Shown here: positions 1 to 64,000 of the stretch, piece by piece
Layout: the number at the start of each line of letters is the position of its first letter
Position numbering within the stretch: position 1 is the stretch's first letter
NCBI GenBank assembly: GCA_046290465.1
Contig: JBKAGP010000001.1
Location: forward strand, 3,136,001 to 3,200,000
Origin: Planctomycetota bacterium
GTDB taxonomy: Bacteria; Planctomycetota; UBA1135; UBA2386
Direction of reading: 5' to 3'
Length of the DNA: 64,000 bases
Position numbers and translations under genes: made by a program
The notes under the pieces: model-generated
The model's input: the letters and a program-made list of their open reading frames with translations, nothing else
Database searches by the model: none
What the model was told of the DNA's origin: nothing

Positions 1-1337
1 GGCACGCCGAGGTTGTTGCCGTCGAAGTTGCGCTGGATGGCGAAGTTGACGGCGATCACGTCGCCCGAACCGCTGAACACCGGGCCGCCCGAGCCGCCGC
101 TGGTGGTCGCCGCGTCGTAGGCGATCAGGTGGTCCTCGACATTGCTGACGACGCCCTCGGTGATCACCGGCGCGATCTCCCCGGCGGCCGCCAGCTGCGC
201 GATCGCCTCGGTCATGGTGGCTGCCGACTTGCGCAGCCGTTCGAGGGTCTCGCTGTTGGCGCGCGCCAACAGCGCCGCCAGGCCCGTCGGGTAGCCGACC
301 ACGATCGCGCGTTCGTCCTCGCCCTCGGTGCCGTCGCTGCGCAGCGGCAGCACCGGGATGCCCTTGGCCTCCGCCGGCTGGATGCGCAGCATCGCGACGT
401 CGAAGTCGTCGCTGCGGCGCCGGATGGTCTTCTGCGCGACGTCCATCGGGCGATGCCGCGGGAACGTCACCGTCAGCTCGGTGAACACCGGCTTCGCACC
501 GATCTCGAGCAGCGGCTGGATCGCCGGCTCCTCGGTCCACGGCAGCGCCACGTGACGGTTGGTCACGATGTAACCCTGCTCGCTGACCAGGAAGCCCGAG
601 CCGGTGTACTCGCTCACCCACGGCTCGCCGGCGCGCGGCTCGAACCACGAACCGTCGCTCATCTCGAGCTGGTAGATGCCGTGGATCAGGCAGACGCCGC
701 GCGACAAGTTCTTCTGGATGTCGCGCACGACCTCGTTGGCCTTGATCAGCCGGTCGATCTGCTCCTGGTACTCGGCGCGCATCTGGTCGACCTCCTCGCG
801 CGTCACGCGATCGGCGGTCAACCGTTGCTCGGCCTTGCTCAGCTCGCTCCCGAGCCACCACCACAACAGCAGCGCGACCGCGGCGAACAGCAGCGGGAAG
901 CCGACCTTGAGCGTCGGCGTCGCCTGCGTCAGCAGGTCGCTGGTCAGGGTGCGCGTCGCCGTCGCGGTGCCGCTGTGCCTGGCGACCTCGGCGGCGTCGT
1001 AGAGCATGCGACGCACCGGCTTGCAGACCGCGCCGACCGGCACGTAGACGCGGAAGCGCGCCATCGGCCCGCCGGGGCCGAACTCGATCAGGTCGCCGTC
1101 CTTGAGGATGATCTCCTCGACCTCACTGCCGTTGACGAACGTCTGGCCGTCGACGCGGCGCAGGTGGAACTTGCACTCGTCCTGCTGCCACTCGACGCGC
1201 GCGTGTTCGTCGGCGACCAGCGCGTGGGTCAGCGCCACCTCGTTGCTCGGCGTCCGGCCGATGCGCACCACGGGCTGCTTGTAGGTGATCGTGCGACCAC
1301 GCAGCGGTCCGGAAAGGTGCAGCAATTGTGCGCGCAT
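1..1337 (-). CDS. FHA-domain, membrane-anchored trypsin-like (S1) serine protease; 3' end runs off the window
   Basis: Manual translation of a frame missing from the ORF track. N-terminus MRAQLLHLSGPLRG..RIGR..VADEHARV..TFVNG..LKDGDLIEFG is FHA-like. A hydrophobic segment follows, then GYIVTNRHV and DAATTSGGSGGP (catalytic His and Ser motifs). Confidence 0.85.
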   Translation of the reverse strand, partial: MRAQLLHLSGPLRGRTITYKQPVVRIGRTPSNEVALTHALVADEHARVEWQQDECKFHLRRVDGQTFVNGSEVEEIILKDGDLIEFGPGGPMARFRVYVPVGAVCKPVRRMLYDAAEVARHSGTATATRTLTSDLLTQATPTLKVGFPLLFAAVALLLWWWLGSELSKAEQRLTADRVTREEVDQMRAEYQEQIDRLIKANEVVRDIQKNLSRGVCLIHGIYQLEMSDGSWFEPRAGEPWVSEYTGSGFLVSEQGYIVTNRHVALPWTEEPAIQPLLEIGAKPVFTELTVTFPRHRPMDVAQKTIRRRSDDFDVAMLRIQPAEAKGIPVLPLRSDGTEGEDERAIVVGYPTGLAALLARANSETLERLRKSAATMTEAIAQLAAAGEIAPVITEGVVSNVEDHLIAYDAATTSGGSGGPVFSGSGDVIAVNFAIQRNFDGNNLGV

Positions 1338-1355
1338 CGACGCACCATAGTCCGG

Positions 1356-2117
1356 GTGTCCGACTCCGCCAATCCACACGTTCTGGTCGAGGTCTGCGTC
1401 GAGTCGGTCGCCGGCGCCTACGCGGCCGTCGTCGGCGGGGCCGAACGGATCGAGCTGTGTTCCAGCCTGGCGGAAGGCGGGCTGACCCCCAGCGCCGGGC
1501 TCTGCCAGGCGGTCGCGGCGGCGGTGCAGGTGCCGGTGTTCGCGATGATCCGACCGCGGGCCGGCGACTTCCTCTACGACGGCACCGAGGTCGACGTGAT
1601 GTGCCGGGACCTGGAGGCGCTGCGAGAGGCCGGTGCGGCCGGGTTCGTGGTCGGTGCGCTGACCGCGGACGGCCAGGTCGACCGCCGGCGGATGACCGAG
1701 TTCGTCGACCTCGCCGAAGGCCTGCCGGTGACGTTCCACCGCGCGTTCGACGTCTGCCGGGATGCCGACGAGGCGATCGACGTGCTGTGCGAACTCGGGG
1801 TCGCGCGGCTGCTGACGTCCGGGATGAAGGCGGCGGCCCCCGACGGCAAGCGCGAGATCCGCGCAGCGGTCGCGCGCGCCGGGGATCGGCTGACGGTGAT
1901 GGCCGGCGCCGGCGTGCGCGACGACAACGTCGTGCGGCTGGTCGAGGTGACGGGCGTTCGCGAGGTGCACCTGTCGGCCGCGGGCCAGCGCAAGAGCCGG
2001 ATGGCGTTCCGCCGCGACGGCGTGCCGATGGGCACGGCCAGCCAGGACGAATACCACGTGCGCACCACCGAGGAGGCGGTGGTCGCGCGGGTCGTCGCCG
2101 CGCTGCGGAATCGGTGA
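1356..2117 (+). CDS. cutC: Copper homeostasis protein CutC
   Basis: C-terminal part of ORF 129..2117: VEVCVES, GAERIELC..LAEGGLTPS, MIRPRAGDFLY, TFHRAFD, RLLTSG. The GTG start at 1356 is inferred. Confidence 0.93.
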   Translation: MSDSANPHVLVEVCVESVAGAYAAVVGGAERIELCSSLAEGGLTPSAGLCQAVAAAVQVPVFAMIRPRAGDFLYDGTEVDVMCRDLEALREAGAAGFVVGALTADGQVDRRRMTEFVDLAEGLPVTFHRAFDVCRDADEAIDVLCELGVARLLTSGMKAAAPDGKREIRAAVARAGDRLTVMAGAGVRDDNVVRLVEVTGVREVHLSAAGQRKSRMAFRRDGVPMGTASQDEYHVRTTEEAVVARVVAALRNR

Positions 2118-2137
2118 AGCCGCGATACGATGCGCGC

Positions 2138-2608
2138 ATGAGCACGGCGTCGCACCCGCTCCTCGACTCGATCTCCACGCTTCTGGAGACGTCCCCCACT
2201 CCGTGGGACGACGTGCTCGCGGAGCTCACCCGTTACTTCGACTGCCCGGTCGGCACCGTGCACACGCTCGACGACGGCGACGGCATGCTGCACCTCGAAG
2301 CGCAGCGCGGCCTGCCGCCGCCGGTGCTCGGCAAGGTGCAGGTGATCCCGATCGGCAAGGGCATGGCCGGCATCGCCGCCGAGCGCAAGGAGCCGGTGCA
2401 GGTCTGCAACCTGCAGACCGACGACAGCGGCGTCGCGCGCCCCGGCGCCAAGATGACGCAGATGGAGGGCTCGCTGGCCGCACCGATGATCCGCGACGGC
2501 GCCGTCCGCGGCGTGCTCGGCGTCGCCAAACCCAGCGCCTACGACTTCACCCGCGAGGAAACCTCCCTCCTCCTCGCCGTCGGCGCCCTGCTGGCCGAAC
2601 GCACCTGA
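2138..2608 (+). CDS. Stand-alone GAF domain protein
   Basis: ATG at 2138; IPIGKGMAGIAAERKEPVQVCNL and SLAAPMIRDGAVRGVLGVA..FTREE pattern. Confidence 0.85.
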   Translation: MSTASHPLLDSISTLLETSPTPWDDVLAELTRYFDCPVGTVHTLDDGDGMLHLEAQRGLPPPVLGKVQVIPIGKGMAGIAAERKEPVQVCNLQTDDSGVARPGAKMTQMEGSLAAPMIRDGAVRGVLGVAKPSAYDFTREETSLLLAVGALLAERT

Positions 2609-2728
2609 CGTTCCGTAAGTCTGGTTCCGGGACGAAAACCTACAAACCGGACCTTGGGATGCGGCGAGCGGTCTCGCTGGGGATGGGAGCCGCCGATGCG
2701 GCCTCCGACCCACGAACCCCACGATCCC

Positions 2729-5029
2729 ATGATCCCCCAGCAGTCCCTGCGCCGGCTCGCCGGCGCGTCCGTCCTCCTCACCACCCTGGCCGTCGGCCAA
2801 CAGCCGCAGCTGACCCAGACGAGCCCGCCGCAGCACGATCCGGTCGTGCCGATCCACACGGCGGCCGACGACGAAGGCCACGCCTACGGCATCTGGGGTG
2901 CGGGCCCCGGCTACAAGATCTCGTTCCACGACGGTGCGACGCTGGTGCCCTATCTCGGCAAGGCCTACCCGCACAACCAGCCGTGGACGTGGCGCACGAC
3001 CTCGGTGCGGCTCGGCGGCGTCGAACTGGCGACGCAGGCGCCGCGGCTCAGCTACGGCGGCGTGCTGGCCAGCTACGACCTCGGCGGCGTGACCGAAGCG
3101 TGGGAACTGCGCCCCGACGGCGCCGAGCAGACGTTCGTCATCGACCAGCGGCCGGCGGCCGGCGAACTGGTCGTGCAGGGCGTCGTGCAGTCGATGCTGC
3201 AGGCCGACGCCGCCACTGCCGCGCACCAGCCGCTCTCGTTCCGTGACGGCGACGGGCTCGAACTAGTCCGCTACGGCACAGCGATCGCGATCGACGCCAA
3301 CGGCCAGCAGCGCGCGATGACCACCAGCCACCGAGACGGCACCATCACGCTGCGCCTCGACGCCGCCTGGCTCGAGACCGCCGCGTTCCCGCTGGTCGTC
3401 GACCCGCTGGTCGGCCCCGGCACCAACGTGACCGGCAACACCCGCTACGAGGTCGACGTCGTGCGCTGCGCCGAGACCAGCGTCGAACCCAACTGGGTCG
3501 CCTACTCGGTCTACGCCTCGCTCGGGGACGCCGACGTCTACACCCGCCGCTGGAACGACGACGGCACGATCGGCTCGGTGCCGTTCACCGACGTCACGTC
3601 GTCGTGGTCGACCAACGACCCCGCAGCCGCCTACAACGCCAGCGCCAACAGCGCGGTGTTCGTGTTCGACCGCAGCTTCCCGAGCAGCAGCACGCGCCGC
3701 ATCCGCGCCCACCGCCACCTGCGCAGCGACTACGTCAGCAACACCACCTACGACGTGTTGCCGTCGACGGACAACGCCTGGCGCTCGGACGTCGGCGGCA
3801 CCCGCTACAACCAGGCCGGCGACCTCGTGATGGTCGTCTACCAGCAAGAACCCAACAACGGTGGCGGCTTCCAGTCGACTTCGGGGACGGACGTGTTCGC
3901 GATCCCCTACAACGCCGTGACCGGCGCGTTCGGCAGCCCGATCGGCGTCGGCACGGCGCAGTTCTCCGACAACGAACGGCCGTCGATCAACCAGGTCTCG
4001 ACCAGCTTCGGGCCGACCGCCAACTGGCTGGTCTGCTACCAGAGCCGCAACAACCTGATCATCGGCCCCAACCCCAACAACGACGACTGGGACCTGAGCG
4101 TGCGCGAGGTCGACAGCAACGGCGGCGTCAACGGCTTCCTCACGATCGACGGCGGCAACGGGGACCACAAGTTCGCGCCGCAGATCGCCGGCGCCAGCGG
4201 TCGCTACCTGGTCGCCTACGTCACCAGCCCGATCTCGGCGAGCACGCCGTTCGGACGGATCGGCCACCAGATCCGCACCATGCGCGTCGACTGGCCGGCG
4301 CTGTCCGGAGCCGGCGTGACCCCGCATCCGTCGCGGCTGCTGGTCTCGAGCCCGTCCGCCACCCGCGAACTCGGCAGCCTCGCGTTCGATCGCAACAGCT
4401 ACAGCCACTGGGCGCTGCTCGACCGCAACGCCGGCAGCGGCGACCTCAGCATGCGCCTGGTCGGCTACACCGGCAGGCTGCTGCGTTCGGAGCTGGTGTT
4501 CAACGCCAGCAGCACCCAGCTCGGCGTGCTCGGCGGCCTGTCGTTCGACGCCTTCGACGACGAGTTCGCGATCGCCTACGCCTACAACCAGAACGGCAGC
4601 GACGTGACCACCATCGACCGCTTCCAGTATCCGTTCGTGTTCAGCCCGTCGACCGCCGGCACCGCCTGCAGCCCCGCCAGCATCTCGTGGTTCGGCTCGC
4701 AGCAGATCGGCAGCGAACTGAGCGGCGTCGCCGTCGACGGCGCGGCGTTCGACTCCATCCACATTGCGGCACTGGCGACCGCACCGGCGAGCGCGGTGCT
4801 GTTCGGCGTGCCGCCGATCCAGAACGGCTGCTGGCTGCTGGTCGCCAACGCCGGCCCGGACTACCTCGGCCTGTTGGACGTGCGCGTCGGTGCCAACGCC
4901 TCATGGGAGCTGCCGCTGCCCGAGTTCCTGTCGGCCGACACCTACTACGTGCAGGGCTGGCACACGGTCGGCGGCGGCAACTTCGACTTCGTCAGCACGC
5001 AGCGCCTGGCGGTGCCGACGATCAAGTAG
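2729..5029 (+). CDS. Large secreted beta-rich hypothetical protein
   Basis: Signal-peptide-like N-terminus, strong GC3 bias, S/T/N/G-rich; contains YDLGGVTEAWELRPDGAEQTF and FPLVVDP segments. Confidence 0.75.
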   Translation: MIPQQSLRRLAGASVLLTTLAVGQQPQLTQTSPPQHDPVVPIHTAADDEGHAYGIWGAGPGYKISFHDGATLVPYLGKAYPHNQPWTWRTTSVRLGGVELATQAPRLSYGGVLASYDLGGVTEAWELRPDGAEQTFVIDQRPAAGELVVQGVVQSMLQADAATAAHQPLSFRDGDGLELVRYGTAIAIDANGQQRAMTTSHRDGTITLRLDAAWLETAAFPLVVDPLVGPGTNVTGNTRYEVDVVRCAETSVEPNWVAYSVYASLGDADVYTRRWNDDGTIGSVPFTDVTSSWSTNDPAAAYNASANSAVFVFDRSFPSSSTRRIRAHRHLRSDYVSNTTYDVLPSTDNAWRSDVGGTRYNQAGDLVMVVYQQEPNNGGGFQSTSGTDVFAIPYNAVTGAFGSPIGVGTAQFSDNERPSINQVSTSFGPTANWLVCYQSRNNLIIGPNPNNDDWDLSVREVDSNGGVNGFLTIDGGNGDHKFAPQIAGASGRYLVAYVTSPISASTPFGRIGHQIRTMRVDWPALSGAGVTPHPSRLLVSSPSATRELGSLAFDRNSYSHWALLDRNAGSGDLSMRLVGYTGRLLRSELVFNASSTQLGVLGGLSFDAFDDEFAIAYAYNQNGSDVTTIDRFQYPFVFSPSTAGTACSPASISWFGSQQIGSELSGVAVDGAAFDSIHIAALATAPASAVLFGVPPIQNGCWLLVANAGPDYLGLLDVRVGANASWELPLPEFLSADTYYVQGWHTVGGGNFDFVSTQRLAVPTIK

Positions 5030-5096
5030 ACCGCCGTGCCGCGCCGTGACGTGCTTGGTGCGTTCGCGCCGAGCACGTCTGGCATCGTCGCCGACG

Positions 5097-5470
5097 ATGC
5101 TCGGCTCGATCGCGATCATCTCGCTGCTGGTCGGCGGCATCGGCATCATGAACGTCATGCTCGCGACGTCACCGAGCGCACTCGCGAGATCGGCATCCGG
5201 CGCGCGCTCGGCGCGCGTCGCAGCAGCATCGTGTGGCAGTTCTTGATCGAGACGATCGTGCTCCGCTCGATCGGCGGCCTGCTCGGCGTGCTGTTCGGCG
5301 TCGGCATCCCGGCGATCATCACCCTGCTCAGCGGCAACCTGACGATCGTGCTCGCGCACCACGTCGCGCTCGCCGCCGGCATCTCGATCGCCGTCGGCCT
5401 GTTGTTCGGCCTCTATCCGGCGTGGCGGGCGGCGTGCATGGATCCCGTCGAAGCCCTGCGACACGAGTAG
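5097..5470 (+). pseudogene. Truncated, frameshifted MacB/FtsX-type ABC permease C-terminal remnant
   Basis: [23 protein letters not shown] is in one frame; [40 protein letters not shown] continues in another. One base appears missing near 5167-5168, and no N-terminal region is present. Confidence 0.8.
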
Positions 5471-5502
5471 CTGCGCATCGGTCGCGGTATCCTGGGCGGA
5501 CC

Positions 5503-6663
5503 ATGCGCGCCCTCCCCGTGGCCTTCGTGCTGTCGTCGCTGGCGATCTCCGCGACGGCGCAGTCTCCCCAACTCGACCAGGCCCGATTCACCAAGCTGCA
5601 CCGACAGCTGCGCCCCGACCCCGACGCGATCTGGCGCAGCATCCCGTGGCGCATCGACCTGCTCGCCGCCCAGCGCGAGGCAGCCGAACAACGCAAGCCG
5701 CTGTTCGTCTGGGCCATGGACGGCCACCCGCTCGGCTGCACCTGAAACAACGGCGTGATCGACCGTGTGTCGACGTTCGCCAACCAGGAGATGGCCACGA
5801 TGCTGCGCACGCAGTTCGTGCCGGTCGCGATCGACCAGGCCTACGAGCGCCGGCAGCAGGACGCCGAAGGCGAGTTCTACCGCAAGTTCGCCGGGCAGGG
5901 TCCCCGCGGCGACTTCGCAGGAACGACCCAGGGGTTCTACGTGGCGACGGCGGCAGGAGACCTGCTGCTCTACAACAACAACCGCGACCCCGCGAAGGTG
6001 CTTCGCCTGGCGAAACGAGCGCGCGAGCGGTTTGCCGCGAGCCCGGCGGCGAAGGCCGAGGTCGCGTCGATCGACCACGGCCGCGTCGACGCGCGCTACG
6101 CCGTCACCCCGCCCAGCGGCGGCCTGGTCGTCCGGGTGCACGGCAAGGTGCTCGGCGGCTACGCCCCCACGGACGAACCGTTCCAGAAGGCGATGCAGCA
6201 GGCCTTGTCCCGCGACAACCTCTGGATCACGCAGGAAGAACGACAGGCGCTGCTCCGCGGCGAGCTACCGGATGCACTGATGCGTCGCCTCGCGCGCTAC
6301 CACCTCGTCGACGGGACGCGCGGCGAACCACCGATGTGGCGAGCGGACGAGGTCTTGACCCTCGACGTGCATCGCAAGGGCGACCGCGTCTCGGGTCGCA
6401 TACGCCTGGGCACCAAGGACGGCAAGCGTGGCTACGAGGCCTCCTTGCTGGGCTTCGTCGCGACCGAGGGCGAACGCGTCACGCGCTTCGACCTGGTCGT
6501 CGACGGTACGTTCCACGGCGAAGGCCGCTACACGCGAGGCGCCCCGGAAGGAGCGTTCCCATTCGCCGTCGCGTTCTCGCTGGCAGACGGCAGCGATGTC
6601 GCCGACGCGATCCCGCCACAGGGCTCACGCGGCTGGGTCGACGGTTACCTGAAGGCGCGCTGA
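5503..6663 (+). CDS. Putative exported selenoprotein, thioredoxin-like fold, C-T-U motif (in-frame TGA at 5743-5745, codon 81)
   Basis: ORFs 5233..5745 and 5755..6663 share a frame and are separated only by the TGA. Joined sequence: IPWRIDLLAAQREAAEQRKPLFVWAMDGHPLGCT*NNGVIDRVSTFANQEMATMLRTQFVPVAID. A signal peptide is present and a hairpin follows the TGA. Confidence 0.8.
5752..5781 (+). promoter_or_regulatory. Candidate bacterial SECIS hairpin
   Basis: Lower stem GGCG(5752-55)/CGCC(5778-81), upper stem TCGAC(5759-63)/GTCGA(5769-73), loop CGTGT with G at position 2. There are 18 nt between the UGA and the loop. Confidence 0.6.
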
Positions 6664-6681
6664 CCGGGCGTCGACGCGCCC

Positions 6682-7992
6682 CTACGCGTCGAACCCCTTC
6701 CGCGCCTCGATGTCGAGCAGCTCGTTCGCACCATCGTGATCGGTCCGCATCGTCGTCGGGTTCCAACGGATGCGCTGGCCGCGCGCGGCGCGGTAGGCGA
6801 CGTTGGCGAGCAGCACGTGCTCGGTCAGCGGCACCGCATACGAGAACGTGCAGGTCGGCTGCGACCGGCGCGCGCAGCATTCGAGCCACTCCTTGTAGTG
6901 GCCCGGCGACGACTCGATCGTCTTCGGCGGCGCGACCCATTCCTTGGCGCGCGCCTCCGGGCCGATCTGGTGCTTGCTGTAATCACTGATCAGCCACCCC
7001 TCGTCGCCGAGGAACAGTACCCCGTTGCGCCACTGCTCGAGGCCGCGCGCCTGCAGCTTCTCGGTCGGCCGGTCGCCGGTCGCGTGCCAGTGCAGCGTCA
7101 GCCCCGGGCGATCGCCGCGCGGGCCGAACTCGTATTCACAGTGCAGCGCGTCGGGTGCGCATTCGGGATCCGGCTCGGGGCCGTTCGCGACCAGCGACTT
7201 CGGCGCGTCGAGGTCGAGCGCCCAGAACGCCAGGTCGGTGAAGTGGCAGCTCATGTCGGCCGTCGTGCCGCCGCCGAACGCCCAGTAGCGACGCCAGCCG
7301 GCCGGGTGGTATCCCTTGGAATAGCTGCGCTCTCGGGCCGGACCGAGCCACTGGTCCCACTCCAGGTGCTCCGGCGCCTCGCCGGCCTCCGGCAGCTGCC
7401 TGGCCGACCAGTTGGTGCCGTTGACGAACACGACCACCTCGCGCACCGTGCCGACCGCACCGGCGCGCACCGCCTCGACGACGCGACGGTAGTTCTCGTT
7501 GGCGTGGATCTGCGTGCCCATCTGGGTCACCGCCCCATTGGCCTGCGCGGCGATCAACAGGCGCCGCGCCTGCGCGACCGTCTGCGTCAGCGGCTTCTCG
7601 CAGTAGACGTCGAGGCCGTGCTGCAGCGCGAGCATCGCCGGGTGGTAGTGTGTGTGGTCGGGCGTGCTGATCACGACGCCGTCGAGTTCCTTGCACTTTG
7701 CCGCGTCCTCGAGGATCTCGCGATAGTCGCTGCAGGTGTGCGCGTCCGGGAACTTCTCGGCCGCCTTCTTCAGATGGTTGGCGTCGATGTCACACAGCAC
7801 CCGGATGTCCTGGTCCTTGACGCCGTTGAGGTTCGCGCCGCCGCGCCCCGCCACGCCGATCACCATCAGCTTCGCCTGGTCGCGCGGGTCGCGCGCGGCG
7901 CGACGACGGAACGGGCTCGTGACCGCGGGAAGCGCGAGGCTCGAGGTCGCCGCAGCGGCGGCCCCGAGGAACGTACGACGAGTCGAAGGCAT
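6682..7992 (-). CDS. Gfo/Idh/MocA family oxidoreductase with Tat signal
   Basis: TRRTFL twin-arginine motif; IGVAGRG, STPDHTH, VYCEKP, TQMGTQIH, WRRYWAFGGG..DMSCH. Confidence 0.92.
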   Translation of the reverse strand: MPSTRRTFLGAAAAATSSLALPAVTSPFRRRAARDPRDQAKLMVIGVAGRGGANLNGVKDQDIRVLCDIDANHLKKAAEKFPDAHTCSDYREILEDAAKCKELDGVVISTPDHTHYHPAMLALQHGLDVYCEKPLTQTVAQARRLLIAAQANGAVTQMGTQIHANENYRRVVEAVRAGAVGTVREVVVFVNGTNWSARQLPEAGEAPEHLEWDQWLGPARERSYSKGYHPAGWRRYWAFGGGTTADMSCHFTDLAFWALDLDAPKSLVANGPEPDPECAPDALHCEYEFGPRGDRPGLTLHWHATGDRPTEKLQARGLEQWRNGVLFLGDEGWLISDYSKHQIGPEARAKEWVAPPKTIESSPGHYKEWLECCARRSQPTCTFSYAVPLTEHVLLANVAYRAARGQRIRWNPTTMRTDHDGANELLDIEARKGFDA

Positions 7993-8069
7993 GGCGCGGA
8001 TCATCGCGGATCCGACAAAAGCAGAACAGGGGGCTCGCGATTGCGCCCCGGCGTCCGGATCATCGAGGC

Positions 8070-8531
8070 ATGACGCAGAGCCTGCAGCAGCGCTACGCCC
8101 CGAACAACGCATGCTTCGGGTGCGGCCCGGCGAACGGTGACGGGCTGCGCATCGAGAGCTTCGTCGACGGCGACGAGGTCGTCTGCGAGTGGCAACCGGC
8201 GGCGATGCACCAGGCGTTTCCCGGCGTGCTCAACGGCGGCATCATCGGCACGCTGCTCGACTGCCACTGCAACTGGGCGGCCGCCTACCACCTGATGCTG
8301 GCGCAGGGCGTCGACGCGCCGCCGTGCACGGTGACGGCCGAGTACGGCATCAAGCTGCGTCGGCCGACGCCGGTCGACGCCCCGATCAAGCTGCGCGCAT
8401 CGCTGGCCGAACTCGACGGCAACAAGGCGCGCATCACCGGCACCCTCAGCGCCAACGGCCGCGTCACGGCCACCTGTGACGGCCTGTTCGTCGCCGTCGA
8501 GGACGGCCACCCCGCGTTCCACCGCTGGTAA
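8070..8531 (+). CDS. PaaI/hotdog-fold thioesterase
   Basis: CFGCGPANGDGL, HQAFPGVLNGGIIGTLLDCH, CTVTAEY..KLRRPTP. Confidence 0.88.
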   Translation: MTQSLQQRYAPNNACFGCGPANGDGLRIESFVDGDEVVCEWQPAAMHQAFPGVLNGGIIGTLLDCHCNWAAAYHLMLAQGVDAPPCTVTAEYGIKLRRPTPVDAPIKLRASLAELDGNKARITGTLSANGRVTATCDGLFVAVEDGHPAFHRW

Positions 8532-8533
8532 CG

Positions 8534-10357
8534 ATGCTGATCGCCACCCTGACGTCGCTGCTGCTGATCGCGGGCACGGCACCCCAGCAGCCGCAGGCCG
8601 TGGGCACGGCCGAACGGATCTGCGCGCGCTTCGACGGCTTCGACATGGATCGCGACGGGCGGGTCGAGATCCGGCGTGCCCACGTCGTGCACGAAGCCGG
8701 CGACGCGGGGCCGCGGGCGCTGGTGCTGGTCGAGCCACGCCTGTGGCAGACGGGGGAGGGCCAGCGCGACCTGCGTCCGGCCGTGCGCCGGCTGGTCGAC
8801 GATCTCGCCGCCGAAGGCCACCGCGCCGCGGCGATCACGATCGACCTCGCCTTGCACGAGCGGCACCAGGACGGCCGCTACCTGCTGGCGATGCGGGAGC
8901 TGCTGCGCGCGTTCGCGGCCGACGGCGAGCTGCGCGCCGCGCTGCTGTTCGGACACTTCCCCGATGCGCTGCTGGTGCGCACCTGCAACTGGCGCAAGCG
9001 CGAGACCGTGACGCTGCGGCGCGGCACGAAGTCGGCGCAGACCTACGAAAAGGCGCACCTGCTGCGACGCGTGCCCGAACCGGTCGCCGACCGCGCCGAC
9101 CTGGTGCTCGCCGACCTCGACGGGCACTGGGAGGACGTCTACGTGCAGCCGCGCACGGCGCTGCCGCGAACGCACGTCGTGTTCGACGGTCCGATCCCGG
9201 CGCGCGGTGGCGTCTGCCGCGACCATGCGCGTGGCACCGGCACGTTCGCCGACTTCTTCCACGTGCAGGACGGCACGCTGTCGCTGCGCGAGACCTCCGA
9301 CGGCCTGGTCGCCGACCTCGACGACCGCGCCGGCGGCGGCGAGTGCAGCGAGGCCGATCGCAGCCGCCCCAACGTGATCGCGCGGCCCGACATCCTGGTC
9401 TCTCGCATCGACGCGCGCGGCACCGCGATGGCGGTCGACCCGGAGCTGACCGGCGTCGACGGCAACGGGCTGCTCGATGCCGACGGTCGCCCGCGCGCGG
9501 TCGCGTTCGCCGCCGGCAAGCCGCCGAGCTGGCGACGCATCTGGCGCTTCGACCCGGCGCTCGAACGGCAGCTGTTGGCCGAGTACCTCGACCGCAACCA
9601 CGCCTTCCGCACCGGCACCGCGGCGACCGCGTGGCGGCCGTCGTCGCTGGCCTGTGACCTGCCGTCGGGCTATCGCAACCTGGCGCGCGCCGACGATGCG
9701 TGGCTGCCGAAGGTCGCCGACCGCTCGGACCTGCGCGGCCGCACGACGCTCGTCGACGCCGCCAACTGGTTCGCGTTCCCGGCGGTGCTGCGCACGATCC
9801 GCGCCCACAGCGACCCGTGGGGCGCCGTCTTCCGCAAGCAGGGCGTCGGCGAACTGCACCAGCGGATCGGCGGCCCGGCCTGGAGCTGGTCGGCCAGCGA
9901 GGATCGGCTGGTCCCGTCGCTCCACGCGCCGTGCCGCGGCGGAAAACTCGACTGGCACCTGCTGCACACCTTGTGGCGCAACGGCGCCGTCGCCGCGGCG
10001 CCGAGCATCTACCTGCACACCGGCTGCCGCGGCATCTCGCCGCCCGACGCGCGCAAGCGTGCGTTTGACCATCCGGGCTACGGCCGCATGCAGGGCGGAG
10101 AAGCGGTGCTGCTGTTCGGCAACGGCGTCGCGCTGGTCGGGCGCGCCAAGGTCTTCTACGACGAGCCGCGCGGGTTCGCGGAGACCCTCGGAGCCGGCGG
10201 GACCGTCGGCGACGCCTGGGCGCGCTACTACGAACTCGAGTCCAGTGCGGCGAGCTGGGGCCGGGTCGGCGGCGACATCGGGCGCAAGCGCAGCTACTTC
10301 TGGAGCGTGCTCGGCGACGCCACGCTGCGGCTCCGGCCGAGCGGGCGCGGCCGCTGA
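8534..10357 (+). CDS. Secreted protein, probable gingipain/C25-like (caspase-fold) cysteine peptidase
   Basis: Signal peptide; EF-hand-like DMDRDGRVE; candidate His-Cys dyad IRAHS..YLHTGC; C-terminal VLGDATLRL resembles the C25 LGDP motif. Confidence 0.55.
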   Translation: MLIATLTSLLLIAGTAPQQPQAVGTAERICARFDGFDMDRDGRVEIRRAHVVHEAGDAGPRALVLVEPRLWQTGEGQRDLRPAVRRLVDDLAAEGHRAAAITIDLALHERHQDGRYLLAMRELLRAFAADGELRAALLFGHFPDALLVRTCNWRKRETVTLRRGTKSAQTYEKAHLLRRVPEPVADRADLVLADLDGHWEDVYVQPRTALPRTHVVFDGPIPARGGVCRDHARGTGTFADFFHVQDGTLSLRETSDGLVADLDDRAGGGECSEADRSRPNVIARPDILVSRIDARGTAMAVDPELTGVDGNGLLDADGRPRAVAFAAGKPPSWRRIWRFDPALERQLLAEYLDRNHAFRTGTAATAWRPSSLACDLPSGYRNLARADDAWLPKVADRSDLRGRTTLVDAANWFAFPAVLRTIRAHSDPWGAVFRKQGVGELHQRIGGPAWSWSASEDRLVPSLHAPCRGGKLDWHLLHTLWRNGAVAAAPSIYLHTGCRGISPPDARKRAFDHPGYGRMQGGEAVLLFGNGVALVGRAKVFYDEPRGFAETLGAGGTVGDAWARYYELESSAASWGRVGGDIGRKRSYFWSVLGDATLRLRPSGRGR

Positions 10358-10414
10358 CGGCTGCGACTTCGGGGCCGCTTGGCAGCCCGCTCACGTCCGC
10401 TTAGCATTCTCGCT

Positions 10415-10560
10415 CCCGATGTGACGGTCCTGACGCCGGTTCGCCGGCGTATCGAAGCGGTCTCCCTTGCACTGCATCGGCGGGGCTGAGGTTTCTGGTT
10501 GCTGCAGCGGTGTGTGCCGCTGCGGTTTGTGTCGAGCCCCGGGGCCGCCGTCACATCGGG
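10415..10560. other. Highly structured intergenic element (candidate ncRNA, cis-regulator or MITE)
   Basis: Perfect 13-bp inverted repeat CCCGATGTGACGG / CCGTCACATCGGG enclosing further hairpins. Confidence 0.5.
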
Positions 10561-10572
10561 TCTCATCGCCCC

Positions 10573-11577
10573 ATGAGCTCCGCGTCGCTGCCGGCCTCTC
10601 CCCCTTCACTCGAACGGATCCAGCTGGCGCGCCGCACGCTGCTGACGCGCGTGCGCGAGACGCCGGCGTGGCAGTGGCAGGGCCACCGCATCGAGGCGGC
10701 GGCGCCGAAGGGCGCGACCATCTGGAACAAGCTCGAACTGTTCCAGCACGCCGGCTCCTTCAAGGCGCGCGGCGTGATGCTGCGCATGCTCGACCTCGAC
10801 GACGACGCACGCAGCCGCGGCGTCACCGCCGTCAGCGCCGGCAACCACGCGATGGCGGTCGCCCACGTCGCCCGGGCGCTCGGCTCGCACGCCAAGGTCG
10901 TGATGCCGAGCAACGCCAACCCGGCGCGCGTCGCCGCCTGCAGGGCGCTCGGCGCCGAGATCGAGCAGCTCGACGACATCGCACAGGCGTTCGCGCGGGT
11001 CGAGGAGATCGAACGGACCGAGGGGCGCACGTTCGTGCACCCGTTCGAGGGCGAGCACATGGCGCTCGGCGCCGGCACGCTGGGCTTCGAGTTCTTGCGT
11101 CAGGTCGGCCAGCTCGACGCGCTGATCGTACCGATCGGCGGCGGCGGTCTGGCCGCCGGCGTCGCCAACGCAGTCAAGCAGCTGCAGCCGCGGTGCCGGG
11201 TCATCGGGGTCGAGCCCGAAGGCGCTGACTCGATGCACCGCAGCTTCGCGGCCGGCTCCCCGCAGCGCATCGACCGCGTCGCGACGATCGCCGACAGCCT
11301 CGGCGCGCCGATGGCGATGCCCTACTCGTTCGCGCTGTGCCAACGGTTCGTCGACCAGCTGGTCAAGGTCGACGACGACGCCCTGTGCCGCGCGATGTGG
11401 CTGCTGTTCACCGACGCCAAGCTCGCCGTCGAACCCGCCGGCGCCGCGACCACCGCCGCAATGCTGCAGCTCGGCGACGAACTCGCCGACCAGCGCATCG
11501 GCCTGATCATCTGCGGCGCCAACATCGACGAGCAGACCTTCGCCGACTGCCTGCACCGCGGCGCCCCCAACCCCTGA
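10573..11577 (+). CDS. PLP-dependent threonine/serine dehydratase (or serine racemase) family protein
   Basis: KLELFQHAGSFKARG, SAGNHA, VHPF, PIGGGGL, EPAGA, ICGAN. Confidence 0.92.
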   Translation: MSSASLPASPPSLERIQLARRTLLTRVRETPAWQWQGHRIEAAAPKGATIWNKLELFQHAGSFKARGVMLRMLDLDDDARSRGVTAVSAGNHAMAVAHVARALGSHAKVVMPSNANPARVAACRALGAEIEQLDDIAQAFARVEEIERTEGRTFVHPFEGEHMALGAGTLGFEFLRQVGQLDALIVPIGGGGLAAGVANAVKQLQPRCRVIGVEPEGADSMHRSFAAGSPQRIDRVATIADSLGAPMAMPYSFALCQRFVDQLVKVDDDALCRAMWLLFTDAKLAVEPAGAATTAAMLQLGDELADQRIGLIICGANIDEQTFADCLHRGAPNP

Positions 11578-11658
11578 CCCAAACACCGCATACCGAACCG
11601 GGTTCAAGTTGCGCCACTTCGGCCGGAGCCCGCTGCCGCCGCCCCGGGTCGAGAACGG

Positions 11659-17907
<6,249 letters not shown>

Positions 17908-18016
17908 GGCGAGCTGGGGGTCCTTCGGATCGATCGAGTCCTTGCTATCGACCGTAGGCGCACAAGCTACGCGCCCCCCGCCAAGAATGCGATGGCACCG
18001 ACCGTTGGCCGACGCC

Positions 18017-21000
18017 TCAGCGAACGTGCGGAACGCCGACGTCCCGATGGGACGCACGATCGGCGGTCACGTCGAGCGCGAGCCGGTAGCGACGGCCGGC
18101 CTCGCTGACGGCGGTGACCTCGACGCGGCCGAGCGGCAGCAGGGCCGGCACGCGGTAGATGCCTTCGATCGCCGCGACCTTCTGCTCGAATACGATCTCG
18201 CCGTTGCCGAGCCGCGCCTGCACCTGCAGCGCCGTCTGGTCGCCGTCGCCGGCGAACGTCAGCGCACAGATCCGGCCGACCCGCACGTCGATCGTCAGGT
18301 GCCGGCTCGCACCGGCCGTGACCGAGACCTCGGCCTCGGGGATCACCAGTTCGTCGCCAGGCGGGCCGCCGACCACGTAGACGCCGGCCGGCACCCGCGT
18401 GACGACGACCTCGTCGCCGTCGATCGCATAGTCGACGTCTTTCGTGGTCAGGTAGCGATCGCCGGTGCGCAGCCACGGCATCGGCGGCCGCGCGGTCCAC
18501 GGCCGACCGTCCGGACGTCGGTAGCGGATCCGCAGCGTCGCCTCGCGCGCCAGCACGACGTCGCCGAGGTCGAGCTGCTGCCCCTCCTGGAGTTCGACGT
18601 CGCGATGCAGCGTCACCCGGCCGGCCGCGCCCAGGCGCAGCCGGTGCCGACCCGCCCCCAGTTCGACGAACTCGAACGTGCCGTCGGCGCCGACGCCCGG
18701 CTCCTCGAACACCGGCGAGTCCGGCATCATCCCCCACGCATCCCGCACCGGCTGCCCCTGGCCGTCGACCACCCGCCCGCGCACCAGCGCGCCCGGCAAC
18801 CGCTCGGCCGGCACCGTCAGCGTCGCCAGCTGCCCAGGCGTGGCCCGGACCGTCGCCACCGGCGCATCGTGCACGTCGGCCTCGTCGCGATGCAGGCGCA
18901 CCGTGTGCTCCGACCCCGCGACTCCCCACAGCGACGCCTGCCCCGTGTCCCGCACCTTCGCCGTGCGCACGCCGGCCGAGGTGTCGACCGCGACGACCCA
19001 ACCGACCAGCGAACGGCCGCTCGACGTCTGCACCGCGACGCGCAGCGGCGGCAGGTCGTCGAGCACGAGGTCGACGCGCATCTCGAGGCCGTCGCGTCCT
19101 TCGAAGCTGCGGCTGACCTTCTCCCGCGTCGCGTTGCGCATCGCAGCGAGTTCGAACGGGCGGTCCTCGACTCCTTCGAAGCGGAACGAACCGTCGGCGC
19201 CCGACAGCAGCGGCATCGACGTTCCATCGCCGTAGGTCAACCAGACGTAGAGGCCGCTGCGCGGCGCGCCGTCGCTGCCGCGCACGTAGCCGTAGAGGGC
19301 CGCGCGACGCCGCACCACCAGCGCGACCTGCGCCGTCGCACCGCCACGCACGTCCGCCAGCGCATTGGCCGGCGCGTCCGGCAGTTGGCGCGCGACGCAG
19401 GAGTGCAGACCCTCGGGCAGACCGTCGATCCGGAACCGCCCGTCGCCATCGCTGAAGGCGATCGCCGGCAAGCGTGGCCCGATCAACGTGCCGTCCGCAT
19501 CCCTTCGCAGTCGATCGACCTGGTCCTGCACGGCGACGGCAACGCCCGCCAACGGATTGCCGTCCTGGTCGGTGACCCGCCCGGCGATCGCTCCGGGAGC
19601 GCTGCCGAGCCGCAGCACGATCTCGCCGTCGCCGAGCTGCTGGACGGGGTGGGACTCGGAGGCGACGAAGCCGGGCTTGCGCGCGGCCACGTATTCTTCG
19701 AGCGGGGCGTGGTGCAGCGAGAACCGCCCCTGCTGGTCGCTGCGCGCAGCCAGCCGCACCAGGTGCGGCGGCCGCGAGTAGTCGCCGACCCGGTTGCCGA
19801 CCCACAGCTCGGCGCCCGCGACGGCCGCGCCGCGCGCGTCGACGACGCGGCCGCGGACCTCACCGCCGAGCGTGACGTGGATTTCGACGCTCTGCCGGCC
19901 GCCGCCCTCGATCGTGCACGCGCGAGGTTCGCCGAGCCGGAGGCCACCGGCATACACCGCGAAGCGCCAGACCCCGACCGCGAGGTCGTCGAACGCGACC
20001 GCGCCGTCGTCGTCGGTGCTCGCGCGCAGCAGGCGGCCGTCGAGCGGACCGTCGCCGCGTTCGCCCTGCCACGCCTCCACCAGCACGCCGACCATCGCGA
20101 CGCCGCTGCCGGCCATCGAGACGACCTCGGTGAGCATCGGCCCCACCACGTGCGCCCGATCGGCGCGAACCACGACCCGCGCGCCACCGACCGCGGCCCC
20201 GACCTCGTCGCGCACCGCCTCGGCCGCACCGGGCGCCGTCGCATCGCCGCCCGCATGCCGCAGCGCATCGTCGCCATCGAGGTCGCCGCGCGCGGTGGCC
20301 ACCTCGGCCGCGTCGTCGCCGCCCGGCGCGACCGCGTCGTCCGGCGGCGTCACCGCCCACCAGACCAACAGCGCCGCCGCCAACGCACAGATCCCCAGCA
20401 ACACCTTCTTCATCGCGAGCCCTCCGAACGTCACCGCGCCGACGGTCGCCGTCGCCGCAGCCTGTGCCGCGGCTGCGGCCATCACCTTCGCCTTGACCGC
20501 GGCCAGCCCGCGTGGCGCCAGCGCGGCCACCGCGAGGGTCCAGACCGACGCCGGCAGCACGCGCCGCAGCGCAGCCAGCCCACGATGGATCCGCATGCGC
20601 ACGGTGCCCGGCGCCGCGCCGACCACCTCGGCGATCTCCGCCGGCTGCAGGCCGTGCTGCAGCTGCAGCAGCAGCGCCTGCCGCTGCTCGTCCGGCAGCG
20701 CGTCGACGTGCGTTCGCAGCTGCGCGACCAGGTCGCGCCGCTCGGCCTCGTCGCCGGCCGCAGCGACCAGGTCGTCGGGCAGACCGGCGCCGCGCCGCCG
20801 CCCTTCGCGGCGACGCAGGTTGTTGGCCTCGCCGGTCAGGATGCCGGACAGCCAGGCCGACACCGTGCCGTCCGCTTCGAACGTCGCGGCCTTGCGCATC
20901 GCGACCACGAACGTCGCCTGCAGCGCGTCCTCGGCGTCGGCGGCGTTGCCGGTCAGATGCATCGCCACCCGCAGCAACTCTGGCGACACCGCGTCGAACA

Positions 21001-21067
21001 GCCGCCCGAGCGCGTCCAGGTCACCCTGGTCGCGGTAGCGGAGGAACGAGGCGGTGCGCGGATCCAT
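18017..21067 (-). CDS. ECF sigma factor fused via a TM segment to carboxypeptidase-regulatory-like repeats
   Basis: DAEDALQATF..WLSGI (region 2) and LPDEQR..EIAEVVG..GTVRMRIHRG (region 4); TM segment; repeated GRVVD..G.PV.G units. Confidence 0.9.
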   Translation of the reverse strand: MDPRTASFLRYRDQGDLDALGRLFDAVSPELLRVAMHLTGNAADAEDALQATFVVAMRKAATFEADGTVSAWLSGILTGEANNLRRREGRRRGAGLPDDLVAAAGDEAERRDLVAQLRTHVDALPDEQRQALLLQLQHGLQPAEIAEVVGAAPGTVRMRIHRGLAALRRVLPASVWTLAVAALAPRGLAAVKAKVMAAAAAQAAATATVGAVTFGGLAMKKVLLGICALAAALLVWWAVTPPDDAVAPGGDDAAEVATARGDLDGDDALRHAGGDATAPGAAEAVRDEVGAAVGGARVVVRADRAHVVGPMLTEVVSMAGSGVAMVGVLVEAWQGERGDGPLDGRLLRASTDDDGAVAFDDLAVGVWRFAVYAGGLRLGEPRACTIEGGGRQSVEIHVTLGGEVRGRVVDARGAAVAGAELWVGNRVGDYSRPPHLVRLAARSDQQGRFSLHHAPLEEYVAARKPGFVASESHPVQQLGDGEIVLRLGSAPGAIAGRVTDQDGNPLAGVAVAVQDQVDRLRRDADGTLIGPRLPAIAFSDGDGRFRIDGLPEGLHSCVARQLPDAPANALADVRGGATAQVALVVRRRAALYGYVRGSDGAPRSGLYVWLTYGDGTSMPLLSGADGSFRFEGVEDRPFELAAMRNATREKVSRSFEGRDGLEMRVDLVLDDLPPLRVAVQTSSGRSLVGWVVAVDTSAGVRTAKVRDTGQASLWGVAGSEHTVRLHRDEADVHDAPVATVRATPGQLATLTVPAERLPGALVRGRVVDGQGQPVRDAWGMMPDSPVFEEPGVGADGTFEFVELGAGRHRLRLGAAGRVTLHRDVELQEGQQLDLGDVVLAREATLRIRYRRPDGRPWTARPPMPWLRTGDRYLTTKDVDYAIDGDEVVVTRVPAGVYVVGGPPGDELVIPEAEVSVTAGASRHLTIDVRVGRICALTFAGDGDQTALQVQARLGNGEIVFEQKVAAIEGIYRVPALLPLGRVEVTAVSEAGRRYRLALDVTADRASHRDVGVPHVR

Positions 21068-21298
21068 CGCTACGGTTCGTTCCGAGCGGCCGCGCGCGTC
21101 ACCGCGATCGCAGGTTTTTTCGCACCCTGGCCGAGATCACGCGTTCGTCGCACGTCGTCCGCGCTGCCGGCGCGCCAGCCGTTCGCCCGTCGCCCGAAGC
21201 CGAGCGCCCCCGCCATCGGCGACCGGTTCGGCCCCGTTCTGCACGCCGCGGCCCCCAGCACGAGGCAGATCGAACGGCACGACACCATCCCGACCAGT

Positions 21299-22213
21299 CT
21301 ATCCGTCGACCGCGACGATCCACGCCGCGCGCTCGTCGCTGGCGGCGCGCGCGCTCGCCTCGATCCGCTTGTGCGCCGCCTCGGCGGCCCACAGCGCCGT
21401 GCGCAGCTGCTCGATCGTCGCGGTGACGTCGTCGGTCGCCTGGTGGATGCGGCGATGCACGTACAGGTCGTGCGGCATCCGGTCGAACACCATGCCGGCG
21501 AGGTCGTGACCGTTGGGGAACGTGATCCGCTGCATCACGGCCGCCTGCGCGTGCAGCTCCTCCCCCATCCGTTCGAGCTTGCGCCCAGCGGCCTGCAGGT
21601 GCCGTTCGGCGTCCGCCAGGACCGGCACGCGGCCGGTGGCGACCACCCCACCGATCACGTCGGCGCCGAGCGCCTGCCGCGCCCGCTGCAGGCACTGCTT
21701 GGCGACCAGCAGCTCGCCCTCGGCATCGCGACCGAGCTGCACGGTCCTCGCCAACAGCGTGCGCTCCTCCTCGAGCGCGAACAGCCGGGCCGACGACTGC
21801 TCCAGCCGTTCTGCCAGTTCGCCGCCGCGCTCCCGCAACTCGACCTCGCGCGCGGCGAGCAGCTCCGCGAACGTCGCCGACGCATCGGCCAGCGCCTGCA
21901 CCTCCGCCGTCGCCCGATCGCGCGCACGCTCGAGCCCCGGGATCTCGTCGTCGGCCGCATCGTGCTTCGCACGCGCTTCGGCGAGATCGGCCTCGAGCTG
22001 CGCCCGCTGGCCACCACCGCCGAATGCCGCCCGCAACCGGCTCAGCGGCCCCGACGCTGCCTCGAGCCGCTCGGCGAGCGTGCCGACCTCACGCCGCCAC
22101 CGCGCCGCCAGCTGCTGCTTGTGCTCGAGGTCCCGCTCGGCCCGTTCGAGTTCCTGCCTCGCAGCGAGGTACTGCTGCCGTCGCGCGTGCGCCGCCGCGA
22201 GTTCACCGTTCAC
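21299..22213 (-). CDS. Coiled-coil hypothetical protein
   Basis: A/E/R/L-rich heptads and coding codon bias; lies directly downstream of the Dus gene; GTG start inferred. Confidence 0.65.
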   Translation of the reverse strand: MNGELAAAHARRQQYLAARQELERAERDLEHKQQLAARWRREVGTLAERLEAASGPLSRLRAAFGGGGQRAQLEADLAEARAKHDAADDEIPGLERARDRATAEVQALADASATFAELLAAREVELRERGGELAERLEQSSARLFALEEERTLLARTVQLGRDAEGELLVAKQCLQRARQALGADVIGGVVATGRVPVLADAERHLQAAGRKLERMGEELHAQAAVMQRITFPNGHDLAGMVFDRMPHDLYVHRRIHQATDDVTATIEQLRTALWAAEAAHKRIEASARAASDERAAWIVAVDG

Positions 22214-22232
22214 CGCGCCTCCTCGAGCTCCA

Positions 22233-23300
22233 TCACCCCTCCCCGCAGTTCTGCAGCGCCGGAACCACCGCATCCTCGCGCGTCAGCTCGCGCGAGCGGC
22301 CCTCGTCGAAGCGGTCGTCGAACACCTCGTCGACCTTCGCGAACAGGTCCTCGGGCTGCCGCACGCGCACCAGCTGCTCGCGCGCCCAGACCGGCTCCGG
22401 GTGGTACTGCGCATACTTGATCACGTGCATGCGGACCGGCGGCAGCGCCCTGCGTTCGTCGCGGTAGAACGGCACCGCAAGCTGCCAGTGCCGCGCGATC
22501 GCGGCCCGTTGCTGTGCGCAGGTCGGCCGCAGCGGCATGCGGCCGTCGGCGAGGTCGCGCACCTGCTGGAACACGAACGGGTTGCCGATGCAGCCGCGCG
22601 CGACCGTGACCCCGTCGACGCCGGTCGCCTCGATCATGTCGAGCACGTCGTAGGCCGAGAACAGGTCGCCGCTGCCGAGCAGCGTGAACGCGCCGACGTG
22701 CCGTTTGACCTTGGCCAGGAACTCCCAGCGGCTGGGACCGATGTACTTCTGCTGCACGGTTCGCGGGTGCACGGTGGCGGCGCAGAGCCCCCGTTCGATG
22801 CCGCCCTCGAGGATTTCCCAGAAGCGCTTCTCGGCGTCGGGCGAGTCGTCGCTGCCGCGCCGCATCTTGACCGACACCGGCGCGTCCCCCTGCACCGACT
22901 GCACCACCGAATCGATGATCCGCAGCGCGGTCTCGGTGTCCTGCAGCAGCCAACCGCCGCGCCGGCGACCGAGCACCTTGTTGACCGGACAACCGAAGTT
23001 GATGTCGACGACGTCGTAACCGGCCTTGACCAGCTCACGCGCCGCATCGCCGAACGTCTCCGGCTGGCTGCCCATCAGCTGACCACCGACCGGATGGTCG
23101 TATTCCGGCACCGACAGGATGCGCCGCTGCAGCTTGCCCTTCTGCAGCACCAGCGAGTCCAGCACGACCTCGTTGATCGCATAGGTCGCACCGTGCTCCC
23201 GCGCCACCGCGCGCATCGCCAGGTCCGAATAGCCACTCAGCGCGGCCTGCACGGCAGGCAGCCCGACCTCGACGTCACCGATGTGCAGCGTGCGCTTCAC
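22233..23300 (-). CDS. dusB: tRNA-dihydrouridine synthase (DusB-like)
   Basis: AALSGYSD, QLMGS, DINFGCPV.KV, VSVKMRRG, TVHPRT, GSGD, ARG.IGNP. Confidence 0.88.
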   Translation of the reverse strand: MKRTLHIGDVEVGLPAVQAALSGYSDLAMRAVAREHGATYAINEVVLDSLVLQKGKLQRRILSVPEYDHPVGGQLMGSQPETFGDAARELVKAGYDVVDINFGCPVNKVLGRRRGGWLLQDTETALRIIDSVVQSVQGDAPVSVKMRRGSDDSPDAEKRFWEILEGGIERGLCAATVHPRTVQQKYIGPSRWEFLAKVKRHVGAFTLLGSGDLFSAYDVLDMIEATGVDGVTVARGCIGNPFVFQQVRDLADGRMPLRPTCAQQRAAIARHWQLAVPFYRDERRALPPVRMHVIKYAQYHPEPVWAREQLVRVRQPEDLFAKVDEVFDDRFDEGRSRELTREDAVVPALQNCGEG

Positions 23301-23318
23301 GCGCGACAGCGTGCCCGA

Positions 23319-24458
23319 TCAGCGGGCGGGCGGCCAGGGGGCCGCCTCGAACTCCCGCAGCCGAGCCCCGAACACCGCCTCGTCGTGCACACACCCCGCC
23401 GCGCGCGCCAGCTCCGCGCACCGCAGGTAGTGGTCGCGGTCGCGCGCCAGGTCCTCGCGGTTGATCAGCAGGAAGTTGTCCTGCTGGCCGTTGAGCCAGG
23501 CGAGGAACGCGAGGCCAGCCTTGTAGTGCTGCGTCGGCGCCTGGAACACGAACTGCCCGAGCTGCTCGCAGCGCTCCATGCGCTCGGTGAAGCCCTGTCG
23601 GTCGCCGGCCTGCAGCGACCCCAGCGCCGCCTGGGTCGGTCTGGCGATCGCGTCGAGGATGCCGAGCAGCGCGTGGCTGAAGTCTCCGAGCGCGACCTCG
23701 CGATCGCCGATCATCGTCGTGCGCGTCGGCGGCTCGCCGTCGCCGAGCATCAGCTGGCCGAAGTGGAAGTCGTCGCCGGTCAGCACGATCTGTTCGTACT
23801 CGAGCCGTTCGCGGCGCACGCGCTCCTCGAACGCCCGGTCGAGCAGTGACAGCTTGCAGCCGCGCACCACGGACGGATCGATCGCCATGATCTTCTCGAA
23901 GCTGCGGCCCGGGAAGTAGCCCTTCAGCGACGCCAGGAACATCGGACCGAGCCAGTGCAGGAACACCGGGCCGCGCACCTCGCGGATGATCGCCTCGTAG
24001 ACCTCGACGAACTCGCGCTCGTCGGCGCGCTGTTCGCACAGCCAGGGCATCGGCAGGATCACCGGGATGCCGCCGTGCGACGTGATGTAGGCACACTGTT
24101 CGACTACCGCGTCGATCAGGTGGCTGTGTCGCTCGATGCGCGGCAGCTGGTCGGTGCCGGCGCCGGCGCAGAAGCCGTTGGGCAGCGCCAGCGCGCCGGT
24201 CTCGGCGATCAGCCGGCGTGCCGACGGCCAGCCGAGGAAGAACCGCTGCGCGGTGTCCATCGCCTCGGCGATGCCGATGCCGCACGCGTCCATGTCGCGA
24301 CGCAGCTGCATCGTCGCCGGCCAGTCGATGTGCCGTTCGATCTCGGCCGCGTCGCCGGGCGTCGCGAGCGTGTGGTCGAGATCGCGGTACTCGGGCAGCA
24401 GCACGACGTGCAGGGCACCGTAGCACAGTCGGAAGGCGGGGGCGCGATCGGAAGCCAT
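23319..24458 (-). CDS. DUF993 family TIM-barrel (aldolase-like) protein
   Basis: IDWPAT, AEAMDTAQR, GAGTDQL, LHWLGPMF, KLSLLD, TGDDF, SHALLGILD, PT.HYKAG. Confidence 0.88.
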   Translation of the reverse strand: MASDRAPAFRLCYGALHVVLLPEYRDLDHTLATPGDAAEIERHIDWPATMQLRRDMDACGIGIAEAMDTAQRFFLGWPSARRLIAETGALALPNGFCAGAGTDQLPRIERHSHLIDAVVEQCAYITSHGGIPVILPMPWLCEQRADEREFVEVYEAIIREVRGPVFLHWLGPMFLASLKGYFPGRSFEKIMAIDPSVVRGCKLSLLDRAFEERVRRERLEYEQIVLTGDDFHFGQLMLGDGEPPTRTTMIGDREVALGDFSHALLGILDAIARPTQAALGSLQAGDRQGFTERMERCEQLGQFVFQAPTQHYKAGLAFLAWLNGQQDNFLLINREDLARDRDHYLRCAELARAAGCVHDEAVFGARLREFEAAPWPPAR

Positions 24459-24598
24459 GCCCGCAGTCGAACGGCACGGCAGCCGCGACGCAACGGTTGC
24501 GTCGGCTGCATCGAACGGGCAGAAGGCACCGATGGCAGCGGCAGCACCGATCCCGCACCTGCGGGCGTGCGCGGCGTGATAGACTTCTGCTGCGCAGC

Positions 24599-25126
24599 AT
24601 GTCCGACGAGACCAGGCCAGAGAGCGGCGAGCTGCCCGAGGACGTCTACGACGAGCTTCGGGGGATCGCACAGCAGCTGATGCGGAACCAGCGTCAGCCC
24701 GACACCATGCAGGCGACTGCCCTGGTGCACGAGGCCTATCTGCGGCTGCTCAAGTCGCCACCGCGCGAAGAGGTGCGCAACCGCGTCGCCGTGCTGGCGC
24801 ACACCATGCGCAACGTGCTGGTCGACCGCGCCCGCGCCCGCAACGCCGACCGCCGCGGCGGCGGCAAGCGACCGATCACGTTCAACTCGGAGCTGGTCGG
24901 CGGCCGGAGCGACTCCGAACTCGAGGTGCTCGCCGTGCACGACGCGCTCGAAGAGCTGGCCAAGGTCGACGAGGAGCTGGCGCGGTTGGCCGAGCTGCGC
25001 ATCTTCGGCGGGCTGCAGGAGCGCGAGATCGCGGCCGCGCTCGAGACCTCGCTGCGCACCGTCGAGCGGCGCTGGCGGCTGGCGCGGGCCTGGCTGCAGC
25101 GCGCCCTCGGGTCGCCCGGTGAGTAG
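24599..25126 (+). CDS. ECF-type sigma factor of the planctomycete kinase-associated type
   Basis: VYDELRGIA..TMQATALVHEAYLRL..MRNVLVDRAR..RRGGG..RTVERRWRLARAWL. Confidence 0.92.
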   Translation: MSDETRPESGELPEDVYDELRGIAQQLMRNQRQPDTMQATALVHEAYLRLLKSPPREEVRNRVAVLAHTMRNVLVDRARARNADRRGGGKRPITFNSELVGGRSDSELEVLAVHDALEELAKVDEELARLAELRIFGGLQEREIAAALETSLRTVERRWRLARAWLQRALGSPGE

Positions 25127-27695
25127 CGCCGCCGATCCGCAGCGGTTCCGCCGCGTGCAGGAGCTGTTCGACCAAGCGCTCGACCTGAACGCCGACGAAC
25201 GCACCGCGTTCTTGCAGCGCGCGTGCGGCGACGACGACGCGCTGCTCGAAGAGGTGCGATCGCTGCTGGCCGCGGACGACGCTCCCGACTGGACCGCCTC
25301 CGAGACGACCCAGGCGTTTGCCACGTCGTGGTCGTTGCCGGCGGGCGCGCGCATCGGTTCGTTCACGATCGTGCGCAGCATCGGCGAGGGCGGCATGGGC
25401 GCGGTCTACGAGGCGACCCAGGAACGGCCGCAGCGCACCGTGGCGCTGAAGACGCTGCGCGCCGGCTCCGACTCGGCGAAGTCGCGGCGGCGGTTCGAGT
25501 ACGAGTCCGAGCTGCTCGGCCGGCTGCAGCACCCCGGGATCGCGCAGATCTACGAGGCAGGCACCTTCCACGACGGCGACCGCGAGGTGCCGTTCCTGGC
25601 GATGGAGATGCTCGCCGACGCGCGCGACCTCGACCACCACGTCGCCGCGCGCCAGCTGCCGGCGACCGAGATCCTGCGCCTGTTCGCCGACGTCTGTGAC
25701 GCCGTGCAGCACGCGCACCAGCACGGCATCGTGCACCGTGACCTGAAGCCGTCCAACCTGCTCGTCGACCAGGACGGCCGCGTCAAGGTGATCGACTTCG
25801 GCATCGCGCTGGCGCTCGACACCGACGAGGTCCGCCGCACGCTGCGCACCGAGACCGGCGTCATCCTCGGCACGCTGGCCTACATGAGCCCCGAGCAGCT
25901 GGCCCCCGACGGCGGCTCGCCCGACGCGCGCACCGACGTCTACTCGCTCGGCGTGCTGATGTTCCAGCTGCTGACCGGGCGCCTGCCGCACGACCTCGAC
26001 ACGCTGCCGGTGCCGACGGCACTGGCGGTGATCGCCGAACGCGACCTGCCGCGGCTGGCCCTCTACGGCCTGCGCGGCCAGGAGCCGGTGCAGCGCGAGC
26101 TCGACTGGATCCTGCAGAAGGCGACCGAACGCGACGTCGCCATGCGCTACCAGACGGTGGCCGAGCTCGGGGCCGACGTGCGCCGCTTCCTCGACGACAA
26201 GCCGCTCGAGGTCGGGCCGCCGTCGACCTCCTACCGGCTGCGCAAGTTCGTGCGCCGGCACCGGACCGCGGTGCTCGGCGCCGCGCTGACGCTGATCGCG
26301 CTGGTCGCCGGCACCATCGCGACCGCGATCGGCTGGCACCGCGCGGTGCTCGCCGAGCAGGTCGCCGACGCCAAGCGGCTCGAGCTCGAGCAGGTGACGT
26401 TCGGGTTCTGGCAGACGACGCAGATGACCGCGCGCATCGACCAGATCAAGAGCGGCGGCATCTCGCCGGAGATGCGCGACCAGCTCGACGACGTCGCGGC
26501 GCGGCTCGACGCGGCCACCATCGAGGACCCGTTGATCGAGGCCGCGCTGCGGACGCGGCTGGCCAAGACCTTCCACGAGTTCGGCGAGGGCGCCGAGTCC
26601 AGCAGGCAGTTCCAGCGCGTCATCGCGCTGACCGAAGGGCGCGACGAGATGCCCGAGGTCCGGGTCGAGGCGCTGACGCAGTACGGCACCGTGCTGGTCA
26701 CCGGGGGCAAGGTCGAACAGGGCATCCGGCTGCTCGAGGAGGCGGTGGCGCTGTCCGAACGCAACCCGGGGCAGTTCCGCGATCCGCCGGCGACGCCGCG
26801 TTCGCGGATCGCCTACGCCTACCACCAGCTCGGTCGCTATGCCGACGCGCGCGACACCTACGACGCGGTGCTGCGCGAGCTGGCCGCGCTGCCGGACGGC
26901 GCCGCGCAACCCAAGCTCAAGCTGCAGGCGCTGCAGGGTCGCGGCAACGCGCGCCGCGCGCTCGGCGATCACGACGGCGGCCTCGCCGACATCCAGGCAG
27001 CGCTGACCTGGGCCGAGCAGAAGCTGGGCCTGCGCGACCACCGCACGCTGAGTGCGCGTTCGGACCTGGCCGTGCTGCTGCTGCAGGACAAGGCCAAGGC
27101 GCCGCAGGCCGAGGTGCTGCTGCGCGACGTCGCCGAATCGCGGCGCGACCTGCTCGGGCCGACCCACCAGAGCACGATCATCCCGGTGCTCAACCTGGCG
27201 TTCGCGCTGCACCGGCAGCACAAGTTCGCGGAGTCCGAGGCGATGTGCAGCGAGTACCTCGAGGCTGCGCGCGCCGCCGGCGAGACCAGCTCGACGCCGC
27301 TGCTGAAGCTGCGGTTCAACCTCGGCGTCGCGCAGATGATGCGCAAGCCGTCGCACCGCGCGGCGGCCGAGCGCACGTTCGCCGACCTGATGACCGACGG
27401 CGCCGACGTGCTGCCGCAGGACAACTGGATGCTGTTCGCGTTCCGCACGCGCTTCGGGATGTGCCGCGCCCAGGCCGGCGCCGAGGCCATCGACGATCCC
27501 GCCGAACGTCGCCGCTGCCTCGAAGAGGCGCGCGCCGAACTCGAACCCGCGCTGGCCGGCCTCGAGAAGACCCTCGGCCCCGACAACCGCCAGACCCGCG
27601 AAGCCGCCGGCGCACTGCTCCAGGTCCTCGACCACCTCGACGCCCCCGAAGCCGCCACCGCCCTCGCCACCCGCCTCAACCTGCAACGAAAGTAG
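25119..27695 (+). CDS. Membrane Ser/Thr protein kinase with TPR-like C-terminus
   Basis: IGEGGMGAVY, VALK, HRDLKPSN, IDFG, YMSPEQ, DVYSLG; TM segment; helical repeats; overlaps the sigma gene. Confidence 0.95.
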   Translation: MSSAADPQRFRRVQELFDQALDLNADERTAFLQRACGDDDALLEEVRSLLAADDAPDWTASETTQAFATSWSLPAGARIGSFTIVRSIGEGGMGAVYEATQERPQRTVALKTLRAGSDSAKSRRRFEYESELLGRLQHPGIAQIYEAGTFHDGDREVPFLAMEMLADARDLDHHVAARQLPATEILRLFADVCDAVQHAHQHGIVHRDLKPSNLLVDQDGRVKVIDFGIALALDTDEVRRTLRTETGVILGTLAYMSPEQLAPDGGSPDARTDVYSLGVLMFQLLTGRLPHDLDTLPVPTALAVIAERDLPRLALYGLRGQEPVQRELDWILQKATERDVAMRYQTVAELGADVRRFLDDKPLEVGPPSTSYRLRKFVRRHRTAVLGAALTLIALVAGTIATAIGWHRAVLAEQVADAKRLELEQVTFGFWQTTQMTARIDQIKSGGISPEMRDQLDDVAARLDAATIEDPLIEAALRTRLAKTFHEFGEGAESSRQFQRVIALTEGRDEMPEVRVEALTQYGTVLVTGGKVEQGIRLLEEAVALSERNPGQFRDPPATPRSRIAYAYHQLGRYADARDTYDAVLRELAALPDGAAQPKLKLQALQGRGNARRALGDHDGGLADIQAALTWAEQKLGLRDHRTLSARSDLAVLLLQDKAKAPQAEVLLRDVAESRRDLLGPTHQSTIIPVLNLAFALHRQHKFAESEAMCSEYLEAARAAGETSSTPLLKLRFNLGVAQMMRKPSHRAAAERTFADLMTDGADVLPQDNWMLFAFRTRFGMCRAQAGAEAIDDPAERRRCLEEARAELEPALAGLEKTLGPDNRQTREAAGALLQVLDHLDAPEAATALATRLNLQRK

Positions 27696-27731
27696 CGGTA
27701 CGGTACCTGGTTCATCCTGCAACCCGCAGGC

Positions 27732-27760
27732 GACGAACGGTCCCTCCGCCCCCGTTCGTC
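27732..27760. terminator. Stem-loop between convergent genes
   Basis: GACGAACGG / CCGTTCGTC 9-bp stem; no U-tract. Confidence 0.4.
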
Positions 27761-29078
27761 AGGCGAAGCGCGCGACCATCGACACGATGATGACGAGCAT
27801 CGCGACGAACAGACCGCCGGTGGCCAGCAGGCCGGCCAGGCCGGTCTGGCGGTCGGCACCGAGGTAGCCCTTGCTGCGCTGCAGCAGCAGGAAGCCGACG
27901 TAGGCGATCGGCAGCATGGCACCGCAGATGATCGTCGTCGGGATCGCCAGGTAGACCGCGAGGTCGCCCCAGAACACCGGCGCCAGGAAGCCCGGCACCG
28001 GCAGCAGCATGCACAGGCGCTGCCGCAGCGAACCGAACGGCAGGCCGAACCACTCCATCGCGACGAAGCCGCAGCAGACCATGTGCAGCGTGATCGTGCT
28101 CAGCGCCATCGCGAGCATGCCGAGGTCGAAGATCAGCGTGCCGGCGACCGGCCCGACGACGTCCCCGAGCACGCCCGCCATCTTGCCGACGGCCGCCGAC
28201 TTGGACACGTCGACGTCGCCGAGCGTGTTGGCCGCCGCGATCACCATCAGCGAGCTCGCCAGCGCGTATGGCACCAGCATGCCGGCGAACAGGTCGAACC
28301 GCGCCAGCCCGCGGTGCTCGCGACCCCAGCCGCGCGCCAGCAGGCTGTAGGGGTAGAGCAGCAGCATGTTGATGCCGACCGCCGCGGCGATGCCGGCGAC
28401 GGCGAGGTCGATGCTGCGGAAGCCGTTGCGATCCTCCGGCAGGTTCGGGATGAAGCCCTTGGCGACGCCGGCCCAATCGGTCTCGGTATTGAGCAGCACC
28501 CACAGCAGCATCACGACGATGCCCCATACGGTGTACTTGAGGAAGCTCTCGTAGACGCGCACCAGCCGCGGGCTCTTGCCGTACATCGTCGACAGCAGCA
28601 CCGCCCAGATCAGCACGAACGTGCTGGCCGCCATCTTCGGCACGCCTTCGAGACCGAGGGTGTCGGCCGCATCGACCAGCGACGCCGCCGCGAGGTTGTA
28701 CTGCGGGAAATGCCAGACGATCGACGCGACCATCGCCGCGATCGCGAAGCCCCACGCGAGCGCCGGGTGCGTGTGCCGCGCCATCGCCGGCAGCACGCGC
28801 TCGCCGGTCGACAGCGTCTGGTGCGACACCGCCCCCATCGCCAGGATGCCGAGCAGCATGCCGATCGGCGCGACCCACAGCAGGTCGTAGCCGAACACCG
28901 CGCCGGCGAACAGGCTGCTGGCGGCGGTGCCGCTGCCGAGCGTCATCGCGCTCTGCAGGTAGCCGGGCCCGATGAACTTCAGGTAGCCGCCCCACCGCTG
29001 CAGGCGCGGCGCGCCGTCGAGGTTGGCGAGCACCTGCTTCTCGGCCGCGAGCTTCTGGGGATCGGGCGGCGCCGCCAT
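27759..29078 (-). CDS. NRAMP-like (divalent cation/solute) transporter
   Basis: GPGYLQSAMTLGSGT..GAVFGYDLLWV; about 11 TM segments; AAVGINM. Confidence 0.82.
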   Translation of the reverse strand: MAAPPDPQKLAAEKQVLANLDGAPRLQRWGGYLKFIGPGYLQSAMTLGSGTAASSLFAGAVFGYDLLWVAPIGMLLGILAMGAVSHQTLSTGERVLPAMARHTHPALAWGFAIAAMVASIVWHFPQYNLAAASLVDAADTLGLEGVPKMAASTFVLIWAVLLSTMYGKSPRLVRVYESFLKYTVWGIVVMLLWVLLNTETDWAGVAKGFIPNLPEDRNGFRSIDLAVAGIAAAVGINMLLLYPYSLLARGWGREHRGLARFDLFAGMLVPYALASSLMVIAAANTLGDVDVSKSAAVGKMAGVLGDVVGPVAGTLIFDLGMLAMALSTITLHMVCCGFVAMEWFGLPFGSLRQRLCMLLPVPGFLAPVFWGDLAVYLAIPTTIICGAMLPIAYVGFLLLQRSKGYLGADRQTGLAGLLATGGLFVAMLVIIVSMVARFA

Positions 29079-29137
29079 CCGCAGCCCCTGCCTGACCTGA
29101 TCGAGATCGCCGCCGTGTTGCTCGTTCACTGGATGCG

Positions 29138-30568
29138 TCACCTGGCGCCGTCGCGCAGTTCCTTGACCTTCTTGGCTTCGGGCATCGCCTTGTAGAACGG
29201 GTCGAGCGGGAAGCAGCCGCTGATCATGCCGTTGCGCGGGCCCGTGGTGCAATCGCTGAACGTGCGGCAGATGCGCTTGCGCTGCACGTCGTTGCCGGCG
29301 AGCACGTCGCGCGGCAGATCGGGGTAGCTCAGCAGCATGCGACCGAGGCCGACGAAGTCGACGTGGCCGCTGCGCACCTCGTGCTGGCCGCAGTGCGCCA
29401 GCCACTCCTGCAGGTAGGTGTAGCCGGTGCCGACGAACTTGAGCGCCGGCGCCGCCTGCTTGGCCGCGCGCACCGCGTCGAGGTGCACCTTGACGAACGA
29501 CAGCGGATCCGCCGGCGGCTGGTAGCCGTCGCTCGGCGGGTAGGCCGCCGGCCGCTGCAGGTGCGGGTTGTAGTAGGGCGAGCCGAGCGTCACGTTGACC
29601 AGCTCGATGCCGAGCTGCTGGTAGCGCTGCAGCAGCTCGAACGGCTCGGCCAGATCGAACGTCGCCGGGTCGTGCTGGTCGACGCCGAAGCCGTGCAGGT
29701 AGGGCCGTTCGCTGGCCATCGGCCGGCCCAGCCGCGTGTCAGGGTCCTTCTCGAACGGCACCAGATCCGCGAGCGACAGCCGCACGCCGACGTGCAGCCC
29801 GGGGCACTCGCTGCGGATGCCCGCGACGATGCGCTCGAACAGCCGGGTGCGGCCGGCGAGGTCGCCGCCGTAGCTGCCCGGTCGCTGGCGCGCGCCGAGC
29901 AGCTCGTGCAGCAGGTAGCCGTGGCACGACTTGACGTCGACGAAGTCGAAACCGGCCTGCTGCGCGAGCCCGGCGGACTTGACGTAGTTGTCGCCGATCG
30001 CTTCGAGTTCGCCGTCGCTCAGCACGTGCGCGTCGGCGGTGTGCGGATACTTGCTGCCGAGCTGCGGGTGGCGGTGCGCGACCAGCGGCGCCGGCGGACC
30101 GTCCGGCCGCGAGAACCGGCCACTGTGCGTCAGCTGCAGGCCGACGAACTGGTCGGCGGCCGCCATGCCGGCCTCGGCCGCTCCCTCGCGCAGCGACGCC
30201 AGCAGCTGCCGCATCGTCTCGCCCGCGTCGACGCCCGGATCGAGGTAGAGCTGGCGATCGTTGGCGCGCCCGTCGCGCTGCACGGCGAACGCCTCGCCGC
30301 CCCAGACCAGCGACGCGCCGCTCCGCCCGAAGTTGCGCCAGCGCCGCAGCGTCAGTTCGGTCGCGCGGCCGTCCGGCGTCCCGTCCCAGCCCTCCATCGG
30401 ATGGCACGCGAAGCGGTTGCCGAGCTCGCGGCCGTGCACCGTGATCGGCTGGCCGAGCGGACCGTTGGACTCGACCTGCTCGTCGATCGCCCAGTCGGCG
30501 TCGATGGTCCTCAGGTGGGCCGCGAAGTCGGACGCGGACCGGAAGTGGCCGGGAGCTTGGAAGCGCAC
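29138..30568 (-). CDS. NADH:flavin oxidoreductase (OYE family), variant active site
   Basis: NRFACHPMEG, LQLTHSGR, AGFDFVDVKSCHGYLLHELL, YGG...RTR, VGLGR. Confidence 0.9.
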   Translation of the reverse strand: MRFQAPGHFRSASDFAAHLRTIDADWAIDEQVESNGPLGQPITVHGRELGNRFACHPMEGWDGTPDGRATELTLRRWRNFGRSGASLVWGGEAFAVQRDGRANDRQLYLDPGVDAGETMRQLLASLREGAAEAGMAAADQFVGLQLTHSGRFSRPDGPPAPLVAHRHPQLGSKYPHTADAHVLSDGELEAIGDNYVKSAGLAQQAGFDFVDVKSCHGYLLHELLGARQRPGSYGGDLAGRTRLFERIVAGIRSECPGLHVGVRLSLADLVPFEKDPDTRLGRPMASERPYLHGFGVDQHDPATFDLAEPFELLQRYQQLGIELVNVTLGSPYYNPHLQRPAAYPPSDGYQPPADPLSFVKVHLDAVRAAKQAAPALKFVGTGYTYLQEWLAHCGQHEVRSGHVDFVGLGRMLLSYPDLPRDVLAGNDVQRKRICRTFSDCTTGPRNGMISGCFPLDPFYKAMPEAKKVKELRDGAR

Positions 30569-30734
30569 GGGGAGAATGTCGGCAGGCGCGGGCGAGGTTG
30601 CAAGCGATCCGCCAGCTCCCCTCCGCGCCTTGCCCGCCCGCCGCCGCCGCCGACGTGTGCCGGTCCGCGATGCGAGCTACACTGGCAGCCCTCGCCGCTG
30701 CCCCTCGCGCGAGAACCACCCCTTCGAGCATGCG

Positions 30735-31190
30735 ATGATCCGTCCGTTCCTCGTGCTCGCCACCGCGTGGACCCTGTCCGCCTGTGGTGCGCCTCCCAAG
30801 CCCGAACGGCCGCTGTCGACGGCCGAGCCGGCCTCCCCGCCGACCGCGGTCGAAGCGACCCCGACGCGCGTGCGCGCCGCCTGCCCGCGGCTGGTCGGCA
30901 CCGTCACGCACGCCAACCGCCGCGTCTGCATGGTCCGCGTCGACGACAACCCCGACGGCGCCAGCGCCGAACGGATCGAGGCGGGGCTGCCGGCCTGGGT
31001 CGTGATCCGGCGCGACGGCAAGGAGGTCGCGCGCGTGCAGGCCGTCGCCTACGAACCGCTGGTCGACGCGCTGCTGTGCCAGCTCGGCCCGCGGCCACCG
31101 GAGTTGCGCATCGGCGACCGGGCGGAGACCACCCGCACGGTGCAGGCGGTCGAGCAGTTCGGCTGGCGCACCGACCGCGAGCAGCCGTAG
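30735..31190 (+). CDS. Hypothetical lipoprotein
   Basis: MIRPFLVLATAWTLSAC lipobox; fills the gap between neighbours. Confidence 0.6.
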   Translation: MIRPFLVLATAWTLSACGAPPKPERPLSTAEPASPPTAVEATPTRVRAACPRLVGTVTHANRRVCMVRVDDNPDGASAERIEAGLPAWVVIRRDGKEVARVQAVAYEPLVDALLCQLGPRPPELRIGDRAETTRTVQAVEQFGWRTDREQP

Positions 31191-31194
31191 CGCG

Positions 31195-32616
31195 TCACGC
31201 CTGTGCTGCCGGCACCATCTCGACGCCGAAGTCGTCGATCGGGGTGCCGTAGCCGACGCAGTCCAGCGCTGAGCCGATCCGGGCGACGCCGCCGGAGATG
31301 CGCAGCGTCACCGAGCCGTCGCCGAAGCTGCGGTAGAGGTCGCCGTGCTCTCGCCGGGCGCGCCGCTGCAGGTCGGCCGGCAGATGGTCGAGCCCGCGGA
31401 AGTAGTGGTGGCCGTTGCGCTCGACGTGCGGCAGCCCGAGCACGCTGCCGGTCACCAGGTCCTGCTGCAGCGCGAGCACGCCGACGTTGGTCAGGTCCTC
31501 GCCGCTCTGGAACAGGCCGTCGTGGCGACGGCAGACGCCGAAGTTGGCGAGCGCGCGGAACACGCCCTTGCAGTTCTTGACCGAGACGCCGCGGTAGCCG
31601 AGTTCGCGCGCCCGCTGGAACGACTGCGGCGTCGCGTCGGCCTCGTCGATGATCAGCGGCGCGAACCGGCCAACGCGCGCGACCGCGCGGTGCCGGTCCG
31701 GGTCGAAGGTGACCGCGCGCGCCAGCGGTTGCTCGATCCAGACCAGCCGCTCGAGCAAGCGCGCGCCGAGCGGCTCGCCGGCGACCGACTCGAGCAGTTG
31801 CGCGATCGCGTCCAGGTCGGAGTACTGTTCGTTGCCGTCCAGGCTGAAGCCCGGCAGGTCGCCACGCTCGTCGAAGAACCGCGCCAGCTCGAGCAGCCGT
31901 TCGCGGTCGCGGTCGACGCCGGCGCCGATCTTGACCTTGAACCAGGACAGGCCGTAGATGTCGAGGTCGTCCTCGAGGGTCTGCGGCAGGCCGTCGTTGC
32001 GGCGCTGTTCGGGCGGCAGATCGCGCGCGCGCAGCGTATCGAGCATGCCGACCGTGTGCCGGACCACGACCTCGCGGCGCGGCGTCGGCAGATCGCGCTG
32101 CCAGTCCCAGTCCGTCAGCTGCGCGTGCACGTCGCCGGGCCGGAAGCCGAACACGTCGCGACGCAGCGCCTGCGCGAACGGCAACTCCACCAGCCGGCAG
32201 GTCGCGTCCATCAGCGCGCGCTCGACCAGCGCCACGCCGAAGCCGCGCACCAACTGGTCGGGCTGGTCGAACGGATGCGGATCGACGCGCTGCGCCATCA
32301 CCCCGCGCCACAGCCCGAACGCGCTGCCGGCCGGCTGCGCCGCGAACGCCTGCGCCGATGCGGTCGCCGACGCGAACAGTTCGTCGGCGTCCTGCTGCGG
32401 CGTCGCGTCGGTGTCCTTGCGGAACCAGCGCGGTACCAGGAAGTCGGCCGACCAGCCGTGCGCGCTGGCGCCGCCCGGACCTCGCACGGTGGTGCGGCAC
32501 GTCAGCATGTCCGCTTCGCGCAGCGTCACGGCACCGAACCGGAACGGGATCCGGGTCCGGCAGGTGCGCCGCGCGAACGCGACCTCGACGACCTCGACGT
32601 TGCTGGCGCCGCTCAC
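31195..32616 (-). CDS. Enolase-superfamily (mandelate racemase-like) enzyme
   Basis: RIPFRFG, FKVK (KxK), LDGNEQ, WIEQP, IDEAD, SVKNCKG, EDLT, HVERNGHHY; GTG start overlaps the DUF1501 stop. Confidence 0.82.
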   Translation of the reverse strand: MSGASNVEVVEVAFARRTCRTRIPFRFGAVTLREADMLTCRTTVRGPGGASAHGWSADFLVPRWFRKDTDATPQQDADELFASATASAQAFAAQPAGSAFGLWRGVMAQRVDPHPFDQPDQLVRGFGVALVERALMDATCRLVELPFAQALRRDVFGFRPGDVHAQLTDWDWQRDLPTPRREVVVRHTVGMLDTLRARDLPPEQRRNDGLPQTLEDDLDIYGLSWFKVKIGAGVDRDRERLLELARFFDERGDLPGFSLDGNEQYSDLDAIAQLLESVAGEPLGARLLERLVWIEQPLARAVTFDPDRHRAVARVGRFAPLIIDEADATPQSFQRARELGYRGVSVKNCKGVFRALANFGVCRRHDGLFQSGEDLTNVGVLALQQDLVTGSVLGLPHVERNGHHYFRGLDHLPADLQRRARREHGDLYRSFGDGSVTLRISGGVARIGSALDCVGYGTPIDDFGVEMVPAAQA

Positions 32617-34028
32617 GCGAGCAGCCGCCGCACGACCTTGCCGTGCACGTCGGTCAGGCGGTAGTCGCGCCCCTGGAAGCGGTAGGTCAGCCGTTCGTGG
32701 TCGATGCCCATCAGGTGCAGGATCGTCGCGTGCACGTCGTGCAGGTGCACCGGGTCCTGCGCGGTGACGAAGCCGAGGTCGTCGGTCGCACCGATCGTCT
32801 GGCCGTTCTGGATGCCGCCGCCGGCGAACCACATCGTCCACGCGCGCGGGTTGTGGTCGCGGCCGAGGTGCGTCTGGTTGCGCACCTCGCGCATCGGGGT
32901 GCGGCCGAACTCGCCGCCCCAGACGACCAGCGTGTCGTCGAGCATGCCGCGCTGGCGCAGGTCGGTGACCAGCGCCGCCGCCGCCTGGTCGGTCTGGCGG
33001 CACATGTTGGGCAGGCCGTGGATCAGGTCGTCGCTGTCGTTGGAGCCGTGGTGGTCCCAGCCGCGATGGATCACCTGCACGCAGCGCGCGCCGCGTTCGA
33101 GCAGGCGACGTGCCAGCAGGCAGTTGTTGGCGAACGAACGGCGGCCCGGCTGGCTGCCGTAGAGCCGGTGCACGTGCTCCGGCTCGTCCTCGATGCGCGC
33201 CAGCTCCGGCGCGCTGTCCTGCATCCGGTAGGCCAACTGGTAGGCCGAGGTCCGCGCATCGATCTCGGGATCACCGAGCGCGCGGTTGCGTTCGCCGTTG
33301 AGCTGCGAGAGCAGGTCGATGCCGCGCTTGCGCGCCGCGCGGTCCATGCCCTCGGGATCCTGCACGCACGGCACCAGGTCGCCGCGGGTGCGCAGCTCGA
33401 CCCCGCCCATCGTCGACGGCAGGAAGCCGCTGCCCCAGCACGCCGAGCCCGCGCCCGGATCGATCTTGCCGCTGACCAGCACGCAGAAGCCCGGCAGCGA
33501 GTGGGTGTCGGCGCCGAGACCGAACATCAGCCAGCTGCCGAGGCTCGGCCGGCCGACCAGGTGGTGGCCGGTGTTGGCGAACACCTGCGCCGGTCCATGG
33601 TTGAACTGGTCAGCGTGCACCGACTTGACGAACGCCAGTTCGTCGGCGATCGCCGCCGTGTGCGGCAGCAGTTCGCTGATCTCGGCGCGCGAATCGCCGT
33701 AGTGCGAGAACCGGTACGGCGACGCCATCAGGTTGGGCACGCCCTTCAGGAACGCGAACCGCTGGCCCTCGAGCAGGTGCGCCGGCACCGGCTTGCCGTC
33801 GTAGCGGCGCAGCGTCGGCTTGTCGTCGAACAGGTCGAGGTTCGACGGCGCCCCGGCCATGAACAACTGCACGACGCGTCTGGCGCGCGGCGCATGATGC
33901 GGAACATCGTGCGCCATACCGCGCGCCGGGTCGCCGCCGGCACCACCGAGCGACGGCACCAGCCGGGCGCCGAGCGCGGCACCGGCCGCGGCGATCACGT
34001 CACGTCGGGTCGGGTCGAAAGGATTCAT
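32613..34028 (-). CDS. DUF1501 domain protein
   Basis: LFMAGAPSNLDLFD.KP, FNHGPAQ, RPSLGSW, CLLARRL.ERG, WDHH, WGGEFGRTP, GRDHNP. Confidence 0.95.
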   Translation of the reverse strand: MNPFDPTRRDVIAAAGAALGARLVPSLGGAGGDPARGMAHDVPHHAPRARRVVQLFMAGAPSNLDLFDDKPTLRRYDGKPVPAHLLEGQRFAFLKGVPNLMASPYRFSHYGDSRAEISELLPHTAAIADELAFVKSVHADQFNHGPAQVFANTGHHLVGRPSLGSWLMFGLGADTHSLPGFCVLVSGKIDPGAGSACWGSGFLPSTMGGVELRTRGDLVPCVQDPEGMDRAARKRGIDLLSQLNGERNRALGDPEIDARTSAYQLAYRMQDSAPELARIEDEPEHVHRLYGSQPGRRSFANNCLLARRLLERGARCVQVIHRGWDHHGSNDSDDLIHGLPNMCRQTDQAAAALVTDLRQRGMLDDTLVVWGGEFGRTPMREVRNQTHLGRDHNPRAWTMWFAGGGIQNGQTIGATDDLGFVTAQDPVHLHDVHATILHLMGIDHERLTYRFQGRDYRLTDVHGKVVRRLLA

Positions 34029-35881
34029 CCGCGGCACAGGGTCTCGTCGAGGTTGAGCAGCACGATCGCGATGCGCGACCACGCCACGTCGGCGGGTTCT
34101 CGCTGCCACGCAGCCTGCAGCAGTTCCAGTTCGCGCGGCGACGGGCGCCGCGACGTGCACAGCCGAAAGCCGAACGACAGCTTCTCGGCGGTGTCGCCGT
34201 CGCGACCGAGCATGCGTCCGGCCAGCGCCTCGGCGGCGGCGATCGCGGTCGGGTCGTTGAGCCCGACCAGCGCCTGCAGCGGCGTGTTGCTGCGTTCGCG
34301 CCGCACCTGGCACATCTCGCGGGTCGACGCGTCGAACGCGGCGAACTGCACGAACGGCGCCGTACGCCGCCAGAACGTGTAGACACCGCGGCGCCACTTG
34401 TCGTCGCCCTTGCTGGTCGGCCAGCGCATGTTGACCTTGTTCATCGGCACGACGCCGCTGGTGTCGGCCTGCACCGGGTAGACGCTCGGGCCGCCGAGCT
34501 TGCGCGACAGCAGCCCGGCCGCGACCAGCCAGGTGTCGCGCACGCGCTCGGCGTCGAGCCGGTAGCGGGTGCCGCGCGCGTAGTACTGGTTGTCGGGATC
34601 CCTGCGCAGCTGGTCCGCGTCGGCGCGGCTGCTGCGCCGGTAGGCGTCCGACATCACGATCGTCTTGACCAGCCGCTTCTGGCTCCAGTCGAGCCGCACG
34701 AACTCGGTGGCCAGCCAGTCGAGCACGTCGAGGTGCAGCGGCGCCTCGCACTGCACGCCGTAGTCCTCGGGCGTCGACACCAGCGACGAACCGAACAGCT
34801 CCATCCAGATCCGGTTGGCGGCGACCCGCGCGGTCAGCGGGTGGTCCTTCGACACGATCCAGCGCGCCAGCGCCAGCCGGTCGAGCGGCGCGTCGCCGAC
34901 CACGTCGCCGAGGTCCGGCCCGAACGCCGCCGGCACGTGCGCGCGCACCTCGGCGGCGGGGCTGTCGAACGCGCCGCGGATGCGCAGCCGCGTGACCGGC
35001 TCGGCGTCCTTCTTCTCGCGCAGCACCATCGTCTTGGCGCCATCCGCCCGCTTCAGGTCGACCTCGTCCTGGGTCTCGAAGAACGCGACCATGCCGTAGA
35101 ACTCGCGCTGCGACAGCGGGTCGTACTTGTGGTCGTGGCACTGCGCGCAGTGGAACGTGCTGCCGAGCCAGGTGGTGCCGGTCGTGCTGGCGCGGTCGAC
35201 CATGCGCTCCCAGCGGGCTTCGTTCGGATCGGCGCCACCCTCGTTGTTCAGCATCGTGTTGCGGTGGAAGCCGGTCGCAATGCGCGTCGACTCGTCGGCG
35301 TCCGGCAGCAGGTCGCCGGCCAGCTGCTCGATCGTGAAGCGATCGAACGGCATGTCGGCGTTGAGCGCTTCGATCAGCCAGTCGCGATAGGGCCAGATCG
35401 AACGACGGCCGTCGAAGTTGTAGCCGTTGGTGTCGCCGTAGCGCGCCAGGTCCAGCCACGGCACCGCCCACCGTTCGCCGTAGTGCGGCGAGGCGAGCAG
35501 GCGGTCGACCAGCCGTTCGTAGGCGTCAGCCGAACGGTCGGTCACGAAGGCGTCGAGTTCCTCGATCGTCGGCGGCAGACCGATCACGTCGAGGAACACG
35601 CGGCGCGCCAGCACGGCACGCTCGACCTCGCCGGTCGCGACCAGTCCGGCGTCGGACCACCTGGCCGCGAGGAACGCATCGATCGGCGTCGCCACCCCGT
35701 CGACCGCAGGCGGCGCGCGGCGCACGGGCGGCTGGTAGGCCCAGTGCCGGTCGATGCCTTGGCGATCGGCGCCCACATGGCTGGCGTCGCGCTGGCTGGC
35801 GTCGCGCTGGCTGACTCGGTGCTCCGCAGGATCCTGCTGCGGCAGCAACGCGGCGAGGGTGCACGCGACGAACGAGAGCAT
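34025..35881 (-). CDS. DUF1549/DUF1553 (PSD1) protein
   Basis: HWAYQPP, YGERWAVPWLDLARYGDT, CAQCHDHKYDP, PLTARV.ANR.W, NTPLQAL, LLNLDETL. Confidence 0.95.
   Translation of the reverse strand: MLSFVACTLAALLPQQDPAEHRVSQRDASQRDASHVGADRQGIDRHWAYQPPVRRAPPAVDGVATPIDAFLAARWSDAGLVATGEVERAVLARRVFLDVIGLPPTIEELDAFVTDRSADAYERLVDRLLASPHYGERWAVPWLDLARYGDTNGYNFDGRRSIWPYRDWLIEALNADMPFDRFTIEQLAGDLLPDADESTRIATGFHRNTMLNNEGGADPNEARWERMVDRASTTGTTWLGSTFHCAQCHDHKYDPLSQREFYGMVAFFETQDEVDLKRADGAKTMVLREKKDAEPVTRLRIRGAFDSPAAEVRAHVPAAFGPDLGDVVGDAPLDRLALARWIVSKDHPLTARVAANRIWMELFGSSLVSTPEDYGVQCEAPLHLDVLDWLATEFVRLDWSQKRLVKTIVMSDAYRRSSRADADQLRRDPDNQYYARGTRYRLDAERVRDTWLVAAGLLSRKLGGPSVYPVQADTSGVVPMNKVNMRWPTSKGDDKWRRGVYTFWRRTAPFVQFAAFDASTREMCQVRRERSNTPLQALVGLNDPTAIAAAEALAGRMLGRDGDTAEKLSFGFRLCTSRRPSPRELELLQAAWQREPADVAWSRIAIVLLNLDETLCRG
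35778..35813. repeat. In-frame 15-bp tandem duplication (SQRDA x2)
   Basis: TGGCTGGCGTCGCGC twice plus a partial copy. Confidence 0.75.
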
Positions 35882-35923
35882 GCCTGGATGATCGGGGCGC
35901 ACCGGCCACGATCAAGCCCCCAC

Positions 35924-36667
35924 CTACGTCGGGCTCGCCGGATCGCGTTGCCGCGGCCCGTACCAGAACGACAGGCCCTCGCGCCGGCGCACCCCGCGCC
36001 GTCCGAGCATGGCCAGGCGGAGCAGCTCGCGCAGCATCTGCCAGCCGGAGTAGGTGCGCAGCTTGCGCGACGACGTCTCGACGCGATCGCGCAGCACGAC
36101 GAAGCGGGCGCGCTGGCCGCCGATCTGGCCCGCCGCGCGCGAGAAGCGCTTCAGCGCCCGGCTGAACTCGACCTCCTCGGCGGCGTACAGTTCGCGGTCG
36201 AAGCCGCCGACCGCGGCGAACGCTTCGCGGGTCGCGAACACGAAGCAGCCGGCGGCCAGCTTCATCGTGAAGTAGGCGGTCGTCATCATCGGCGTCGCGA
36301 TGCGCGCCCAGCGCGGCATCGGCTCGTCGAACCGCACCAGCGCGCCGCCGCCGACGGCGCCGCTGGCGATCGCATCGCACAGCCCGTCGACGACGGCGCG
36401 GCTCACCCGCGTGTCGGCGTCGACGAATACGAACACGTCGCCGCGCGCCGCCTGCGCGCCTGCGTTGCGGGTCGCTGCGATCTGCCGGTGCGCGACCTCG
36501 ACCACCCGCGCCCCGTGCGCCCGCGCCAGCTCCGCCGTGCGGTCGGTGCACGCGTCGGCGACCACGACGACCTCGTAGTCGCGCCCCGCCGCGGCCTCGT
36601 GCACGGACTGCACGGTGGCGACGATGGTCGTCTCTTCGTCATGCGCAGGAACGAGGAAGGAAAGCAC
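35924..36667 (-). CDS. Glycosyltransferase family 2
   Basis: SFLVPAHDEE, VVADACTDRT, RNAGA..ARGD..VFVDAD, VGGFD. Confidence 0.92.
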   Translation of the reverse strand: MLSFLVPAHDEETTIVATVQSVHEAAAGRDYEVVVVADACTDRTAELARAHGARVVEVAHRQIAATRNAGAQAARGDVFVFVDADTRVSRAVVDGLCDAIASGAVGGGALVRFDEPMPRWARIATPMMTTAYFTMKLAAGCFVFATREAFAAVGGFDRELYAAEEVEFSRALKRFSRAAGQIGGQRARFVVLRDRVETSSRKLRTYSGWQMLRELLRLAMLGRRGVRRREGLSFWYGPRQRDPASPT

Positions 36668-36720
36668 GGCTGGGAAACCTGCCGCGATGGTAGCGCGGCG
36701 GCGGCGGATACGCTGGACGC

Positions 36721-37578
36721 ATGCGAGAGCCGTGGACTTCCCGCGCGTTCGCGTTCGACTTCCCCGTCGAGCGCATCTCCGTGTTCGTGTCGCGACTGCG
36801 CGGGACCGCCCCACGCCTGCGCGAGGCGACCCGCAGCCTGACCGCCGCGGCGCTGACGCAGCGCGACGGCGACCGCTGGTCGATCCAGGAGCACGTCGGC
36901 CACCTGTTCGAGCTCGACGGGCTGTGGCTGCGGCGGATCGACGAGCTGGCGCGCGGCGAACCGCAGCTCAGCGCCGCCGACATGAGCAACCAGGCGACCT
37001 GGGACGCCGGCTACAACGGCCGCACCTTCGACGACGTGTTCGAGGCGTTCTCGCTGCGACGCGGCGAACTGCTGGCGAAGCTGACGGCGCTCGATGCCGA
37101 CGGCCTCGGTCGCGTCGGCCTGCATCCGCGCCTGCAGACCCCGATGCGCGCGGTCGACGTCGCGTTCTTCGCGGCCGAGCACGACGACAACCACCTGGCG
37201 CTGGTCGAGGAGCTCGCACCGCGCGTTCGCACCGAGCCCGCCGCCGCCGTCTCGGCACGGTGGCAGGAGCTGCCGCACGACGCACCGATCGAACGGCTCG
37301 AGCGCCACCGCGTCGTCGGCCGCGAAGCGATGATCTCGCACATCACGCTGCACGAGGGCTGCGACGTGCCGGTGCACGCCCACGCCAACGAGCAGTTCGC
37401 GTGCGTGCTGTCGGGCAAGGTGGCGTTCACGCTCGCCGACGGCGAACAGCGCGTGCTCGGCGCCGGCGAGGTCCTGCACCTGCCGAGCTTCGCGCCGCAC
37501 GGCGCGCGCGCGATCGAAACGGCGGTCGTGCTCGACGTGTTCTCACCGCCGAGCGAGTCGACCGGCATCGATCGATAG
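36721..37578 (+). CDS. DinB-like domain fused to a cupin domain
   Basis: WSIQEHVGHL..AEHDDNHL (DinB His pattern); HAHANEQ..HG (cupin). Confidence 0.85.
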   Translation: MREPWTSRAFAFDFPVERISVFVSRLRGTAPRLREATRSLTAAALTQRDGDRWSIQEHVGHLFELDGLWLRRIDELARGEPQLSAADMSNQATWDAGYNGRTFDDVFEAFSLRRGELLAKLTALDADGLGRVGLHPRLQTPMRAVDVAFFAAEHDDNHLALVEELAPRVRTEPAAAVSARWQELPHDAPIERLERHRVVGREAMISHITLHEGCDVPVHAHANEQFACVLSGKVAFTLADGEQRVLGAGEVLHLPSFAPHGARAIETAVVLDVFSPPSESTGIDR

Positions 37579-37631
37579 CTTTCGTGCGGCCGGTCGTTGC
37601 CCGGCACCACCAACCCCGAGAACCTGTGCGC

Positions 37632-38165
37632 GTGCCGTTCACCTACGAATACCCCCGTCCCGCGGTCACCGTCGACACGGTGCTCGCGACCGTCGGCGAA
37701 CGCGGCGACCTGCGCGTGCTGCTGATCCAGCGCGGCAACGACCCGTTCGCGGGCCGCTGGGCCCTGCCCGGCGGCTTCGTCGACCAGCACGAGGACCTGC
37801 TGGTCGCCGCCCGCCGCGAGATGCTCGAGGAGACCCGACTGAAGCTCGGGGCGATGGTCCAGCTCGGCGCCTACGGCACGCCCCACCGCGACCCGCGCGG
37901 CCACACCGTCGGCGTCGCGTTCCTCGCGATCTGCGGGCCGGACGAGCTCGAACCGCAGGCCGGCGACGACGCCGCCGACTGCCGCTGGTTCTCGGCGCGG
38001 CGGCCGCCGAAGCTCGCGTTCGACCACGGCGAGATCCTGCGCGACGCGCGCACGACGTTCGCACGGCTGGCGGCGAGCAAGCAGGAGTTCACCCGCACGT
38101 TCGCCGGCAGACGGCGGCCGACCTGGATCGAGAAGGTGCGTCGCGCCGCGCGAGGGACCGCATGA
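37632..38165 (+). CDS. NUDIX hydrolase
   Basis: YEYPRPAVTVD, WALPGGFV..AARREMLEET Nudix box, RDPRG, AGDDA, LAFDH. Confidence 0.93.
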   Translation: MPFTYEYPRPAVTVDTVLATVGERGDLRVLLIQRGNDPFAGRWALPGGFVDQHEDLLVAARREMLEETRLKLGAMVQLGAYGTPHRDPRGHTVGVAFLAICGPDELEPQAGDDAADCRWFSARRPPKLAFDHGEILRDARTTFARLAASKQEFTRTFAGRRRPTWIEKVRRAARGTA

Positions 38166-39211
38166 GCGCCGCCTCCGACAACGAACGCACCGACTTCGCC
38201 GCGGCGATGCACGAGGTCGAGAACAACCTCGAGGTGCGCCGGCTGATGCTGGTGCTGGCCAACGTGCTGACGCCCGCGTGCGTGATGGCGGTGACCGACG
38301 CGATGTCGGGCGCCGACCCGACGCCGTCGCTGGCGTGGCTGCCGCCGCTGGCGATGCCGATCTGCGGCAGCCTGCTGCTGGCGACCGGGTTCCTGGTCAC
38401 GGGCGTCGTCTCGCGCTGCCACTTCGGCCTGGTGCTGAACGGCGTCAAGATGAACAAGGTCGAGACCGGCCGGCTCGAACTGCGGCCGCTCAACTGGCTC
38501 GGCGTCACCACCAACTTCCTGCTGCTCAACGCGCTGTCGGCGGCGCTCGGCGCGCTGATGCTGATGACGAGCTTCGGCCTCGAGAGCTGGGCGTGGGCCG
38601 GAGCCGGCGCGACGTTCTCGACCGTGATGGGATGGCTGCCGGTCAGCCACCTGCGCGCCAATCGCCGCTGCCGCGAGCTCGACCAGCACTGGGAGCACGC
38701 CGAGATCCCGACCGAACTGCGCATCGAACACCGCCGCAAGTCGCTCGACGCGACGACCGCCGACATCTCGGTGGTCGTGGTGATGGCGGTGGCGCTGTTC
38801 GCCGGCGTGTTCAACGCCTTGACCAACCTCGGCGCGATCCCGGACAGCCTGTTGGTGACGCCGCCGCCCGCGACGCTGAAGGGCTTCGGGCCGGCGGTGC
38901 TGACCACGTTCGTGCTGGTCTCGCTGCTACTGTCGTGCCGGATCCTGGTCCGCCTGCGGCTGGCCTTCGGCGAACACAGCCGCAAGCTCGCCGGGCTGCG
39001 CGGTGAGACCGACCGGACCGCGATGGTCTGGCGACCGCAGGAACGTTCGTATCTGCTCTACGCGATCGTGTTGGCGCTCGCGGTCGCCGCCGCCGTGATG
39101 CTCGGCTGGGAACGCGTCGGTCGCACCGTCGGCCTGATCGCAGGCGGCGCCCTGCTGCTCGCCGGCGCGATCTGGTATCCCATCGTCCTGCGCCTGGCCC
39201 GGCGGCCGTAG
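38162..39211 (+). CDS. Hypothetical multi-pass membrane protein
   Basis: About 8 hydrophobic segments; ATGA overlap with the NUDIX gene. Confidence 0.75.
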   Translation: MSAASDNERTDFAAAMHEVENNLEVRRLMLVLANVLTPACVMAVTDAMSGADPTPSLAWLPPLAMPICGSLLLATGFLVTGVVSRCHFGLVLNGVKMNKVETGRLELRPLNWLGVTTNFLLLNALSAALGALMLMTSFGLESWAWAGAGATFSTVMGWLPVSHLRANRRCRELDQHWEHAEIPTELRIEHRRKSLDATTADISVVVVMAVALFAGVFNALTNLGAIPDSLLVTPPPATLKGFGPAVLTTFVLVSLLLSCRILVRLRLAFGEHSRKLAGLRGETDRTAMVWRPQERSYLLYAIVLALAVAAAVMLGWERVGRTVGLIAGGALLLAGAIWYPIVLRLARRP

Positions 39212-39250
39212 CGCATCCACCCTGTCCGAACCGACGAACCGACCGCGACC

Positions 39251-39886
39251 ATGAAGACCCCCACGATCCTGCTGTTCTCCTCCCTGCTGGCCTTCGCCGC
39301 GTGCACCTCCGAGCCTGCGAAGGCCAACGTCGACGAGGCCGGCGGCCAGGCGGCTGCGCCGCAAGGTGGTCAGGCCCAAGGTGAGGAAACGCAGGGCGGC
39401 GAGACCGCAGCCGGCGGCATCTACGCGCTCGAGGCGACCACGCTCGACGGCAAGAAGGTGTCGATGGCCGACTACGAGGGCAAGGTCACGCTGATCGTGA
39501 ACGTCGCCAGCGAGTGCGGCTACACGCCGCAGTATGCCGGCCTGCAGAAGCTGCACAGTGAGATGGCCGACAAGGGCTTCGCCGTGCTCGGCTTCCCGAG
39601 CAACGAGTTCGGCGGCCAGGAGCCTGGCACGGCCGAGCAGATCCGCGAGTTCTGCACCAGCAAGTACAGCGTCGCGTTCCCGATGTTCGCCAAGGTCGAG
39701 ACCAAGTCGGGCGACGGCCAGAGCCCGATCTACGCGGCGCTGCAGAAGGCGACCGGCAAGCAGCCGAAGTGGAACTTCTGCAAGTATCTGGTCGGCAAGG
39801 ACGGCACGCCGATCGCGTTCTACGCGTCGGGCGTCAAGCCGGAGTCCGACGAGCTGAAGAAGGCGATCGCGGCGGCGCTGGACTAG
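39251..39886 (+). CDS. Glutathione peroxidase family lipoprotein (Cys form)
   Basis: Lipobox FAAC; VNVASECG (TGC codon), FPSNEFGGQEPG, WNF. Confidence 0.95.
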   Translation: MKTPTILLFSSLLAFAACTSEPAKANVDEAGGQAAAPQGGQAQGEETQGGETAAGGIYALEATTLDGKKVSMADYEGKVTLIVNVASECGYTPQYAGLQKLHSEMADKGFAVLGFPSNEFGGQEPGTAEQIREFCTSKYSVAFPMFAKVETKSGDGQSPIYAALQKATGKQPKWNFCKYLVGKDGTPIAFYASGVKPESDELKKAIAAALD

Positions 39887-39911
39887 GTTCGCCGCGGGCG
39901 GCGCGCCGGCA

Positions 39912-40106
39912 TCAGGCGCGCACGTCGACGAGCCCGCCCTTGCCGGGCTCGCGCACAGCAGGCGCCACCCCGCTGCTCTGGATCAGCGAGACCGCGGCCT
40001 CGCCCTCGGCCTTCTGCTGGTTCTGGAGCTTCTTCAGCATGCCGACGTCCATGTCGTGCCGCATCTGCTGCGCCTTCTGCGCGGTCGCGAGCTCGCTGAG
40101 TTCCAT
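39912..40106 (-). CDS. YjfB-family small protein
   Basis: 64 aa: ..DVGMLKK..QQKAEGEAAVSLIQS..GKGGLVDVRA. Confidence 0.75.
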   Translation of the reverse strand: MELSELATAQKAQQMRHDMDVGMLKKLQNQQKAEGEAAVSLIQSSGVAPAVREPGKGGLVDVRA

Positions 40107-40171
40107 GCGCGTCGCATCGTCGCCGACCGTGACGCGGCTGAACGGAGCGATCGCAGGCGCGTTGGCACCGG

Positions 40172-40227
40172 TCGCTTGACGCCGATCGCTTGACGCCGAT
40201 CGCTTGACGCCGGGCGCTTGGCGGCGG
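40172..40227. repeat. Intergenic 14-bp tandem repeat
   Basis: TCGCTTGACGCCGA twice, TCGCTTGACGCCGG, then a degenerate fourth copy. Confidence 0.85.
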
Positions 40228-40252
40228 CGCGCCGCGATGGTCTGATCGCGCC

Positions 40253-41143
40253 GTGCCGACCCACACCACGCGCGTTCCGGTTCCCGAGCCGTTCGACTGG
40301 CGGCTCTGCCTGCAGGGCCACGGCTGGATCGCGCTCGCGCCGCATCGCTACGACGAGGCAACCGGCCGCTGGCACACGGTGCTGCGGCTCGGTGCCGCGA
40401 GCGTCGACTGCGTCGTGCGTCCAGGACGCGACGGCACGCTGCGACTGGGCCTGACGGCGCGGCGGCCGCTGTCGCCGGCCCAACTCGCCAGCGCGCGCGC
40501 GCAGGTGCGCCACATGATGCGCCTCGACGACGACCTGACGCCGTTCCATCGACAGTGCCGCAGCGAGCCGAAGCGCCGCTGGATCAGCAGGCGCGGCGGC
40601 GGCCGCCTGCTGCGTTCGCCGACGGCGTTCGAGGACCTGATGAAGCTGCTGTTCACGACCAACGTGACGTGGTCGGCGACCGAGGCGATGACCGGCAACC
40701 TGGTGGCGGCGATCGGCACCCGGGCACCGAGCGGCGCGCGTGCGTTCCCGACGGCGAAGCAGTGCCTGCGCGACGAGACGTTCTATCGGGACGTGGTCCG
40801 CTGCGGCTACCGGGCCCAGGCGGCGCTCGAACTGGCCGAGGCGTTCGTCACCGGGCGACTCGACGACGCGATGTTCTTCGCCGAGCCGTCGGCGGACGTG
40901 CTGTGGGATCGCATCTGCGCCCTGCGCGGGTTCGGCCCGTATGCCGCGGGCCAGATGATGCGGCTCTGCGGCCACTACCAGCGGCTCGCGATCGACAGCT
41001 GGTGCCGCGCGCGCCTCGCCGCCCTCGACGGCACCAGGAGCCCGCCGACCGACCGCGCCATCGAGCGCCGCTACGCCCCGCTCGCGCCGTTCCAGGGCCT
41101 CGCGATGTGGTGCGACCTGACCGCCGACTGGCACGGAGAGTAG
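40253..41143 (+). CDS. HhH-GPD DNA glycosylase (AlkA/OGG-like)
   Basis: RLLRSPTAFEDL, FPT, GYRA, ALRGFGPYAA (HhH), IDSW. Confidence 0.85.
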   Translation: MPTHTTRVPVPEPFDWRLCLQGHGWIALAPHRYDEATGRWHTVLRLGAASVDCVVRPGRDGTLRLGLTARRPLSPAQLASARAQVRHMMRLDDDLTPFHRQCRSEPKRRWISRRGGGRLLRSPTAFEDLMKLLFTTNVTWSATEAMTGNLVAAIGTRAPSGARAFPTAKQCLRDETFYRDVVRCGYRAQAALELAEAFVTGRLDDAMFFAEPSADVLWDRICALRGFGPYAAGQMMRLCGHYQRLAIDSWCRARLAALDGTRSPPTDRAIERRYAPLAPFQGLAMWCDLTADWHGE

Positions 41144-41168
41144 CCGAACGGTCACGCGGTTCAGCAAG

Positions 41169-41960
41169 TCAGATGGTGAGTTGGCCGCGGAAGACGGTGA
41201 CGGCGCGGCCGCGGAGCAGGACGCGGTCGTCGGCGAGTTCGACCTCGAGTTCGCCGCCGCGGGGTGAGGCCTGGTAGGCCTTCATGCGGGTCTTGCCGAG
41301 CTTGTCGGACCAGTACGGCGCGAGCGCGCAGTGGGCCGAGCCGGTGACCGGATCCTCGGGCACGCCGACCGCCGGGCCGAAGAAGCGGCTGACGAAGTCG
41401 TAGCGGGCGTCGGCGCGGGCGGTCACGATCACGCCGCGCACCTTGACCTTGGCGAGCGCGACCAGGTCCGGCTCGAGCTTGCGCAACGCGGCCTCGCTGC
41501 GCACCTCGACGACGACGTCGTCGGCGACCTTGACCATCGCGAGCGGCTTGACGCCGAGCGCCTTGGCGATCGCCGCGGCCGGCTTGCCGCGCAGCGCCGG
41601 CCGCGCCGGGAAGTCGAGTTCGATGCGGTCGCCGCAGAGGCCCGCGGTCAACACGCCGCTGCGGGTCTGGAAGCGCAGCCCGGCCTGCGCCGGCGCGATG
41701 CCCTCGCTCCACAGCACGTGCGCGGTCGCCAGCGTGGCGTGGCCGCACAGGTCGACCTCGCACGCCGGCGTGAACCAGCGCAGCCGGAAGCCGGTCTTCA
41801 GCGGCGCGACGAACGCGGTCTCCGACAGGTTCATCTCGCGCGCGACGTCCTGCATCCACTTCGCCGAACGGCCCTTGTCGAGCAGGCAGACCGCGGCGGG
41901 GTTGCCGCGGAACGCACGGCTGGTGAACGCATCGACCTGGAAGCACGGAGTCGTCGGCAT
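41169..41960 (-). CDS. PhzF family epimerase/isomerase
   Basis: VDAFT..GNPAAV, EMNLSETAF, EVDLCGHAT, EDPVTGSAH. Confidence 0.95.
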   Translation of the reverse strand: MPTTPCFQVDAFTSRAFRGNPAAVCLLDKGRSAKWMQDVAREMNLSETAFVAPLKTGFRLRWFTPACEVDLCGHATLATAHVLWSEGIAPAQAGLRFQTRSGVLTAGLCGDRIELDFPARPALRGKPAAAIAKALGVKPLAMVKVADDVVVEVRSEAALRKLEPDLVALAKVKVRGVIVTARADARYDFVSRFFGPAVGVPEDPVTGSAHCALAPYWSDKLGKTRMKAYQASPRGGELEVELADDRVLLRGRAVTVFRGQLTI

Positions 41961-42098
41961 GCGGCGTTTCTATCACGCGGCCGCCGATGGCCGGTGCGGG
42001 GAGTCGGGAGTTCGCAGCAGAAGTCGGCGCGACGATCGGCGCCGGCGGACATCGACTTTCCGTGCGATCTGCCGACCCCGCCCACTAGCATCCGCCCC

Positions 42099-42659
42099 GT
42101 GCGCTGCTTCGTCGCCTTCGATCTCCCACGCCCGGTCCGCAACCACCTCGGCAAGGTCGTCGCGCCGTTGCGGGAGCGCTACGACATCCGCTGGGTGCCG
42201 ACCGACCAGATGCACGTGACGGTGCTGTTCGCCGGCGAACTGACCCACGACGGCGTCGACGCGCTGTGCGAACAGGTCGAACGCTGCGACGTGCCGACGA
42301 TCTCGCTGGTGCTGCAGCCGTTCGGTGTGTTCCCGCCGAAGGGCATCCCGCGCATCGTCTGGGCGGGCCTCGGTGGCGACGTCGACGCGCTGCGCACAGC
42401 CAAGGAGCACTTCGAGGCGGTCGCCGAGCCGTTCGGCGTGCCGCGCGAGAAGCGGGCCTTCACGCCGCACGTCACGCTCGGCCGCGTCAAGAGCCAGTTC
42501 GGCGTGCTGGCGCTGATCGACCAGCTGGCGGAGCGCTCCGACGACCTGAAGGACAAGCCGTTCGAGGTGCCGAGCCTGTCGCTCTACGAGAGCCGGCTGA
42601 CGCCGAAGGGCCCGCAGTACGACGTCGTCGTGCGGCGCCCGCTAGGCGGCACGTTCTGA
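42099..42659 (+). CDS. thpR: RNA 2',3'-cyclic phosphodiesterase (2H family)
   Basis: RCFVAFD, HVT..F.G, R.VWAG, FTPHVTLGR, ESRLTPKGPQY. Confidence 0.9.
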   Translation: MRCFVAFDLPRPVRNHLGKVVAPLRERYDIRWVPTDQMHVTVLFAGELTHDGVDALCEQVERCDVPTISLVLQPFGVFPPKGIPRIVWAGLGGDVDALRTAKEHFEAVAEPFGVPREKRAFTPHVTLGRVKSQFGVLALIDQLAERSDDLKDKPFEVPSLSLYESRLTPKGPQYDVVVRRPLGGTF

Positions 42660-42677
42660 GACCGGGCGAAACGGAAC

Positions 42678-42711
42678 GGGCCCCGCGCCGGATCGCTCCA
42701 GCGCGGGGCCC
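42678..42711. terminator. Strong hairpin between convergent genes
   Basis: GGGCCCCGCGC / GCGCGGGGCCC 11-bp stem. Confidence 0.6.
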
Positions 42712-42725
42712 GCAGGGTGTCCCCG

Positions 42726-42770
42726 GTCGGGATCCCAGTCGGGATCCCAGTCGGGACGCCCGTCGAGATC
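42726..42770. repeat. Intergenic 12-bp tandem repeat
   Basis: GTCGGGATCCCA twice plus two degenerate copies. Confidence 0.75.
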
Positions 42771-42780
42771 ATCGGTCGGA

Positions 42781-44571
42781 CTAGAACGTGCCGACCTTGA
42801 CGCGCACCGCGTTCGAACCGATCAGGTTGCCGAACACGTTGCCGCCGAGCAGCTGCGGCAGGTCGAACCAGAACGACTGCGCGTAGAGCTCGAAGCCGAC
42901 CAGCGCCGGGTTCTGCGGCACCGCGACCGGCAGCGTCGTGTTGGCGTTGTCGATCGGGAACAGCAGCGACGTCGTCACCGGCAGGTAGACGTTGGTGCCC
43001 GGAGCAGCACCCAGCGGATCGAGCGGGATCGCCGGCGTGAGGACCGCGTCGACGACGGTCGTGCCGATGCTCGGCGCGGCCGGGATGTTGCTCGTCTCGA
43101 GCGTGAACGAGGCGCCGACCAGCGGCGTGCCGACCACGTCGAGCGCGAGCGGGCTGACCTCCGGCAGGTTGCCGACGAAGTTGCCGGCAGCGCCGATCAG
43201 GCCGAGCGTCGTGAAATCGCCTTCGGTCACCGCCGGCGAGACGCCTTCCGGCGACCAGCCGATCAGCGAGTCGTCACCGCCGGCCTGCGTGCTGCCGCCG
43301 ACCGCGTCGATGCTCTCGTAGACGACGACGATGTTGCCGACCGCGAGGTCGATCTGCACCTGCACGGTGCTCGGGTTGGCGACGGTCGCCGGGTAGCTCT
43401 CGACGTTCTCCCACGTGATGTAGAGCGTCGGGTTCGGCTGCGCGGCGAGGTCTTCCTCGATCAGGATCTGGCCACTGCCCGGCTCGGCCGGGTTGAAGTC
43501 GTGGTACATCGGGAAGATCGTGAACTGGTCCTGGTCCATCGCGGCCTGCGGGTCGACCGGGACGAAGAACAGCGGATCGTTGGGGCCGGTGAACGAGATG
43601 TAGCCGTTCGAGTGCACCCAGATGTCCGTCGCGTTGGCGTTGCCGAACGCGGTCGGGTACGGGATCGGCAGGTTCGGGATGGTGAACTGGAACTCACCGT
43701 CGTCGACCGCCGGGACCACCGTCTCGTTGCCGCTCGTCGGACGGAACACCGGGTTGGTCGCTTCCGACACGATGTAGCCGACGGTCGTGTTGGTGAACTC
43801 GAGGCCGCGGCCCTGCAGCGTCGTGTTGACGTTCGGCGCGTCCTCGATCAGGTCGAACCACGACGCGACGTTGCCGGGCGTCGCCTGGCCGACGTCCTCG
43901 ACCTCGCCGCACGCGTGCGCGACCGGGCCGACGCTGTAGGTCACACCGAAGCCCGGCATCGTGCCGGCGTAGTTGACGCCGTTGAAGACGAAGGCACCGA
44001 GCGTGCCGCCCCAGGCGCCGGGCGCCGTGGTGCCGTTGCTGACCTCGATGTTGCCGTCGGTGAACGTGCCGGCCGGCGCCGGGTAGGTCGTGACGCCCCA
44101 GAACTCGTGGGCGACGCCGTTGTAGACGATGCCGAAGCCGTAGGTGCCGGGCGCGAGGAACGTGTCGGGCACGTTGACCGTGAAGGCCGACTGGCAGGTG
44201 GTCGACGCGATCGCGAAGCCGCCCGACGTGTACTGGCCCGTCGTCAGCAGCTGCCAACCACTCGGGTCACCGGACTGCGCCGGCGCCGCGGCCAGCGTCT
44301 CGGTGCCGACGTGCGTCGTGCCGTTGGTCTGGATCCAGAGCTCGATCGAGCCGACGGTGCCGACCGGCTCCTGGGTCGGGATCTCGAGGGCCTGGAGCGT
44401 GATGCCGGTGGCCGAGGCGACCGTCATGTCGAAGAAGTTCGCGCCGCCCGCGGCCGAGTAGGTCAGGCCGACGGCGCCCGGATCGAACGTCGGCGGGTCG
44501 ACGTTGAGGGTCTGCTGGGCGCTCAGGCCCGCGCACAGTGCCGTGGCGAGAACGGTGGAAGTGATTCTCAT
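42781..44571 (-). CDS. Secreted acidic beta-rich hypothetical protein
   Basis: Signal peptide MRITSTVLATALCAGLSA; IWVHSNGYISF..YHDFNP..YITWENV segment; very strong codon bias. Confidence 0.8.
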   Translation of the reverse strand: MRITSTVLATALCAGLSAQQTLNVDPPTFDPGAVGLTYSAAGGANFFDMTVASATGITLQALEIPTQEPVGTVGSIELWIQTNGTTHVGTETLAAAPAQSGDPSGWQLLTTGQYTSGGFAIASTTCQSAFTVNVPDTFLAPGTYGFGIVYNGVAHEFWGVTTYPAPAGTFTDGNIEVSNGTTAPGAWGGTLGAFVFNGVNYAGTMPGFGVTYSVGPVAHACGEVEDVGQATPGNVASWFDLIEDAPNVNTTLQGRGLEFTNTTVGYIVSEATNPVFRPTSGNETVVPAVDDGEFQFTIPNLPIPYPTAFGNANATDIWVHSNGYISFTGPNDPLFFVPVDPQAAMDQDQFTIFPMYHDFNPAEPGSGQILIEEDLAAQPNPTLYITWENVESYPATVANPSTVQVQIDLAVGNIVVVYESIDAVGGSTQAGGDDSLIGWSPEGVSPAVTEGDFTTLGLIGAAGNFVGNLPEVSPLALDVVGTPLVGASFTLETSNIPAAPSIGTTVVDAVLTPAIPLDPLGAAPGTNVYLPVTTSLLFPIDNANTTLPVAVPQNPALVGFELYAQSFWFDLPQLLGGNVFGNLIGSNAVRVKVGTF

Positions 44572-44763
44572 AGGTGATGAGGTGTTTGCAGGTAGCGCTG
44601 CCTGGGGTCTGGGGCAGCCGGACAAGCCGCCAGCATAGCGAACTTCTGCCGCACGTGTGCACCCGGGCAAGCCTCTGTGAAGGCCTACTCTCTGGCGCAA
44701 GCCTCTGCGGAAATGCGCCTTACGCGGTAACCGGGTCGGCGACCCGCGCACCTCTCCCCGGCG

Positions 44764-46494
44764 CTACTCGAGATCCAGGTTGACCAGCACCTTCTGCACG
44801 TCGAGCGTGCGCGGCGCCTCGAGCATGCGCGCGGCGATCCGGCGGCACTCGTCGACCGTGTAGCGCGCGAACACCTTGAGCATGCCGCGCAGCCGCACCG
44901 GCGCGACCGAGAAGCTGCGGTAGCCGACGCCGACGTAGAACGGCACCCGCTCCGGCTCGGCCGCGCTCTCGCCGAACAGCACGATCGGCTTCTTCTTGCG
45001 TTCGGCGTCCTTGGCCATGCGCGCCAGCGTCTCGAACACCGCCGGGTGCACCATCTCGTAGTAGTCGCGCACGCTGGCGTTGTCGCGGTCGGCCGCCAGC
45101 AGGTTGGCCTGCAGGTCGTCGATCGCGACCACCGCGAAGTCGCTCTCGTTGAGCAGCGCGCCGAGCGACATCGCCGCGGCCGGCACCTCGATGATCGGGC
45201 CGATCTTCAGGTTGGCCGCGCAGGCGATCTTCGCCTTCATCATGCTGACGCGCTCCTCGACGACGGCCGCCTTGACGCGCTGCATGTCGGCGATGCTGGT
45301 CACGAACGGCACCAGCACGGCCACGCCTTCGGTGTTGCACGAAGCGCGCAGGATCGCGCGCAGCTGCAGCCGCAGCACGTCCTGGTTGAGCAGCAGCCCG
45401 CGCACGCCCTTGCGCCCCATCGCCGGGTTGCGCTCCTGCTGCGCGGCGTCGACCTGCAGCGTCGCCGCCGCGACGTCGAGCAGGCGGAACGACACCGGCT
45501 TGCCCCGCTGGCCGTCGATGATCGCCTTGTAGCTGGCGGTCAGCTGGTCCTCGGTCGGACGCGCGTCGCTCGACAAGAACTGCAGCTCGGTGCGGTAGAC
45601 GCCGACGCCTTCCATCCCGAACGTCTGCACCAGGTCCGCCTCGCCCGGGCTGCCGCACGAGCCGAGGATGTGGATCGCCGCGCCGTCGCGCGTCTGGTGG
45701 GTCGTCGCGTCCGCCTGCGACGCCGCGCCGGCCTGGTTCTCCTTCCAGCGCTGCGCGTTGGCGGTCGCCTCGGCCAACGCCGTGTCGCTCGGCCCGGTCA
45801 CCAGTTCGCCCTCGGTCGCGTCGAGCACGACCAGGTCGCCGTTGCGCAGCTGCGCGGTCAGGTCGCGGATGCCGGTCAGCGTCGGGATGCCCATGCCGCG
45901 CGCGAGGATCGCCGCGTGCGAGCTCATGCCGCCCTCCTCGGCGACGATGCCCTCGACCTGTTCGTTGTCGAGGTTGAACATGTCGGCGGTCGTCAGCTTC
46001 CGGGCCGCGAGGATGTACGGCCCCTTGGGCGCGCCGCGGTCGTGCACCGCATCGCTCTCGAGGTTGCGCAGCAGGCGCGTGGCGACGTCGCGCAGGTCGC
46101 TGGCGCGTCGCCGCAGCAGGTCGCTCTCGACCAGCGAGAAGATCCGGTCGTACTTGGCAAACACCCCCTGCACCGCTTCGCGCGCGGACAGCCGTTCGTT
46201 GATGATCTGGGTCTCGATCTCGGTGACGAACATCGCGTCGCCGAGGTAGGCGAGGTGCGCGTCGAAGATGCGCAGCTCGGCCTCGCCGAGGCTCTCCGCC
46301 TGCTTCTGCTTGATCTCCTCGGTCTGCTTGCGGCTCTGCTCGAGCGCGTGCTGCAGCCGGTTGAGTTCGGACTCGACCTCGTCGGCGGCGATCCGTGGAC
46401 CGGCGCCCTGGCTCTCGAAGCCGCGCAGATAGACCTGCCCGACGGCGATGCCGGGCGAGACGCACTCTCCCCGTACCACCGTCACGAACGGCAC
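44764..46494 (-). CDS. PEP-protein phosphotransferase (PTS enzyme I)-like protein with degenerate PEP-binding domain
   Basis: SPGIAVG, IFDAH, R.SDLRDV, GGMSSHAAILARGMGIP (phospho-His), GVYRTE, IEVPAA. Confidence 0.88.
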   Translation of the reverse strand: MPFVTVVRGECVSPGIAVGQVYLRGFESQGAGPRIAADEVESELNRLQHALEQSRKQTEEIKQKQAESLGEAELRIFDAHLAYLGDAMFVTEIETQIINERLSAREAVQGVFAKYDRIFSLVESDLLRRRASDLRDVATRLLRNLESDAVHDRGAPKGPYILAARKLTTADMFNLDNEQVEGIVAEEGGMSSHAAILARGMGIPTLTGIRDLTAQLRNGDLVVLDATEGELVTGPSDTALAEATANAQRWKENQAGAASQADATTHQTRDGAAIHILGSCGSPGEADLVQTFGMEGVGVYRTELQFLSSDARPTEDQLTASYKAIIDGQRGKPVSFRLLDVAAATLQVDAAQQERNPAMGRKGVRGLLLNQDVLRLQLRAILRASCNTEGVAVLVPFVTSIADMQRVKAAVVEERVSMMKAKIACAANLKIGPIIEVPAAAMSLGALLNESDFAVVAIDDLQANLLAADRDNASVRDYYEMVHPAVFETLARMAKDAERKKKPIVLFGESAAEPERVPFYVGVGYRSFSVAPVRLRGMLKVFARYTVDECRRIAARMLEAPRTLDVQKVLVNLDLE

Positions 46495-46758
46495 CTCACG
46501 GGCGACTGCGGAACGAGACGGCGCGCAGATCGCGCGAGACGAGCCGATGACCGAAAATCCTGAAACATGCCTGCTGGGTTGCCGCGGACCGCTCGCGAGA
46601 CGAACCGCCGACGACAACGAAGCCTCGCTGCTCGCCCGGCGGGCGCCGAGACGGCGTCCGAGCGGCCAAAGGCTAGCGCGGGTGCCCCTCGCAGGGTAGA
46701 CATTGAGGTCCGCGCGGCAGCGTTCCGAGCCGCGATCCAGAGATCTCCCAACCCCTAG

Positions 46759-47628
46759 ATGGGCATTCATCCCACTGCGATCGTCGCTCCCGGCGCCCAA
46801 CTCGGCGACGATGTCGACATCGGCCCTTATTGCGTCATCGGTCCGCATGTACGGCTCGGAGCGCAGACCCGGCTGATCGCCCACGTGGTCGTCGACGGCG
46901 ACACGTGGGTCGGGGAGGAGTGTGAGCTGTATCCGTTCTGCTCGATCGGCACGACGCCGCAGGACAAGAAGCTCAAGTCGACGGGCGACCCGGCCCGGCT
47001 GCGCATCGGCTCGCACAACAAGATCCGCGAGCACGTGACGATCCACGGCGGCACGCCGTTCGGCGGCGGCACGACCACGGTCGGCGACCACAACATGCTG
47101 CTGGTCGGTGCCCACATCGGCCACGACGCGACCATCGGCAGCCACGTGGTGTTCACCAACGGTGCGATGGCCGCCGGCCACACCGAGATCGGCGACCGCG
47201 CGATCCTCGGCGCGATGGTCGGCATCCACCAGTTCGCACGCGTCGGCAAGCTGGCGATGGTCGGCGCCGGCGCGATGGTCTCCCACGACGCGCCGCCGTT
47301 CGCGATGATCCAGGGGGACCGCGCCAAGCTGGTCGCCGTCAACAAGGTCGGCCTGCACCGCAACGGCTACACGTCCGAACAGAAGGCTCTCGTCAAGCGC
47401 GTCTTCCGACTACTCTTCTGGCGTGCCGGCACCCTGCACCAACGCCTCGAATTCGTCCGCGGCAGCTCGCTGTTCCGCGACCCCATCTGCCGCGAGATCG
47501 TCGACTTCGTGGCGGACAGCAAGCGCGGCATCTGCAGCCCGCGCTCGGGCCTGCGCAACCATCCGAGCGGCGGCGATGGCCTCGGCGGTGACGGCCCAGG
47601 TGAGCAGGCCGACGCAGCGACGGCCTAG
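46759..47628 (+). CDS. lpxA: UDP-N-acetylglucosamine O-acyltransferase
   Basis: IHPTAIV, hexapeptide repeats, PQDKK, IREHVTIHGGT, HIGHD, AGH, IHQF.RVG. Confidence 0.95.
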   Translation: MGIHPTAIVAPGAQLGDDVDIGPYCVIGPHVRLGAQTRLIAHVVVDGDTWVGEECELYPFCSIGTTPQDKKLKSTGDPARLRIGSHNKIREHVTIHGGTPFGGGTTTVGDHNMLLVGAHIGHDATIGSHVVFTNGAMAAGHTEIGDRAILGAMVGIHQFARVGKLAMVGAGAMVSHDAPPFAMIQGDRAKLVAVNKVGLHRNGYTSEQKALVKRVFRLLFWRAGTLHQRLEFVRGSSLFRDPICREIVDFVADSKRGICSPRSGLRNHPSGGDGLGGDGPGEQADAATA

Positions 47629-49117
47629 CGCCCTGCTGCTGGCGGCGCTGCTGGCAGCCCTGCCGACGGCGGCAATCGCCGGGCAGCCGCAGCAGCCGAA
47701 GCAGCCCGCGGCGCAAGGTGACACGTCCGCCGGCAAGCGCCAACAAGCGCCGAACAAGCCGCCCGGTCCCAAGAACCGCAAGACCCGCACGTTCACCGCG
47801 CCCGACGGCAGCCGGTTCGTGCTGGTCCAGGACGACCAGCAGCGGCAGCTGCACTGGGCGCTGGCCTGCTGGACCGACGGCCGCGACGACCCGCCGGGCT
47901 TCGCCGGTCTGACCAGCGCGGCGGTCGAGGTATCGCTCAACGGCACGTGGACGACCGGCAGCGCCGACGCCGACGCCGAACGCGCGGCGCTGCGCGCGCT
48001 CGACCAGTCCTGGCAGGTCAAGATGGTCGACCCGAACAACGCCGAGAACAACGCGACCCTGCTGGCCCGCGACCAGGCCGCGGCCGACCTCGGCGACCCC
48101 CGCACGTTCCGGCGGGTGCTGGCCGCCACCCCGGCGTTCCGACCGGAGATCGTGCACCGCGACGGCGTCGCCGTGCTGGTGCTGACCACGATCGAACCGG
48201 CGCTGCCGGCCGTCGCCAGGCTGCTGGTCGAACGCCGCGAGCAACAGGCGCTGCGCGGACTGGCCCGCGCCTGGCTGCCGGACGTGATGGCGCGCGCGCA
48301 GCAGCACGCGCTGCACCCCGAACGGCGCATCCACGCCGAGCTGCTGGCGCTGACGATGCCGCTGTCGCCGGCCATCGCCGGGCTCGAGCCGCCGCCGATG
48401 ACCGCCCCCAAGCGCGCCGACGCGCTGGCGAGCTGGCAGCGGAGCCAGCACCCCACCCGCACCGCGCACGTGCTCTACGGCGCGTTCGACCTCGACCGTG
48501 CCGAACGGGTGCTGAAGGAGGCGTTCGCCGCGACCGCGCTGCCCCAGCCGGTGCAACGCCCGGCGGCGCCGCCGCGCCCGCTCGGGGCCCAGCGCCGTTC
48601 GATCGTGCCGGGCATGCCGACCGACTCGGTGTCGCTCGCCTGGCTGCTGCCGACGGACGTCGACCCGTGGACGCTGCGCGTCGCCGGGCACTGGCTGGCC
48701 GGCGACGGGCGCGGCACCATCCGCCACACGCTGCGCAAGAAGCGGCCGGACCTGCAGGTCGAGGTCGTGGCACCGTGGCCGACCGCCGGCAACCCGGCGC
48801 TGCTGCGCATCGACGTGCGCGACCCGGGACGGATCGAAGGGCTGGCCGCCGACGTGCTCGACGCCTGCCGACAGGCTGCGGCCCTGGAACTCGCCAACGG
48901 CAGCTACCACCGGGCCAACACCACCGCGCAGCGCGAGTGGACCCGGGCGACGAGCGACACCCGCGCCCTGACGACCCGGCTCGCCGAGCGGGTGCTGGCG
49001 CGGCCAGGCCTGCCGGTCTCGCCGAAGATGCCGCCGATGCAGAAGGGCGCCGAGATCCGGCGCGTGCTGGCCGCGACGTTCGCGTCGCAGCCGGCGATCG
49101 TGGAGGGCCACCGATGA
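47600..49117 (+). CDS. Secreted M16 peptidase-like protein lacking HxxEH
   Basis: Signal peptide; TFTAPDGSRFVLV..GRDDPPGFAGLTSAAVEVSLNGT aligns by eye with the M16 N-terminus; start inferred. Confidence 0.6.
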   Translation: MSRPTQRRPSALLLAALLAALPTAAIAGQPQQPKQPAAQGDTSAGKRQQAPNKPPGPKNRKTRTFTAPDGSRFVLVQDDQQRQLHWALACWTDGRDDPPGFAGLTSAAVEVSLNGTWTTGSADADAERAALRALDQSWQVKMVDPNNAENNATLLARDQAAADLGDPRTFRRVLAATPAFRPEIVHRDGVAVLVLTTIEPALPAVARLLVERREQQALRGLARAWLPDVMARAQQHALHPERRIHAELLALTMPLSPAIAGLEPPPMTAPKRADALASWQRSQHPTRTAHVLYGAFDLDRAERVLKEAFAATALPQPVQRPAAPPRPLGAQRRSIVPGMPTDSVSLAWLLPTDVDPWTLRVAGHWLAGDGRGTIRHTLRKKRPDLQVEVVAPWPTAGNPALLRIDVRDPGRIEGLAADVLDACRQAAALELANGSYHRANTTAQREWTRATSDTRALTTRLAERVLARPGLPVSPKMPPMQKGAEIRRVLAATFASQPAIVEGHR

Positions 49118-51219
49118 ACCGCACCCGCCGTCTCCATCCGGCCCGCTGCGCCCGCCTCGTGCTGCTCGCGGCGGCCGCGCTCGCCGCCTGCTCGACGCCG
49201 ACGCCGGCACCGCCGCCGGGCCCGAACGAAGGGCCGTTCGAGAACGGCCCGCCGCAGCCGCGCATCGCCGCCGACGACCGGAGCCAGATGCTGCCGTTGC
49301 CCAACGGCCTCGCGACCTACCTGCAGACCGGGCCTGTCGGCAGCCCGGCGCAGATCCAGTTCGGCGTGTTCGCGGGCTCGCTGTTCGTCTCGCCGGGGCT
49401 CGCAGAGCTGGCGGCTCAGACGCTGCTGCGCTCGACCGACCCCACCACCGGCACCAGGAGCCTCGAGCAGCGCATCCGCCAGCTCGGCGGCACCGTCGAC
49501 GTTCGCATCGGCCTGATGACGACCTGGTTCGACGTCCGGGTGCGCGCCGCCCAGACCAAGAAGGCGCTGCAGGCGCTGCGCGAGTCGCTGGAGACGGTGA
49601 CGCATTCACGCAGCCAGATCGAACGCATGCGCGACGAACTGGTCGCGCGGTGCACCGCCGAAGTGCTCGACGACCCCGTCGCGGCCACCACCCGCATGCT
49701 GCTGCAGGCCGAGCGCAGCACCGCCCGCCACATCGATCACCTGCTCGATCTCGATCCGAGCGAGGTGACGCTGTTCCACTCGCGCCTCTATCGGCCCGAA
49801 CGCTGCATCCTGACGCTGCGCACGCCGCGCCGGCTGGACCTCGCGCTCGCCGAAGTCACCGCCGGCGACGCGTCGATCGACAAGTGGGCGCCGCCGCCGG
49901 CCGTGCCCGGCGACAGCTCGCCGGTCGCACGCGCATTCGCACCCGGCCTCTACTGGGGCGAGCAGCAGCAGGCCAAGGGCACCACCTGCTCGATCGTGAT
50001 GCGGCTGCCCGATGCGACGACGCCGGGCGCGGCGGAGTGGCTGGTCATGCACTCGTGCCTGACGCTCGACGGCACCGGCGGCCGTTTGGAGCAGCTGCAG
50101 GACGAGGCCGGCCTGTCGCACCTTCGCTGGGAGTCCCGCGTCGAGCACACGCCCGACGTCACCGCGTTGGTGTTGACCACCGTTGCCCAACCGGCGGAGG
50201 TGACCAGCCTGTGGCGCGTCTACCAGCGCGCCCGGCAGTCGCTGCTGGCGGTGCCGCCGTCCCGATCCGAGCTGCAGCTCGCGCTGCGCCGCGCGCAGCT
50301 CAACGCCGGCCTGTCGACGCTGCGCGCCAGCGACCACCTGCGCCTCGACGCCAACCTCAAGATGCGCAACATCCGCGCCGACGCGCTCGAGGGCCGGCTC
50401 GCGGCGATGGCGGATCCGAGCACCTGGGAGCCGCAGCAGGCGGCCCGCACGTTCTTGGCGACGCCGGCGTGGATGGTCGCGGTCGGTCCGCAGCGGCCCG
50501 ACGACTTCGCCGCCATCGACGGCGCGATCGCGATCGACCTGCTGCCGGCCGGCTTCGATCCCAAGACGCAGAACCAGCCGACGCCAGAGAACCTCGCGAC
50601 CGTCGACCCGTGGCTGGTGCAAGCGCGCGCGGCGACCGGCGGCGAGGGCGCCTACGCCGTCATGAAGGGCTTCACGGCGCGCGCCCGCGTGACGTCGGCA
50701 CAGGGGCTCGCCGCCGACGACACCGTGGACTGGGCGATCGGCGGCGCGCTGACGCGCAGCCGCGCCCTGGTCGGCCAGACCATCACGACCACGCTCGCCG
50801 ATGACGGCGGCTTCGAAGAACTCGACGGGGTGCGCCAGTCGCTCACGGCCCGCGAGGTCCGGCTGCTGCGCCACGAGATGATGCGCCACCCGCAGATGCT
50901 GCTGGCGGCGCACCAACGCGGCGAACGGCGGTTCCGTCCCGTCGCGCAGCGCAAGCTCGGCGACCGCGAGTTCTACATCGTCGAGTCGGTCGGTGACGAG
51001 TTCGACCGCCTGCGCCTGCACATCGACGCCGAGTCGCAGCTGATCCGCGTGGTCGAGTCGTGGGAGCGGCTCGCCGACGACACGCTCGTGCACGTGCGCG
51101 AGGAGTGGAGCGACTACCACAACGCCGGCGGCCTGCGGGTCCCGCACCGCCGCCGCACGACCTGGAACGACGGCCAGCACCAGTCCGAGACGGTGTTCTC
51201 GGAGTGGGCGCCGAAGTAG
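49114..51219 (+). CDS. Lipoprotein with inactive M16-like domains and a C-terminal beta domain
   Basis: Lipobox LAAC; LPNGL..GS..PGLAEL; FHSRLYRPE; C-terminal SDYHNAGGLRVPHR; ATGA overlap with the previous gene. Confidence 0.65.
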   Translation: MNRTRRLHPARCARLVLLAAAALAACSTPTPAPPPGPNEGPFENGPPQPRIAADDRSQMLPLPNGLATYLQTGPVGSPAQIQFGVFAGSLFVSPGLAELAAQTLLRSTDPTTGTRSLEQRIRQLGGTVDVRIGLMTTWFDVRVRAAQTKKALQALRESLETVTHSRSQIERMRDELVARCTAEVLDDPVAATTRMLLQAERSTARHIDHLLDLDPSEVTLFHSRLYRPERCILTLRTPRRLDLALAEVTAGDASIDKWAPPPAVPGDSSPVARAFAPGLYWGEQQQAKGTTCSIVMRLPDATTPGAAEWLVMHSCLTLDGTGGRLEQLQDEAGLSHLRWESRVEHTPDVTALVLTTVAQPAEVTSLWRVYQRARQSLLAVPPSRSELQLALRRAQLNAGLSTLRASDHLRLDANLKMRNIRADALEGRLAAMADPSTWEPQQAARTFLATPAWMVAVGPQRPDDFAAIDGAIAIDLLPAGFDPKTQNQPTPENLATVDPWLVQARAATGGEGAYAVMKGFTARARVTSAQGLAADDTVDWAIGGALTRSRALVGQTITTTLADDGGFEELDGVRQSLTAREVRLLRHEMMRHPQMLLAAHQRGERRFRPVAQRKLGDREFYIVESVGDEFDRLRLHIDAESQLIRVVESWERLADDTLVHVREEWSDYHNAGGLRVPHRRRTTWNDGQHQSETVFSEWAPK

Positions 51220-51235
51220 CCGGCGGGCGCGCGGC

Positions 51236-52411
51236 TCAGCGGCGCGACGCGCCGAGGCGCAGCACCATGCCGAGGTAGAACATGTGCTCGCCGCGCACGT
51301 CCTCGTCGATGCGGATCGACGGGCGGTTCTCGTTGTCGATGTACGAGTAGTAGCCGTGGAGCGACAGCGACTCGCCGAAGTGGATGTAGGCCTCGGCACC
51401 ACCACCGATGAAGAAGTCGCTGCTCGAGCGGAAGCCGTCCTCGGTCGCGACCTTGGAGTACTGCACGTGCGCGAACGGCGTGATGCTCATCGAGTCGCCG
51501 ATCAGCCAGCGCAGGCGCAGCTGGCCGTCGGCCCACTGGTGGCCGATCGGACGGGTGCCCTCGAAGTTGTAGACGCGGTCCTTCTCGTCCTGGAAGCCAC
51601 CGGTGACGAACACCTCCCAGGTGACCAGGTCCGAGGCCGGGATGTACCACTCCAGGCGGCCGCGGGCGCGCCACACCGCGTCGGGCAGGCGCGTCGAGTT
51701 GAGCGCGGTGCCGAACGGCTGCGAGGCGTTGTTCCACTCACGTTCGCCGATCAGCGTCAGCACGAAGCCCTGCTGCGGCAGGCCGCGCCGCCGGTCCATC
51801 TGCACCGCGCGCTGCTCGATGTAGAGGCGGCCGCCGTAGGCGTCGTAGTCCTCCGGGATCGTGTAGGTGATCGAGGTCAGGTCCGAGCGCGAGAAGTCGT
51901 GCGCGCGGTAGTACGGGCCGAACTCGATGTAGAGGCCGTCCTGCGCCTCACGGCCGAAGCCGAGGTAGGCCTCGTAGTCCGAACCGTCGTAGAAGCCGTT
52001 CTGACGCAGCTCGTCGGCCTCGTAGAAACCGTCGCGATAGAACATCCACGGTCTCGCGTGGAACTCGAGCCGCGTCAGCGTGTCGTCGCCGATCAGCTTG
52101 CCGTCGGTGAAGCCCGCGAAGATGCCATCGCGCCCCGCGTACGCCTCGAGCGTGCCGCGCCGCGACCCGAACGACTCGTCGCGGTAGTAGACCTTGGCGT
52201 CCCAGCTGATGTCGCTCTCGAGGCCGCGCAGCGCGTTGCTGCTGTCGCGCCCCTCGGCGTGCGTGCCGATCGCGCCGAGCTCGATCTGGAAGATCGACGA
52301 GTACGGCTGCGCCGCGTTGCGCGCGTCGACCAGGTCCTGGAACGACTGGGCGCCGACGGACGCGCAGCAGAGAGCGAGGGCGCCGCAGGCCCGTGACAGG
52401 GGTTGGTTCAT
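51236..52411 (-). CDS. Probable outer-membrane beta-barrel protein
   Basis: Signal peptide; Y/F/G-rich alternating strands; terminal strand FYLGMVLRL. Confidence 0.65.
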   Translation of the reverse strand: MNQPLSRACGALALCCASVGAQSFQDLVDARNAAQPYSSIFQIELGAIGTHAEGRDSSNALRGLESDISWDAKVYYRDESFGSRRGTLEAYAGRDGIFAGFTDGKLIGDDTLTRLEFHARPWMFYRDGFYEADELRQNGFYDGSDYEAYLGFGREAQDGLYIEFGPYYRAHDFSRSDLTSITYTIPEDYDAYGGRLYIEQRAVQMDRRRGLPQQGFVLTLIGEREWNNASQPFGTALNSTRLPDAVWRARGRLEWYIPASDLVTWEVFVTGGFQDEKDRVYNFEGTRPIGHQWADGQLRLRWLIGDSMSITPFAHVQYSKVATEDGFRSSSDFFIGGGAEAYIHFGESLSLHGYYSYIDNENRPSIRIDEDVRGEHMFYLGMVLRLGASRR

Positions 52412-53388
52412 CCGTTCGAGTCCTCGCGCTTCTTGGTGTTCTCGGAGGCCGACCGCACCATCGGGTGCGACTGGTCGAGCACGATCACGGAGTAGGGGTG
52501 GTCGGCGTACTGGTTCTCACGCTCCTCGATCCGGATCACGCCGCGGTGGCGCAGTTCGTTGATCAGGGCGCGACGCTCGGGGTGCACCAGGCCGCTGAAG
52601 TGTTGGCTCATCGGACCTTTGAGGAACGGCGACAGCCAGACTTCCGAGCTGCCGTGGCGAACCTGCGCGCGCAGGATCAGCTCGACGCACTGGTGCAGGC
52701 GCTCGCCGACGTGCGCGTCCTGCGGCAGCTCGTCGGTGCGCCAGGTGACCGGGATGTGGCCGACGATGGCGGCCTTGTGCGGGTCGTCCTCGGTCGCCTT
52801 CTCGCCCTCCGGCGGCGCCGGCTGCTCGCCCGGCTCGACCTCGGGCGTGCCGTTGGCGGCGGGCGGGGCCGGGGCCGGCTTCGGCGGTGTCTCGATCTCG
52901 ATCAGGTCGAGCGCGTTCCAGAACCGGTCCTTGCCGACGCGCATGCGCAGGTCGCCGGAGGTGCTGTCCGGGATCGCGACGACGCGCAGCTCGCGGTTCT
53001 CCTCGAGCACCTGGCGGGCGATCGGGATGAAGTCGCGGTCGCCGCTGACGATCACGATCGCGTCGATGTCGGGGCGGCGGTAGAGCACGCGGCAGACGTC
53101 GCAGGCGAGCTGCACGTCGGCCGAGTTCTTGCCGGCGTGGCCGACCAGCACGTACTGCGGGTCGAAGCCCATCAGCGCGAGGTCGTGCGCGACCTCCATG
53201 CCCGGATAGGTGTCGAACGCCGCATAGCTGCGGCCGAGCACCATCGGCGCCTTGTCCTGGTGCAGGCGCTCCTTCAGCTGCTCGAGGATGCCGAGCGACA
53301 GTTCGCGGATCCGCAGGCCGCTGAGCTCTTCGCGGTTCTTGAGGGACAGGAACAGGTTCTCGAAATCGACGAAGACGGCTGCATGCAT
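52408..53388 (-). CDS. NYN (PIN-like) domain protein
   Basis: AVFVDFENL, KNSADVQLACD, IVSGDRDF.P. Confidence 0.9.
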   Translation of the reverse strand: MHAAVFVDFENLFLSLKNREELSGLRIRELSLGILEQLKERLHQDKAPMVLGRSYAAFDTYPGMEVAHDLALMGFDPQYVLVGHAGKNSADVQLACDVCRVLYRRPDIDAIVIVSGDRDFIPIARQVLEENRELRVVAIPDSTSGDLRMRVGKDRFWNALDLIEIETPPKPAPAPPAANGTPEVEPGEQPAPPEGEKATEDDPHKAAIVGHIPVTWRTDELPQDAHVGERLHQCVELILRAQVRHGSSEVWLSPFLKGPMSQHFSGLVHPERRALINELRHRGVIRIEERENQYADHPYSVIVLDQSHPMVRSASENTKKREDSNG

Positions 53389-53476
53389 GACAATCGGCGG
53401 ACAGTGGACAGTTCGGACAACATAGCGCGCGCGCGACGCCTGGACGCGCGCGCGGCGGGGCTCGGTCGGCGAGGGG

Positions 53477-55510
53477 TCAGGCCGACGGGAGCGGACCCGG
53501 GACAGTGTCGCCGGGAGCGTCGCCGCCGCCAGCACTATCACGTTCTCGGGGCTGCTCGACCGTAACCGGGTCGTCGCCGCCGAGTTCGGCGTCGTCGTCG
53601 ACCAGATAGGTGTAGGCCGACAGCCCCTCCTCGTAGCGCCGCATCAGCAGCGCCGATTCCTTCATGTTGAGTCGTCGCGCACGCACCGCATCCTCGAGGC
53701 GACGGCGCATGCGGCGGACCAGCTCCTGCTTCTCGTACTGCACGTAGCCGAGCACCTCGGTCACCGAGTCGCCCTCGATGACCCGCTCGATCCGGTAGCC
53801 GTGGTCCTCGTCGCACGACACGTGGATCGCGTTGGTGTCGCCGAACAGGTTGTGCAGGTCGCCGAGGATCTCCTGGTAGGCACCGACCAGGAACATCGCG
53901 ACGTAGTAGGGCTTGCCCGGCGTGATCGGGTGCACCTCGAGCACGTCCTTGACGTCGCGCAGGTCGATGAACTTGTCGACCTTGCCGTCGCTGTCGCAGG
54001 TCAGGTCGACCAGCGTCGCGCGGCGCGTCGGGCGTTCGTGCAGCCGGTGGATCGGCATCGTCGGGAACAGCTGCTTGACCGCCCAGTGGTCCGGCGCCGA
54101 CTGGAACACCGAGAAGTTGCAGTAGTAGGTGTCGGCGAGCGCGCGCTCGAGTCGCTGCAGCTCCTCCGGAACGTACTCGAGCGACGCCGTGATCTGGCGC
54201 AGGCGGCCGCAGATCGCCCAGAACAGGCGCTCCGCGATCGCGCGCCCCTTCAGGTCGAGGTAGCCCAGCGTGAACAGGCTGGTCGCCTCCTCCTTGAGCT
54301 GCAGCGCGTCGTGGTAGCTCTCCTGGAAGTTCTTCAGCGACAGCTGCTCCAGGATCTGCAGCATGTTCGCGATCGTCTGGTTGTCGTACTCGGCCGCGCC
54401 CTCAGGCACGTCGGTGCGCTGGCTCGACACGCCGAGCACGTCGAACACCAGGATCGCGTGGTGCGCCGTCAGCGCGCGCCCCGACTCGCTGACGATGTCC
54501 GGGTGCGGGATGCCCTTGTCGTCGCAGGCCTGCTGCACCGCGAACACCACGTCGTTGGCGTATTCCTGCAGCGAGTAGTTGGCCGAGCTGTGGAAGTTGG
54601 TCTGCGAGCCGTCGTAGTCGACCGCGAGGCCGCCCCCTACGTCGAGGAACTTGAGGCCGGCGCCGAGGTCGTGCAGTTCGGTGTAGAACCGGGTCGCCTC
54701 CTTGAGCGCGTCCTTGATGGCGCGGATCGCCGTGATCTGGCTGCCGATGTGGAAGTGCAGCAGCTCGAGGCAGTCGAGCATGTCGACCTCCTTGAGCCGT
54801 TCGACGACGTCGATGATCTCCCCGGCGGTCAGGCCGAACTTCGACTTCTCGCCGCCCGACTCCTGCCACTTGCCGGCGCCGCGCGACGCGAGCTTGGCCC
54901 GCACGCCGATGTGCGGCCGCAACCCCAGCCGCTGGCTGACCTCGATGACCGCCTCGAGTTCGTCGAAGCGGTCGATCACGATGATCGTGTGCAGGCCCAT
55001 CTTCTTGGCCAGCACCGCGGTCTCGATGTAGCTGAGGTCCTTGTAGCCGTTGCAGATGATCACCCCGTCCGGGTTGGTCATGTGCGCGAGCACGACCAGC
55101 AGCTCGGGCTTGCTGCCGGCCTCGAGGCCGAGCGCGTGGTCGCGCCCGAACTCGACCAGTTCCTCGACGACGTCGCGCTGCTGGTTGACCTTGATCGGGA
55201 ACACCGGCCGGTAGCGCCCCTGGTACGCCCCCTCCTGGATCGCGGTCGCGAACGAACCCGCCAACGCCTGCACGCGCTTCTGCAGGATGTCCGACACGCG
55301 CAGCAGCATCGGCAGCTCGATGCCGCGATTGCGCAGGTCGTCGACCAGCTCCGGCAGCGAGAACTTCGGACCGTCCGCGCCCTGCGGCTGCACCAGCAGC
55401 TCTCCGCGGTCGTTGATCGCGTAGGTGTCGCCGCCCCAAGCGGCCAGCTGGTACAGTTCGACGCTGTCGCGCGTGGTCCACGCGCGCAGCTCCTTCTCGG
55501 GGGTGCTCAA
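53477..55510 (-). CDS. speA: Biosynthetic arginine decarboxylase
   Basis: FPIKVNQ, GLEAGSKPEL, CNGYKD, HFHIGSQ, DVGGGL, ESGRA, TCDSDG, GAYQE..HNLFG; TTG start preceded by AGGAG. Confidence 0.96.
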   Translation of the reverse strand: MSTPEKELRAWTTRDSVELYQLAAWGGDTYAINDRGELLVQPQGADGPKFSLPELVDDLRNRGIELPMLLRVSDILQKRVQALAGSFATAIQEGAYQGRYRPVFPIKVNQQRDVVEELVEFGRDHALGLEAGSKPELLVVLAHMTNPDGVIICNGYKDLSYIETAVLAKKMGLHTIIVIDRFDELEAVIEVSQRLGLRPHIGVRAKLASRGAGKWQESGGEKSKFGLTAGEIIDVVERLKEVDMLDCLELLHFHIGSQITAIRAIKDALKEATRFYTELHDLGAGLKFLDVGGGLAVDYDGSQTNFHSSANYSLQEYANDVVFAVQQACDDKGIPHPDIVSESGRALTAHHAILVFDVLGVSSQRTDVPEGAAEYDNQTIANMLQILEQLSLKNFQESYHDALQLKEEATSLFTLGYLDLKGRAIAERLFWAICGRLRQITASLEYVPEELQRLERALADTYYCNFSVFQSAPDHWAVKQLFPTMPIHRLHERPTRRATLVDLTCDSDGKVDKFIDLRDVKDVLEVHPITPGKPYYVAMFLVGAYQEILGDLHNLFGDTNAIHVSCDEDHGYRIERVIEGDSVTEVLGYVQYEKQELVRRMRRRLEDAVRARRLNMKESALLMRRYEEGLSAYTYLVDDDAELGGDDPVTVEQPRERDSAGGGDAPGDTVPGPLPSA

Positions 55511-55715
55511 CTCGGGAGTGCTCCTGGAACGCTGCCGACCGCAGGCTGCCACGCCGCTGTGGTTCGCCCTGCTCGCGCTTCGCGTTCGCGCGGATTACAC
55601 CCGACGTGGACCGTACCATGCACGGATGACGGGACTTTTTCGTGGCAGCACGAACCGCGCCGGCGCCGCGCGGAGGCTGGCCCGACGGCCGTTCGCAGCT
55701 TAAGGTCCTCGCCCC

Positions 55716-56954
55716 GTGACCACGCCAGAACCGCAACCGAGCCCGCTGCGCAGCCAGGACGCCGAAGTCGCCGACTGGCTCCAGCGGGAGGACAAGCGCC
55801 AGTCCACCACGCTGACGCTGATCGCATCCGAGAACCACTGCTCCGCCGCCGTGCGCGAGACCGGCCACAGTCGCCTGACCGACAAGTACGCCGAGGGCTA
55901 TCCGTCGCGCCGCTACTACGGCGGCTGCGAGGTCGCCGACGCGGTCGAGGACCTCGCCCGTTCGCGCGCCAAGGAGCTGTTCGGGGCCGAGGCCGCCAAC
56001 GTGCAGCCGCACTCGGGCACCACCGCCAACCTGTCGGCGCTGATGGCGCTCGCGGGCACCAACGGCAAGATCGTCGGCATGTCGCTCAAGGACGGCGGGC
56101 ACCTCAGCCACGGCCACCCGAAGAGCCACACCGGCATGCTGTTCGAGCCGAAGCAGTACGGCGTCGACGCCGACGGCCGGATCGACATGGACGAGGTGCG
56201 CGACCTCTGCAAGGAACACCAGCCCAAGGTCCTGATCGCCGGCGGCAGCGCCTATGCCCGCGTGATCGACTACCAGGCGTTCGCCGACATCGCCAAGGAG
56301 GTCGGCGCCTACCTGCTGGCCGACATCGCGCACCCGGCCGGCCTGATCGCCGCCGGCGTGCTGCCGAGCCCGGTCGGCATCGCCGACGTGGTGACGATGA
56401 CCACGCACAAGACGCTGCGCGGCCCGCGCGGCGGCATGATCCTGGCGAGCGAAGAGGTCGCCAAGAAGATCAACTCGTCGGTGTTCCCCGGCTCGCAGGG
56501 CGGCCCGATCATGCAGCAGATCGCCGGCAAGGCGGTCGCGTTCGGCGAAGCGCTGCAGCCCGCGTTCCGCGACTACCAGCAGCAGGTCAAGGCCAACGCC
56601 GCGCACCTCGCCGCGTGCCTGCAGAACGCCGGCCTCAAGATCGTCTCCGGCGGCACCGACAACCACATCGTGCTGGTCGACCTGCAGGGAACGGACGTGA
56701 CCGGCGCCGACGTCGAGGAACGCGCGCTGGTCGCCGGCCTCGCGGTCAACAAGAACGCGGTGCCCAACGACCCGCGCCCGCCGATGGTCACCTCCGGCCT
56801 GCGCCTGGGCACGCCGGCGGTCACGACCCGCGGTTTCGGCACCGCCGAAATCGACGCCGTCGCAGATATCGTGATCGGACTGGTGCGCGGGGAGGACCCG
56901 CAGCGCTATCGTTCGATCGTGCAGGAACTCTGCGAAGCGCACCCGCTGCCGTAG
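55716..56954 (+). CDS. glyA: Serine hydroxymethyltransferase
   Basis: LIASEN, KYAEGYP.RRYYGG, NVQPHSG, GGHLSHG, TTHKTLRGPRGG, GGTDNH. Confidence 0.97.
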   Translation: MTTPEPQPSPLRSQDAEVADWLQREDKRQSTTLTLIASENHCSAAVRETGHSRLTDKYAEGYPSRRYYGGCEVADAVEDLARSRAKELFGAEAANVQPHSGTTANLSALMALAGTNGKIVGMSLKDGGHLSHGHPKSHTGMLFEPKQYGVDADGRIDMDEVRDLCKEHQPKVLIAGGSAYARVIDYQAFADIAKEVGAYLLADIAHPAGLIAAGVLPSPVGIADVVTMTTHKTLRGPRGGMILASEEVAKKINSSVFPGSQGGPIMQQIAGKAVAFGEALQPAFRDYQQQVKANAAHLAACLQNAGLKIVSGGTDNHIVLVDLQGTDVTGADVEERALVAGLAVNKNAVPNDPRPPMVTSGLRLGTPAVTTRGFGTAEIDAVADIVIGLVRGEDPQRYRSIVQELCEAHPLP

Positions 56955-57020
56955 ACCTGCGCCGACCGCGGCGCCTGCCGCGGCGCCCTGTGTCTCCAAC
57001 GCTCCCCTGACCTCGCACCC

Positions 57021-57656
57021 TTGTCCCGCTCGTCGGACAATGTGTCCCGCGACCTCGCCACGTTGCGGCTGCTGAAGGCCGGCGACGCCCAAGGGCTCGC
57101 CCGGCTGATCGAGGACCACGGACCGCACGTGCAGGCCCACCTGCGGCGCAAGTTCCACGGCACGCTCGACCGCTGGCAGATCGAGGATGCGGTCAGCCTC
57201 GCGGCGATCCGGGCCTGGCAGTCGGCCCACCGGTTCGACCCCGAGCTCGGCCGGCTGCGCGCCTGGTTCGCGGTGATCGCCCGCAACTGCGCACTGAGCC
57301 TGGTGGCGCAGCGGCGCAGCGAACGCACCGTCGCGATCGACGACCTCGATCCGGCCGTATTCGGCTACACCGCGGTGGACGAGGTCGAACGCATGCGGCT
57401 GGTGCTCGACGTGCACCGTGCCATCGAGACCCTGCCCAACCTGCAGCGCCTGGTCCTGCTCGCCGACCTCAACGCCGGCGAACCGCTGCCCGGCCCGGAG
57501 CTGGCGCGCCGCTTCGGCTCGGCCCTCTCCAGCATCTACGTGGCCCGCCTCCGCGGCCGCCGCCGCCTGCGCAAGCTGCTACACCGGATGGGGTATGGGC
57601 CTGGACGACGGCGCAATGATCGGCCACCATTGGGGCCGGAGAGTGCTGCCCAGTGA
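57021..57656 (+). CDS. ECF sigma factor
   Basis: EDAV..RAW..RFDPELGRLRAWF..IARN; LPNLQR; C-terminal HTH; start could be 57021 or 57042. Confidence 0.85.
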   Translation: MSRSSDNVSRDLATLRLLKAGDAQGLARLIEDHGPHVQAHLRRKFHGTLDRWQIEDAVSLAAIRAWQSAHRFDPELGRLRAWFAVIARNCALSLVAQRRSERTVAIDDLDPAVFGYTAVDEVERMRLVLDVHRAIETLPNLQRLVLLADLNAGEPLPGPELARRFGSALSSIYVARLRGRRRLRKLLHRMGYGPGRRRNDRPPLGPESAAQ

Positions 57657-58357
57657 GCCGAAGAAGAGAACGGGAAGAGGACGACGCGCTCTGGCAGCGC
57701 ATCCAAGATGCGAACACCCCGTCGCGAGCCGAGATGGCGCGCGCCGAGCTGGAGTTGCAGACCGTAGAGCCGGATCCGACGTTTGCCGTCGATGCGGTTC
57801 GGTTGAGTACTGCGGCGGCGCCGGTGCGGAAGCGGGGTGGGCGCTCTCGGTGGATGACCGCAGCAGCCGCACTACTGGTGGTCTGCGGCGTGGCCTTCGT
57901 AGGCAAACCCTATTGGGATCAGCCATTCACCGAGGGACGCAGCTTCGATGACATCCTTGCCCTCATCGAACTCCCGCCGGACCGACAGAATGCTCAGCTA
58001 GCCGTAGGCCCGGTATCGGATGTGTGCCTGCGCTGCGTACGAACGCTGCGCAAGCTCGGCGAACACGAGTATCCCTCGGTTGCCGACGCAGCGAAGGCAT
58101 CACTGGACCGCTTCCGAACGGGAGAGGCCCAAGACGTTGGGCGTCCCTACACCAGCTACGTCGCCGCGGTATTCCTTGCGCGGGACGAGCAAGCATCGGA
58201 AGCGGACCTGTTGGACGCCGTCGTCAGCCTGGAGAGCCTCGGCTGCCTGTGCCTCAAAGCCATGAAGGCGTTCGAGGCACACCCTGAGTCAGATGCTGGC
58301 TTGATGCTCGCCGTCGACCTCGACAAGTTCGCGAAGGTCGTTGGGATCAAGGACTGA
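57653..58357 (+). CDS. Putative anti-sigma factor (single TM)
   Basis: GTGA overlap with the sigma gene; short cytoplasmic N-terminus, one TM segment, helical extracytoplasmic part. Confidence 0.6.
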   Translation: MSRRREREEDDALWQRIQDANTPSRAEMARAELELQTVEPDPTFAVDAVRLSTAAAPVRKRGGRSRWMTAAAALLVVCGVAFVGKPYWDQPFTEGRSFDDILALIELPPDRQNAQLAVGPVSDVCLRCVRTLRKLGEHEYPSVADAAKASLDRFRTGEAQDVGRPYTSYVAAVFLARDEQASEADLLDAVVSLESLGCLCLKAMKAFEAHPESDAGLMLAVDLDKFAKVVGIKD

Positions 58358-58705
58358 GAAGCGGCCCTTCGCCGAACCGATTGGACGCATCAGCTCAGCC
58401 GCTCCCGGTCCGTAGAAGTAGGCTCGATCCCAGTCGCCATCGACAACCCACTCGACCGTCCCCTGGCCGTTCGCGTCGAGGGTGACATCGATCGAGACCT
58501 CCTCGTCGAACGGAGCCGCAGCGCCGTTCGAAATCGTGATGGTGATGGTCTCGCCGGCTCGCGACGGATCCGAGTATTCGATCTTCACCGTCTCCCCAGC
58601 CTGCAGCACCCCCGAGGTGCCGAGGTTGAGCTGCTGCGCCGTCGCCATCGACGTGAGCACGAACAGGGTGAATAGAATGGAGAACTTGGTGCGAAACGTA
58701 TTCAT
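58289..58705 (-). CDS. Small secreted Ig-like beta protein
   Basis: Signal peptide MNTFRTKFSILFTLFVLTSMATA; AGETVKIEYSDPSRAGETITITISNG..VTLDANGQGTVEW. Confidence 0.7.
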   Translation of the reverse strand: MNTFRTKFSILFTLFVLTSMATAQQLNLGTSGVLQAGETVKIEYSDPSRAGETITITISNGAAAPFDEEVSIDVTLDANGQGTVEWVVDGDWDRAYFYGPGAAELMRPIGSAKGRFSVLDPNDLRELVEVDGEHQASI

Positions 58706-58855
58706 GGGCTTCTTTTCCCCGCTCCGGCGCACGCCGGACCAAGGTTTGGAAGGATCCCATGGAAAACCCTGAGAGGTCGGCAGGGCGCTTGCGGTCCCCT
58801 GCCGCAACGGCCCTTCGCAGCGACCGATTGCCGCGCCGACACGCGCGCCGTTTTT

Positions 58856-58942
58856 CTAGGAGCGCGTCCATGCAGTGGACGCGCTGCCAACCGGGATCGC
58901 GAAAGCGGCGTCGACGCGTGCGGACTGGGCTTTGCCCGCTAG
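58856..58942. repeat. 87-bp CTAG-bounded hairpin repeat, copy 1
   Basis: Matches 61192-61278 at 78 of 87 positions (manual alignment); contains AGCGCGTCCA-N5-TGGACGCGCT. Confidence 0.9.
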
Positions 58943-59176
58943 CGCGGCTCGGGCATCAGCGGCGCGCTCCCGCGCCGCGCCGGGACGCAGCGCCCCTCCT
59001 GGCCGCCGGCGCAGCAAACCTTGCCCTCGCCCTGGTCGCGCAGCTGCACGAGCGAGCCCGGCAGCGGGATTGGCGTCGAGGGCCATGGACACCACAACGG
59101 ACGCATCGGCGACTCCGGGTTCGCGAAGATTTGGGGACATCCCGGCCGCATGGGCAACCCGTAGGATCACCACCGC

Positions 59177-61195
59177 ATGCTCGCTCCCCTGTTGGCCGCA
59201 TTCTCGCTCTCCCTCGCCCCACCGGCACCGACCTGGGCGGACATCCCACAGGACCCGCCGCGGGTCGCGTGGCAGCGCAGCCTCGACGACGCGCTGGCGC
59301 TGCAGCAGCAGACCGGGCTGCCGCTGCTGATCGCGGTCAACATGGACGGCGAGGTGTTCAACGAACGGTTCGCCGGCACTACCTACAAGAGCCGCGCGTT
59401 CGTCGAGTCGACCAAGGGCTACGTCTGCGTCATCGCGTCGCCCAACCGTCACACCGAGAGCGACTACGACGCGCTCGGCAACCGCATCGAGTGCCCGCGC
59501 TTCGGCGGCTGCACCTGCAGCGAGCACATCAACATCGAGCCGGAGCTGTTCCGCCGCTACTTCAACGGCAACCGCAACGCGCCGCGCCACGTCGGCGTCG
59601 GCACCGACGGCGAGATCCTCTACGACCGCTTCCTCGACCGCAGCATGCAGACCGCGATCGACGCGATCGCCAAGCACCGCGGCGACGCCGAGCCGGCCCA
59701 CCTGAAGCCGACCGACGACGTCGCCGAGATGTTCCGTCGTCGCGACGCGATGGCGCGCTCGCTGCTCGAACAGCGCTACCGCAAGGCAGACGCCTCGGGG
59801 CGGCGCGAACTGCTGCAGCGCGCGGCGAAGGCCGACAACGACCCGGTCGACCTGCTGCGCATGGGGCTGCGTGATCCGGACGGAGACCTGGTCGGCCTGG
59901 CGGCGATCGCGCTCGGCCAGGTCGGCGGCAGCAACGCGCTGATCGACATCGAGGACGCGCTGGCGCGCGTCGAGGACCAGCAGATCCGCGCGCAGCTGGT
60001 CGAGCAGCTGCAGAAGCTCGGGCGCACCGACAAGGCCGCGGCGCGCATGGCCGCGCACTTCTCGCGCGAGGCCGAGCAGGCGCCGCAGCCGTGGCGCAAC
60101 GAGTGGCGCAGCGGCGATCTGCTGCAGGGCCGCGAGGGCATCGAACGGGAGCTGGACCGGGTCGAGGGTGCGATCGGCAAGAACCCGAAGGACGACACGC
60201 TGCGGTTCGAACTCGCGACCGCCCAGGCCGCGTTCGCGACCATGCTGATGCAGGAGGGCGGCGCCGGCATCGAGTTCTGGCTGACCGACGCCGCCAACAA
60301 CGTCGGCAAGGTCTCCGCCGAGGAGCTGCGCGCCGAGGCGCGGGCGCTGACCGCGATCGTGGCGTGGTACCGTTCGGACGCCGAACTCGCGCAGCGGGCC
60401 GCGACCGAAGCGCTCACCGAGACCGCCAGCGCGCGCCGCCCGGACGCCTGGCTGGCCGCGAACTTCTTCGACGTGCTGCTGCAGCTGTCGGCCCAGAGCG
60501 CCTATGCACGCGCGCAGCAGGACGAGCAGACAAGCCTCGCCGGCGAGATCGCGCGCGCCCACACCGCGCTCGCGCTACTCGAGGACCGCGACGCCGGCCA
60601 GCAGCGCGGCCTGCTCGCCGGCATCGGCCTGCTCGAGTTCGCCGGCCTGCGCGCCGAGGCCCGCGGCCACCTCGAACGGCTGGTGCAGCGGTTTCCGGCG
60701 TCGCTCGACGTGCACAACCGGTGGCGCAACCGGATGCTGATCGACTGGGGGGCCGAGCGCATGCGGCACCGCTACGCCAAGTACGCGAGCGACGCCGACG
60801 ACCGGGCGACGGCCGAGTGGTATGCGGGCTACGCCGCGCTGGTGGCCGGGGACCGTCACACCCAGGACGAGCGCCGCATCGAGGCCGACAACGCCTACAC
60901 CGACGCGATCGAACGGTTCGCGCGCAGCGCCGCAGCCAACGCCGACTACGCCGACTCGTCCAACCACTACGCGGTGTTCGCGCTGGCCGGCCGGGCTCTG
61001 GTCCGGCACGGACGCGGCCAGAGCAAGGCCGCGGTCGACGACCTGGTGCGCGCCGCCGAGCTGCGACCGGAGACCCTGGACCTCGACGACAGCCTGCAGC
61101 GCAAGCCACGCGGGATCGCGATCCGCGTGCACGGCGAGCTGCAGAAGGCCGGCAAGGCCGAACTCGCCGCCCGCCTGCAGCCGCTGCTGCCCTTG
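59177..61195 (+). CDS. Secreted thioredoxin-like plus HEAT/TPR helical protein (stop probably lost; frame reads on to 62431)
   Basis: Signal peptide; VAWQRSLDDAL..GLPLLIAVNMD Trx-like start; helical repeats. Coding character stops at LQPLLP, where repeat copy 2 begins. Confidence 0.7.
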
Positions 61196-61278
61196 GAGCG
61201 CGTCCATGTAGTGGACGCGCTGCCGACCGTGATCGCGGAAGCGGCGTGTACGCGTGCGGACGGGGCTTTGCCCCCTAG
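61192..61278. repeat. 87-bp hairpin repeat, copy 2
   Basis: Direct repeat of 58856-58942; left end is CTTG rather than CTAG. Confidence 0.9.
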
Positions 61279-61340
61279 CCATGCCCCTGCCGGGGACCGG
61301 GGCTTGCCTCGACCCCATATTTTAGTTACTACTCAACCTT

Positions 61341-61673
61341 GTGACGACGACCCTGATCAAGACGCTGCACAACCCGCGCCGCCGCGAGATCCTGCGGCTG
61401 TGCTGGCAGCAGCCGATCCAGGCGAGCGCCATCCACGAGGCGCTCGGCGACGTCACGTTCGGCGCGGTGTCGCAGCACCTCAAGCAGCTGCGCGACGCCG
61501 GCCTCGTCGACGTGCAGCGCGACGGCCGGCGGCGGCTGTATCGCGCGCGGCGCACCGCCCTGGGACCGTTCCGCCGGTGGCTGGAGTCCACCTGGGACGA
61601 CGCCCTCTACCGCCTCAAGCTCGCCGCCGAGCTCGAAGCCTCCCGCCGCGGCCCCGCCGCCTCGACGCCGTGA
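61341..61673 (+). CDS. ArsR/SmtB family transcriptional regulator
   Basis: L.NPRRREILRL..VSQHLKQLRDAGLV..RDGRRRLYR..WDDAL.RLK. Confidence 0.9.
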   Translation: MTTTLIKTLHNPRRREILRLCWQQPIQASAIHEALGDVTFGAVSQHLKQLRDAGLVDVQRDGRRRLYRARRTALGPFRRWLESTWDDALYRLKLAAELEASRRGPAASTP

Positions 61674-62431
61674 CCTACCCCCACTCCCTCGATCGTTCTC
61701 TGGTGATCTGCGCGCCGCGCGACGTCGTGTTCCGCTACTTCGTCGACAGCGAACGGTTCGCCACTTGGTGGGGCGCGGGCTCGACGATCGACGCCAAGGT
61801 CGGCGGCGACGTGCGCATCGTCTATCCCAACCAGGTCGTCGTCACCGGCAGCGTGCAGCAGCTCGAACCCGATCGCCGCATCGTGTTCACCTACGGCTAC
61901 CAGGACGAGGGCAAGCCGATCGCGCCCGGCGACTCGCTGGTCACGATCGAGCTCGAGGACCACGTCGACGGCACGCTGCTGAAGCTGCGTCACGACCTGC
62001 GCGAACAGGTCGCGCGGGACCAGCACGTGCCCGGCTGGCGCTTCCAGCTGGCGCAGTTCGCCAACGTCGTCGGCAGAGAGCAGCAGGCCGATGCCAACGC
62101 GCACGCCGACGCCTGGTTCGAAGCGTGGTTCGAGACCGACCCCGAGCGCCGCGCCGAACTGCTGCGATCGTGCGCCAGCGACGACGTGACGATGCAGGAC
62201 GGCTATGCGGCCGTGCAGGGTCGCGACGAGCTGAGCGAACACATCGCCGCGTGCCAGCAGCACATGTCGAGCGCGTGCATGCGTCGCGACGGCGACGTGC
62301 GGGCGTGCCAGGGCACCGGGCTGTGCAACTGGGAGGCGCTGGACGCGGACGGGAACAAGACCAGCGGCGGCGTCAACGTGCTCCGGTTCGCGCCCGACGG
62401 GCGGATCCGCGGCGTCGTCGGCATCTGGTGA
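61670..62431 (+). CDS. SRPBCC (Aha1-like) domain fused to a SnoaL/NTF2-like domain
   Basis: ICAPRDVVF..WWG..IDAKVGG..EPDRRIVFT..SLVTIEL..GT.L.LRH..GW; then AWFETD..GRDEL..DGRIRGVVG; GTGA overlap with the ArsR gene. Confidence 0.85.
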   Translation: MTYPHSLDRSLVICAPRDVVFRYFVDSERFATWWGAGSTIDAKVGGDVRIVYPNQVVVTGSVQQLEPDRRIVFTYGYQDEGKPIAPGDSLVTIELEDHVDGTLLKLRHDLREQVARDQHVPGWRFQLAQFANVVGREQQADANAHADAWFEAWFETDPERRAELLRSCASDDVTMQDGYAAVQGRDELSEHIAACQQHMSSACMRRDGDVRACQGTGLCNWEALDADGNKTSGGVNVLRFAPDGRIRGVVGIW

Positions 62432-64000
62432 TCAGAGGTCGTCGCGGGCCACCACCGGCATGCGCTCCGACCAGCCTCGATACAGCGCCCGGAACGCCTC
62501 GTCGGCGAACAGCGCGGCCAGCGACGCCGGCGGCCTTGCGAGCGGCTCGAGCCGCTTGCCGAACATGACGAAGCGCTCGTAGGCGCGGCGCGCCTCGGCC
62601 AGTTCGCCGGCCGTGCTGTAGCAGCGGGCGACGTCGCGCCAGACGCGTGCCTTCTCGACGGCGTCGGCTGCGTGCGGCACCGCCGCGAGGAACAGCGCCG
62701 CCGCGTCGCTGCAGACCCCGCCTCCCTGCGGCTTGTCGGGATCGCAGATGCCCTGGTCGCACGCGTGGTAGTGGCCGTACATCTCGAGGCGGCGTTCGCC
62801 GCGACGGCGCCAGGTCTGATAGCGCCGGGCGTCCTCCTGCTGCCGGTCGACCGGCGCCACCTCGAAGAAGAACCCGACGCTGCGCGGCCGGAACAGCACG
62901 CAGTAGCGCACGCGGCCGGGCTCGTCGCCGTGCACGGGCACCTCGGTCACCGCGACCGGCGCGTCCTGCTCGGGCCGACGGGACAGCTTGACCTGTTCGT
63001 CGAACTGCACCAGCACGCGGCCGCCGCGGCCGCCGCGTTCGCCGAGGCCGAGCACGATGCCGGCGCGCAACCGGCCGGGATCGACGTCGCGGTAGTGGTC
63101 GTCCGGCATCACCGAGCGCTCCCTGGGCGGCGGCCGCAGCCACTCGAACGACTGGCCGACGTGCGCGCTGAGCACGTCCGGCGTGCGGTCGTGGTCGGCG
63201 TCGAGCAGCACCTGGTCGCGGTAGCGTTCGCGCATCGGGTGCACGCCGTCGGTCTTCGGCCACGACGGGCGGTAGTCGACCACGGGCACCAGCGCATCCG
63301 GCGTCGCATAGTCGTGGACCAGCCAGCCGCGCCCGCTGGTCGTGTGGAGCGAGAGCACCGCGTCGTAGCGACCCTGCGTGCGGACCGTGAACCCCATCTC
63401 GTCGAGCGCCGCGCGCGCGGTGTTCGCGAAGCGGCGCTCCTTGGCCGTGGCCTGCAGCGCGAACGGAAACCAGTAGCGCAGGTCGGCGATCGGCACGGCG
63501 CGGCCGCGACCGAGCTCCTGCTGGAACTGCAGCTGATCGTCCGCGATGCGCCCCGGAAACACGTGCGCCGACAGCACGCCGGTCAGCACCACCTTGTCGT
63601 CGATCCCGTCGGCGTTGGCATCGAAGTCCTCGGTGCCGAGCACCGCGTGGCGCTCCGCCGACTGGTGTTCGCAGCCGGCCGGCGAGGCCACGAAGTTCAT
63701 TGGCTGGTTGAGGCCGAGGCGGCGCGGGCCCGGCGCGACCTGGCGCACGTCGGCGAGCACGCCGCCGTCGCGCAACTGCAGCTCGAACGTCACGTCCTGC
63801 CGCTCGCGGTCGTTCTCGTCGGTCATCCGGCCGAAGATGCGGGCGGCGCCGCCGGCGGTCGCCGCTTCGACCCCGGTGATCGTGTAGGGCAGGTTGTCGA
63901 CGCCGCGCACCCGCGACAGCCGCCGCGGCAGGTAGGACCCGAGCGCGATCGGCTTGCCGGTGAAGTCACCCCCCTTGTTGAGCGGCAGCAGGAACAGGTA
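62432..64000 (-). CDS. Hypothetical protein with C-terminal TPR-like repeat; 5' end outside the window
   Basis: Frame of ORF 62432..63910 stays open to position 64000; ARCYSTAGELAEARRAYERF. Confidence 0.7.
   Translation of the reverse strand, partial: YLFLLPLNKGGDFTGKPIALGSYLPRRLSRVRGVDNLPYTITGVEAATAGGAARIFGRMTDENDRERQDVTFELQLRDGGVLADVRQVAPGPRRLGLNQPMNFVASPAGCEHQSAERHAVLGTEDFDANADGIDDKVVLTGVLSAHVFPGRIADDQLQFQQELGRGRAVPIADLRYWFPFALQATAKERRFANTARAALDEMGFTVRTQGRYDAVLSLHTTSGRGWLVHDYATPDALVPVVDYRPSWPKTDGVHPMRERYRDQVLLDADHDRTPDVLSAHVGQSFEWLRPPPRERSVMPDDHYRDVDPGRLRAGIVLGLGERGGRGGRVLVQFDEQVKLSRRPEQDAPVAVTEVPVHGDEPGRVRYCVLFRPRSVGFFFEVAPVDRQQEDARRYQTWRRRGERRLEMYGHYHACDQGICDPDKPQGGGVCSDAAALFLAAVPHAADAVEKARVWRDVARCYSTAGELAEARRAYERFVMFGKRLEPLARPPASLAALFADEAFRALYRGWSERMPVVARDDL

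Follow-up and report, generated by a model that had tools for sequence, protein, structure and literature searches.

A predicted exported selenoprotein interrupted by an in-frame TGA codon

The region 5503–6663 of the window, i.e. of the whole stretch of 64,000 nucleotides of planctomycete DNA that was analysed, is recorded by gene finders as a pair of small proteins of unknown function, but is almost certainly a single gene for an exported selenocysteine redox protein. That it is one gene whose UGA codon is read as selenocysteine (Sec) is held with very high confidence. The complete interpretation, which comprises UGA read-through, export, activity as a thioredoxin-like Sec oxidoreductase, a remote, non-orthologous relationship to selenoprotein N (SELENON), and absence from the catalogues checked, is assigned a probability of about 0.78.

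The reading frame opens with ATG at 5503 and runs through 80 codons to the motif GHPLGCT, where it meets TGA at 5743–5745; 305 sense codons follow, up to the terminator TGA at 6661–6663. The original prediction of a joined product of 386 amino acids was reproduced exactly. With translation table 11, the same region is split into an upstream open reading frame ending at 5745 and a second one, starting with GTG, at 5755–6663. The following features were assigned:

5503–6663 (+): selenoprotein gene in full, with Sec encoded by codon 81 and a product of 386 aa; based on frame and relatives
5503–5559 (+): predicted cleavable signal peptide, residues 1–19 (A-T-A before Q20); cleavage site assigned by eye
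5560–6051 (+): N-terminal helix and thioredoxin-fold domain of the DsbD-gamma/Thioredoxin_7/DUF255 type
5737–5739 (+): Cys79, probable resolving cysteine of C-x-U; present in 41/41 close loci and in 30/36 TGA genes of the paralogue clade
5743–5745 (+): in-frame TGA for Sec81, which opens the helix after the second strand; based on relatives, model and contigs from two samples
5752–5781 (+): bacterial SECIS-type hairpin with variable lower stem; based on folding, comparison and the bSECIS model criteria
6118–6660 (+): beta-rich C-terminal domain, weakly matched by profile to the middle domain of SELENON

The TGA at codon 81 is not an assembly error, because contigs from two samples (X2/X4 and X6, one of which is possibly the source sample) cover positions 5743–5745 with zero differences. 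A single RNA run (n = 1) yielded scattered or foreign pieces only, and the TGA codon was without coverage.

Domain architecture and proposed function

Structure prediction, which had been suggested as a check, returned an AlphaFold model with a thioredoxin domain, in which Sec occupies the position of the nucleophilic cysteine, and a beta-rich C-terminal domain, for which no clear fold match was found in the PDB. The model places Sec81 at the N-terminus of the active-site helix, after the second strand, in agreement with the claim that the TGA falls mid-domain between a strand and a helix; its register with the CxxC motif of DUF255 proteins was read by eye from alignment and model. A CxxC or UxxC motif is absent, since the sequence is C-T-U-N-N-G, with Gly at the position of the second cysteine; the position of the cis-proline, also assigned by eye in the alignment, shows a conserved T-Q-G. 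The most conserved motif of the family, H267-L-V-D-x-T-R-G-E-P (6301–6330), is located in the C-terminal domain. Identity to DsbD-gamma, Thioredoxin_7 (PF13899), DUF255 (PF03190) and AGR-type domains (PDB 3f9u, 3ira, 3ph9) is 11–15%, and the protein differs from these by the lack of CxxC, a longer loop before the active-site helix, the extra C-terminal domain, and Sec.

By analogy, the protein is most likely a periplasmic selenol oxidoreductase. SelB and tRNA-Sec would translate through the UGA, aided by the hairpin 18 nt downstream, as the comparative data suggest, and the signal peptide would export the product from the cytoplasm. Sec81, which according to model and alignment lines up with the cysteine that attacks in CxxC proteins, might as selenolate attack oxidised sulfur in an envelope protein or a small molecule; following the known chemistry of thioredoxins and selenoenzymes, Cys79, where present, would resolve the intermediate as a selenenylsulfide, and an external electron donor would recycle the enzyme. 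The conserved C-terminal domain probably selects the substrate or a partner protein. Across 71 loci, no conserved gene neighbourhood was found that points to a substrate or electron donor.

The proximity of kinase genes and fusions to kinases support a different role as the main rival, namely that of an extracytoplasmic redox or metal sensor, the Sec residue of which would report oxidation or bind a soft metal and pass the signal on to Ser/Thr kinases of the membrane and to ECF sigma factors. An analogy is provided by SELENON, which regulates SERCA. A Ser/Thr kinase is encoded nearby in 6/71 loci, together with an ECF-type gene (identified by motif) in three of these six, and in the database proteins P0157, P0168 and P0182 a Ser/Thr kinase domain and a transmembrane helix precede both domains of the module, the Sec column being occupied by Cys, Ala or Ser. 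Moreover, many paralogues keep the fold without Sec or Cys, and the Cys at position –2 is dispensable. On the other hand, 65/71 loci, including that of the gene itself, are devoid of a kinase or ECF neighbour, and two of the three kinase fusions have neither Sec nor Cys at the site. We consider a sensor role unlikely, and a selenol oxidoreductase remains the preferred reading.

The gene is preceded by the remnant frame of an ABC permease, and an oxidoreductase gene faces it in convergent orientation (names assigned by eye). At 5036–5470 (+), only the 3′ end of a MacB/FtsX-type permease frame is present, directly after a long exported protein, and appears remnant-like by eye; 11659–18057 (–) of the window holds a large frame, likewise judged by eye, resembling a type I polyketide synthase of about 2130 aa. 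A paralogue, C1:3132151–3133362 (–), corresponding to L063:1468–2679, lies about 2.6 kb before the start of the window. Its product of 404 aa is 28% identical, has the GHPLGCTU motif, a signal peptide and a downstream hairpin, and belongs to a second clade with a long C-terminal domain. A third gene for an exported thioredoxin-like protein, at about C1:4742745–4743903 (+), likewise has an in-frame TGA (G-D-I-D-G-F-A-U) and a hairpin with a CGTGA loop, followed by a different C-terminal part.

The Sec codon in related genomes

The closest related records are mostly from Planctomycetota. In 41 related genome loci the Sec column is TGA (39 loci) or TGC (two loci), flanked by near-invariant residues on both sides, as expected from the proposal that homologues should carry TGA or Cys within a conserved context; Cys at U–2 is present in all 41. 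Taken together with the Sec machinery and the covarying hairpin described below, this pattern bears out the reading of UGA as Sec. The two TGC loci, L057 and L058, are from Gemmatimonadota, the latter from the unpublished genome G302; both genomes still carry selA, and the occurrence of Cys is thus not explained simply by a lost Sec machinery. The SECIS-like hairpin is kept behind TGC in L057 and lost in L058, as after a recent Sec-to-Cys change. A hydrophobic, signal-like stretch was found upstream in 41/41 TGA loci and in 0/2 TGC loci. Cys at the Sec column also occurs in P0125, P0132 and P0144. Since the Cys forms L057, L058, P0132 and P0212 have no signal peptide, they are probably cytoplasmic.

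A motif scan of 30 further loci, one of them the gene itself, gave 25 matches in 24 loci, all with TGA. In the more distant paralogue clade, for which 43 loci (40 of them hand-chosen from the match table) were scanned, 38 matches in 37 loci comprised 36 TGA, one GCC and one GAC codon. The Cys at –2 is replaced in six of these 36 TGA-bearing genes; the predicted C-x-U motif thus exists as C-T-U in our protein, but the constant element of the family is Sec alone. Twelve loci missed by the motif scans were rechecked with an HMM, which revealed a stop at the column in nine, Cys in two, and one locus not spanning the site. In the distant members L203, L205 and L206 a vicinal Cys directly precedes the stop, instead of C-x-U. 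Loci L087 and L204 contain tandem pairs of family genes, and the second copy in L204 is without a Sec codon.

A profile of 124 sequences was searched against 301 Planctomycetota genomes. Strong matches (E of 1e-40 or better) were obtained in 89 genomes, often with several copies and nearly all with one TGA inside. The family is present in 88 of the 218 selA-positive genomes and in one of the 83 without a selA match, with the reservation that related genomes are not independent. A search of a protein database listed at least 120 homologues out of 1205 matches, i.e. 119 besides the entry of the gene itself. Among the matches listed, 118/119 begin just after the Sec codon, consistent with the prediction that standard gene callers would split the gene. 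Sixteen distant database homologues span the site, and ten of them have a non-redox residue (A, G, S, E, N, W), which indicates that redox chemistry is dispensed with in part of the superfamily. The varied non-Cys residues named in the original prediction as an argument against Sec occur in these distant proteins; the close loci contain TGA or TGC exclusively.

A SECIS-type hairpin downstream of the TGA

The hairpin consists of an upper stem of 5 bp (5759–5763/5769–5773) and a lower stem (5752–5755/5778–5781). Its loop CGTGT (5764–5768), within which the Arg88 codon lies, starts 18 nt past the UGA and has G at position 2, so that refolding gave the structure that had been described. The folding energy is –12.3 to –14.3 kcal/mol. 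With a 5-nt loop, 5 bp, a spacing of 18 nt and –12.3 kcal/mol, the hairpin falls within the bSECIS consensus (loop of 3–9 nt, stem of 4–16 bp, G in the first two loop positions, spacing of 16–37 nt, ≤ –7.5 kcal/mol) as laid down in the accessible part of a 2026 review (PMC13188914). Since its energy is no better than that of shuffled sequences (z from –0.63 to +0.69) and ordinary for GC-rich DNA, support for the hairpin is comparative.

The covariation analysis proposed earlier provided this support. Across 40 aligned rows, 87.1% of the cells are paired, a value reached in 0/500 shuffles (a test inflated by kinship) and compared with 6–42% in slid controls; two pairs are changed on both sides. 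When the set was widened to 61 rows, chosen by the motif N-N-G-x-x-D-R behind the TGA and comprising 44 distinct ones, the five core pairs were kept in 42–44 of the 44 distinct rows, and pair 18–30 is realised as CG in 30, GC in eight and TA in four. The swaps in this pair are mostly coupled synonymous changes of Leu and Ser codons (CTC/TCG, CTT/TCA, CTG/TCC). Of the gene's 136 four-fold degenerate columns, Arg88 and Ser90 alone reach a third-base conservation of ≥0.9; Arg88 is encoded by CGT in 39/40 rows, as compared to 3–7/40 at ten other conserved Arg columns.

If the TGA were a true stop, the locus would encode an exported piece of 80 aa and a cytoplasmic protein from GTG 5755, or else be a pseudogene. 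This would agree with the start at codon 85 of 101 of the 119 database homologues among the matches listed, and with G as the third base of that codon in 33/38 four-fold rows (0.87). Such a break would, however, separate a core strand of the thioredoxin fold from the active-site helix; all stops whose codon was determined are TGA, the TGA alternates with TGC, and both the covarying SECIS element and the co-occurrence with selA would be left without reason. We regard a true stop as highly improbable and return to UGA as a Sec codon.

The host genome (6.59 Mb, 70% GC, 94% complete) was searched for the Sec machinery, as the original prediction had proposed, and selA, selB, selD and tRNA-Sec were all detected, each above its curated cut-off. 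Its selD carries an in-frame TGA of its own, and the hairpin folded for it also has G as the second of five loop nucleotides. Reading of UGA as Trp or Cys through an altered code or leaky suppression appears more improbable still: P0008, the one full-length database homologue, has Trp at the Sec column, which may stem from a TGG codon or from gene calling with a different code, but TGA is the ordinary terminator of the gene and of many homologues, the only tRNA of the genome with a TCA anticodon is tRNA-Sec, and the natural sense-codon substitutes in the close clade encode Cys.

Comparison with known selenoprotein families

None of the 124 family members passes a cut-off in a scan with NCBIfam and Pfam models. 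The only NCBIfam family matched by several members (15/124, best E 0.00017) is VPGUxxT type 2 (NF041383), a selenoprotein that has the thioredoxin fold and a similarly placed Sec. Membership of our gene was rejected on account of its score (14.2 bits versus a cut-off of 275), its different motif, and the presence of the true member elsewhere in the genome. This member, L095 (C1:4807037–4807906, –), contains two in-frame TGA codons, the second in the motif G-M-S-U-F-W, which we take to be MsrA-like.

Among the families in Table 1 of the 2026 review, as far as accessible, TsoC (NEPxGxxU, NF045708) resembles HPLGCTU in motif spacing, and "Thioredoxin-like selenoprotein Sec.1" (Pfam PF13192) shares the CxU motif (PMC13188914). 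The TsoC model of 87 positions (NF045708 cut-off 45 bits) matched nothing in the genome at E up to 10, and neither NF045708 nor PF13192 matched any of the 124 family members at E up to 0.01. No entry of the table of 119 selenoprotein families in the accessible part of the review fits by motif and model (PMC13188914), and a text search of the accessible part of the deep-Sep report (PMC12013277) found nothing. The family is thus uncatalogued with respect to that table and to the accessible text of BSepDB (PMC13326102), whose sequence table could bear on this absence.

Relationship to selenoprotein N

The Sec context had been noted to resemble the SCU site of SELENON. In the ESM Atlas, the first match of a natural Cys homologue was indeed a eukaryotic "Selenoprotein N" cluster (0.91, 196/256 features), a score to be read against the 4–10 of 100 shuffled proteins that reach 0.9. 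For profile comparison, SelN sets were compiled from a metagenome scan with a short SelN motif, which gave 65 loci and from these seven full-length eukaryotic frames, recognised by a hydrophobic anchor and a SCUG-type motif, and 17 bacterial frames. The thioredoxin domain of our family matched the bacterial SelN orthologues in hhalign with a probability of 93.6% (E 2e-7) over 108 columns in which Sec is in register, and E was 0.0016 for the match to the eukaryotic set; an independent profile of the paralogues gave 86.5%. On these profile alignments, the thioredoxin domain is a remote homologue of that of SELENON, with Sec in register.

Orthology is ruled out. The eukaryotic and bacterial SelN sets match each other with 100% over 342 columns, far above the score of our family, so that another bacterial family is the direct orthologue. 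In a tree of thioredoxin domains, SelN forms a clade (98/96) on a long branch with our family outside, although branches are long and deep support is weak, and no grouping of the family with SelN against DUF255-type proteins was obtained. Since the family and SelN share weak matches to the same generic Pfam models and are separated in the tree, the family is a relative and not a member of SelN. Of the earlier suggestion, a real remote homology of the thioredoxin domain stands, and orthology does not.

The direct bacterial SELENON orthologues were found in environmental metagenomes (L103, L109, L114, L121, L123, L125, L130, L140, L153, L158, L162, L163, L166 and others). Where complete, they have about 465 aa and the motif S/T-C-U-P-S-G, or SCUGSG in L163; L153, L162 and L163 are examples of S/T-C-U-P/G-S-G. 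No NCBIfam model was found for them. One database relative is labelled Planctomycetes, and an unpublished thesis reportedly mentions a SelN orthologue from Poribacteria.

Common to both proteins are a thioredoxin-like domain that is exported or luminal, the position of Sec within it, and Gly and Arg at U+3 and U+7, respectively (Arg88 in our protein); the vicinal Cys-Sec of the three distant family members is a further likeness. By count, the arginine corresponds to human R469, and R469Q/W are listed among the causes of myopathy in the accessible part of PMC3541580. Differences are the motif, CTUNNG (C-x-U) here versus SCUG as given in the accessible text of PMC12839072, a signal predicted to be cleaved where SELENON has a type II anchor, and the lack of an EF-hand match, whereas both eukaryotic SelN scanned gave weak EF-hand matches. 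Furthermore, the beta domain precedes the thioredoxin domain in SELENON, but is the last domain in our family.

With respect to this domain order, a profile of the C-terminal domain from 45 sequences of the long subfamily matched the SelN middle domain with a score of 28.3 (E 0.0017, 100 columns), as compared to ≤22.5 in 100 shuffles; with 63 real profiles from the same genome as null, the values were 18.7 or 21.4. Features common to both domains are the His of an FH motif and an L-x-G...D-x-x-x-x-x-x-x-x-F hairpin. However, two other profiles of the domain, albeit in the same register, scored 18–22 and thus within the null range, and a domain-swapped family profile gave 253 collinear columns with SelN and no gain in score. 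Circular permutation between the family and SELENON is therefore suggestive, with about even odds. A broader reading, to which we give somewhat less than an even chance, would make the family a circularly permuted two-domain SELENON homologue with the C-terminal domain equivalent to the middle luminal domain; the SELENON core would represent an ancient Sec redox module of the bacterial periplasm, which in Planctomycetota branched out, with either order of the domains, into enzymes as well as kinase-linked sensors.

Implications

Sec is prevalent in Planctomycetota, with selA in 218/301 genomes, and the phylum is not named in the accessible main text of the 2026 review (PMC13188914), BSepDB (PMC13326102) and deep-Sep (PMC12013277). 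The family, strongly matched in about 30% of the sampled genomes of this phylum yet recorded almost wholly as truncated hypothetical proteins, adds a large group of members to the bacterial selenoproteome and points to selenium redox chemistry in the planctomycete envelope.

To our knowledge, it has long been an open question what substrate, reductant and structure human SELENON has. These points become accessible to experiment with a soluble bacterial relative of 40 kDa for which natural Cys forms and a model of high confidence exist, the more so if the permutation is confirmed; in that case, the small soluble members would for the first time offer tractable models in which the structure and enzymology of the SELENON core and its myopathy mutations can be studied.
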